Assembly: GCA_951406725.2 (NCBI GenBank)
Contig: OX597826.1
Span: 28,768,001 to 28,832,000, forward strand
Reading direction: 5' to 3'
DNA length: 64,000 nucleotides
DNA from: Octopus vulgaris
Lineage: Eukaryota
Under the pieces are notes generated by a model. It did no database searches. It had not been told where the DNA came from and saw only the letters and a program-made list of their open reading frames with translations. Position numbers and translations under genes: made by a program. Shown here in pieces: positions 1-64,000 of the stretch. Positions within the stretch are counted from its first letter, which is position 1; each line of letters begins with the position of its first letter.

Positions 1-1300
<1,300 letters not shown>

Positions 1301-2319
1301 AAATGAAAAAAATATATATATATATGTATAAAAACGTATCAAAACAACAAAAAAAAAGGATTGGGAGATAGGATGGATGACAAATGTACAAAGTTAAAGA
1401 AAGAAAAACGAGGCAAAAATGAGAAAAATAACGAAAACAAAATGAAGGGCAACGCCATTGAATTTTGTTCCGTTCCAATCACATTATCCTAAAATTTGTC
1501 TTAAAACATTCGTATTGGAGTGTGTTTATATGTATGTGTGCCTATGTGAGTGTGTGCGCGTGTGTATGTGTGTGCGTGTGTATGTGTGTGCGTGTTGGTG
1601 TGAATGTGGCTGTGATGAGTTGTACGTTTGTCGATGTATATATGTATGTGTGCATGTGTCTGTGTGTTTCTACGCGTATGTGTGTGTGTATTTATGATTG
1701 TGGGTGTTTATGTACACATGTGTACATATATGTGTGTAGCTGTGTGGTTGTATGTGTGTGCATCTGCACGTGTATGTTTGTCTTCATATATGTATTTATA
1801 AGTGTGTGTGTGTATGTAAGTGTGTATGTATATATATGTCTCTCTATATATGTATATGTATAATTATGTATACGCGTCCATGTAAGTATGTATGTATGTA
1901 TGTGTGTGTGTCTGCATGTACATATGTGTGTGAGCCTAAGAGTAAATGTAGTTAATGTGTGCGTATATATGTATGTGTGAATATGTGAGAAATGGTAAGA
2001 GAGAGAGAGAGAGAGGGGGGAGAGAGAGTTAGAAAGAGAGAAAAAACGATAGAATGAGTGAAAGAGAAAGCTACAAAATGAAGAAAATAGCAAAATATAA
2101 AATAGAATCGAAGAGAATGGAATAAAAAGAAGAGAAAAATTCAAGAAGAGCTGTCGATATTCGGTTTAGAAAACGAGGTGTCTTTATCGTCTGTGATTTC
2201 ACTGGTAGCCATTAACCGGCAGACGACTGGTATTATCTCTTTATCGACCATTCTGCAGTGTTGGCTTGAGGCGAAATACAGAGAGGGAAAAGAGAGGAAA
2301 ATACAAAATAGAACGGAAA

Positions 2320-2349
2320 AATAACAATAGCAGCAGCAACAACAACGGC

Positions 2350-2423
<74 letters not shown>

Positions 2424-2447
2424 TAATAATAATAATAATAATAATAA

Positions 2448-2496
<49 letters not shown>

Positions 2497-2899
2497 TGCT
2501 GTTGTTGTAGTGGTTGTAGTAGTAGTAGTAATGAAAACGACAAGGACGACCAAGACGATGGTGATGATGATGATGATGATGATGATGAAGATGACGAAGG
2601 AAGAAGAAAGGGAGGTGGAGGAGGTAGGAATAGATAGCAGGAGCTAGAAGGAGGAGGAGGGAAAAGAAGGAAGACGAAGAAGTATAATTAAGTACATGAA
2701 GGAGGAGGAGAAACGGGACAATAACAAGAACATGAAGCAATGAAGAACAAGGACGAGAAGACATAATATCAACAACAACAACAACAACAAAAAAATAATA
2801 ATGACGATGGCGATGACGACGACGATAATGATGATGATGATAAAGACGTCGACGACAATGATGATAGTGATAAAGACGACGACGACGATGATAATGATA

Positions 2900-2942
<43 letters not shown>

Positions 2943-3230
2943 GGATGATGATAAGGATGATGATGACGGTGGTAGTACACTGGATGATGATGGCTGAGAA
3001 AAGGAGAGAAAATGAATGAGTGAGATGACGTAGAAGAAGGAAAAGAAGAAGAAGAAGAAGAAGAAGAAGAAGAAGAAGAATGAGAAGAAGAAGAAGAAGA
3101 AGAAGAAGAAGAATGAGAAGAAGAAGAAGAAGAAGAAGAAGAAGAAGAAGAAGAAGGAGAAGAAGGAGAAGAAGAAGAAGAAGAAGAAGAAGAAGAAAAA
3201 GAGGAAGAAGAAGAAGAAGGAGAAGAAGAA

Positions 3231-3265
<35 letters not shown>

Positions 3266-3272
3266 AGAAGAA

Positions 3273-3340
<68 letters not shown>

Positions 3341-3400
3341 GGAAGAAGAAGAGGAAGAAGAAGAGGAAGAAGAAGAGGAAGGGGAACAACAACATGAGAA
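2320..3400. repeat. Compound (TAA)/(TAG)/(GAT)/(GAA) microsatellites
   Basis: Read directly from the sequence. Confidence 0.97.
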
Positions 3401-4049
3401 AGATACAAAACGAAAAAAAAACGAAAGAAATAAAAAAACAGAAAGGAAGTAAAAAAAGAACACTAAAAGTAAATGAAGAAAACGATAAAAACAAACAAAA
3501 CGAAACAAAAAGAATTTTAAAAAATGGCGCCCAAGAAAACCCCCAGAAGGAGAATAGAAGGGGAAAAAAGTAAAAAGAAAGAGAAAGTGTAAATAATATA
3601 TAAAAGTAAAAATCAACAGAAAATAAATAAAATAACACAAACAAAATGGGAACTAAGGAAGAAAAGAAAAGCAGGAAGGACGGAAGGAAGGCCGGAAGCA
3701 AAAGAAAGTGATTCTAAACCAAATTCCCTTAAAATGATGCTTGGAGCTTTTAAGTTGGAACAACTTTTAAGTATAGCACCGCTAAAAGGTAAGTTAAAGT
3801 AACTAGCTAAGATGGCGGCCGAAAAACATAGCAAAGCGCTCATATCTGACGGACTAATGTACTACGACTGCTTCCGGCCAAATGTAAATGTCCTACCGAC
3901 CAGCGCCGCCACCATTACCATCGCCGCCACCATTACCGCCGCCGCCACCATTACCACCGACACCACCAACGCCACCATCGCCATCACTGCCACCGCTTAT
4001 TCATAAGTTTGATATATCGTAATGATTTCTACTCCATATTTCTTCCTAT

Positions 4050-4216
4050 CCATATACATACATATAAACACGCACACACATACATACATACATACATACA
4101 TACATACATACATACATACATACATACATACATACATACATACATACATACATACATACATACATACATACATACATACATACATACATACATACATACA
4201 TACATACATACATACA

Positions 4217-4248
<32 letters not shown>

Positions 4249-4375
4249 CACATGTGTGTGAGTGTGTGTGTGGGCGTAAACATTCATACATACGTACATA
4301 CTTACATTTGTACATATATGTTTACGCATGACATGAATATATAAATGCATGTATATATATATGTATATATATAGA

Positions 4376-4408
<33 letters not shown>

Positions 4409-4581
4409 ATGTATGTATGTATGTATGTATGTATGTGTGTCTGTATGTATGCATTCCCTTTTTTAACTATTTTCTTTCCTCACTGTGTATACGTACGTAA
4501 CTCACTCTCTCTGCTTTTTCTGTTGTCAGACTTTAGGTATGTATAAATATGTCTGTATACATGTATGTCGTGAGCTGAAAC

Positions 4582-4658
<77 letters not shown>

Positions 4659-4848
4659 ATATATGTATATATATATGTATATATATGTATATATACAAGG
4701 GGAAGGTTTACCAGAATAAACAAAAGACGAAGGCAGGTGGAGCACAAACAGACAAATGTATTAGTATGGCGCTCAGATACACACATATATATATATACAT
4801 ATATATATATATATGTATATACACATACATAAATAAATTCATACATGA

Positions 4849-4906
<58 letters not shown>

Positions 4907-5044
4907 TACACGCATGCATTCACACATACATATATAAAGATGTATGTGTCTGTGTGTCCGAATGTGTACATGTATATGTTTATGTATGTATTCCTGTATA
5001 TATATTTGTATGTATGTATATATGTTTGTATATATGTACGTATG

Positions 5045-5076
<32 letters not shown>

Positions 5077-5124
5077 TAAATATCTATCTATATATATATA
5101 AGTATATACATACATGTATCTATA

Positions 5125-5198
<74 letters not shown>

Positions 5199-5200
5199 CG
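4050..5200. repeat. (CATA)n, (TA)n and (TC)n microsatellite field
   Basis: Read directly from the sequence. Confidence 0.97.
4697..4780 (-). mobile_element. Terminal fragment of the 41409/60922 family in (TA)n
   Basis: gggaaggttta...aaacaaaagacgaaggcaggtggag...tattagtatggcgctcag is shared with 41409 and 60922. Truncated before the HHR. Confidence 0.7.
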
Positions 5201-5519
5201 AAAGTATGATAAGCACAAGTTTATATTTATTACCTCGGTGCAACCTAGAGCTGATGATGTTAAAGTACGTGGAGCTCTAAACCTACCAGTCTTACATTTA
5301 ATTACACACGCAAGATATACTTTGCACATACATACATACACACACACACGCACACACATGTAGACACTCAAACACACACACTAACACACACACGCACACA
5401 CGTTCTAAAAGTACTTTGATTTTCAATTCTATCTTGCATCACTCTAGTAATCCTAACCTCACAATTCAGGACGTGATTCAGTTGAACAATTAGTAATTTT
5501 GAACAGACACCAAACGAAT

Positions 5520-6076
5520 AATCGTTTCTATTCTAGGCAAAAGGTCCGAAATTTTGGGGTGGGTGCCAATCGATTAGATCGATCCCAGTACGCAACTGGT
5601 ACTTAATTTGTCGAACTCGGTGGAATTTGAACTCAGAACATAAAGACAGACAAAATACCTATTTCTTTACTACACAAAAGGGGCTAAACACAGAGAGGAC
5701 AAACAAGGACAGACAAACGGATTAAATCGATTATATCGATCCCAGTGCGTAACTGGTACTTATTTAATCTATCCCGAAATGATGAAAGGCAAAGTCGACC
5801 TCGGCAGAATTTGAACTCAGAACGTAGCGGCAGACAAAATACCTATTTCTTTACTACTGACAAGGGGCTAAACACAGAGAGGACAAACAAGGACAGACAA
5901 ACAGATTAAGTCGATTATATCGACCCCAGTGCGTAACTGGTACTTAATTTATCGACCCCGAAGGGATGAAAGGCAAAGTTGACCTCGGCGGAATTTGAAC
6001 TCAGAACGTAACGGCAGACGAAATATCGCTAAGCATTTCGCCCGTCGTGCTAACGTTTCTGCCAGCACGTCGTCTT
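5520..6076 (-). mobile_element. tRNA-derived SINE family A, trimeric copy with 15 bp TSD
   Basis: Head with A box TGGCAGAAACG and B box GAGTTCAAATTCC. Three repeated bodies. TSD AGACACCAAACGAAT at 5505-5519 and 6077-6091. Confidence 0.85.
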
Positions 6077-6715
6077 AGACACCAAACGAATGATGCTTAA
6101 GTAAGTATTTAATATGGCTTTAGTAATTTGTAAATATGGCTACGGGGTTAAAAACCTCGCTTTAGATCGATAAGGTCTCTTTTGCTCGGATCTGCTGAGT
6201 GGAACTGTTGCGCAAGTGTATTCATTTAAAATTTATTCGCTTATTTTTTAGTTGTAATAGTTTAATTTATTTTAGTCCTGACGAGATGGCAATGCTGATG
6301 TTATTTTTGAGGGTCCTTGAGAGCGGAGAGAGGAAAACAGAAGAGAAGGGGTGTAAAGCTTTAATCAATCTGTTGGTGCGACTCGAATCCTTACAATCGA
6401 GAATTCTCCGCTAAATATACGAGTATGAATTATGAAAGCGAAGTTCCTTTTATTGTGACAACAGGAGGTTGTGCGTCGAATCTATGTCAGATATCGAGTC
6501 ATTTAGCTATTTTATAAAACATTTGCGCTGTTATAGTTATTCAAATGAATTCTAGATGGAATCGGTAGAGTAAGCAACAATAGATTCTTTAATGGAATTC
6601 CTAGCGTCATCGCCTTACATTTTTCATGTTGTTGCAATTTTAAGACGTGCAGTTTCTCTCTGAGAAAGAAGCGTTACAAATGTGCTAACGACTAAGAGGT
6701 ACCGATAGATACTAA

Positions 6716-6777
6716 GAAAACGAAGTAATTTTTGATCACACGGAAACGAAGTAATTTTTGATCACACGGAAACGAAA
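6716..6777. repeat. 27 bp tandem duplication
   Basis: aaacgaagtaatttttgatcacacgg occurs about 2.3 times. Confidence 0.9.
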
Positions 6778-6892
6778 TAACAAAGACATAAAATTTCTTT
6801 ATCGTTTTTAAAATGATAAATAGAAATATTATAATTAAAACATATATTCCGAACAAGTGTGTCGTAAAAAAAAAACCTAAACCTATATATGA

Positions 6893-7262
6893 CTTCCCAA
6901 CCACATGATTCCGGATTTAGTCCCACTGCGTGGCACTTTGAGCAAGTGTCTTCTACTATAGAATCGGGCCGACCAAAGCCTTGTGAGTGGATTTGGTAGA
7001 AGGAAACTGAAAGAAGCCTGTCACACATATATATATATGTGTGTGCACATTTGTGTCAGTGTCTATGTTTCTCGCCACACCACCGCTTGAGAACCGATAT
7101 TGGTGTGTTTACGTCCCCGTAACTTAGCGGTTCGGCAAAAGAGACCGATACAATAAGTGCTAAGCTTACATAGAATAAGTCCTGGGGTCGATTTGGTTGA
7201 CTAAAGGCGATGCTCCAGTATGGCTGCAGTCAAATATAAAAGAATAAAAGTAAAAAGTAAAA
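6893..7262 (+). mobile_element. SINE family B (tRNA head, internal TA/TG microsatellite, LINE-like tail)
   Basis: Head ...agtcccactgcgtggcac...caagtgtcttctactata. Tail ggcgatgctccagtatggctgcag plus (taaaag)n. Other parts at 7885-7935, 12430-12550, 15350-15432, 23060-23280, 42510-42672, 55605-55795. Confidence 0.75.
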
Positions 7263-8244
7263 GAAAAAAAATTATTCTTTTGCTAGCATTACAAACCAAA
7301 TGGAGGTCTTAAACAATGGCCGAATCCAGTTAAAGAAAAAAAATGTGGTAACTTTATGTTCCAGTAGGTGATGCATCCTTGCCTGAAGAATTATTAACGA
7401 GATTCCCTACTCTGGATTCAGCTGAAGGAAACCCTACCTGGTGTGTGGAACGAAGTGTGGTCCATTAACAGGTTGCAGCATGTATAAGTGTATATACAGT
7501 GTTCAAACTGAGGGCGGGGAAGGGAAGTAGAACAAACCAGTGCGCTATATACCTGTTCGTTGTTTGATGTCATAATACATAGGACCATGTAACACAACTG
7601 TTACAAGGGATATTAGTTCAGTGGTGACGCCAACCCTCGGTTCGGTGTGCCTTTGTGACATAGGACAGGAAGATGGAGAGCGCCGAGTTATATGAAATGA
7701 CATGTGGTCGAGTGAGGTTCCAGGACTGTACTATGGGTGCAAAAATAAAGACGATGTGAACTGGTGGAGCAGGATATAAGATTCAGTTGCTACATTGTGG
7801 CAATATGAGTCGTTTGGGTGCTTTCTGTACAGAAGAGCTGGAAATGAAGAGAAAGAGAGAAAGCAGATAAGCAGAAGTATCACCTGTTGAAGGAGACCAC
7901 TTTCAAGACACTTGCCCAAGGTGCCACGCATGGGTCCTTGTGGGAAAATAAAACAAAAGATTATTTTTATTATTATTATTGTTGTTGTTTTTGTTGTTGT
8001 TGTTGTTGTTATTCTTTTATAAGTAGTAGTGGTATCATTTTTTTAACCAACACCACCACCATCATCACCATCACCATCGTCGTCGCCGTCGTGGTCGTCG
8101 TTGTCGTCGTCACCGCAGCCCTCGTCATCGTCGTCGTCATTGTTTTGACACGAGGATGAATTATTAAGTAACGAAGCCTTTGTCGTACGTTTACAACCCT
8201 GGCCACTGTTTCTAAATAAAAGAAAGAAAGAAAAATCTCCAAGC

Positions 8245-8315
<71 letters not shown>

Positions 8316-8357
8316 TAATAATAATAGCAACAACAATAATAACAATGGCGATGATGT

Positions 8358-8388
<31 letters not shown>

Positions 8389-8701
8389 AATAATGAGGAT
8401 GATGATGCACAGATATACACACAGCACAGCTCCAAGGTGAAAAATACTTCATTGGCCAACAAAACTGAACAGAAGAATGGTAAATTTATGAAGATGTAGA
8501 GAATGAGAGAGAGAGAGAGAAGGGGGAGTGAAAGGGGGAGAGAGAGGCAGAGAGGGATGGAGAAAGAGTATGGGGCAGAGGGGTTGAAAACGAGAGAAAA
8601 ATAGTGAAATTATTTCACAAGAGACTTCCCACGCAGGATGCACGCCATTAATTATGTCACATCAAACACAATCAACTCAAAAACAAAACAGAGGAAAAGG
8701 G

Positions 8702-8745
<44 letters not shown>

Positions 8746-8787
8746 AAACAGAGAGAGGGGAAGGGGAAAGAGAGAGAAGTGGAAGGA

Positions 8788-8821
<34 letters not shown>

Positions 8822-8986
8822 CGAAAGAATGTCACCCTTATGTATGAAAATATAAAACAAGTGTTCCTGGGGAAAAAGAAAAAGACAACAAACAAGAATT
8901 CTGTATAAAGGCGAAAAGAAAGAAAAGGGGACGTGCATACATCAACAACTACTACTACTACTAGTACCACCACCACCACCACCACC

Positions 8987-9312
<326 letters not shown>

Positions 9313-9330
9313 AATAATAATAATAATAAT

Positions 9331-9424
<94 letters not shown>

Positions 9425-9439
9425 TAATAAAAATAATAA

Positions 9440-9485
<46 letters not shown>

Positions 9486-9539
9486 TAATAATAATAATAA
9501 TAACAACAACAACAATAATAATTAAAATAATAATAGTGA

Positions 9540-9573
<34 letters not shown>

Positions 9574-9587
9574 GATGGTGGTGATGA

Positions 9588-9621
<34 letters not shown>

Positions 9622-9654
9622 GGTGGTGGTGGTGGTGGTGATGATGATGATGAT

Positions 9655-10103
9655 GCCAAAATCCTATGGGACTTTGATTTCTAGACAGACAGAGTGTTAG
9701 AGCGCTGATGGCCGGATATAGTAGCTTTAGGAGGGACAAACAAGAGAGCCTAATAATCAACGTAGCAGTGCCAGGAGATCAACACACCATCATGAAAGAA
9801 AGAGGAAAAGTTGATAAATATTGAGACCTGAGAATTGAGATCGCTAAGATGTGGCAGCTGCGAGAGTCGAATATAAAGCTTATCCCTGTTGTCATCTGAA
9901 AAAAATAAAAAAATCTGAAAACCTTAGTGATACCCTACAATCAAAGTGTATTGTAAAAGTCGGCATTACTTGGAACTGCACGCATATTGCGTAAAGTACT
10001 GTCTGTCTAAGGTCCTTGTTGTGACTTGACAGTCAGTACAAACCACCAGTAGACACAATCTCTTCAATCAACAATCTCACGATATTGTATACGACGTCTA
10101 TGG
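9655..10103 (+). mobile_element. R4/Dong-like RLE non-LTR retrotransposon 3' fragment (pseudogenised) in (TAA)n/(GAT)n
   Basis: KILWDFDF...WPDIV...NVAVPGD...LRIEIAKMWQ...IPVVI...SALLGTARILRKVLSV* (stop 10008-10010), a short UTR, then (TAA)n. Confidence 0.85.
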
Positions 10104-10117
10104 TAATAATAATAATG

Positions 10118-10179
<62 letters not shown>

Positions 10180-12141
10180 CAAAAACGTAAATTGCTGGGA
10201 ACAAAAGACCGCATGGCTTTTGTTTCTTCCCGCTGGTCTAATGATTCTTTTAGGTGGCTGCCATTATAAAGATTTTTAATTTAGGTAGAAGGCCAACGAT
10301 TTTGAGGAGAGGGGCAAATCGATACTAACTCCCTCTTTTATCGTGCTCGAAAGAATGAAAAAGAGATGTCACAAATGAAACAAGGTATATTTTTCACACT
10401 ATAAGGATTCTAGCTGATAGAAAAGTAAGCGTACGGGACAAATTGCTGGTCTTATGCCTAAATGAAACAAGATGTTATTGAATCCGGAACTTGACTTCTT
10501 CTGACTTTGCCATTTCACCGTCAGAAGAATTATAAGAAAAATTAAATTACGGCAAAAAAAAAAAATACATATTCTCCACAGCCATTTGTATGGTGCTTGT
10601 AGAGTAAAGTATCGGTAATGGTATCTTCATGTTATGTTCATCCGTCGGAGCGACCAGGACCCTCAGAAGAACTGGTAATGACTTGCGTGATGATTTTGCC
10701 TAAAGCGAAGAAGAATTGCATACCGTCAACCTCACTCTTTCATCCGTAACTCTCTTCAATACAATGACAAGACCAAGTCAAGACGACTAGGGATGGAGAC
10801 GGATGCAGTGTTTGCCCAACGTATCTTATTGACCTGATTTTCCTCTCAGCACTTCACAATGCGTCACTGCAGCCACCTACCGCGACGTTGAGCTATAAAA
10901 GTAAAAAAAGTAGAGTGTTGGGTTGAATAATATCTTGGTTTATTTCGACACAAGACCAACACTTTTGAGGGGAGGGGATAATTCGATACCATCGATTCCT
11001 GTGCTTACCTGATATTTACATTATTAACCCCTAAAGGGTAAAAGTTATATTGACCTCAACGGAATTTGAAACCTGAGCGTAAAAAGTCAATCAGATCCAG
11101 CCTTCACATACTCAGGTAAGCAAACCCTAATATGGTAATTAACTCAGATCCTAACAGTTGCTAGGACTCCGGGTCCAGATATGGGAATAATAGTGATTAA
11201 GAGACGCTTCCATATTCTTCAAAACCCTGAGACTCCTGAACCAAGGTTCTCTCCATAATCGGATACCGTTTTGAGTCATTAATCCAAAATAAATATTTTA
11301 TCGTTTTCTTTTTAGTTACTATTATAGTTTCACTCGGGATACCAGTTAACAGATGAAACGTTCATCACGAATGGCTAATGTGGAGGTGATTTTTGCTGCC
11401 CTCAGTATCTTTTAAACCGTACTTACATTTCTGCGACGTATTAAAAGAAAACAAAAAAATTCATAACAAGCAAACCATTTTTCTAAATCCAATTCTTGTG
11501 TAATTGTATTAATAATTATAATTATCTGACATTTTCATTCTTCTCCTTCCATTCAAACACAATAATCTCCAACCAATACTTTTAATATTTCGCTACTACA
11601 ACTCTGACAACATGTAGTAGATCGTAGATCCCAAATTTCGGCATAAATTTACATTGCTATCGCTATTCCCATTGTCGTTATTATTGTTGCTATCGCTATT
11701 GCTATCGTTGTTGCTGCTATTGTTGGTATCGTTCCTAATTGTTTTTCTGGTGACTATTTCTCTTTCTTTCCCTCTCTTCGCGTAATTTTCTAATTTATTC
11801 TATCGATTTCTTGTATAAAATACAATATTGATTTCTGATAATTTTTCAATTTATAATATTGAATCTTTAGTTAATGATCTCCGCAACAGCTAGTGTGTGT
11901 CTATACTAATTACTGCCTATTTTGTCATCGATTTCTCAACCCGGTTACTAATCTAATTCGCCTCCAGTCTGTGCTGGCTCACGTTTTTCTGTTTGTTTGC
12001 TACGTTTTGAGATATTGCGATATGTATGATGGTTGTTTGTGTAAATAAAAGCTACCCTATTCGTCTTGTACCGTATACATGCGCTCACACACACACGCAT
12101 ACACACACACTCACACACACACACATATACATGTATATGTA

Positions 12142-12177
<36 letters not shown>

Positions 12178-12271
12178 ATCCATACACGAAAGCACAAAAA
12201 AACACAACAACGCGAGGACGTGGAACAAATATAGTATTATTGGACGCTCAGGAAAGAAGGAAAGAAGGAGA

Positions 12272-12306
12272 GTTTAACGTTTCGAGCGGAGCTCTTCGTC
12301 AGAAAC
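12272..12306 (-). ncRNA. Minimal hammerhead ribozyme in short (TA)n-inserted element (about 12172-12385)
   Basis: Minus strand gttt-CTGACGA-a-gagc(tcc)gctc-GAAA-cg-TT-aaac. Confidence 0.75.
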
Positions 12307-12647
12307 ATAGGAGAAGGAAAGATCCAGAGAAGGGAAGACAGAGGGAAAAAATGCCAATGGTACACACGCGGTCACATTTTGAATCATATATATATATGTA
12401 TATGTATGTATATAAATATAGATAGATAGATTGGCGTGGAGGTTTGGTAAATAGCTTGCTTACCAACCACATGGATCCAGGTTCAGTCCCACTGCGTGGC
12501 ACTTTGGGCAAATGTCTTCTACTATATAAATTCAGGCCGACCAAAGCCTGGTATATATATATATATACTTACACACACACATACTGACACAATTATCTAT
12601 ACACACACATAGATACATATACATATATATACACATACATACATACT

Positions 12648-12699
<52 letters not shown>

Positions 12700-12773
12700 T
12701 ATATACTTAAATATGTACATATATATATATGTATATGTATATATATATATAAATATATATATACATACATGCA

Positions 12774-12835
<62 letters not shown>

Positions 12836-12842
<7 letters not shown>

Positions 12843-13104
12843 TGTTGAAATGGAAAGATGAATTATCTTGTTACGGATTATTCAAAAGTTTAACCGATAC
12901 CTGGGTAGCAAAAATCACAGCAGAAAAAACACGGTTGGAGATATGACCATATGGTGTTGCAACCGTGCGTTGGTGCGGATAATTGAAGTTTAATATAATT
13001 AGTGAATGGAAGAAATGGAGTTGAACGAAGATTGAACAGAATTCCTTTTATTACATTCTACACATGTTTCAAAGGCCACAATTTTCCAAATTCTGATTAA
13101 ATAA

Positions 13105-13108
<4 letters not shown>
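12836..13108. mobile_element. Rearranged copy of the 29776-30068 HHR element
   Basis: 12836-12968 matches the reverse complement of about 29940-30068. About 12997-13108 matches 29776-29888 directly. Both ends lie in (TA)n. Confidence 0.8.
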
Positions 13109-13181
<73 letters not shown>

Positions 13182-13301
13182 CAAAATTAAGCGCACAACC
13201 GAATGAGCTACTAATAGTTTCATGCTAGTATGATACTTAAACAGGAATATTTATCAAACATGTATCCTTAAGCGATCTTTCCAGCTCTTATTTATACGCT
13301 A

Positions 13302-13598
13302 CTAGCAGTATCGCCCGGCGTTGCACGGGTTTGTAAGGGCAATAACTATGAAGCATTTTTAGAGAGTTACTTCCCTTATATAATAGCAAAAAAATGCATT
13401 AAAATGGAAACAAATGATGGTAAATTATTTTTAAAATCGTAGACTCATCGTAGACGCGCGCTAATACCCAGAAGGGCTCGATATGAATCACGACTATAAG
13501 ATACCCGGTTTTGGTTAAACTGCACCGCAAAATGTGGGAGTAGTTAGGAATCTAAATCGTAGGAGACAGACACACAACTTCACTTTTATATATAAAGA
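13302..13598 (-). mobile_element. Non-autonomous Helitron
   Basis: The minus strand starts A|TC(TTTATATATAAAAG) and ends with the hairpin CCCGTGCAACGCCGGG plus CTAG|T. Confidence 0.8.
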
Positions 13599-13699
13599 TT
13601 TGTGCAACAACTAAAACATTCGGTTGTGCAAATTGTTTGCACAGGAAACCTGCCCTGTGTGGCGGTTTTTGCCGTTTTTGTGGATCTGTTTCAGCTTTT

Positions 13700-14101
13700 T
13701 TAGCGATTTCTGTTTTGGCGACTTCAAGCCATGAAGTCGTTGTTCTAAAAGAACGCTGGTCTCCTTGACAACGCTTTACGACGTTGATTTCCTTACACTC
13801 CCTTCCCCAGAGCTACACGAGGGAGGGAATAAGGGGGAGAAGCAACACAGGTGCAGGTGTGAGCATGGACGCCAACTCCGCCGCCATCGACACACGAAAA
13901 AATATGCGTTAAAATGGAAAAAAATTATGGTAAATTATTTTTAAAATCGTAGACGCGCGCTAATACCCAGACGGGCTCGATATGAATCACGACTATAAGA
14001 TACCCGAATTTGGTTAAACTGCACCGCAAAATGTGGGAGTAGTTAGGAATCTAAATCGTAGGAGACAGACACTCACACAACTTCACTTTTATATATATAG
14101 A
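13700..14101 (-). mobile_element. Helitron copy retaining the 5' end but lacking its own 3' end
   Basis: Near-identical to about 38290-38701 and to 13385-13598. Confidence 0.75.
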
Positions 14102-14606
14102 TATATAATTTTTAAAAACAAGAACGCCTGACAGGAAGAATATATGAATCTGTGTGTATGTGTGTGTGTGTGTGTGTGTGTGCTCTCATCCAAAATGACT
14201 GGCCGACGCGACCTGAAGATAATTTGGGCTTTTACCTAGATTTGAAACTAATTCTGTTTGCTCATCCGTCTCAAAAGCTGTAATAGATTTGTGAATTCTA
14301 TGTATTTTTTTATTTTCGACTTAATTTGTGAAGGATGTTTATAACATTAAAAGCAAAAACAAAAGCGAAAAAAGAGAGAGAGAACATAGTTTGTATCCTT
14401 TTAGTTAAAATTAAATTTCAGTATTGCAACCAAATCCAAAATAATTACAAATAAATGAAGAAAAGAACTGATTTCCTAATTCCACCAAACAATATCAATA
14501 TTGTCTTCTTTTTTACTCTTTCTTTAACTTGTTTCAGTCAATAGACTGCGACCAAGCTAGAGCACAAACTTGAAGGATATCTAGTCAAATGAATCATATC
14601 CAGTAC

Positions 14607-14644
<38 letters not shown>

Positions 14645-14910
14645 GCCTTTGCACAGCCTCTAACGCTGGAGATGTACTACGGTGTCAGTGAACTAAGGTA
14701 ACACCTCTTATATTTCGAGTACCTTCCGGCGTATTCGAGCGGTTCCAAGGAGTGCTGTTTTCTCCAAGTGCTCCACCCTTATTGCAGACCCTATTTGTTC
14801 CATGTACTTCTTGAGATTTTTACTCACTGTTCCCAGGGCTCCGACAATTATTGGTACCACTACCACCTTTTTCGTAGACCACAACTGCTTTACCTCCCAA
14901 GCTAACGTGT
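14645..14910 (-). mobile_element. R4/Dong-like RLE retrotransposon 3' fragment in (TAA)n
   Basis: Minus strand WEVKQLWSTKKVVVVPIIVGALGTVSKNLKKYMEQIG...EKTALLGTARIRRKVLEI*. (AAT)n on both sides. Confidence 0.85.
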
Positions 14911-14943
14911 TATACCTATTAAATTTTCATTATTATTATTATA

Positions 14944-15056
<113 letters not shown>

Positions 15057-15063
15057 CACTATT

Positions 15064-15350
15064 AAGGCAGCGAGCTGGCAGAAACGTTAGCACGCCGGGC
15101 GAAATGCTTAGCGGTATTTCGTCTGCCGTTACGTTCTGAGTTCAAATTCCGCCAAGGTCGACTTTGCCTTTCATCCTTTCGGGGTCTATAAATCAAGTAC
15201 CAGTTACACATTGGGGTCGATGTAATCGACTTAAACCGTTAGTCTGTCCTTGTTTGTCCCCTCTGTGTTTAGCCCCTTGTGGGTAGTAAAGAAATAGGTA
15301 TTTCGTCTGCCGTTACGTTCTGAGTTCAAATTCCACCGGGGTCGACTTTG
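15064..15350 (+). mobile_element. SINE family A (partial dimer)
   Basis: ggcagcgagctggcagaaacgttagc...gagttcaaattccgcc...gcctttcatcctttcggggtc. Confidence 0.85.
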
Positions 15351-15944
15351 GGACTAAGGTGCCACGCAGTAGGACTGGACCCGGAACCATGTGGTCAAGA
15401 ACCAAACTTTTTACCCAGCCACGCTTGCGCCTTTGTTTATATATATATATATGAATTATATATATTTTAATATTTCAATATTTTTCAAGCAATTAAATTT
15501 TTACTTCTAAAAACCACACAAACTGTTTAATTGACTTTTCATATATTTCTTGGTGTTGTAAAAAATTTTCGTCGCAATTCTGTGAGCTAGCCAGTCACTC
15601 ATTTCTATTTTCGTCGCACCACCGCGACCTAGTTACTGACACAGTTCCATGATATTTACTTCAGTTTCAACCACTCCCTTCGTAGACAAACACATCTACA
15701 AAATATTTCTAAAATTTTTCAATATCCTACTAGATTCTGCTCGACCTAATACAAACGGCAGAAGGAAGTTATGCAACATTTAAACACCATGTAGCACATT
15801 CGAAACTGTTGAGAAGTTACCTTTAACTCTAAATCCTGTTGTAAGTATGAACATCTGTAAATGCTTCCAAGGGCGCAGAAGGAATTCCGACTCAGGTCAC
15901 AATCGTGGTTATCATTGTGCTTGCTGCTGTTGTTAGTTTGCTGG

Positions 15945-17660
15945 TATAGTAGAACTGCGAGCGTGTCAGAAGCAAAATGACTTGCGGTATTTTTTCTGGC
16001 TCTTTACGTTCTGAGTTCGAATTCCGCTGAGGTCGACTTTGCCTTCCTGCTTTCCGGGGTTGATGAAACAATTACTTGAAAATCCAGCTCCGTAACGATT
16101 CGCAGCTCTCGAGTCAGTCCGTAACCACCCACCATCCACTGTGATTCTCCAAGATGTTTTCGAATATTTGCTACTACCATCGTGAGTTTCATTTGCAGTT
16201 GGCTTCACGCGGATTCGCACCGTGTTTGCCTTTCTGCTTTTCGGGGTTGATAAAACAAGTATCAATTAATCACTGGGGTTAATGTAATCGACTTGATCCC
16301 TCCCTTAGAATTACTGGCCTTGTGCTAAAACTTGAAATCTTTATTAACGGTAATGAGATGGCAGGATCAATAATGTATCGTAAGAAATGCTTTTTGATTT
16401 TTTTTTCTGTATTTACATTCTGAGTTCAAATCCGACTGAGGTCGGCTTCACATTTCTTCCTTCTGGGGTCGATAACATAAAGTAACAATCGAGTACTTGG
16501 ACTGTCTTATAAATGCCTCAAAATTGCTGGGTTTTGTGCTTGCCATGTGGTATTGATTTCCTCCTGCCCTTTACTTTTTGAGCTCAAATCTCGCAGAAAT
16601 CAATCTTGCCTTTCATCCCTCAAGGGTCGATAAAATAAATCAATAGTCAAGTGCTGAAGTTACTGGTATCGACTGACCCCTTCCCTTCAAAACGTCTGGC
16701 GTTGAGTGCATAAATCAGAAACTACTATTCTTTTCTGCTCTAGGCACAAGGCCCGAAATTTTGGGGGATGGTGCCATTGGATTAGATCGACCCTAGTACG
16801 CAACTGGTACTTAATTTATCGATCTTGAAAGGATAAAAGGCAAAGTCGACCTCGGCGGACTTTGAACCCAGAACGTAACGGCAGACGAAATGCCTATTTC
16901 TTTACTACCCACAAGGGACTAAACACAGAGAGGACAAATAAGGACAGACAAACGGATTAAGTTGATTACATCGACCCCAGTGCGTAACTGGTACTTAATT
17001 TATGGACCCCGAAAGGATGAAAGGCAAAGTCGACCTCGGTGGAATTTGAACTCAGAACGTAACGGCAGATGAAATACCGCTAAGCATTTCGCCCGGCGTG
17101 CTAACGTTTCTGCCAGCTCGCCGCCTTCCAGAAATTACTATTAATGCGGCGAACTAACCAAATCGTTACTATGCCGGACAAAAAGCTTAGCAGTATTTAG
17201 TCCGTCTTCACGTTCTGAGTTCAAATTTCGCCGAGTTCGACTTTGCCTTTCATCTTTTGGTAGTCAATAAAATAAGTACCAGTTGAATATTGAGGTTTTT
17301 TATAATCGACTTATCTCCTTCCACGCGAAATTGCTGGCCTTGTGCCTAAATTGAAAGCCTTTATTAAAGCAGCGAGCTAACAGAATCGTTAGCGCACTGG
17401 ACAAAATTGTTCGGTGGCATTTCTTCCAGCGCTTTACATCCTGAGTTCAAATTCCACCGAGGTCTTCCTTGATTTTCATCCTTTCAGGATCGATAAAATA
17501 AAGTACCAGCTGCATACTGGGTCAGTGTGATCGACTAATCTCCACCCACTTCCTCTGAAATTTCTGGCCTAGAGCCACAATTTTAATCTATTATTATTAA
17601 GGAGACGTTCTGGCAGAATCGGTAGATCGTCGAACGAAATACCTCGTAGTGTTTTTGTTT
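15945..17660 (+). repeat. Head-to-tail cluster of about 7 degenerate SINE A units
   Basis: gagttcaaat..cc / gcctttcatcc / gataaaataagtacc recurs about every 200 bp. Interrupted by a younger antisense copy. Confidence 0.75.
16730..17127 (-). mobile_element. SINE family A dimer with 14 bp TSD
   Basis: TSD CAGAAA(C/T)TACTATT at 16716-16729 and 17129-17142. Confidence 0.85.
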
Positions 17661-18025
17661 CTTGTCTTGTCTTGCAGCGGTATTCACTGAAAAGGGGTTA
17701 AACTGCCTCCTATTAAATTCGTCGCTGTAAATTCACGGGAGTTTCAAGGAGTGGCCCAGAATCCGCAAAAACAGTTCCCGTCTTTATTCGTAAGCCACCA
17801 TATACGACCGGAGGCAGATCGTCCCCGCGTTACGCCTTCTCGCCGCAGGATGACCTCAGCCGCCGGATTCCGAAACAAACGCCGCATGGAATTCACTATT
17901 GCCCTCCAGTTAGCAGGGTAGCGGCCCTAGCACCGCCGGTATCAGATCTGCCGCCTTGAGTGGCTCCACCAGGGACTCGAAGTCCCTGACAGCATAGCTC
18001 TGACACTCACTCGTTTAGTTACAAT

Positions 18026-18234
18026 CTTTTCTACTCTAGGCACAAGGCCCAAAATTTTGGGGGAGGGGGCCAGTCGATTAGATCCAACCCGGTACGCAAC
18101 TGGCACTTAATTTATCGACCCCGAAAGGATGAAAGGCAAAGTCGACCTCGGCGGAATTTGAACTCAGAACGTAAAGACAGACGAAATACCGCTCAGCATT
18201 TCGCCCGGCGTGCTAACGTTTCTGCCAGCCCGCC
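18026..18234 (-). mobile_element. SINE family A monomer with 11 bp TSD
   Basis: TSD TTAGTTACAAT at 18015-18025 and 18235-18245. Confidence 0.88.
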
Positions 18235-18634
18235 TTAGTTACAATGTCATAGCTCTGACATAGTTCGTTTAACCTTCCCACCGTGGTGAGGTCAAAGGTC
18301 TTAACGTTCTGAGTCTTGCTTGCCTTGCGGTTGACCTCACGTTTCATCCTTTCGGAGTCAGTAAAATCAGGTAACAGTTATGTATTGTGGCTGATATACT
18401 CGCCCGACATCTTTTCTCAAAATTGCTGGTATTTTGCGCAAATGAGACACTAATAGGAATATCGTTGCTGTTTAGTAGAACATATCAAAGGCACCCTCTA
18501 TCCCTAGAGACCACGTTACAATGGAAATTATATTCTACGGTGCTCAATGAACGACAATTTTCGGACACTAGAACATGATTTGAGACTCGGCTACTATTTC
18601 AATCAGGTTTTTCATTAACACGGGCTCGTTCATC

Positions 18635-19088
18635 GTAGCAGTGGTAGTGGTGAGGATGTTGTCGTTGGTGGTGATGGAGGTGGTGGTGGTGGTGGTGGTG
18701 GTGGTGGTGGTGGTGGTGGTGGTGGCGGCAGTAACAAACCTGGTGATGGTGTTGCTTGTGGGGCACTGGTGATGCTGGTGGTGGTGGTGAGGATAGTACA
18801 ATTTGTGGTGGTGATACTTTAGTATAGCGGTGGTGGTAGTGGTGGTGGGGGGGTGATGGTGGTGGTTGTATTGGTGTTTTTCATGGCGTTTATGATGTCG
18901 ATGGTGGTGGCGGTTTTTGTAATGTTATTGTTGTTGTTGTTGGTGGTGGTGGTTCTATTGATGTTTGGTGGAGGTGGTCATGGTTATGTTTACGGTAGTG
19001 ATAATGTGTTTTTCGTTTTTTTTTGTTTTTGTTTTCCCTTTCTTAAAGGCATTTGCTATGCCTCTACTGCGGCCGCTGCTGCTACTGC

Positions 19089-19128
<40 letters not shown>

Positions 19129-19680
19129 ACTGAGGTGGGACGAATATTTCGTTTAAACCACAACCGAGCGGAAATGTCAACATGGCCGCAGTCAAGAAAG
19201 CAAACAGACTCGTTTTCGCTTGGGGACAGGGTGGCGACGTAGGTGGAATATATATATGAATATACATACACACACGCACACACACACACACACACGCACG
19301 CACGCACACACACACATATTATATATGCATGTATGTGCGTTTGTGTGTGTATGTGTATGTGCGTGTGTGGCATTATGTGTGCGTATGTATGTATATACGT
19401 GTGTGTATGGTTAATCAGTTTGTTTATGTATATATGTGTGTGTATGCTTTATGAGTGATGTATGTGTATGTGCTTTGCGTTTACGTGCATGTTTGTGTGT
19501 GTGTGTGTGTGTTTTACGAGTATGTTTGTATATCTATGTGCCTATGCATATATGTGTGTGTGTTTGTATGTTTGTGTGCATGTCTGTATACATGTATGCG
19601 TATATGTGTATGTGTGTATGTATGTGCATATATATATGTGCGTAAGTATGTCTATATATCTGTGTGTATGTGTATATGGT

Positions 19681-19766
<86 letters not shown>

Positions 19767-20730
19767 CGTGTGCATATATATGTGTATATATGTGTCTGTG
19801 TCAGTGTGTGTGTATGTGTGAGCCAACGGTGTTGCTTCTGTAACCAGCTTCAACCGGTGTCCATTTCATTGTGGACATAGCGACACACAGACATACATAA
19901 AGAGAGGACAAATTATCGAACTGTGTCTTCTTAAACGATAAACCAAAACCAATCAATCAAATCGCGGAGAAGACAATAGACGTGCCAGATCGATTGTTCA
20001 ATGTAATAAATGAATAGATCGGGCTAGACAAACATTTTGTGGTATCCGTGTTGTTGTTGTTGTTGTTGTAGTTGTCCGACATTTTTGTTGTTTTTGTGGC
20101 TTTGGTTTTGTTATGATTGTTACGTTGTTAGTTGCTGTGATTGTTGCATTGTTGCTGTTGTTGTTGTCGTTGCTGCTGCGTTTGTTGCTGCTGCTGCTGA
20201 GAGTGTTGTTGTTGTTGCTGTTAAACTGCTGTTGTTAGTGCTGTCGATGTTTATAGCATTTCATTGCTGCTGCTGTTGCTGTTGCTGCTGCTGCTGGGGT
20301 TTTTGTTTTTATTACTGCTGCTGCTGTTGCTGCTGCTGATGGTGGTGTTTTGTTAATGTTACTACTGCTGCAGTTGATGGTGCTTTTATTGTTGTTGCTG
20401 CTGCTGCTGATGTTTTCGTTGCTGCTGTTGTTGTTATTGTTGCTGCTGCTGCTGTTTTCGTTGCTGTTGTTGTTGTTGCTGCTGCTGTTATTGCTGCTGC
20501 TTCTGTTGTTGTTGCTACTGCAGTTGTTTTTCTTGTTGCTATTGTGAATTTTGCTGCTGCTGCTGTTGTTGTTGCTGCTGTTGTTGCTGTTGTTGCTGTT
20601 GTTATGGCGCGCTGTTGGGATTTTGTTATTGTTGCAGTTTTCGTTGGTGTTGTTATGAAACTGATCACGTGATTATGGTTCCCGTTCTTGTTTTTCTTGT
20701 GATTGTTGCCGTTTTGTTGTTGTTTCTGCT
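18635..20730. repeat. (GGT)n, (TG/TA)n and (GTT/GCT)n low-complexity field
   Basis: Read directly from the sequence. Confidence 0.95.
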
Positions 20731-21749
20731 TAAACTTGTTTATGTTGTTCATCCCCCCACCCCTTCCGTAAAGACCTACGTACAATCGCAGACATTCTAG
20801 TCATTACCATTCCACATTATATTGAAACGTGCAATATCCGGACATATATCATACCATATACCCTCCCATATTTTTAATACACTTGTGTATGATATCAGAT
20901 AGATTTGGCTATTATTACTAGCAGACTAAGCAACTGCGCAAGAGCTGGAGTTTTTCTTTTCAATTTTTTTTGTAGTATTTTCTTGTATTACTGTTGCAGC
21001 ATTTTACTTTTGTCACGACACCGCTCTTTTCTGTCAGTATATTGACTATGTGTTTCTTTCTTTCTTTCTTTCTTATTTTTTTGAAGGATGCTCACAGATC
21101 ATCGTTCCACATATTGGTCAGTTCTTGCCCAGATTATTATTTTGGCTGACTGGCTGGAGGGGTAACTCTGGATGCCACAGCCAATGATGCGTATTTGAAA
21201 AATTTCTCCCGGAGATTCAAAAGCAAATCGAAGATTTGAAATGGACGCACGAATATATTTGCATGTATGTATGTATGTACGTATCTCTCTCCTTTATATA
21301 CATATGTGTGTGTGCGTGTGTGCGTATGTATGTATGTATGTATGTATGTATGAATTATGTATGTATGTATGTATGTATGTATGTATGTATGTATGAGTAT
21401 GCTCGTTTGTGTGATCACCGGATCGGTTAGAAATGGCAGTCAAGTTGCTCACACGTCACTTTAGCGTTACGTGTAAACCCACGTATTAGGCATACAAATT
21501 AAGCAATTTTAACTATAACAACACATACACAAACACACAAACAAACAAACAAACAAATAAAAGACCCGTTAATAATAATTACACGAATTTTGAGAGCAAC
21601 AAAGTGTGTTTAACAAAATATTCGAAGAACTGACATATAAGCTTCCCGTAAATATTATTTAGAAGATAACAAACTGAGTCAGTGTTGATCGGTTGAAAAA
21701 TATCTGGCTGAGTAGAAAAGCAAGCAACGTTTTGAAACATGAAATTTTC

Positions 21750-22830
21750 CACAATATATTTTGAATAATGCGGAAATTTTATTCATCAAAGTAAGCACCA
21801 TTACAATCAACAGATTTTTGCCAATGCGTTACAAGTTTGTTTATTACGGTAGCATAAATATCTGGAGTTCTGGAGCTGATGAACTCTTTGAACGCACTTT
21901 CAGCATCGGTTTGATCATTGAACTCCTACTCTCGCAGGAAACCATCAAGGTGCTTGAAAGAGTAGTAGTCGGTAGGAGAAAGATGTGGGGAATAAACTGG
22001 GTGGGGAAGAATTTCGTAGCCAAGTTCCCTCAACCTCTGGACCGTCATTAGTGAAACTTGTGGTCGAACATTGTCATGAAAAATGATTGACCCTCTTCTG
22101 TTGACCAGTCTGGGACGGAGGAGTAGCAGTTATTCTTTCATTTTGGTAATTTCATGGCAATATGTTTCTGCAGTGATGGTTTCTCGGGGCTTGAAGAAGT
22201 TATAGTTGATGAGACCAATAGTACACCACCAAACAGTCACCATAACCTTCCTTTTGAAGAGCTCGGGCTTAGGGAAGGTTTTTTGGTGCTTCATTTTGGT
22301 CCAACCACGGCGAAGAACGTTTTTATTATTGTACTGAATTCACTTTTCCTCGCAAGTTACAATACGGTCGAGAAATGGATATATGTAGTTACGGAGAAGA
22401 AATGACGAGCATATCACCCATTTTCTGATTTTCATTCGAATCGTATGGTACCTATATGTCGAGCATTTTTGATTTTCCGATCACATACAAATGGTTGCAG
22501 GAAGTTTTCTGGCTAACGTGAAGTTCATTTGCCAGTTCTCGAGTGGTTTTACGTGGATCTTTCTCAATGACGGTCTTTAATTGACTGTCATGGATAACAG
22601 ATGGACGTCCACTACGCTCACGATCTTCAAGGCTCAGGTCACCACTGCAAAATCGTTTAAACCATTTTCGAGCTAACCAAATGTTTCGTTGATATCGCAA
22701 TAGTTTCAGCTGGTTTACATCCTTTTTTGAAGTTGAATAGCAAAATTGCTCGAATATCGCGCTTAACAGTTCCGTTTCAGATGATTTTAACAACGGTGAA
22801 AAAAATAATCAATGTTAATTTATTGATGCA
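21750..22830 (-). mobile_element. Decayed mariner (DD34D) transposon
   Basis: Across frameshifts: WFKRFCSGDLSLEDRERSGRPS, PRKTTRELA, DRIVTCEEK, KVMVTVWW, FHDNVRP, LPHPVYSPHLSPTDY, NGAYFDE*. Confidence 0.9.
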
Positions 22831-23302
22831 TTTGGGCAAGTTTAAGTCTGTATTATCAGACAATTGCAAAAAAATGTTTAACAAAGATTCAAAACTCAGC
22901 AAAAATCCGGTACAAATTCTTCATGGTTCAAGACGTTACTTACTTTTTACTGAACCTGATATTATTAACTGATCTGAAAAGAAAAACAAAAAGACAAAAG
23001 AAACAAAAATGTATGTTATAAATAATAAAGTATACTACATAATTGGGAATCCTTTATCTTTTATCATTTTACTTGTTTCGGCGATTAGACTGCGGCCATG
23101 TTGGCACATGGCCTTCAAGAATTTTTCGTGGAACGAATCGACCCCCAGTACTTACGCTTTTTTATTCAAGATTGGCACTTATTCTGTCGGTGTCTTTTGC
23201 CGAACCGCTAATTTACGGGTACGTAAACACAGCAACACAGATTGTCAAGCGGTAGCAGGGGATAAAACACAGACACAAAGACCCTATCCCAAGTATGCAT
23301 GA

Positions 23303-23339
<37 letters not shown>

Positions 23340-23341
<2 letters not shown>

Positions 23342-24120
23342 TAAGAAAGTTGGTATGTGAAAGCACATATAGAAAATATATAGGAAATAGTAAAAAGTGA
23401 AAAAACTACAGAAGGCTTGTTTTAAAAGGTTAAAAAATATATATTTGAGTCAATATGCCTGAAGAATGTTATACATTTTTTTCATACAATGACATAGTAT
23501 AGAAGAAATGACCGGTTTCAGGTTCAGCTTTTCAAATTTCTTAAAACGTTATGTTTACGTTGAGCGGTGATCTAGATAATAAGTGATTTCTTCCGGTGTA
23601 AGGGAGATAATCGCTTAAAATTATTTGCCTTTCTTTTGGATTGAGTTTCTCTGTATAAGTATGTTGGAATGGTTAAGTTTGGGCTTGTATTTTTCAATGA
23701 AGAATGTTTCCTTGTTTAGTCTAATTTGTGTTGGTGTTCCGATAGCACATTGGTAGAATGGAAAGATTAGAAATTGTGGTAGTAGTTGCTTTGCGCATTT
23801 CTCAATGTGCTCACTAAAGGGTATCATTCTGAATTCTGGGAATGCAATCTGTTGTCGATGCAGTGTGCATCTACGTCTGAGTGATAGTCCCGTGGATCCC
23901 ACGTAGTCTTGGTGGCAGCCCGAGCATTTTATGACATAAATTATGTTTTCAGAGGCACAAGTAAAATTAGATTTGATCTTGAATTTCTGTCCCTCTTTGA
24001 AGAGGAATTCTGATCCTTCTAGCAGGTTTGGACATGTTGCACAGTTCGGTCTACCACATTTTTTTACTTTTGCATCCGTAATTTCAGAAAACAATTTTGC
24101 CTTTGTGAGAATCTTTTTAA
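23340..24120 (-). mobile_element. PLE 3' fragment (GIY-YIG domain ORF 23621-24120 plus 3' UTR)
   Basis: KKCGRPNCATC...IIYVIKCSGCHQDYVGSTG...EKYKPKLN. The 3' UTR ends in (TA)n. Homologous to 36487-37385. Confidence 0.92.
23503..23542 (-). ncRNA. Hammerhead ribozyme, U3-A8 core variant (stem II decayed)
   Basis: Minus strand aagaaat-TTGAAAA-gctgaacct-GAAA-ccgg-TC-atttctt. Confidence 0.6.
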
Positions 24121-24398
24121 ACACCCTAATTGACAGACATTACCCAGCTCAACTCATAGAGGATGGGATCAGACGTGCAACAGAAATCAACATAGAAACT
24201 TTAAGAAAAGTTCAACACAACAACACACCTTCCCCGAAAATACTACCTTACATATCCACATACAACCCCAGAAACAAAGAAGCCTTCACCATCATCACCC
24301 AGAATTTACCAATACTTCATAAGGACCCCAAATTAAAGGAAATTCTAAACATACACCAAATCATTAAAAGCTACAAACAACCTAAATCACTTAAAAAG
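24121..24398 (+). mobile_element. Inverted upstream segment of the same PLE (RT thumb/linker)
   Basis: LIDRHYPAQLIEDGIRRA...PYISTYNPRN...[10 protein letters not shown]. This immediately precedes KKILTKAK in the uninverted copy near 36550. Confidence 0.88.
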
Positions 24399-24449
24399 AC
24401 GAAATACCGCAAAGGCTTTCGTCAAATTACGTGGGCATATAATAATGTT

Positions 24450-24640
24450 TTCAGATTCCGACACAAGACCAGCATGTTCGTGGAAGCGGGAAAGCTATTA
24501 TATCGACCTCAGTGCTCAACTTGTACTCATTTTATCGACCTCAAAAGGTTGAAAGGCAAAGTTGACCACGGTGGAATTTGAACTCAGAAAGTAAACAACG
24601 GACGAATTACTGCTAAGCAATTTGCCTGCTCTAACGAGCC
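24450..24640 (-). mobile_element. SINE family A (degenerate)
   Basis: ttatcgacc...gaaaggcaaagttgacc...ggaatttgaactcag. Confidence 0.7.
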
Positions 24641-24829
24641 ACTCTGCTTGTTACTCTTCAGTTCCTATACACTTGGAGGTCCGGGGAGATCTCAATCAAT
24701 TCAACCTGTCCTTCAATCCACTGTCCGCCCCTCGATTCAAGTGGAACAAGATAGACTTGTTTCTTTAAGTATCGAGTTGCCAGGACACGGATTTGTCTAG
24801 TAATAATAGATATTCGATAATGGTATCCC

Positions 24830-26980
<2,151 letters not shown>

Positions 26981-27200
26981 AGAAGGAGAATAAAGTGAAA
27001 GAGAGAGACTTCATCTGAGGTAGAAATTTTTGCTAGGACTCAGAGTTTCACGTTTTCCCGATCTTCAGGAGATAACTAAATATCGAAACGTGAAACTGAC
27101 ACGGAGAGGTTTCCTCTTGTCTCGACATACATACATACATACATACATACATACATACATACATACATACATACATACATACATACATACATACATACAT

Positions 27201-27645
27201 AGCAGGTCGGTTATTGTTGTTTGGGACAGAGGGGCAAAGGCATGTACCGTCATAGAGGTCAACTGCCCTTAGATATAAATATCTCTTTGAAAATCAAAGA
27301 AAAAAGAAGATATCTATGGACAACTGCGTCAAAGACTCCAGCTTCTATATCCTGACTATGAATTCATATTCATACCAACAATAATTGGAGCACTAGGTTT
27401 TGTTAGCAAATGCTTAAAGAAGAATATGGATAAACTGGGATTTTCAGAAAGAGAAACGGACCAGCTAATTTGTACATTACAAGTGCAACATGCGAAAGGA
27501 ACAGTAAAAATATGCAAGACGTATCTCAAGTTCCAAATGTGAATTTGTCTGTGTTAATTACATCCCAGAGATGGAGCTTTGTATCATTGTTGGAAACCGG
27601 CTCCGTCCTTAGTGGAAAATTTGTAATAATCAAAAAATAAAAGAG
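27201..27645 (+). mobile_element. RLE non-LTR retrotransposon 3' fragment in (CATA)n
   Basis: [22 protein letters not shown]...YGQLRQRLQLLYPDYEFIFIPTIIGALG...GTVKICKTYLKFQM*, with disruptions. The UTR has AATAAA and then (CATA)n; (CATA)n also lies upstream. Confidence 0.8.
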
Positions 27646-27889
27646 ACATACATACATACATACATACATACATACATACAAACATACATACATACATACA
27701 TACATACATACATACATACATACATACATAATGCTGTGTTGATGTTGATGTTGTTGATGTTGTTGAAATTCCAATGAATGCCTTGGATCTGGGTGAGAAA
27801 CCGGCTCTTTCTCTATTGGTAAGAAATCTTGAAATAAAATTGAATAATGACATATATACAAAAACACATACATACATATATACATTACA

Positions 27890-28140
27890 TTACATCCCAC
27901 CTAGAAGGACATGCCTTTGCTATCCATAAGTAGGAGATAGCTACTAAGTTTCTGATAAACAAGAGAGACAATAATACCACCAAAACCCAAAGTTGTGAAA
28001 AAAAAATGTCGGCTCTGCTATACCAGTGTTGAAGATACTACCCACATCATCATCAGCAACCCCAAACTGTCTACGGATTACTACCTGCCCCTGAGGCATG
28101 ATGTTGTGGAGAGAGTCATTGACAACCCTGGGTGATTGGA
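27890..28140 (+). mobile_element. RLE retrotransposon fragment with CCHC zinc knuckle
   Basis: LEGHAFAI...EIATKFL...KCRLCYTSVEDTTHIIS...DYYLPLRHDVV. Confidence 0.7.
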
Positions 28141-28294
28141 AGAATGGACTAGCCGAACTCTTACAAAGAGTAACGTACTGGGTGAAACGAGAGGTCCCAA
28201 GGAGTCGTTGAGAGAGCGTTTTGGAGTCCCCCGAAATGCGTCGTGTGAACACATTAATTTTACCTCTGCATCGTTAAATTATATATATCCAACG

Positions 28295-28810
28295 TTTGTC
28301 AAGGATATAAAAGATGATGTGGTTGCAAAGACTATTTACAATGCTATCTGCAGAAAGGATTGCCCTGGCGGATACATCAAAGGCATGTCAGGACCAGAAT
28401 GTATTCACACCTTTAAGAACAAGTAATACTGATGGAACACCCCCAATAAAAACAGTGATTCGCTGCAAACACAACAGACCTGATATTGTTCTATGGGAAA
28501 AGAAACAAAAGTCATGCGCTGTAGTAGAGGTCAGCTGACAAGCGGATGTGAATTTACCATCAAAAGTCCAGGAAAAAAAAAGAGAACATTTGTGGCGAAT
28601 TAATACGGAACTTACAGCTCTTGTACTTTGATTATGAATTCTCATTTTTACCTATCATCATAGGTGCGTTAAGTTTGTACGGACAAATTTGCATAAAAAC
28701 CTTAAAAATATTCGGTTTCGCAAAGAAAGAGTAACAAAATTTATTTGCATTCTCTAAATCCAGTCTGTTAACGGCACAGTGAAGATCTGTAAGACATTCT
28801 AAAGGTTTTC
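28295..28810 (+). mobile_element. RLE retrotransposon fragment (PD-(D/E)xK endonuclease)
   Basis: DDVVAKTIYN...HNRPDIVLWEKKQKSCAVVEVS...RNLQLLY...PIIIGAL...GTVKICKTF, with stops and frameshifts. Confidence 0.8.
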
Positions 28811-28911
28811 CATCTGAGAGTCTTCGGACGAAGCGATGCACACACTTAATTGAGTGTGTGTACCGATTCGCCCAAAGACACCACATATTTATACACCAAA
28901 TCAACGACATA

Positions 28912-29119
28912 CAGGGTGCGGCAGAAATACCTCCCACATTTGAAAGATTAACAAAAGGAAAAAGAAACATTTATGAAAAATTAATTTTACTCTTATTTAA
29001 GCAAAGGGTTACAGTTTTTGTTCATTAGCTAAATAAAAATATCATTAGCACTTGCATAAGTTCATTAGCAACACATAGATGAAAGTTTAAAATGTAGGAG
29101 GTATTTCTGCCGAATCCTG
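28912..29119. mobile_element. Tc1/mariner-type MITE
   Basis: TA-cagggtgcggcagaaatacctcccacattt ... aaatgtaggaggtatttctgccgaatcctg-TA. Confidence 0.8.
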
Positions 29120-29661
29120 TATTTGCAAATAGCCAGGATATCTCTTAACTCAAAACGTCTTGTCATTTTGTTAGCGATCGGCTTGAACTCTTCCAGGAAG
29201 AACTTAAATAAAACTCAAAGAACACCCCCCCCCCAAACACACACATAAATCTGCATCATCTCAGCCTTTGAGCTGAAACACATAAAAGAATATATGTATG
29301 TATACATGTGTGTTTGCATCTGTGTGTATGTGCGTGTGTATGTGTGTGAGGTTATCGGACCGACTAGAAATGGCAGTGAAGTCATTCACACGTCTCTTCA
29401 GCGTTGCATATAAATCTACGTAGTAGACGCACAAATTTGGCGCATTTGTGTATCTACTACGTTGACATACGTAAATATATATTGAAATATACTGTGAGCA
29501 AGAGAGCATACTACTTCCTCCAAGCTACTAGCAGTACCAACGGACCAATAGTTTCTGGGTAATTACCTGTCCTCGGTATTGGATAACACCGGCCAGAGAC
29601 AGCAGAAACCATTGATCTGTTAATATAATTTCTCCAAAATTTAAATGTTTACCATACTTAG

Positions 29662-29695
29662 AGTTGAAAAAGTCTCAATGACCGAAACCGGTACT
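29662..29695 (+). ncRNA. Hammerhead-like motif, U3-A8 variant (inverted copy at 30482-30515)
   Basis: ag-TTGAAAA-a-gtc(tcaat)gac-c-GAAA-ccgg-TA-ct. Stem I is weak. Confidence 0.5.
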
Positions 29696-29745
29696 GAAAT
29701 GTTTTTTATAAAATTATTTTAGCATTTTCTACCTTGACCCTTTTT

Positions 29746-29780
<35 letters not shown>

Positions 29781-29834
29781 GTGAATGGAAGAAATGGAGT
29801 TGAACGAAGATTGTACAGAATTCCTTTTATTACA

Positions 29835-29914
29835 TTCTACACATGTTTCAAAGGCCACAATTTTCCAAATTCTGATTAAATAAGGATACCATATTGCAGC
29901 TTTCTCTTCAGGAA
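29835..29914 (-). ncRNA. Hammerhead ribozyme with long stem II (element 29776-30068)
   Basis: Minus strand ttc-CTGAAGA-g-aaagctgcaat...attgtggccttt-GAAA-catgtg-TA-gaa. ACATGTGT self-pairs as a dimer with two G-U pairs. Confidence 0.7.
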
Positions 29915-30063
29915 AAACCAGGAATTACGTTGTCAGAACATGGTTGCAACACCATATGGTCTTATCTCCAACCGTGTTTTTTCTGCTGTGATTTTTGCTA
30001 CCCAGGTATCGGTTAAACTTTTGAATAATCCGTAACAAGATAATTCATCTTTCCATTTCAACA

Positions 30064-30130
<67 letters not shown>

Positions 30131-30133
<3 letters not shown>

Positions 30134-30364
30134 CTATTTGGCAACGTAAGGTGGCAGTCCTGCGTAGGAACATGTTACTACGTTTTAACCCAGGAAAAAT
30201 ATCTTTTCCAGCTGGCTATTGACACTAGTCCTGTGTCTGAACATTGCTCACAGTATATTTCAGACACAGTACTCGTGTCAATAGCCAGCTGGAAAAGATA
30301 CTTTCCCGGGGTTAAAACGTAGTAACATATTCCTACGCAGGACTGCCACCTACGTTGCCAAATG

Positions 30365-30368
<4 letters not shown>
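30131..30368. mobile_element. Foldback/hairpin MITE in (TA)n
   Basis: Arms of about 110 bp (aagc.atttggcaacgta...tgtgtctgaa / ttcagacaca...tacgttgccaaatgctt) around a loop of about 18 nt. Confidence 0.8.
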
Positions 30369-30431
<63 letters not shown>

Positions 30432-30977
30432 AAAAAGGGTCAAGGTAGAAAATGCTAAAATAATTTTATAAAAAACATTTCAGTACCGGTTTCGGTCATT
30501 GAGACTTTTTCAACTCTAAGTATGGAAAATATTTAAATTTTGGAGAAATTTAAAAAAAAGTTTTTTTTAAAAGAATATTTGCATAGTATTCAAATACAAG
30601 GGGCATTTTCCTTGTTTCTGCCTGTCTCTGTCTCTCTTGCTTACTCTTGTGTGTTCGAGGTCGTTGTGAATTCTTGGCAGCAGCAGTAGCAGCAGCAGCA
30701 GAAGAAGAAGAAGAAGAAGAAGAAGAAGAAGAAGAAGAAGAAGAAGAAGAATGCGGGAGTGCCATGATAGTGACTTGTTGTGGGTGGTGGTAGTCATTGA
30801 ATTCTTGAAACATCTTTTTTGAATGTATTGTTTATAATATTTCCGTAGGTGTTATTCTAAGGCCGTGGTGGATATGTCGTTTGTGGTAGATGCGTTCAAA
30901 AGGGGTCTGTAGTTTGTAATAAAGAGAGCCTCTTTACTAATTCGTTGGCTACAGGTTGTATATATATACATATATAT

Positions 30978-31043
<66 letters not shown>

Positions 31044-31047
31044 GTTG

Positions 31048-31089
<42 letters not shown>

Positions 31090-31172
31090 CAGGTTGTATA
31101 CATATGTATAAGAATTTTTTTGCGTAATAAGTAAAACCAAGGCTGTCTAGATATTAGAGCATTTATAGATAG

Positions 31173-31224
31173 GTCTTACAGCTGTTTCTAGGATATGTAT
31201 TAATTATATTCCTTCATCGGAGAC
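31173..31224 (-). ncRNA. Hammerhead ribozyme (element about 31105-31460)
   Basis: Minus strand gtct-CCGATGA-aggaatat...atatccta-GAAA-cagctg-TA-agac. Stem III palindrome ACAGCTGT. Confidence 0.8.
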
Positions 31225-31803
31225 GGTGTGAGAGGATGGTTAAGTCATAGTTAGTTTAGATGTGATACAAAATAGAGAGTAAGGTGGAGGAAAGAAAATA
31301 GATGCAAGATGTGTATGGATATTGGATTTGTAAATCCATTTTTAGGCATAATGGTATATATGCAATATTCCAATAACCTATGAGTAAAGTCCAAAAGTCC
31401 AACAGAGTTTTAAATGGTTCCTTCCAAATACAGAGTTTATAAGCAATGTAATATTCCCTTATATATATATATACATATATATGTATGTATATGTATGTGT
31501 GTGTATATATATATATATACATATATGCATACACACACACACATATATATATATACATACATACATATATACGTATATATGTATATATATGTATGTATAT
31601 ATATATATATATATTATATAATTAGGGCTTAGTAAAATATATATATATATATATATATATGCTAAAAACAATGCTAACAAGAAATTGAAAAGTAGCATAC
31701 ATCATACCAAAAACAAGACAGAAAACATAACGAAACCAAGTAAAGTACCACAACCAAAACGCAAAATTCATCAAGCAAACATCAACAGGAATATAAATCA
31801 TAA

Positions 31804-34131
31804 CCAGAAAAAAATCCATTTTTTTACGTCAGGACAACAAACACCGGAGAAAGAAAAAATCCAAGAGGAAACATACCCCAAACAACTGAACGTATAGATC
31901 CTAAAATAATTAATTTATCAAAAAGAGATCTTGACAATGATGAAATCCAACTTCTGTCAAAAGGACTGAAATTCACACCTACACCAACAGCCAACCACCA
32001 AGAATTAAAGGAGGATATCCAAAAATTCTGTCGAAAATTACGACTTGTAGAATTCTTCGCTAACAAAAGTAATGAGATTGATGAATCCCTAGTAAGGAAT
32101 AAATCAAATTTCACCCCACCAAAAGGAAGAAATAACTACCTTGACCAATACATTGATATCCTGTCTAAATTTCCCCTTAGACGCAATACCAATGTTAGGC
32201 CAAACATTAGCAAATCAGAGTTGTCTGCATGTAAACGTATACAAAACGATCAAACAATAATAATTAAACAAGCAGATAAAGGTGGTGCAACTGTTATTAT
32301 GGATACCGAATACTATAAGGATTTGGTTGAAGACCAACTGAAGGATACAACCTTCTATTGTGAAATACCCGCAAATATAGACCACCACATCATGAAAAAG
32401 ATCAACAACCTGATTTCAACACACCACAACTCACTTACGGATAATGAAAAAGACTACATCACCAATTTTGAACCAAAACCCAGCAACTTCTACGGCTTAC
32501 CAAAAATACACAAATCAAAAAACATTCAACAGGCAGTAAAAGAACAAGAAAGTGAGTACATAAAATTATTACATCCAAAAGACCTAAAACTTAGACCTAT
32601 TATAGCTGGTCCAGCATGCCCTACACACCGTCTAAGCAATTTTATTGACATTGTTTTGAAACCACTATGTACTTACATACCAAGTTTCATCAGGGATGAC
32701 ATCGACTTCCTGTCCCATCTTCCCAAAACAACAGAAACAAATTCAGTTTTGCTAAGTTTTGATGTGGTAAGCCTCTACACCAATATTCCACACGATTTAG
32801 GAATAAAGGCGATTAAATACTGGTTAGAAAAACATAGAGAAGTGATTCCCAGCAGATTCACAGTGCCATTTATATTAGACACAGTCAAACTTATTCTAGA
32901 AAATAACACATTCTTCTTCAATGGAAAGAATTACATCCAAATTAGAGGCACGGCGATGGGAACGAGGTTTGCTCCCGTTTACGCCAACTCTGTAATGGGA
33001 TACTTAGAAGAACAACTCTACCAAGAGGTGGAGGTAAACTATGGCACTGGATTTAGAAAGTATATTGAAAAGGCATGGAAGAGATACCTAGACGACTGTT
33101 TCATAATCTGGACAGAATCTCTAAATACTCTGGAAGAGTTCAATATCCTCCTGAACAACCTACACCCATCTCTCAAATTTACAAAGGAGATGAGTAGTAC
33201 CAAATTACCATTCCTGGATATAATGGTAATTAAAAAAGACACCACCATCACCACAGATATATACTATAAACACACAGACACACATCAATACCTAAATTTT
33301 AAGTCGTGCCATCCACCACATACAAAACGTAACATCCCATACTGCCTAGCCAGAAGAATTTGTACTATTGTAGAAGATGCAAATATCAGGAACAAACGCC
33401 TAATAGAACTAAGAGAATTTTTGCTCAAACAAAAATACCCATCTCTACTTATAGAAAATGGCATACAGCGGGCTATAAAAATACCTATACAACAACTTAG
33501 GACAACCCAAGGAAGAGGAAAACAAGAACAAGTCATACCATTCATAGTGACACACAACCCATGTCACCAGAATATCTTCAACATTGCCAAAGCAAACCTT
33601 CCAATCATTGCCCAAAGTAATGAATTAAAAGACATAATCAAGGATCGAGCTATGGTGCTTAGTAAAAGACAGCCTAAAAACTTGAAAACATTACTAACAA
33701 AGGCAAAATTTGACCTCAGCAACAAAGACCAAACATTCACGGTATCTAAATGCAATGATAGCCGATGTGGCACATGCCAATTCATACATACCGGTCAATA
33801 TATAAACACAAAAACCGGGAAAATATTCACAAACGCGAATATGAACTGCAAAAGCAGAAATTTAATTTACTGCATCAAATGCCCAAATTGTGAAGAAATA
33901 TATGTAGGTCAGACGGGAAACGCACTATTAGAACGCTCACGTGTACACCGGCAACAGATTAGAGACCCAGAGGTCCGTCAGATACCTTTGAGTAACCACC
34001 TAGCAACATGTGGTCGGAAAATATATATAATATTTCCATTCTACAAATTACACAGCCCAAGTGAAATCGAGAGGAAAATCAGAGAAAAGAATTTTATTGA
34101 TAAATTCGAACCCAAGCTAAATAAGCAATAA
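31804..34131 (+). CDS. Penelope-like retroelement polyprotein (RT + C-terminal GIY-YIG endonuclease), Neptune-like; frame open for 775 codons
   Basis: The frame is open from just after TAA at 31801-31803 and reads IINLSKRDL...LLSKGLKFTPTP before the track's TTG start at 32221. RT motifs: IIIKQADKGG, FYGLPKIHK, LRPII, SFDVVSLYTNIP, GTAMGTRFAP, RYLDD, LPFLDI. Cys linker KCNDSRCGTC. GIY-YIG: NLIYCIKCPNCEEIYVGQTG...KFEPKLN. No stops or frameshifts. Confidence 0.95.
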   Translation, partial: PEKNPFFYVRTTNTGERKNPRGNIPQTTERIDPKIINLSKRDLDNDEIQLLSKGLKFTPTPTANHQELKEDIQKFCRKLRLVEFFANKSNEIDESLVRNKSNFTPPKGRNNYLDQYIDILSKFPLRRNTNVRPNISKSELSACKRIQNDQTIIIKQADKGGATVIMDTEYYKDLVEDQLKDTTFYCEIPANIDHHIMKKINNLISTHHNSLTDNEKDYITNFEPKPSNFYGLPKIHKSKNIQQAVKEQESEYIKLLHPKDLKLRPIIAGPACPTHRLSNFIDIVLKPLCTYIPSFIRDDIDFLSHLPKTTETNSVLLSFDVVSLYTNIPHDLGIKAIKYWLEKHREVIPSRFTVPFILDTVKLILENNTFFFNGKNYIQIRGTAMGTRFAPVYANSVMGYLEEQLYQEVEVNYGTGFRKYIEKAWKRYLDDCFIIWTESLNTLEEFNILLNNLHPSLKFTKEMSSTKLPFLDIMVIKKDTTITTDIYYKHTDTHQYLNFKSCHPPHTKRNIPYCLARRICTIVEDANIRNKRLIELREFLLKQKYPSLLIENGIQRAIKIPIQQLRTTQGRGKQEQVIPFIVTHNPCHQNIFNIAKANLPIIAQSNELKDIIKDRAMVLSKRQPKNLKTLLTKAKFDLSNKDQTFTVSKCNDSRCGTCQFIHTGQYINTKTGKIFTNANMNCKSRNLIYCIKCPNCEEIYVGQTGNALLERSRVHRQQIRDPEVRQIPLSNHLATCGRKIYIIFPFYKLHSPSEIERKIREKNFIDKFEPKLNKQ

Positions 34132-34448
34132 TAATAATACTTAGAGGTATTACTTCCACTGCTACGACCATGACCACTAACAACAACAACAATACTAAAG
34201 GTGATCAAGACGAAGATAGCAGGAAAATTATCTTATTTAGGGTTAAAAGTTCTATTGCCACCACCATCACCACTAGCAACAATAATTAAGGTGCTGACAA
34301 TGATGATGATGACAATTGAAATATAAAAATATAAAAATCTCTGACAAAGGATATTTACAACATTTCTAAAAATAACCCAACAATTGCTGCTTCGGCCAGG
34401 GTCAAGATACAGGACTCTTGACCTGTCCAACAAAGCGTGATGCCTAAA

Positions 34449-34562
34449 CCAATCAGCTCAACCAACCAATCAGCTTAAGTAATTGAGTGATACTACACAC
34501 TGATTGGTCAGAATACAGTTTGCAAAACCTAGCACTCTGGAGCCTACCCAGCTGTATTTATA
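34449..34562 (+). promoter_or_regulatory. Putative pseudo-LTR Pol II promoter of the PLE
   Basis: AACCAATCAGCT occurs twice (CCAAT at 34449 and 34466), inverted ATTGG at 34503, and TATTTATA at 34555-34562, about 65 nt upstream of the hammerhead. Confidence 0.5.
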
Positions 34563-34625
34563 GCACAGAATCACTCATCTTGCTACAGTCAAAAATTGTG
34601 AAGCATGACTGTCAACACTACTACA

Positions 34626-34670
34626 TGAACCCGAAGATTGCAGAATTCAATGCATGAAAGTACTAGTTCA
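34626..34670 (+). ncRNA. Minimal type I hammerhead ribozyme (PLE 3' region)
   Basis: tgaac-CCGAAGA-t-tgca(gaattcaa)tgca-t-GAAA-gtac-TA-gttca. Stem I is tgaac/gttca and stem III is the palindrome AGTACT. Confidence 0.8.
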
Positions 34671-34849
34671 ATCAGAATGAATATTTAACATTCTACTATT
34701 TCATTTTATTTTATTCAATTATAATATATTATCTTATAATATATCATTATAAGATTGTAAATAAAACGTGAAAATCAGACAAGGTTGGAATTCTTTTTAT
34801 TAATATATTCTTCTATACACAATCACACACACCCATATATATATATATC

Positions 34850-34962
<113 letters not shown>

Positions 34963-35429
34963 GTATATATTATATGTACGAGCATGTATTTATGTGTACA
35001 TGTATGCGCACGTGTTTATGCGTGGCATGTGGATCTGTGTGTGTGTGGTAAGGTGCGTGCATGAGTGAGCACATGTTTATGTTTGTAGGTGTGAGTAAAA
35101 GAAAGCGTGTTTGAGTGAGAGAATGTTAGGATGAGTGAAAGAATGTGAGTGAGAGCTATAAGGCCACAACACATTCTCAGCCTCGTCATTCTTAACAAAA
35201 AAACACGAAAATATAATAGAATAAAATAAAATAGAAAGAAAAGAAATAAGAAAGAAAATACAGAAAACAAATGAAAAGCAAAACATAGAGGGAAATAGTG
35301 AAAATCGAAGAAGAGAGAAAGAAGGGGGAGGGTGTGTGTGTTATTGATCTGTTGGCTGAGCAGGTAGTTGAGTCACGTGTCAGATATCCCGTAGATAGGA
35401 TGACAAACACCAATAGTAAAGGGAATGGT

Positions 35430-35770
35430 TGCTTTGTGACGGTGGTGGTTGTGGTGGTTGTAGTAATGGAGGTGGCAGGCTGGAGGTAGGAGTAGTTGTG
35501 GTGGTAGTGGTGGTAGTGGTGGAGGTGGTGGTGATTGTGGTGGTGGTGACAGTGGTGGTGGAGATAGTAGTGGTGGTAGTGACGTGGCGGTGGTAGTGGT
35601 GGTGGTGGTGGTGATGGCGGGGATGTTGGTGTTGTTGGTGGAAGTTGAGGTGGCGGTAGCGATGATAGTGATGGTGTTATTGTTGTTGGCAATAGTACTT
35701 GTAGTGGTAGTGGTGGTGGTAGAAAAATGAATGACGATGGTGGTGGTAGAAGTGATCATTGTTCTCATCT

Positions 35771-35828
<58 letters not shown>

Positions 35829-36369
35829 AAGTAGTGGTAGTGGTGGTGGTGGTGGTGGTGGTATTAGTAGTAGTGGTAGTAGAGACGATGATGGTTGGAG
35901 TGGTTATTGTTGTAGTCGTAGGGGTTTTTCTGGCGGTACTGGTTGTAGTGATAGTGGTTTCGGTGGTAGCACTTGTAGCAGTAGCTACAGTGATAGTGGT
36001 GTGGGTGCGCGTGGCGGCTGGTGTTTACGACCGACAGAAAGAGACGGGGGTACGATGGAGGCGAAGTGGAGGCCTTTAAGGCGATGACGGAGTGGCTCAT
36101 GAAATGACGAAACATAGAAAGAATAGAGGAACTGGTAATAGCAGTGATGGCGGTGGTGGTGGTAGTGGTGGTGGTGGTGGTGGTGGTACTGGTGGTATAG
36201 GTGGCGCTGTAGGTGGTGATGGGCAGGTAAGTAGGTAAGTAGTGGAGAAAGTGAATGAAAGAATTCTAATGACCATTTCACTCACTGCATGTGTACACGC
36301 AGATACATAATACTTGTTTATATATATACATATATATAAATATATTTATATACACACATATGCCTGTGA

Positions 36370-36427
<58 letters not shown>

Positions 36428-36485
36428 ATATATATACATATATATATGTATATATATGTATGTATATGTATGTATATATGGTATA
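35430..36485. repeat. (GGT)/(GTA)n and (TA)n low-complexity field
   Basis: Read directly from the sequence. Confidence 0.93.
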
Positions 36486-36486
36486 A

Positions 36487-37385
36487 AAACCCAAAATTAA
36501 GGGAAATTCTAAACATACACCAAATCATTAAAAGCTACAAACAGCCTAAATCACTTAAAAAGATTCTCACAAAGGCAAAAATTGTCTTCTAAAATTACGG
36601 ATGCAAAAGTAAAAAAATGTGGTAGATCGAACTGTGCAACATGTCCTAACCTATTGGAAGGATCAGAATTCTTCTTTAAAGAAGGACAGAAATTTAAGAT
36701 CAAATCTAACTTTACTTGTGCCTCTGAAAACATAATTTATGTTATTAAATGCTCGGGCTGCCACCAAGACTACGTGGGTTCCACGGGACTATCACTCAGG
36801 CGCAGATGCACACTGCATCGACAACAGATTGCATTCCCAGAATATAGAATGATACCTTTTAGTGAGCACATTGAGAAATGCGCAAAGCAACTACTGCCAC
36901 AATTTTTAATCTTCCCATTTTACCAATGTGCTTTCGGATCATCAACACAAATGAGACTGAACAAGGAAACATTCTTCATTGAAAAGTACAAACCCAGACT
37001 CAACCATCCGAACATACTGACACAGAGAAATTAACAAGGAAATGGGAAAAAAATTTTTTAAGCGATTATCTCCCCTACACCGGAAAAAATCACTCACTAC
37101 CTCCCCTTATTTAGAAATCTCCTGGAAATAAAAACAACGATAAATCCATGCAATATAAACATAACGTCACAAGAAATTTGAAAAGCTACACGCGAAACCG
37201 GTAATTTCTTTAAAAATTTAAAAATTATGTCATTTTAAGGAAAGGAAAAAAATTTTTCCAATATTCTCCAGACATTTTGACACAAATATATATATCTTTT
37301 AACATTTAAGCCTTCTGTCGTTTTTTCACACTTTACTATTTTCTTATATATTCACCCACGTGCTTTACCAAACAAACTTTCTTAT
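36487..37385 (+). mobile_element. PLE 3' fragment (GIY-YIG, frameshift near 36580) in (TA)n
   Basis: ORF 36582-37034 is nearly identical in protein sequence to 23621-24120. Flanked by TA repeats. Confidence 0.92.
37171..37210 (+). ncRNA. Hammerhead ribozyme, U3-A8 core variant
   Basis: aagaaat-TTGAAAA-gc(tacac)gc-GAAA-ccgg-TA-atttctt. 7-bp stem I; stem III palindrome ACCGGT. Confidence 0.75.
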
Positions 37386-37426
37386 CTGTATATATATATA
37401 TATACTTATATATATGCATACATATA

Positions 37427-37488
<62 letters not shown>

Positions 37489-38057
37489 TATACATATATA
37501 TACATATATACATATATGTATATATGTATCTATATCTATGTATATGTATGTATGTGCATCTATGCCTAAACGTGTGTATATTTAGATATACATGTGTGTG
37601 AGTGTATCTACGTGTCTGTGTATATATTTATGAATTAATGTGTATAAGCATGTCTCTATACTCACACATACAGACAAGAAAATGCACACGCACGCACGCA
37701 TGCACACACACACACACACTGAAACACTTATATAGAAACGCTCATGCACACGTGCACAGATGCACGCATGCACACACATACGATCACACACAGGTGGTAC
37801 ATGCTATACATTGTCATTCAATGCGCGCCAACAAACACACATACACACAAATATATGCAGCCACGTGCACACGTGTGTTTGGATGCGACTTCTTCTTATC
37901 GAAGACATGCGCACAAAGACTCAGACATGCATTTACAGATTCGTGCAAAAGCACCATGCATTCACATATGCAAATAAACCTATTCAAATAAACATACATG
38001 CACACATACATACGTATATGCTAAGTCGCACACACAGAAACATAAGCACATTCATAC

Positions 38058-38135
<78 letters not shown>

Positions 38136-38188
38136 ATGAATGCATGTATATATGTATGCATGTATGTATACATACATGTATATATATA

Positions 38189-38701
38189 CTAGCAGTACCG
38201 CCCGGCGTTGCTCGGGTTTGTAAGGGAAATAACTATATAAGCATTTTTAGAGAGTTACTTCCCTTATAGATGCCAATTCGGGCTTTCTTAGCCATTTCTG
38301 TTTTGGTGTCTTCAAGCCATGAAGTCGTTGTTCTAAAAGAACGCTGGTCTCCTTGACAACGCATTACGACGTTGATTTCCTTAAACTCCCTTCCCCACAG
38401 CTTCACGAGGGAGGGAAGAAGGGGGAGAAGCAAACAGGTGCAGGTGTGACCATGGACGCCAACTCCGCCGCCATCGACACACGAAAAATTATGCATTAAA
38501 ATGGAATAAAAAATTATGTTAAATTATTTTTTAAATCGTAGACTCATCGTAGACGCGCGCTAATAGCCAGACGGGCTCGATATGAATCACGACTATAAGA
38601 TACCCGAATTTGGTTAAACTGCACCGCAAAATGTGGGAGGAGTTAGAAATCTAAATCGTAGGAGACAGACACTCACACGACTACAGTGTTATATATATAG
38701 A
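38189..38701 (-). mobile_element. Non-autonomous Helitron (longer form)
   Basis: The minus strand runs 5' TCTATATATAT to 3' CCCGAGCAACGCCGGG...CTAG|T. Confidence 0.8.
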
Positions 38702-38706
38702 TATAT

Positions 38707-39015
38707 GGAGGTGCAATGGCCCAGTAGTTAGGGCAGCGGACTCGTTGGGTCCGAGGTTCGCGATTTCGATTCCCAGATGGGGCGCTGTGTGTGTTTATTG
38801 AGCGAAAACACCTAAAAGCTCCACGAGACTCCGGCAGGGAATGGTGGTGACCCCTGTTGTACTCTTTCGCCACAACTTTCTCTCAGTCTCTCTCTTTCTG
38901 TTTCTTGAGTAACGCTGCGATGGACCGGCGTCCCGTCCAACTGGGGGGAACACATACGCCAAAGAAACCGGGAAACCGTGCCCATGAGCCTGGCGAGGCT
39001 TGAAAAGGGCGACGT
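38707..39015 (+). mobile_element. SINE family C (tRNA head)
   Basis: A box TGGCCCAGTAGTT and B box TTCGATTCC. Tail aaagaaaccgggaaacc...catgagcctgg...aaaagggcg. Relatives at 56130-56320 and 56320-56572 (minus); more distant tRNA-headed copies at 42885-43190 and 63690-63890. Confidence 0.75.
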
Positions 39016-39054
39016 TTATTGTTTACGTACATACATACATGCATACATATATAC

Positions 39055-39085
<31 letters not shown>

Positions 39086-39126
39086 CATATATACACAAGA
39101 AAAAAGCAACAAGAATGGATTAGTTG

Positions 39127-39215
39127 TTCAGTACAATTGTTTCATACGAAGAACAGCTTTATTAAAAGCTGCAAATATTGCAGCAAATACAAGTGACCCG
39201 TATTCATCAGCCAAA
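39127..39215 (-). ncRNA. Hammerhead ribozyme (element about 39095-39680)
   Basis: Minus strand tttgg-CTGATGA-atacg...cgtat-GAAA-caattg-TA-ctgaa. Stem III palindrome ACAATTGT. Confidence 0.8.
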
Positions 39216-40254
39216 ACACATATGAGTTTTCCAAACATCCTAGGGGGTGAGGCTACACTTATGAAGTATCGAAGAGAGTTCTATGAAAAGCAAAGTTAGA
39301 TTGTAAGCAGACTTAAATGTTCTCTAATGATGCACAGTTTTATAAAAGGTTTTTAAAAAAGTTTGTTAGCTTCACGGAAAAGGTAAATCCATCCATAATA
39401 ATGCAGGTGTAATTTCCGGAGATATGAGGAGATATTTCATACTCAGAGAAGATGAATGTATCCATAATAATGTAGATGTAATTTCCTTATATATGAGAAG
39501 ATGTTGTTCACACTTCTATTCGTTTCACAAAACTACTATGTTGGAAGAAGAGATTGACTATATTGGTTAAAAAATTTTATGGTTAATACCACATAGATTT
39601 CTGGTGCATCTAAGTTAAGTACCGCATTCATGTGAATTCATTGGAACTCACTTGAATCTTAATTGTTCTTACTGAAATTATATATATATATATATATATA
39701 CACTCACTCACACACATGTATGCACAGACTTATACACAATCTCATTCATATGCAGCAGCGTGTATGATGCACACAAAATATTTGCACAGACGTGCACCTT
39801 GCGCACGCACGGATACTTTCTGATGTACACTTGCATACAAACAGACATGAATGAATACGCCGTCACGAATTAAAAGATACATGTGCCCATCACATCCATG
39901 TATACACACATGCATAGGCATAAATGCGTGCAGACATATAGGCATACATACATGCATACATGTATGTATACATACATACGTACATAAATTCATATATACA
40001 TACATACGTACATAAATTCATACATACATGCATACATATATATATACACCTACATATATACATACATATGTATATATATATATATATATATATATGCATG
40101 TGTATGTCTCTAAGTAAATGTATACCTGCTCAAGTGGGTGTGTGTGTGTGTGCGAGTATATGTGAGTCTGCATGTATGTATATATATATATATATGTATG
40201 TATGTATATATGTATATATATATATGTGTGTGTATATATGTATATGTATATATA

Positions 40255-40289
<35 letters not shown>

Positions 40290-40363
40290 GTATGTGTATA
40301 TATATTTATATACACCAGCATGCATACACACATACATGCACATACATGAATATGTACGTTGAG

Positions 40364-40395
<32 letters not shown>

Positions 40396-40530
40396 GTATG
40401 TATATATGTAGGTGTATATATATGTATGCATGTATGTATGAATTTATGTACGTATGTATGTATATATGTATGTATGCTTGTATGTATGTATACATACATG
40501 TATGCATGTATGTATGCCTATATGTCTGCA

Positions 40531-40570
<40 letters not shown>

Positions 40571-41051
40571 TATACACGCATACACACGCATTCATACGCA
40601 CATACAATCATCTCGCATGTTCATACACATTCGTATACACATACATATCTTAACACACACATTCTATCACATTCACACACACACACCGTTACATATCTTG
40701 GCTTATAGCTTCGAATCAGCTGACGAGCAATCAAGGCGAATGAACATCATGTATCGGGGGAGTAGTAAGAGGTTGGGGTGTTAAAGGAGAAAGAAGAAAA
40801 GGCCTGTGGTGAGTCGGATGAGGGCCGCGGTGGCGACAGGGGTAGTGGTGAGAGAGGTACAAGGTGAACGTGAAAAAATATGTGCAATAGTATGTATACA
40901 TGTACGTATGTATGTATGTATGTATGTATGTACGTATGTATGTACGTACGTATGTATGTATGTATGTATGTATGTATGTATGTATGTATGTATGTATGTA
41001 TGTATGCCTGCATGTATATATGTTATGTATTTATGTATGCATGTGTGTATA

Positions 41052-41135
41052 CCGTAATCCCTCGACTATCGCGGGTGTTACGTTTCAAAAAACACCGTGA
41101 TAGATGAAAATCCGCGTAGTAGAAACAGTACTGTA
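41052..41135 (+). mobile_element. Tigger/pogo-like terminal fragment
   Basis: TA-ccgtaatccctcgactatcgcgg...aaaatccgcg resembles Tigger-type TIR sequence. Confidence 0.4.
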
Positions 41136-41139
41136 TACA

Positions 41140-41360
41140 TACTCTTTTACTCTTTTACTTGTTTCAGTCATTTGCCTGCGGCCATGCTGGAGCACCGCCT
41201 TTAATCGAGCAACTCGACCCCGGGACTTATTCTTTTGTAAGCCCAGTACTTATTCTATCGGTCTCTTTTGCCGAATCGCTAAGTAACGGGGACATAAACA
41301 CACCAGCATCGGTTGTCAAGCAATGCTAGGGGGACAAACACAGACACACAAACACACACA

Positions 41361-41409
<49 letters not shown>

Positions 41410-42214
41410 CGGGAAGCTTTATGAAAATAGACAAAAGACGAAGGCAGGTTTACGGAAATAAACAAAAGACGAAGGCAGGTGGAATACAAACAAACAATTG
41501 TATTAGTATGGCGCTCAGGAAATATAAATAAAACAAGTCTTTAACGTTTCGAGCCTACGCTCTTCAACAGAAAGATACACAGAGAAGAAACACAGAAAGA
41601 AGGAGAGAAAAAAAATGCGTGCAGAGGCTAGCGAATCAATATGGAGATCTGATTTCGGCCAGAAGTCAAAGATCAAACATGAGACGCAAGAGCGAAATTA
41701 GGGGAGATAATAGGGTTAAATGACCTCGCTCCAACATAAGAGTGTGTGTGTGTATGAGAGAGTATTAGTCGTATGAGAGGTCTGGACGTGTGTATGTGTA
41801 GTGTAGAGAGAGGAGATGAGGGAATAGGGGGAGGTGAGGGGGAGGGGGAGAAAGAAAGGGGAGAAGAGGGGATAAGGAAAGGAGAGAAGAGGAGGGGGAA
41901 GGGGGAGAAGGAAGGAGAGGAGAAGAGGAGGGGAGAGAAGGGGGAGAAGGAAGGAGAAGAGGAGGGGAGAGGAGGAGGGAGAATAGAGGGAGAGGGGGAG
42001 AGAGAGAGAAGGGGAGTGAGGGAGCAGAGAGAAAGAGGGAAGGGGAAGAGGGAAGAAGGAGGGAGGGAGAAAGACATATATACGACGGGCTTCTTTCAGT
42101 TTCCGTCTACCAAATCCACTCACAAGGCTTTGGTTGGCCCGAGGCTATAGTAGAAGACACTTGCCCGGAACCATGTGGTTGGTAAACAAGCTACTTACCA
42201 CACAGCCACTCCTG

Positions 42215-42215
<1 letters not shown>
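41140..42215 (-). mobile_element. SINE family B interrupted by an HHR element
   Basis: Head 42082-42215 and tail 41140-41362. The insertion at about 41409-42075 sits in the internal (TA)n. Confidence 0.7.
41538..41575 (-). ncRNA. Hammerhead-like motif, CUGUUGA core (element about 41409-42075)
   Basis: Minus strand tcttt-CTGTTGA-a-gagc(gtag)gctc-GAAA-cg-TT-aaaga. Confidence 0.65.
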
Positions 42216-42268
<53 letters not shown>

Positions 42269-42470
42269 TTTATTATCATTATCATTTGTATACGAGGAAT
42301 CAACGTAAGCTTAGATAATAAACCGCGATATGGCGAGGATTTACATGTATGTAAGCAAGTATATATGTATGTATATATGTATATATTATGCATATATTTA
42401 AGTCAGTCTGTCTGTATGTGTGTATGCATGTTAGTATGTATGATGGTATTGGGTAGCACATGCGTGAGTT

Positions 42471-42511
<41 letters not shown>

Positions 42512-43206
42512 TACGGGCTTTTTTCAGTTTCCGTCTACCACATCTACTCACAAGGCTTTGGTCGGCCCGAGGCTATAGAAGAGGACACTTGCTCATGGTG
42601 CCACGTAGTATAACTGAATACGGAACCATGTGGTTGGAAAGCAACCTGCTTACCACACAGCCACTTCTGCGCCTATATATGTATATGTGCGTGTGTGTGT
42701 GTTTGTATATGTATATATATATATATATACGAACGTTTATGTATGCATGTATATATACATACATATATATATGTATATATATATACATATGCATTTGTGT
42801 ATATATAAATATATATATGTATGTATGCATGTATATATATATATGTATACATATATGCACACACGCATAAATGCATGTTTGAATGTACGTGGCTTAGTGG
42901 TTAGGGTATTCGGTTCACGATTGCAAGGTCGTGAGTTCGATTTCCCGGTGGTGCATTGTGCCTTTGACCAAGTCACCTTATTTCTTGTAGCTCCAGTCCA
43001 CTCACATGGCATAAATGTAATTCAAAGTGCCAGTCTCATCATATTGTCTTCTCACGCTGAATCTCCTGAGAATTTTGTCAGGGGTACACGTGTCTGTGGG
43101 ATATTCAGCTACTTGCACTTTAATTCCCCGAGGAGGCTGTCCCTTTTATCGGATCAACTGGAACCATCGTCGTCGTAAACGACGGAGTGCCAATTATATA
43201 TAGAGA

Positions 43207-43972
43207 GAGTTGCGGCCAAAATGTTCAGAACGGCATTGTTTTCGCCAGAAAAGTAGGTATAAGTTTTTATCAAAATTGTTTTATATTCTATAATTTTCAC
43301 AGACAATAAATACGATATTAGTTGTTATTGCCTGATATTTTGGTGTCATTTGAGAGGATAATACAAAAGTTATGGATGATTTTGTGATTTACTGCAAAAC
43401 CCATAGCGGCCAAAATGATCAGAACGGTTGCTTTTACTCCGTGTTTTAGTATATTTAACCGGCGAACTCTAATGTTTTGAATTTGTTTACGTGATGGTTC
43501 GTTTACTAAACATTAGTAAGAATATCTGCAGTGTACTTTGTTAATATAATGCCACTTACTCCATTACCAATTCGTCAGCAGATTATTAAGCTTCGAAAGA
43601 TGGATAATTTAAGTATTGGGTCTATTGCAAAGATTGTTAACAAGTCAAAAAGTGTTGTTCACGGTATTCTTAAGGTCTTCGATGATTGTGGTTCGTGTGA
43701 AGCAAGAAAGTCTACAGATAGGCCAAGAAAAACGACCAAGAGAGAAGATCGTGGTTATTATTATGGATTGGCCTGCTCAAAGCCCAGATCTCAATCCTAT
43801 TGAAAATGTGTGGAATATTCTAGGATATAATCCTCTCAAATTACACCAAAATCTCAGACAATAACAATTAATATCGTATTTATTGTCTGTGAAAATTATA
43901 GAACTTTGATAAAAACTTATACCTACTTTTCTGGCGAAAACAATGCCGTTCTTAACATTTTGGCCGCAACTT
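43207..43972 (+). mobile_element. Internally deleted Tc1-like transposon with long (about 150 bp) TIRs
   Basis: TIR agttgcggccaaaatgtt.agaacggcattgttttcgccagaaaagtagg... is mirrored at the right end, followed by TA. The inner repeat gcggccaaaatgatcagaacgg lies at about 43406. The HTH (…KSTDRPRKTTKREDR) is joined to WPAQSPDLNPIENVW. Confidence 0.9.
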
Positions 43973-43984
43973 TATATATGTATA

Positions 43985-44051
<67 letters not shown>

Positions 44052-44143
44052 CACACACACACACACACACTTCGCCATACTGGGTCACTGAACTAACATC
44101 TATACGTGTTTTTCATTCTCTCTTTGTTTATTTTCTCTTATTC

Positions 44144-44178
44144 CTTTCTGCTGAAGAGCGTAGGCTCGAAACATAAAG
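44144..44178 (+). ncRNA. Hammerhead-like motif, CUGCUGA core, degenerate stem III
   Basis: cttt-CTGCTGA-a-gagc(gtag)gctc-GAAA-ca-TA-aag. Same family as 41538 and 61019. Confidence 0.5.
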
Positions 44179-44359
44179 CACTTTATCATTTTTCTCATGC
44201 ATCAAACTAATACACCTGTCTTCGTCATTTGGTTTTATTAATCTCAACTATATATAGATATAATTATTATTTGAGCGAATAAAATCCAAACTTATTATAT
44301 GTAATTTTCTAGATGGCGTAATTTATTTATTCATTTTGAATTGATAAAAGGTGGGGTTT

Positions 44360-44445
<86 letters not shown>

Positions 44446-45617
44446 TTGTGTGTACGAGTATATATGTATACATGTATGTATGCATGTGTGTATGTATGAA
44501 TGTATATATGTATGCATGTATGTATACATAGATGCACACATATACATTTAGAAATTCAAAAGAGAAAATTAGTACTCAATTCGCGTGGTAGAGTTTATAT
44601 ATTTGTGGAAGTAGCCGTTTTGAGTTTGGAGCATGAATTATAAGTATAGAACTTTGACAGTCATTGGAGAAAAATCGAGATGGTGGCTAAAGTTGTTGCT
44701 AGTTTCTGGCAAGAATCAGAACCATATTTCAGCTTAGGAGAAATAACTGTGATATATAACTTATTGTTTGTCGTACAGCTTCTTCTCTCATAAAATTCCA
44801 AGATATGCAGGAACGCAACAAATGTTGGAGTGTATAGAGTTAACATGTTCCTACTTGAAAGTTTTTGTTAACACATACTTTGCCATGATCGTAATGGGTA
44901 AAAAGCAAACTCCTTTTGTCCAGTGACTCTAGTTCCAGAGTTAGGATACAAAAGTTTTCTGAAAAATATGACGTACATTTTTTTTTTTGATTAGTTGTGC
45001 AACAATGCACATGTCGTGTACTCAAGGGTTCACTCCCCAATATCCTTCAGGTTCCAAATGTAATGTGACAGAGAGGTAATATTCTTTCTATTTTTGAAAA
45101 TTAATTAGTATACATGCTGATTAATTCTGCTTTTGAATTTATAAACAGTATGTCAAGGAGAGTTTTCTAGACACCTTTCTTTGGTGTTACATTAGCTCTA
45201 CTATATCACAGCCATAAGCCATGATCCATTTAATTGACAGAGCTTCATTTATATGTTAGGGATGGGAACTGGGTATCAGTTTACTGGGTTAAATTTTTTT
45301 AGATGTGAAGCCATCTTTCGAAAGCCAACTGTTTGATTTGGATCCATGCAACTTAAAGCTTCGAAGGTCATCACACGAATGCAACTCGTCAGAACTTTAT
45401 GAACCGAATGACGCGACTCCAGAATGGCTTCTGGGTATTGAGCAGCTGTTCGTCAACGCAGGTCACATGGTGTTATCATGTTGGTAGCGACATCATTTTC
45501 TATATATATATGTATACACATAGATATAATATGCATATATATACATATATATTTTTGTGTATATAAATATATACATATATATATACATGTGTGTATGTAT
45601 ATATATCTATATATACA

Positions 45618-45796
<179 letters not shown>

Positions 45797-45886
45797 ATCA
45801 CTACCTAGTCATACATTTATTTGAATATGTATTATGGATACAAATAAAGCAGGATATGGCAGACCAGTTCTTATTTTAGTCCTCTT

Positions 45887-45939
<53 letters not shown>

Positions 45940-46416
45940 CATCACCATCATCATTATCATCATTATTATTGTTATTGTTATTGTCATTATCCTTTGCTGT
46001 TATTATTGTTGCAAGCATTCGTAAAAAAGAAAAAAAAATATTGCGCCATGATATCCGGAAATTACAAACAAAACACACAAGAAAAACCAAACTGAAGGAA
46101 GGAAGATTAAATCATTAGATTTAAAAGAGTCCTGAGACTTTGTAACCAAAACCTGTTGACGTTTCCGTTTTCGGTAATGACGGATCTCGACCCATACACA
46201 GTAAAGAAGACCCTCCGCCCAAGGCGTCAAGGGTTTTGCTTGGCTAAAGGTTGTGTGTCACTCCCTAATGAGACGCATGATAAATGAAACCAAACCCTAA
46301 GGACCTGCACAAACTGAAGTGCACTAACAACTACTTACTTACACGCACAAACACACACACACACACGTAATTGTATATATACACATATATGCATATATGT
46401 ATATATATATATATAA

Positions 46417-46509
<93 letters not shown>

Positions 46510-46712
46510 TACATATATATACATATATAAATATGCGTATATATATATATGTATAAATATGTATGCATACATATACATATATATACCTACACGCATATAC
46601 ATATGTATGTATGTATAAATATATATAATATATTGTGAAATAATAGCAGGAAAATCAAAATCGAAAAACTTTTCACAAAGATATATGTCAAATAATATTG
46701 TATTGATATATA

Positions 46713-46823
<111 letters not shown>

Positions 46824-46909
46824 GTATGTATATATATATATATATATATGTATATATGAGGTACATATGAATATATAAAGTGTGACAGTTTAAAGTTAAG
46901 TATTTAACG

Positions 46910-47001
46910 CATCTTACGATCGTTTCGAAAAACTATTGTCTTTATAATGGAATCCAAGATTGATAAACATTGATAGGCAATACTTCCGCTCATCAGAGAT
47001 G
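46910..47001 (-). ncRNA. Hammerhead ribozyme (element about 46875-47285)
   Basis: Minus strand catct-CTGATGA-gcggaagtattg...caatagtttttc-GAAA-cgatcg-TA-agatg. Stem III palindrome ACGATCGT. Confidence 0.8.
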
Positions 47002-47290
47002 GAGAGGGTGAAATTTTTATAATTAATCGAATGCTATTTTTGAAATATGAAAGAATATACGAAAAGGGTGCTTTCTTTTTTAATATAAATTAAAATTTAC
47101 TGGCTTTGATTTGCGGAGGTACTTTGATTTGCGGATTTTCCTGCTATTATTTCACATTAGATTATATGTAATCGCTTGTATTAAATGTCTAAATACTTTA
47201 ATAACATTAATACTTTGACACTTATTTACAAAGAACACTCATTTTAAATTCAGTATATCATATTCTCATAGAATATATTTAATTAAGGAT

Positions 47291-47373
<83 letters not shown>

Positions 47374-47405
47374 CATACATATATATATATATATATATAC
47401 ATTCA

Positions 47406-47467
<62 letters not shown>

Positions 47468-48331
47468 CACATATATATATATATACATTCATACATACAT
47501 ATATACATATATATATGTATACATTCTTACATACATATATACATGTATGTAGGTAGTAAGGTAGATCTATATTAGATATGATATATATATGTGTGCAGGT
47601 AATAAAGCATTCTGTTATTTTACTTTTGCCTAAAATCTTGCAAGCATTTAGAAGATTTGGCGATTTTCCGAAGGTCTTTTGAAACGAGGCTCCTTTCCAC
47701 CGTACTAAAATTACATCCTGTTTTCGATTTTCATATGACCTCGATTTCTCAATGATCCTCCTTTCATTTATATGATCGAAATTGTCTTTCAATAATCCAT
47801 TGCAATTAAATTAATTCGTCATATTTCCATTTTTAATGTATTTGAATGAAGTACGGGTAAAATACAGTTGTATGAAATTTCTTTTACTCACAACTGTGCA
47901 GCGTGTGCGTGTCCCACTTTAAAGTTTTGTGTTTCGTTAGAGGATATGTCATATACAGTGGCCTCGGCTATTACATGACTGATTCAGTTGTTATGAGTTA
48001 GCTTTTCTGCAACACTCTGAGACTCGGCTGGCTTACTGTGCGCTGTAAGGTTTCCCCCACCAAAATGAGGATTGAAACACCATTTCACATTGTTCTTAAT
48101 GAATTTCTTCTCCGTGTGTGGCTAATGAGGAAACGTTTATCGATGAAGACGAACTTATATGTATACATACATGCATGCATACATACATTTTGTTTTTCTG
48201 TAAATTTCAACTATATATATATATGAATGTAAGTATATGGGTGTGGGTAGTTCAGTATGTGTAAATATATTTATCTGCCTAACGCTATTTCCTTTTCTAT
48301 GTATGCTCACACATACAGAAACGCGCGCGCG

Positions 48332-48377
<46 letters not shown>

Positions 48378-49242
48378 TTTACATATACACGCGCATATGA
48401 ATATTTTGTTCCTCACCGGAGTTGTGTAGGATAGGACATGTAGGATAGAAGCTGAGAGCGGCAACAACGATGGTAATGATGATGATGATGGTTTTGCAGG
48501 TGATGGTGGTGGTAGTGGTACTGCTGTTGGTGTTGGTGTTGTTAGTGGTGGTGATGGTGATGGTGTTGGTGTTAGTATAGATGGTGGTGGTGTGGGGCAT
48601 CGGCGGCGGTGGCAGCTATGATGATTGTGATAATGACGATACAGACGATGATGATGATAATGACGATGATGACGATGATGATGATGATGACGACTATATT
48701 GGTGGTAATGGTAACGATGGTGCCACAGCTGATGAAATCGATGATGGCGTCCACAACAACAGCAACAACAACAAGAACGACGACAATGTGGAGGAAACCT
48801 TTGCAGTGTGCTACGGCATCCAAGTCCGTTTTTTCTTTTTTTCTCTATTAACCAATCCACGTACGATGTTCTTGTTCTTGTTGTCGTCGTCGTCCTCGTT
48901 GTTGCTGTTGTTGCTATTGTTGTTCCGCTGCTGCTCAGTTATTGCAAAACATTGAATTCAGGTAATATCAAACCGAAAGACTGATATTTCTAGCCAACCA
49001 AATTCCCTATAGATGTCTGAGATGAATTCAGATATTTCTTTAAAAGATATTGACAGATATTGGCAGCTCATTCGTTCTTTATTCTCAGACCGAATCTTTC
49101 CATGTTGTACTTCTTTAATTTCCATCTTATTTGTTGTTGTTGTAGTTACTTTCTGGCCATTGCTAATTGCTAGAATTTGTAGCTCTTGGAGGGAGATGGA
49201 AGAACAAAGGTGATTTAAGTAAAATAAAATAGTGTGCATGTG

Positions 49243-49287
<45 letters not shown>

Positions 49288-49591
49288 GTTTAAGTACTTG
49301 AATGAATTATCCTAGTATGGATAATTCGGTTAACCGATACCCGGGGGTTGCAAATTTACGTCAGAAAGCACGGTTGAAGCTACATGCCAAGGGCAGAAAT
49401 CACGTGCTTTCGTGTCGAAATTTGTGTGTTTTTTTACTATAGATAAATGAAAGAATTGAGTCGAACGACGATTTAACAAAATTCCGTTATAACGGAATAT
49501 TTTAAAGAAACACTCATTATCACTATGGACTCCGTGTGGGCAGTCATCTAAAAGTTTTTGTTCGTCATGATGCTGACATAAGTTCCTTGTC

Positions 49592-49672
49592 TTTCCTGAT
49601 GAGAAGACGGCATAATGCACCCTTTATTCCTTCGGAATTAAGAATATACAGTCTTCGAAACATATGTCGAGA
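49592..49672 (+). ncRNA. Hammerhead ribozyme with canonical GUC cleavage triplet (element about 49285-49722)
   Basis: tttc-CTGATGA-gaagac...gtcttc-GAAA-catatg-TC-gaga. Stem III palindrome ACATATGT. Confidence 0.85.
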
Positions 49673-49720
49673 ATAAAGGAATTTTGTTAAATCGTCGTTC
49701 GACTGAATTCTTTCATTTAT

Positions 49721-49759
<39 letters not shown>

Positions 49760-49949
49760 TATACACACACACACACACACACACACACGCACCCACACAC
49801 ATTCCCTTTTTTTTTAAACTCTCTTGCTTTCAAAAATCATGATTCGTCTACCTCTCAACTTCTGTTCTTTCAACATGTGATCTCTTGAGCACCACCAGCA
49901 AAAATATTTTTTCCTCTGTCTTCCCTTCTTGGGATCTTTCCTTCTCCTT

Positions 49950-49984
49950 GTTTCCGACGAAGAGCTCCGCTCGAAACGTTAAAC
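49950..49984 (+). ncRNA. Minimal hammerhead ribozyme (element about 49800-50090, same family as 12272)
   Basis: gttt-CCGACGA-a-gagc(tcc)gctc-GAAA-cg-TT-aaac. Confidence 0.72.
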
Positions 49985-50110
49985 CCTCCTTCCCTTCTTT
50001 CCTGAGCGTCAATAATACTTTAATTGTTCCACGTCCTCGCGTTGCTGCCTTTTTTTCTCTTTTTTTCTGTGTTTTCTTGTTTGGATTAACTATATATATA
50101 TATATTTATT

Positions 50111-50174
<64 letters not shown>

Positions 50175-50288
50175 GGTCAAATGATGTTGATACCTCTGCT
50201 GAGTTCCGCAAATCGATTCAGATTGTTCGTGACTGTCTTTAACGGCGGTGCATCAGCATGGCCGCAGCTATGAACTGAAACTACAGCA

Positions 50289-50339
<51 letters not shown>

Positions 50340-51156
50340 TACACATGCCCATGCACACATACGCACACACATACATATATGCATATGTATGTATATCGTT
50401 TGCATTTTAGTTGTAGGTAGGATGGAGAAAAAAGTACTCAATCCGGTGAGAGATAAATATTATTTGATATACACAATTTGCAAAAGAGCTACTGAAAGTT
50501 TCATGCTTTCAAGATACAATAAATTGGCAGAATAATACAACATGCCATGTATCTGGAGCCAATCTGATAGGCTCAGTGCATATCGTCAGATGTATATAAA
50601 AACCAGAGCGTTTGTCTATGCGGAAACATGAGAAAAAAAAAGCGAAGTGAAAAATATGGAGAAGGTGAACGCGAAAATGTGGAACGAGAAGAAAACAAAG
50701 GTAGCTAAGATTTTTGTCTTTTTTGTCAGTAGAAATTACAATTAATTTAACTGGAGACTAAGTCTGTGAGATAGCTAGTCAGTTCACAGTTTTGTAGACT
50801 GGCTTTTAAAATTTTGAAGTGTTCTGTTTTCTGGAGAAGTAAAGATGCTTCTGATGTAGAATTTATCAATATTAACTGTTGGTTAAGCAAGTGAAGACAT
50901 GATATTATTGGCTAAGCAAGTAAAAATGCAGAAATACTTTATTATCAATACCACCGCCGCTGCTGAACAATTTTCGGCTGCTGCTGATGTTTTGCTGCTG
51001 TTTTTTAATTTTAAACACTATGCGTCTATATCAGGTGCTATCACATGACGAACACTGCTGTTTAGCGGGCTTTCAGCGATGTTCATACGTCAAGAATGAT
51101 ACCCAGATCTGTGTGTGTGTGTGTGTGTGCGCGCGCACGCGTGTACGTGTATGTGT

Positions 51157-51209
<53 letters not shown>

Positions 51210-51347
51210 TATGCATATATATATACATATATGTACGTACCTACCTCTACATGTATATATACACGCATATATGAGTACAGGACAAATAACACAAGGAAAA
51301 AAACCCTTCTTCAGTCGCCATGGTTTAATCTACTCTACGTTTCGAAG

Positions 51348-51405
<58 letters not shown>

Positions 51406-52770
51406 TATACATACATACGTATATGGGTGTGTATGCGTATGTGTGTATGTCCGTATGTGTGTATGTGTGTGTTTGTGTGTTTGTGTGTTTGTCTGTCTCT
51501 GTGTGTGTATATTCCAGAAGTCTTGGAGCTTTTTCAGGGAAGACATTTATTAATCTCAAAATGAGTACAAAACTCTAATCTCTTTCATAGCAGGATATTC
51601 TGACCTCAATGCACACATTGCAGCACTTTACCCACTACCTGAAGGCCCCATTGAAATAAAGGTGTCCAGGACCCTTGTCACAACTTCGTTCTCTTCTCCT
51701 TCGGCTTGGCGAAGAACCGAAATTTAATTGAGCAAGGTCTGGACTGTAGGGAGAGTTTTAATGCGCATCCCTTTCAAGTGGTTGGTTACCAGGATGGAAT
51801 TGTGGACTGACACATTGTCCTGGTACAGGTGCAGATTAAGTAATTGGTACTTAATTTATCGACCGCGAAAGGATGAAAGATGAAGTCGACCTCGGCGGAC
51901 AATAATGATATATTAAAATTACAATGATTTCGAACAGTCATAACTGTCTCCTTCAAAAGCTCCTTCTGGCTAGAAGTAATCCAGCCGATGTAGATGGTGT
52001 CTGGACTTGCTTTGTCTGGACTCTTGTGCCAGCGAAAAGCAGATGCTCGTACAAGTTAACTCATAAGCAATCTGAAGAATTTCACAAGATGCTATAGCGT
52101 TTTGTTGCCCAGTTTAACACAAAATCTTTATGGCAATAGCAAGCCTCCAAACTGCCTTCACTTTTCGTCTGTTTTCTGCAAATTAGTCAGCTTTAAACAA
52201 GCAGGGTATAATAGGTTGTACAGTTCTATGTTTAAGAGATGGGGAATTATGTACATTATTCACATTATTTACATTAATTACATTTGACAGATATTTGTAT
52301 CCATCTTGTTTGTTGTTAACACAACAACCGAAACGTTGTGTTAACAACAAAAAAGACGAGGACAATATCCGTCAAATGTAAATAATGTAAACAATGTAAA
52401 TAATGTATATAATAGATTGTGTTGAAAGTGCTGTTATATCTCCTTCGATCTGGATCTATAAAGAAATTTGGCAGGCCAACTTATGATATATACAGTAAGG
52501 ATACATTTTTTTCGACACAAGGCACAAGGCCCCAAAATTTTGGGGGAGAGGCCCAGTCGATTAGATTGGCCCCAGTACATAACTGGTACTTAATTTATCG
52601 ACCGCGAAAGGATGAAAGTCGAAGTCGACCTCGGCGGACAGTAATGATGTATTAAAATTACAATGATGTTGAAGTTATAACTGTCTCTTCAATAGAAGTT
52701 TGAAAACTTCTGGAATGCATCTCTCTCTCTCTCCCTCATACAAACACACACACTCTCTCTCTCTCTCTTC

Positions 52771-52813
<43 letters not shown>

Positions 52814-52870
52814 CAGACACACTTACATACACGCATACATGCATATACATATATGTGTGTATATAGATAA

Positions 52871-52925
<55 letters not shown>

Positions 52926-54172
52926 TATATATACATATATACATACATACATATATATATAGTGACCGTCAACCTATGCATGCATACATGCATAATACAC
53001 ACACATACATGCACGCACTCATATCCATATATATATATACATACATACATGCATACATGCATATATATATATATATACTTACGTACTTAACAGGCGTAGT
53101 CTTGGAACCCTTACCTTAAAATTCATTGACCTATTATCAAAATAGTGACAAATATATTACAATAGGTTGGAAACGTCTGTAACCATGACAACGACACTAC
53201 GTCATCACATTGACGTCACTTCGAATTCCTCACACCTTTTCCCTCTCTATTGAATTATTGTACAAAGCAATATTATGTAATTTCCCGACAACATTATTTC
53301 TCGTTATTGTTTTCGACGTCGGCATCGTCGCCACTGTTGCTGTTTTGTTGCTGCTGCTGTTGTTGTTTTTGTTGTAGATAAGGTTTTGTCGCGGGTCAGT
53401 TTTCATCGGACAGGGCTCTGATCAATAGTTTTCCGGCCGTGATTATCCCGTCGAAATTTTAGCTATAATACCTTTCGGGTTACATTTGAAATGTGTTCCA
53501 TCCGCCTTCATCTCGGTAGATCGTGATTAGAGAGAAGTCTAGCTGTTATTTCTAACATAAATAAGAACCACATAAAAGTCCTATCACCGCATAAAAGACT
53601 GCCTGTCTGGTTGAGTGGTTGTGTGGTTTTTTGACACTGTTCGACTCTTTTAGAAAACATTAGTATAAAAATTTATATTTATTCATGAGTTGCGGATTTG
53701 TTTGGATAGGAATGTATCTGCTGCATATCATATTTCACATCCCACTCTTATCCCTCATAATCACATGATATACAATATTCCACTTTGTATGAATTATTAA
53801 AGCTCTAAATACAACTTCATTTATTTATTTATTTATTTATTTGTTTATGTATTTATTTATTGTTAGATGCTAAATATATGTCTAGATATAGATGCAAACG
53901 GGATTGTGTGATCGTGAAGTTTACATTGCAGCCAAATACTTTGGGATTTAGCCCCATTGTGCAGACCGAAACTGTGTGGAAGCCTAGTGTATACATATGT
54001 GAGTGTGTGTGTGTGTGTGTGTATGTGTGTGTGTGTGTGCGTGTGTACAAAGTGGTACAAAGTATGAAAAAGTATGAAAAAAGTAAATACACACAATACT
54101 CACAATACTCACATTTTTTATGTGAGTACAGGGTACCTACTTTTGCACCTCACCGTATATATTGGTCTCTTA

Positions 54173-54231
<59 letters not shown>

Positions 54232-54346
54232 ATATGTATATATATATATATATATATATGTGTATATATATATATGTATATATATATACATACATATATA
54301 TATACATACATATATATATATATATACATACATATATATATATATA

Positions 54347-55454
54347 AATCCTTAAATCCTTAAAAATGCTTTAGCCCGAAGGCCGCAGCCATGCTGGGGC
54401 ACCACCGATGAATGAGCTACACTAATTTGTGAATCCATCTCTGATACGTGGCACTTGATCAACAAGGGAGTTCGATGCTGCTGCCCGCATCCGCGTCTCC
54501 TGTCGTGAGGTAGGTTCATCTGGGACTCCCAACAAGAAGAGATCCAGTTTAGTTTTAAAGAAACCCACATCCTCACCATGTAAGTCTCTCAGGCATTTAG
54601 GGAGGATGTTAAAGAGCTGTGGTCCTCTGAAACCCAAGCTGTTGCAGTATCTGGACCTGTATTTTGATGGTGATGTTGGAATCCTTGGCACCACGCAGTG
54701 GCGCCCCGTTCTGCGGTTGGGGTAACTTTCAATGCCAAAGTTTGGGACAAGACCCTCCAGGATTTTCCAGATGTATAACACCGCATATCTCTCCCGCCTC
54801 CGCTCTAGGGAGAAGAGGTTTAATACCTTCAGTCTTTCCCAGTAGCTGATATTTTGCATTGAGACGATTTTCTTTGTGTAGCTTCTCTGAATTGCATCGA
54901 GTTCTGCTGTTAGTTTTATATTGTGTGGTGGCCACAGTTGGGAGCAGTAGTCCAAGTGGCTGAGGACGAATGTTTTCCATAGGACCATCAGTGTCTCCTT
55001 CTCTCTTGTTCTGAAAGTTCGGAGAATCCATCCAGCAAGCCGTCTGCATTTTATCACCAGATTAGCAATATGCACTTGGAAAGATGCATCACTGCTCATG
55101 TCAATGCCCAGGTCACGCACTGATTTTGACTCAGGGATTGCAATTCTTCCTGGGCCAGTGTATCCAGTCTTCACGTCGTTTACCTTTGTGTGCCAGTAAC
55201 GCAGGGCCTGGAACTTACCTGCATTAAACTGCATGTTGTTGTCCTCAGCCCACCTGTATATTGTGTCCAGGTCATGTTGCAGATGCGCAATATTTTCAGG
55301 GTTTTGTATTGCGTGGGAGACTTTTGTGTCATCTGCATAGCTAGCAAGGGTGGTCATCGTAGCAACTGAAGGCATGTCTGAAAGGGCCACTATGAACATC
55401 AGTGGCCCCAAGACAGTGCCCTGTGGGACACCGCTTGTTATTTGCGTTTCCTTG
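54347..55454 (-). mobile_element. 5'-truncated CR1/L2-group LINE (RT C-terminal half, ORF to stop at 54422)
   Basis: [50 protein letters not shown]. The frame is open for about 340 codons. The 3' tail ends in (AAGGATTT) repeats. Flanked by (TA)n. Confidence 0.92.
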
Positions 55455-55485
55455 TATATATATATATGTATATATATATATATAC

Positions 55486-55589
<104 letters not shown>

Positions 55590-55811
55590 GTGGGCGTCTC
55601 TGTTTTTCTTTTGATTTGTCAACCAGTGTTGATTTGTCTACATCTCCATGACGCAGTGGTTCGGTAAAAGAAACTGATAAAATAAATATAGGATTTGAAA
55701 ACGAAAAATTACTGGATTCGATTTTCTCAACTTGAACCCTTCAAGGTGGTGCCCCAGCACGGCTGCTGTCCAGTGACTGAGACAAGTAGAAGGTAAAAAA
55801 AAGCATATGTG

Positions 55812-55970
55812 CATGCGTGTCTGTGTGGTAAGTAGCTTGCTTACCGACGACATGGTTCCGGGTTCAGTCTCACTGCGTGGCACCTTGGGCAAGTGTCTTC
55901 TACTATAGCCTCGGGCCGACCAAGGCCTTGTGAGACGGAAACTGAAAGAAGCCCGTCGTATATATATATG

Positions 55971-56065
<95 letters not shown>

Positions 56066-56125
56066 ATTTGTGTGTCTATGTTTGCCCCCCTTCCCCCAAT
56101 ATTGCTTGACAACCGATGCTGGTGT
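55812..56125 (+). mobile_element. SINE family B
   Basis: ctgtgtggtaag (A-box-like) ... gggttcagtctc (B-box-like) ... ccttgggcaagtgtctt ... (TA)(TG)n. Confidence 0.8.
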
Positions 56126-56129
56126 TTTT

Positions 56130-56572
56130 GCGTCGCGTTACTCAAAAAACGGGAAGAGAGAGTGAGAGAAAGTTATGGCGAAAGAGTATAACAGGGGTCT
56201 CCACTACCCCCTGCCGGAGCCTCGTGGAGCTGTTTAGGTGTTTTCGCTCAATAAACACATACAACGCACGGTCTGGGAATCGAAACCGCGATCCTCTGAC
56301 CGCGAGTCCGCTGCCCTAAAATAAATGCGCCCTTTTAAAGCCTCCCCAGGCTCATGGCCCCGGTTTTCCGGTTTCAATGGCGTATGTGTTCCCCAGCTGG
56401 ACGGGATGCCAGTCCATCGTAGCGTTACTCATTTTTGCCAGCTGAGTGGACTGGAGCAACGTGAAATGAAGTGTTTTGCTCAAGAACACAACGCGTCGCC
56501 CGGTTCAGGAATCGAAACCACAATCTTACGATCATGATGCTGACACCCTAACTACTAAGCCACGCGCCTCCA
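56130..56572 (-). mobile_element. Two adjacent SINE C-related copies
   Basis: 56130-56320 matches the body of 38707. 56320-56572 has a tRNA head and shares the 3' tail. Confidence 0.72.
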
Positions 56573-56839
56573 CCAAGAAATATTTAGCGAATATTTATGA
56601 AGCTTTTGCTTTAAAAGTAATTATGGCATTCATCAGTCAAAGTTGTCCATGAACTTTTTCATGTATGTGCGGAGTAAGGTTTTTTTTTAAAGGAAGATTA
56701 ACAGCTGTCGTTTTATGTAAGTATCTCCACTCCACGCCTCTGATGATCAAAAGGAAAGGCTGTCAACTTCGGCCGACACAGCTTGGCAGCAGCGTCGTCG
56801 CGATCATTGCTGTCAGGATCCGACGAGCTGAACGAGATG

Positions 56840-57032
56840 GTCTTTTCTACTCTGGACACAAGGCTCGAAATTTTGGGGGAGGGGGCCAGTCGATTAGATC
56901 GACCAAGTACGTAACTGGTACTTAATTTATCGACCCCGAAAGGATGAAAACCAGAGTTGACCTGGGCGGAATTTGAATTCAGAACGTAAAGACAGACGAA
57001 ATACGGCTAAGCATTTTCACTCGGCGTGCTAA
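56840..57032 (-). mobile_element. SINE family A with 14 bp TSD
   Basis: TSD GAGCTGAAC(G/C)AGAT at 56825-56838 and 57033-57046. Confidence 0.82.
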
Positions 57033-57389
57033 GAGCTGAACCAGATATTGAAAAGCATCACGCTTGAAACTCTAACGGTTCTGCCAACCCAGTGCCTTGA
57101 ACTGATACTTGTTTTTATCGACTCCGAAAAGCTGAAAGATAAAGTCGACCTCGGCAAGATTTGATCTTAGATCGCAAAGCATTAGAACAAAAAACATGAA
57201 ACATGCTAACACTTAAAGAACTCTGCCAGTTCGTTGCGCGTTTATCTGTTAGATATTACATGAGGTTTTACTAAGTATGAGGCTTATGGATGATAAAATA
57301 TTTGTTTTATGTATGAATAATTCCCGCAATCCTCCCGCAATCATAAAAACATTTCGTTGGCTTAAATGTCCCCAACCTTTCATTTTGTA

Positions 57390-57652
57390 TCATGAAAATT
57401 GTTCAAAAACAATTATTCGAAACCAATTATTCGAAAAACAGTTATTCGAAATAAATATCATTTTTGTACTTGGGTTTTAATTTTATATTTTTGTTTAAAT
57501 AAAATTAAAGAATTTAGAATAATTAGCATTTCCTATAATTGTCCTTTCGAATAATTTTCATTCATACAATTTTCCATTCGAATAAATGTTTTTCGAGTAA
57601 CTGTTTTCGAATCATTGTTTTCGAACAATTATTTTGGAACAATGTTCACGTA
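57390..57652. mobile_element. Foldback element with about 15 bp subterminal tandem units
   Basis: Units like ttcgaaaaacaatta on the left are mirrored by taactgttttcgaa-like units on the right. Confidence 0.55.
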
Positions 57653-57989
57653 ATCTTTCATTTGGCAGAGCTGTATTCAGTTGAGTCTCTCTTCTGTTAT
57701 AATGTTTTATTAATAAGAATTGGCAACAAACAAAAATTTGGAGAAACTGCTTCACAGATAGTAAATGTAGACAAAAAAATGCTATCTGTGGACTCCACTT
57801 CTTATTGTTTGTGTGGTGCATTCAATATAGTTGGTTATTTCCTTTTGGGGATAAGAAAACATTTCCCTCTAAAACATAAATATCATATGCTCTTCAATTG
57901 GAAACGTGTTAAGATTAACTACAGTTAGATTAACTACCTAGATTTGTCGTGTTAAGATTAACTACCTAGATTTGTCGCTCCATAAATAT

Positions 57990-58178
57990 CCATATTTTGG
58001 GAAGGGAGCCAGTTGATTAGATCGACCCCAGTACGCAACTGATACTTAATTTATCGACCACGAAAGGATGAAAAGCAATGTAGACCTCGACGGAATTAGA
58101 ACTCAGAATGTAAAGACAGACGACATACCGCTAAGCATTTCCCCCGGTGTGCTAACGTTTCTGCCAGCTGGCCGCCCT
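57990..58178 (-). mobile_element. SINE family A
   Basis: Homologous to 18026-18234. Confidence 0.8.
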
Positions 58179-59357
58179 TTCAGATAATATTTTTAAGCAA
58201 AAAGAAACTAGAACGAGGTAATATAATGGTGATCAGTCTCGTTCAGAAATGCGCTGGGGGAGATATCTACCCCTGAATGATCGGGCAGAGTTTTCCTTTT
58301 GAGTGGTAGCTATGGCGAAAGAGGTGGACAAATTTGAAAGAACTGAACCCAGATACTTTCCCCTTTTGCTAAGTTTTTATCCTTTTCAAGCGCTATTGAT
58401 AAAGAAAGATGGCTGACGTGACAGACAGACAGAGCGATTCAGTTGATTCATTAAAAAGTTGGTGAGTTTCAAGTGTGATTTGTATGAATAGGCTAACATT
58501 CAGCCACCTCCTACAGACAGGAGAACCACAATTGGGGTTGTTGTCCCTAAATGGTTCGTTTCGTGTCTTTTCCTAAGTGTAACCTTATTTTACACACCTT
58601 TTTTGTCCAAATCGATTGAATGTAGACCTGCTCCATTTTGCTGATTCGTCCTTCTTATGTCTTCTCATGCTTTCACCATTGTTGCATAAACTGAAGTAAA
58701 TATTGCTGTAACTAGTGTTGATATTGGGATTATTATTATTGTTGTTGGTGGTGGTAGTGCTGTTGTTGTTGTTTTCTTGTTGTTGTTCTTGTTGTTGTTG
58801 TTCTTGTTGTTGTTGTTCTTCTTCTTCTTCTTCTTTTTCTTCTTCTTCTTCTTTTTCTTCTTCTTCTTTTTCTTCTTCTTCTTGTCACTACAACTGCTTA
58901 TATTGATGGTGGTGGTAACGATGTAGTTACTGTTACTCTGTATTCCTTTTGATTGCCACTGCAGAAGACACAATCCCATTATATACATACATACATACAT
59001 ACATACATACATACATACATACATACATACATACATACATACATGCATATATAAATATATATATGTATGTATATATATGTGTGTGTGCGTGTATTTATTA
59101 AAAGCAGCAGAAATATCACAAAATATCATGTTCCCGACAAACAGGAATGTGAAACTCTGAGTAACAGTTTTTGTGATATTTCTGCTGCTTTAATAAAACA
59201 TATTACTCTATCTCTGGTATTTGAGTCCTTTTTTTTCCCACCTTGTTTCACATTTATGTGATTACTCCGTATGTATGTATGTATGTATGTATGTATGTAT
59301 GTATGTATGTATGTATGTATGTATGTATGTATGTATGTATGTATGTGTGTATATATG

Positions 59358-59423
<66 letters not shown>

Positions 59424-60249
59424 CATACGTACATACATACATACATTCATACATACATATACACATAATACAGACAGACATGCATAGAGACGCACACACA
59501 CACACAAAACTATTATTAATGTTTATTTTACAATCTTTCTACCCAGCTGACGACTCTAACCAACAACCAAACATTTTTCTACAAAACAAAAAAGCAACAG
59601 AAAATAGAACGAAAGAAAGAAACTAACTAGCAAAAGAAAAAAGTAAAAAGACCAACAATGACAGCAAAACAACGGAGTGGCCTGCAACACCAACGAACTA
59701 GTTTGTATAGTCTGTATTATTCTTCCCTTTCAACAAAGAATTACTGCAAAAGAAGAAACAATTTTACGAATCAGATCTTAACACCAATTAAATACTTTTT
59801 CATGTTGCGATTTTTACAAAAATGTATTTTAGTTGTTGATTATTGTTGCTGTTGCTGTTGCTTGCTGTATTTTTATGTATGTCTTCTGTTAGTTCTTTAA
59901 CTTCGTTGCATTTCATTCGTTGTATTTTTTAACCTTTGTTCCTGATTTTTTTTTGTCCGGTTATTTTGTAACTGTCATGTCTTTCTTCTTTTTTTTTCTT
60001 TTAAATTTTATTTTCTATTCATTGCAAAACACACCTGTTGTTAAATCTTTACTCAGTTTAGTCGTTACTCTGGTTACATACTATGCACAATCGTAATGTC
60101 TGCCATTCGTTCTTATAATAACAACCAGCAGAAAACTGTCCGAAAAGGAGGTCTTTCTGCTAACTGAACACAATTTGGCCGACATTGGATTAAATTTATA
60201 ATTTCACGACATGCTTTTACAGATACGTGTTTAGAAAATACTGACATAA

Positions 60250-60297
<48 letters not shown>

Positions 60298-60435
60298 AGA
60301 GAAACAGACAGACAAACAGAGACAGAGAATGACACTTAGAAAATTCTATCTCGTAATAAATTGAAATTAATTAGTTTCCTGTAATTAAAATCTTCAATAA
60401 TAAAACCTTGGAAATGACATTTCCATAAATATATA

Positions 60436-60615
60436 CCGAATTTTAACGTGTATAAGGAGCCCTAGTGTATAAGAAAACCCCTAATTTTGGATGCTTAAAA
60501 TTCGGGGAAAAAATGGTTTTGTAAGGAATTATAATACTATTTATGTATGAGAAATTCCCATATTTTATAACCTAATTTTTGAAAAAAAGGGTTCCTTATA
60601 CACGTTAAAGTACGG
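60436..60615. mobile_element. MITE with TA target duplication
   Basis: TA-ccgaattttaacgtgtataagg ... ccttatacacgttaaagtacgg-TA. Confidence 0.75.
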
Positions 60616-60877
60616 TAATTGGAATTTTAAGAATTTTCTAGATAGTATAGGTTTTAACAGTTGCTTTCTTTTAGTAAAAGCCACATACTCCAAACCAACT
60701 TAGAAGTAGTTTATTTTTTAGGTTATCAATCATCTTTGCTTTTGATTTCAGCGAACTGAACAGAACGCATTTCTTTCTGTTTTATACCCGTGTTTGAACT
60801 ATGCACTCCTCTCTCCCGTGCTCCGTGTCTATGTATACCTATCTATGTACATGTACATGATAAATAATAAATAATAT

Positions 60878-60923
<46 letters not shown>

Positions 60924-61018
60924 CGGGAAGGTTTACGAAAATAAACAAAAGACGAAGGCAGGTGGAGTACAAACAAACAATGTATTAGTATGGCGCTCAG
61001 GAATAGAAATAAAACAAG

Positions 61019-61056
61019 TCTTTTACGTTTCGAGCCTACGCTCTTCGACAGAAAGA
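61019..61056 (-). ncRNA. Hammerhead-like motif, CUGUCGA core (element 60922-61110)
   Basis: Minus strand tcttt-CTGTCGA-a-gagc(gtag)gctc-GAAA-cg-TA-aaaga. Confidence 0.65.
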
Positions 61057-61108
61057 TACACAGAAAAGAAACAAGGAGAAAAAAAAGTTGCGTGTAGGGG
61101 CTAACGAT

Positions 61109-61179
<71 letters not shown>

Positions 61180-61313
61180 TCAATAAATGGTTGGGTTGTG
61201 TTGACCGCACGTGGAGAAATGATAAGCAAGGAAAAATTGTAAAAATGCAGAATGCTAAATTGAAAGAAAATTTTAATGAAATGAGAAATTGATAAAATAT
61301 ATAAATATATATT

Positions 61314-61355
61314 TATTCAAACCGGTTTTCGTCATAATGTGACTTATCAAGAATA
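61314..61355 (-). ncRNA. Hammerhead ribozyme, U3-A8 variant, left arm of long inverted repeat
   Basis: Minus strand tattc-TTGATAA-gtca(catta)tgac-GAAA-accggt-TT-gaata. Stem III palindrome AACCGGTT. Confidence 0.75.
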
Positions 61356-62572
61356 GTTAGGTAAAAAAAATTTCTAAAAGTGAGAAAGGGGAAAAAAGAA
61401 AGTTGCATTGTTTTTTGCAAAAGAATAATAATAAATATGTACAAAAATTAAAAAATAAGTACTCCGATACATTGTGAATTCGTTGTGTATCTTGAGTTTA
61501 ATGATTGTTCACGAAAAAATTACCTTGAGGTATTAGGATCCAATGGGATTAAGACCATGTGTTCTTCAGTTCCTGTGTTGTGAATAAGGGGAGACAACTC
61601 TTTTGCATTCTTCAATTTGTGTTTCTCAAACTCCCCTGCAATAAAGGCTGCTAATAAACCCCAAATTATAAAATTATCATTTTAGCTTCATTTGCATTAT
61701 CTTTTTTATATAATTGTTTGTTAACTTAACTTTCAGATTTTAACACTTTATTTATATTATTTTCTAATTATATAAATTTGCATGGACCAATTTATAATTA
61801 CATTTCAGATTGTTATATCATATATAATAAAAATGATAGTAATAACAACAATGAAAAATTCCAAACACAACTTAATATGCAAACTCCTCGTTGATCAAAC
61901 TTCCTTTTTCTACCTCATTCTTCATGGATGGACTAACACAAATATATAAGGATACCATGCATTCTCCTTTTTCTACCTCATTCTTCATGGATGGACTAAC
62001 ACAAATATATAAGGATACCATGCATTCATCACTTCAAGCTAAAACTTATATTCTTTAAATATCATTTTTACTATTGTTGTTATTACTATCATTTTTATTA
62101 TATATGATATAACAATCTGAAATGTAATTATTAATTTTGTCCATGCAAATTTATATAATTAGAAAATAATATAAATAAAGTGTTAAAATCTGAAAGTTAA
62201 GTTAACAAACAATTATATAAAAAAGATAATGCAAATGAAGCTAAAATGATAATTTTATAATTTGGGGTTTATTAGCAGCCTTTATTGCAGGGGAGTTTGA
62301 GAAACACAAATTGAAGAACTCAAAAGAGTTGTCTCCCCTTATTCACAACACAGGAACTGAAGAACACATGGTCTTAATCCCATTGGATCCTAATACCTCA
62401 AGGTAATTTTTTTCGTGAACAATCATTAAACTCAAGATACACAACGAATTCACAATGTATCGGAGTACTTATTTTTTAATTTTTGTACATATTTATTATT
62501 ATTCTTTTGCAAAAAAACCATGCAACTTGCTTTTTTCCCCCTTTCTCACTTTAAAAATTTTTTTTACCTAAC

Positions 62573-62614
62573 TATTCTTGATAAGTCACATTATGACGAA
62601 AACTGGTTTGAATA
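62573..62614 (+). ncRNA. Hammerhead ribozyme, U3-A8 variant, right arm of long inverted repeat
   Basis: tattc-TTGATAA-gtca(catta)tgac-GAAA-actggt-TT-gaata. Confidence 0.7.
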
Positions 62615-62703
62615 AATATATATTTATATATTTTATCAATTTCTCATTTCATTAAAATTTTCTTTCAATTTAGCATTCTGCATTTTTACAATTTTTCCTT
62701 GCT

Positions 62704-62802
<99 letters not shown>

Positions 62803-62814
62803 CATGCATATATG

Positions 62815-63415
62815 GGTACAGGACGTCACCAATGGTGCAAATAACATGAAATACATAAACAAATGAGGGGAACCGAATAAAATATGTAAATAACAAGAAA
62901 AAATAGAAAACAAACAGGACAAGTAAACACAGAGAAAGGACCCTTCATCAGTTGTAGGCTGTCTATCTACTCCTCATTTCGAGCATTCAATGACAATATG
63001 AGTCTTCAAAGACAGTTGCTCTCATAAGTTCTCAAATAAAATTGAGGATTTATGGAGGGTCAAAGTTGGGAACAAAAAAATGACAATGGAGACATACAAG
63101 GAAACCAAACGAAAACAAACATGGATGGTCGTTAGATCAGAACGAGAAGAAAATAGTGAACGCTGGGAGAAGCATTTTTTGAAAAGAGAAAAGATAGAAG
63201 AGAGGGAGAGAAAATACGTCCGTTCTTTTCAACGTCCGTGCAGGAAAAGAAAGATGGTCACGTGAGAAAAAGAAAGATGGACGATGGTCACGTGTAAGCA
63301 ACGAGAGAGAGAGAGAGAAAGAGAAAGAAAGGTGGGGAGATAGATAGATAGAAAACAGTGAAGGAAGGAGGGAGAGTAAACGGGAATTAGAGAAGGATGG
63401 AAGAAGAAAACTATA
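62815..63415 (-). mobile_element. Unclassified (TA)n-inserted repeat, possibly a PLE 3' remnant
   Basis: Non-simple sequence between TA runs with isolated CTGATGA and GAAA motifs on the minus strand. No complete fold found. Confidence 0.35.
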
Positions 63416-63911
63416 TATACTATTATACATACTTTTATTCGGGGAATAACGTGTAGTTGAAAGAGATATTAAGTTTGTATCTTGGGACGTCTGTATCTTG
63501 GGATGTCTGTACGTTGGGACAATAAAAACATAATGGGGACGAACACCAACACCCTAAGTTGCTGGCTCGAATAATAGTTTTGACATATCTTTCTCAGCAT
63601 GAAACCAATGATTGTCTTATGCTGTTATACACCACTGGTCACAACGCATTTTCACATCGTTTTTTAGCATTCGAGTGATGCCAACCGGCTGGTTAGACAA
63701 ACTGGTTGGGATTCCCCACTGATCGGAAGCCTAGTCCGTCGCAGGGTTGCTCATTTACAGCTGAGTGGACTGCAGCAACATGAAATGGAGTGCCTTGCTC
63801 AAGACTTCAACGTGTTGATCGGTCCCGAAATCGAAACAACAATTTAGCGATGGCGACTGCAGCGCACTAACTGGTAGACTACGCACCTTCACACATATAT
63901 GCACACACAGG

Positions 63912-63948
<37 letters not shown>

Positions 63949-64000
63949 CTTACACATATCGCACGCCACGTATAGTAGTAGGAGAGCGCCATATATACAA

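Follow-up and report, generated by a model that had tools for sequence, protein, structure and literature searches.

How a reverse transcriptase (RT) is made from a reading frame that has no start codon is the question raised by this locus. The window is the whole 64,000-nt stretch analysed, taken from contig OX597826.1 of the Octopus vulgaris assembly GCA_951406725.2. Within it a young Penelope-like element (PLE), truncated at its 5' end and inserted in (TA)n, occupies positions 31663 to 34854 of the forward strand. The RT frame (ORF2) is closed by a TAA at 31801-31803, as a previous reading made from the sequence alone had it, and is then open for 775 codons to 34131. That reading also found no in-frame ATG until about 32299, after the conserved INLS, KGLKF and DKG motifs (starting at 31909, 31960 and 32275). 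This is true of the window copy, where the ATG at 32299 is codon 166, but not of the family. In every one of the 29 other copies compared, codon 140 (32221) is an ATG, whereas the window copy has a private TTG there. This family ATG precedes DKG, yet is still 104 codons downstream of INLS and 87 downstream of KGLKF. The features of the element are as follows.

31663..31897, + strand: 3' end of ORF1, the last 78 of 430 codons, a basic disordered tail with the stop TAG at 31895-31897 (tblastn of residues 353-430 of P0001)
31801..31803, + strand: TAA, last stop of the RT frame preceding the overlap
31804..31897, + strand: overlap of ORF1 and ORF2, with ORF2 in the -1 frame
31807..31813, + strand: G_AAA_AAA, rejected as a shift site (non-canonical XXX)
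31819..31825, + strand: U_UUU_UUU, predicted -1 shift site, in register and kept in register among relatives (as U_UUU_UUA in the majority of them and in older copies)
31831..31832, + strand: AG resembling a 3' splice site, behind the T run (11/14 pyrimidines upstream, no good donor in the needed phase)
31804..34131, + strand: ORF2, 775 codons, comprising an N-terminal INLS/GLKF/DKG region, RT, linker and C-terminal GIY-YIG
~32671-33129, + strand: RT domain (Pfam RVT_1, E 2.3e-6, below the curated cut-off)
33751-33777, + strand: CX4CX2C linker between RT and endonuclease
33862-34122, + strand: C-terminal GIY-YIG endonuclease (Pfam E 2.7e-5, above the cut-off)
34321..34854, + strand: 3' pseudo-LTR (pLTR), of which full copies have a second at the 5' end
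34625..34670, + strand: type-I hammerhead-ribozyme-like motif in the pLTR (motif search and fold)

Over 31663-34808 the window copy is 99.8% identical to the full copy L033. Complete units are ~4.8 kb in length with two pLTRs, are found in tandem (L043) and inverted (L033, L042) arrangements, and have variable 5' ends. The search of the 2.8-Gb genome for copies gave 456 candidates, of which 40 were scored, and the pattern of the junction has 193 exact matches (a family of ~190 copies). In the full copies L010 and L033 ORF1 begins with ATG and has 430 codons. A structure model of its product (mean pLDDT 62, eight sequences) has long helices within residues 11-241, and is disordered after residue 246 with a basic tail. 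ORF1 matches no Pfam family and no PDB fold at E <= 0.001, and its atlas hits are all under 0.9.

The element has a PLE-type RT with GxKF and DKG, a GIY-YIG domain, pLTRs, 5' truncation and tandem or inverted copies, all of which are traits of endonuclease-bearing (EN+) PLEs. It departs from the canonical form in having two ORFs in -1 overlap in place of one, and is thus a two-ORF variant. The presence of GIY-YIG sets it apart from Athena and Coprina. The linker is of the CX2-5CxxC zinc finger type of Neptune, and its distance to the GIY motif is Neptune-like rather than Nematis-like when compared by eye with Supplementary Fig. S2 of PMC8557442. The hammerhead-like motif comprises helix I, a CCGAAGA core, a 4-bp helix II, GAAA and a palindromic loop III, and was matched by eye to the description in PMC4209133; the Rfam search gave no hammerhead match, only repeat-driven hits. 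On the CX4CX2C linker and the hammerhead-like motif the element fits a Neptune-like EN+ PLE, the accompanying tree being one of fetched loci without named references.

The frame upstream of ORF2 is open over 31622-31897 and reads CAT TTT TTT ACG at 31817-31828, placing T_TTT_TTT in the register for a -1 shift. The sequence-only reading had described this correctly, and the upstream frame is now seen to be the end of the ATG-started, 430-codon ORF1. Within the overlap no other canonical XXX YYY Z heptamer is in register, five further ones being out of register. Taken alone this is weak evidence, because the 91-nt stretch is A/T-rich and 15% of ORF1 stretches of the same size in the element hold such a heptamer; the weight rests on conservation. 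G_AAA_AAA, which had been offered as a second option, does not hold up. Although aligned with the codons, it does not conform to XXX YYY Z, all four older copies (selected by a T6A pattern) read G AGA AAA, and ORF1 homologues have RR or EK at that place.

Conservation of the junction was examined in relatives found by an RT-alignment scan of metagenome and genome collections, the matches being probably host DNA in microbial assemblies; viral contigs gave no relatives. Sixty-eight loci have the N-terminal motif and 400 nt upstream, and 50 are left when 18 redundant ones are removed. Among these a long upstream ORF has ORF2 in the -1 frame in 15 and in the +1 frame in one, 18 are single-frame and 16 are unclear. 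An in-register heptamer is found within the overlap in 14 of the 15 loci split in -1 (two of the 15 come from the window genome), the exception being L115. Eleven are U_UUU_UUN, two U_UUA_AAC and one G_GGU_UUU. Windows of the same length from the bodies of ORF1 lead to an expectation of 1.6, and none of a million draws reached 14, with the reservation that the loci are related and hence not independent.

In an RT tree of 35 rows, which includes fetched loci only and excludes L074 (tandem copies give an over-long span), the window family falls in a clade of nine rows (support 100/98) with the site present in all nine. A second split clade of five rows (100/100) has an ORF1 unrelated to that of the window family, and the single-frame Neptune-like and Poseidon-like rows are placed elsewhere. 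Compared with the N-terminal regions of single-frame PLEs, in a set of 37, ORF1 gives nothing significant, the lowest E being 0.005. Three more families in the window genome share the layout with U_UUU_UUA, and their ORF2 is ~40-55% identical where compared; the pattern used to find them required T6A but not register, and 27 of the 30 loci are in register.

The proteins carry the same signature. ORF2 has 440 homologues at E <= 1e-100. The 120 of these that are listed are 517-803 aa in length, with called starts that are scattered and often inside conserved motifs, and none contains a match to ORF1 (lengths up to 1357 aa were searched). Clustered at 50%, the ORF1 homologues from a profile search number at least 1113. 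None of the best 150 exceeds 706 aa, and two of the 150 (P0264 and P0135) continue into ORF2 sequence; longer fused proteins with ORF1 were sought and not found, which is weak evidence. FL or FF occurs within the last 45 residues of 85 of 102 full-tail ORF1 homologues, compared with 5 of 102 in the preceding 45 residues as control, and in 83 of the 85 the residue before it is codable by a codon ending in U. FL/FF in the ORF1 tail is the probable protein trace of a U_UUU_UUN site. In P0001, P0003, P0004 and P0006 the last 25 residues are conserved with a tail length of 23, while the 150 residues before them do not align. Such conservation past the shift site may reflect an RNA element, or else a role for the peptide itself.

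An ATG-started ORF1 with a start-less ORF2 in the -1 frame is the majority state, and the heptamer is in register across divergent families. It is therefore likely (probability roughly 0.85) that programmed -1 ribosomal frameshifting at U_UUU_UUU yields the RT-endonuclease fused to ORF1, as the sequence-only reading had proposed. The majority of ribosomes would terminate at the ORF1 TAG to give the 430-aa helical and basic protein, and a minority would slip at Phe-Phe to give a fusion of ~1175 aa. Termination against slippage would then set a ratio like that of gag to gag-pol.

Splicing is a serious rival, because T6-AG also has the shape of an acceptor. An intron ending at AG 31831-31832 would join ORF1, or a leader supplying an ATG, to ORF2, with the T run as its polypyrimidine tract. 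Eleven of the 14 nucleotides before CAG are pyrimidines, the exon would begin in ORF2 phase 2, T6-AG is in identical phase in 8 of 15 relatives, and introns are retained by PLEs according to PMC8557442. Yet a GT donor of >=5 bits in the needed phase (generic matrix) is found in none of 16 loci, and the strongest one at the window locus, of 4.8 bits, has phase 1 and would lead back into ORF1. In 6 of 15 relatives the first AG is >=25 nt from the start of the heptamer, and at three split loci the heptamer is U_UUA_AAC or G_GGU_UUU, each of them a shift site but no pyrimidine tract. Contigs from three of four runs (four studies, taken as RNA by guess) span the junction with neither an indel nor a joint, bearing in mind that contigs drop rare forms; in run X7 ORF1 and the junction are uncovered. 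With neither a donor in the needed phase nor a splice joint at the junction, the spliced leader that the earlier reading had held against its own proposal was not found, and we regard splicing as unlikely. Elsewhere in ORF2, a low-depth contig of run X1 (6 of ~480) skips 96 nt (L033:4659-4756, ~32043-32140 in the window) with CT..AC ends, and reads as a GT..AG intron of the antisense strand.

Alternatively ORF2 might be translated separately, as are the ORF2s of LINEs, by reinitiation or internal initiation at the ATG of codon 140 or at an ATA or ATT before INLS. The ATG at 32221 is present in most copies, ATA or ATT codons occur at 31873, 31894, 31906 and 31909, and one family of the window genome (L231, L233, L240, L244 and others) has an in-frame ATG before INLS, 12 codons behind its in-register heptamer. 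From its sequence that family would possibly have two routes into ORF2. However, a start at codon 140 drops both INLS and GLKF, which are kept in homologues, and the scatter of called starts among the 120 listed homologues, many within conserved motifs, also speaks against a separate start. Separate initiation moreover leaves unexplained both the bias towards -1 (15 to 1) and the heptamer in register. It is quite improbable as the source of the enzyme.

The frames could also be fused at the level of the nucleic acid, by slippage of a polymerase on A7/T7, or rare single-frame copies might supply the enzyme. The alignment of other genomic copies, which the earlier reading had proposed as a check, bears upon this directly. 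The A7/T7 junction is kept in 95 of the 100 copies listed (of 193), with +1 in five and -1 in none; the initial 29 copies, being the best matches, form a biased sample, and the open-gap pattern behind the 100-copy count is fairer. Both ORFs are intact and split in 11 of 19 fetched stretches, and 6 of 104 copies have a single frame (1109-1214 codons). One continuous frame in other copies had been named as evidence against a shift, and it occurs only in this sporadic form. The fusing indels (A8, T8, +G, -2 and -17) are private, and the haplotypes that carry them differ. At the overlap's second A run, 3 copies of 100 have +1 and 4 have -1 (a control A run in ORF2 changes in 1 of 100), which is ordinary homopolymer slippage, and slippage has no need of codon register. 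That fused copies are favoured was ruled out, since indels run both ways and the fused copies share no private changes. Thus the propagating form is the split one, and the fused copies are sporadic slippage or error. The copy counts exclude polymerase slippage and artefact as main routes, and fusion in the nucleic acid is very improbable. An assembly error, or decay of a single copy, would be natural at a homopolymer but is scarcely credible here, since 193 copies match with 95 of 100 listed identical, contigs from three other studies agree, and divergent families have the same layout.

Older copies (L079-L082 and L230) have U_UUU_UUA where the young high-copy form has U_UUU_UUU, a single-base change in the site that did not cost the element its activity. 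All four runs contain a joint from L033:6930 to 2666, from the 3' end back to the start of the pLTR. Such a joint is expected from the terminal repeat and tandem copies, and a circular RNA would look alike. The window family is held by other organisms too (runs X15-X20).

If ribosomes do shift at the U run, the question of what stimulates them follows. The sequence-only reading saw no strong hairpin, and this is borne out. No strong structure is found downstream of the window site (z -1.44), and across 16 sites the 3' fold has z between -1.45 and +1.31, with no stimulatory hairpin. A simple pseudoknot scan of the same number of sites beats all shuffles at two, neither of them in the window family, and gives no consistent signal, and four other sites of the window genome fold with -2 to -5 kcal/mol. 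The fold and pseudoknot scans are simple, and could miss a complex or protein-bound structure. The conserved SG..PE tail hinted at a stem of TCAGG with CCGGA downstream of the site, but this stem is unstable and is absent from a related family. Thus, of the classical features of a -1 frameshift, the in-register X_XXY_YYZ and the conservation of site and frame are present, and the 3' structure 5-9 nt downstream was not found by these scans. Since no 3' structure was found, the shift would rest upon the U run together with a further stimulator, for which a terminating ribosome is a speculative candidate.

In none of 88 homologues do fewer than 10 residues separate the Leu/Phe codon from the ORF1 stop, where ~56% would be expected from the spacing of stops in that frame. 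The separation is exactly 10 in 24 of the 88 (~4% expected), and the tails are only 10% identical. On the tree the 10-codon state requires 13 changes compared with 21 when shuffled, and being clustered is partly inherited. Among the DNA sites the distance from site to stop is exactly 30 nt in 5 of 16, one of which is from the clade with the unrelated ORF1. In the window family it is 23 codons, in other families of the same genome 20, 20 and 23, and in the two U_UUA_AAC loci 0. Footprints of disomes are ~60 nt in the available part of PMC12086091, and by that measure 10 codons correspond to the length of one ribosome. A possible reading, though less likely than not, is that a large clade of EN+ PLEs shifts by -1 without RNA structure. 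The stop would be kept one ribosome length or more behind the site, the ribosome terminating there would act as a roadblock, and the one trailing it would queue on the U run and slip. The roadblock is speculative; the distances of 23, 20 and 0 codons speak against it, and it fits the window family, with its 23, least well. If true, the stimulator of the frameshift would consist of the spacing of a stop codon alone.

An ORF1 followed by a frameshift with a pseudoknot is the layout of Athena and the Terminons. Canonical EN+ PLEs are single-ORF in the abstract of Craig et al. 2021 (PMC8557442), in agreement with the contrast drawn by the sequence-only reading. That contrast is weakened by the Fig. 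1 legends of the paper and of its preprint (bioRxiv 10.1101/2021.04.23.441226), in which an ORF1 of PLEs is 'separated by a frameshift with a pseudoknot'; the preprint legend sets this frameshift beside the Athena/Coprina layout. In so far as PMC8557442 is available, the element resembles canonical Neptune in its RT with DKG, C-terminal GIY-YIG, CX2-5CxxC linker, pLTRs, tandem and inverted copies, (TA)n target and hammerhead-like motif, and differs in a 430-aa ORF1 that overlaps ORF2 in -1 with a conserved shift site. The Neptune of killifish has, in contrast to it, two non-overlapping ATG-called ORFs, and the word frameshift is absent from the available part of PMC12602865. The element may also resemble the Athena/Coprina type, in which a coiled-coil ORF1 precedes the RT with a frameshift at the junction; here ORF1 is modelled as long helices with a disordered basic tail, and the frameshift is a predicted one. 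Unlike these, which have no endonuclease, are telomeric and have a pseudoknot, it has GIY-YIG and is dispersed, and the scan found no pseudoknot.

A similar logic is found in retroviral and LTR gag-pol, for example U_UUU_UUA of HIV-1 (PMC5009743, in part), where the heptamer is of the same class and a structural ORF lies upstream of an enzyme ORF in -1; the window element is by contrast non-LTR and non-viral, with no 3' stem-loop or pseudoknot found. Penelope is unmentioned in the first 300,000 of the 449,034 characters of PMC5009743. In SARS-CoV-2 the stop lies five codons away, and is proposed in the available part of PMC8168617 to allow refolding of the pseudoknot, whereas here the floor and the peak are at 10 and no structure was found. 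The literature searched describes no frameshift site in an EN+ PLE; the Arkhipova papers of 2006, 2007 and 2017 and Repbase/Dfam may describe one. The feature is thus real and its mechanism of a known kind, undescribed for the EN+ clade in the literature found, with a prior mention for Neptune possible.

The gene model of a widespread group of retrotransposons changes as a result. Annotations place the start within the enzyme and overlook ORF1, a family of at least 1113 clusters without a Pfam match, and rebuilding an active element or purifying the RT requires the fusion form. The loci also form a ready-made set of eukaryotic -1 shift sites that lack evident RNA structure, and the 10-codon floor between shift site and stop opens the model of queued ribosomes to a direct test, in which a single stop codon is shifted.

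A second young PLE family (unit ~4.0 kb) is present in the window as fragments at 36483-37393 (+) and 23307-24399 (both strands). In its full copies (L074-L076) ORF1 codes for 451 aa and ORF2, which is start-less too, has 811 codons, with U_UUU_UUA in register. In the second split clade (L121, L122, L131 and L146) ORF1 reaches 844 aa and is unrelated to that of the window. A GDS motif in the ORF1 of L146 is presumably reminiscent of SGNH/GDSL esterases; Pfam gives no match for L122 and L131. Animal PLE sequences also lie inside many bacterial genome assemblies (L166-L224), most likely as host contamination, and several ORF2 homologues carry the names of symbiont proteins.
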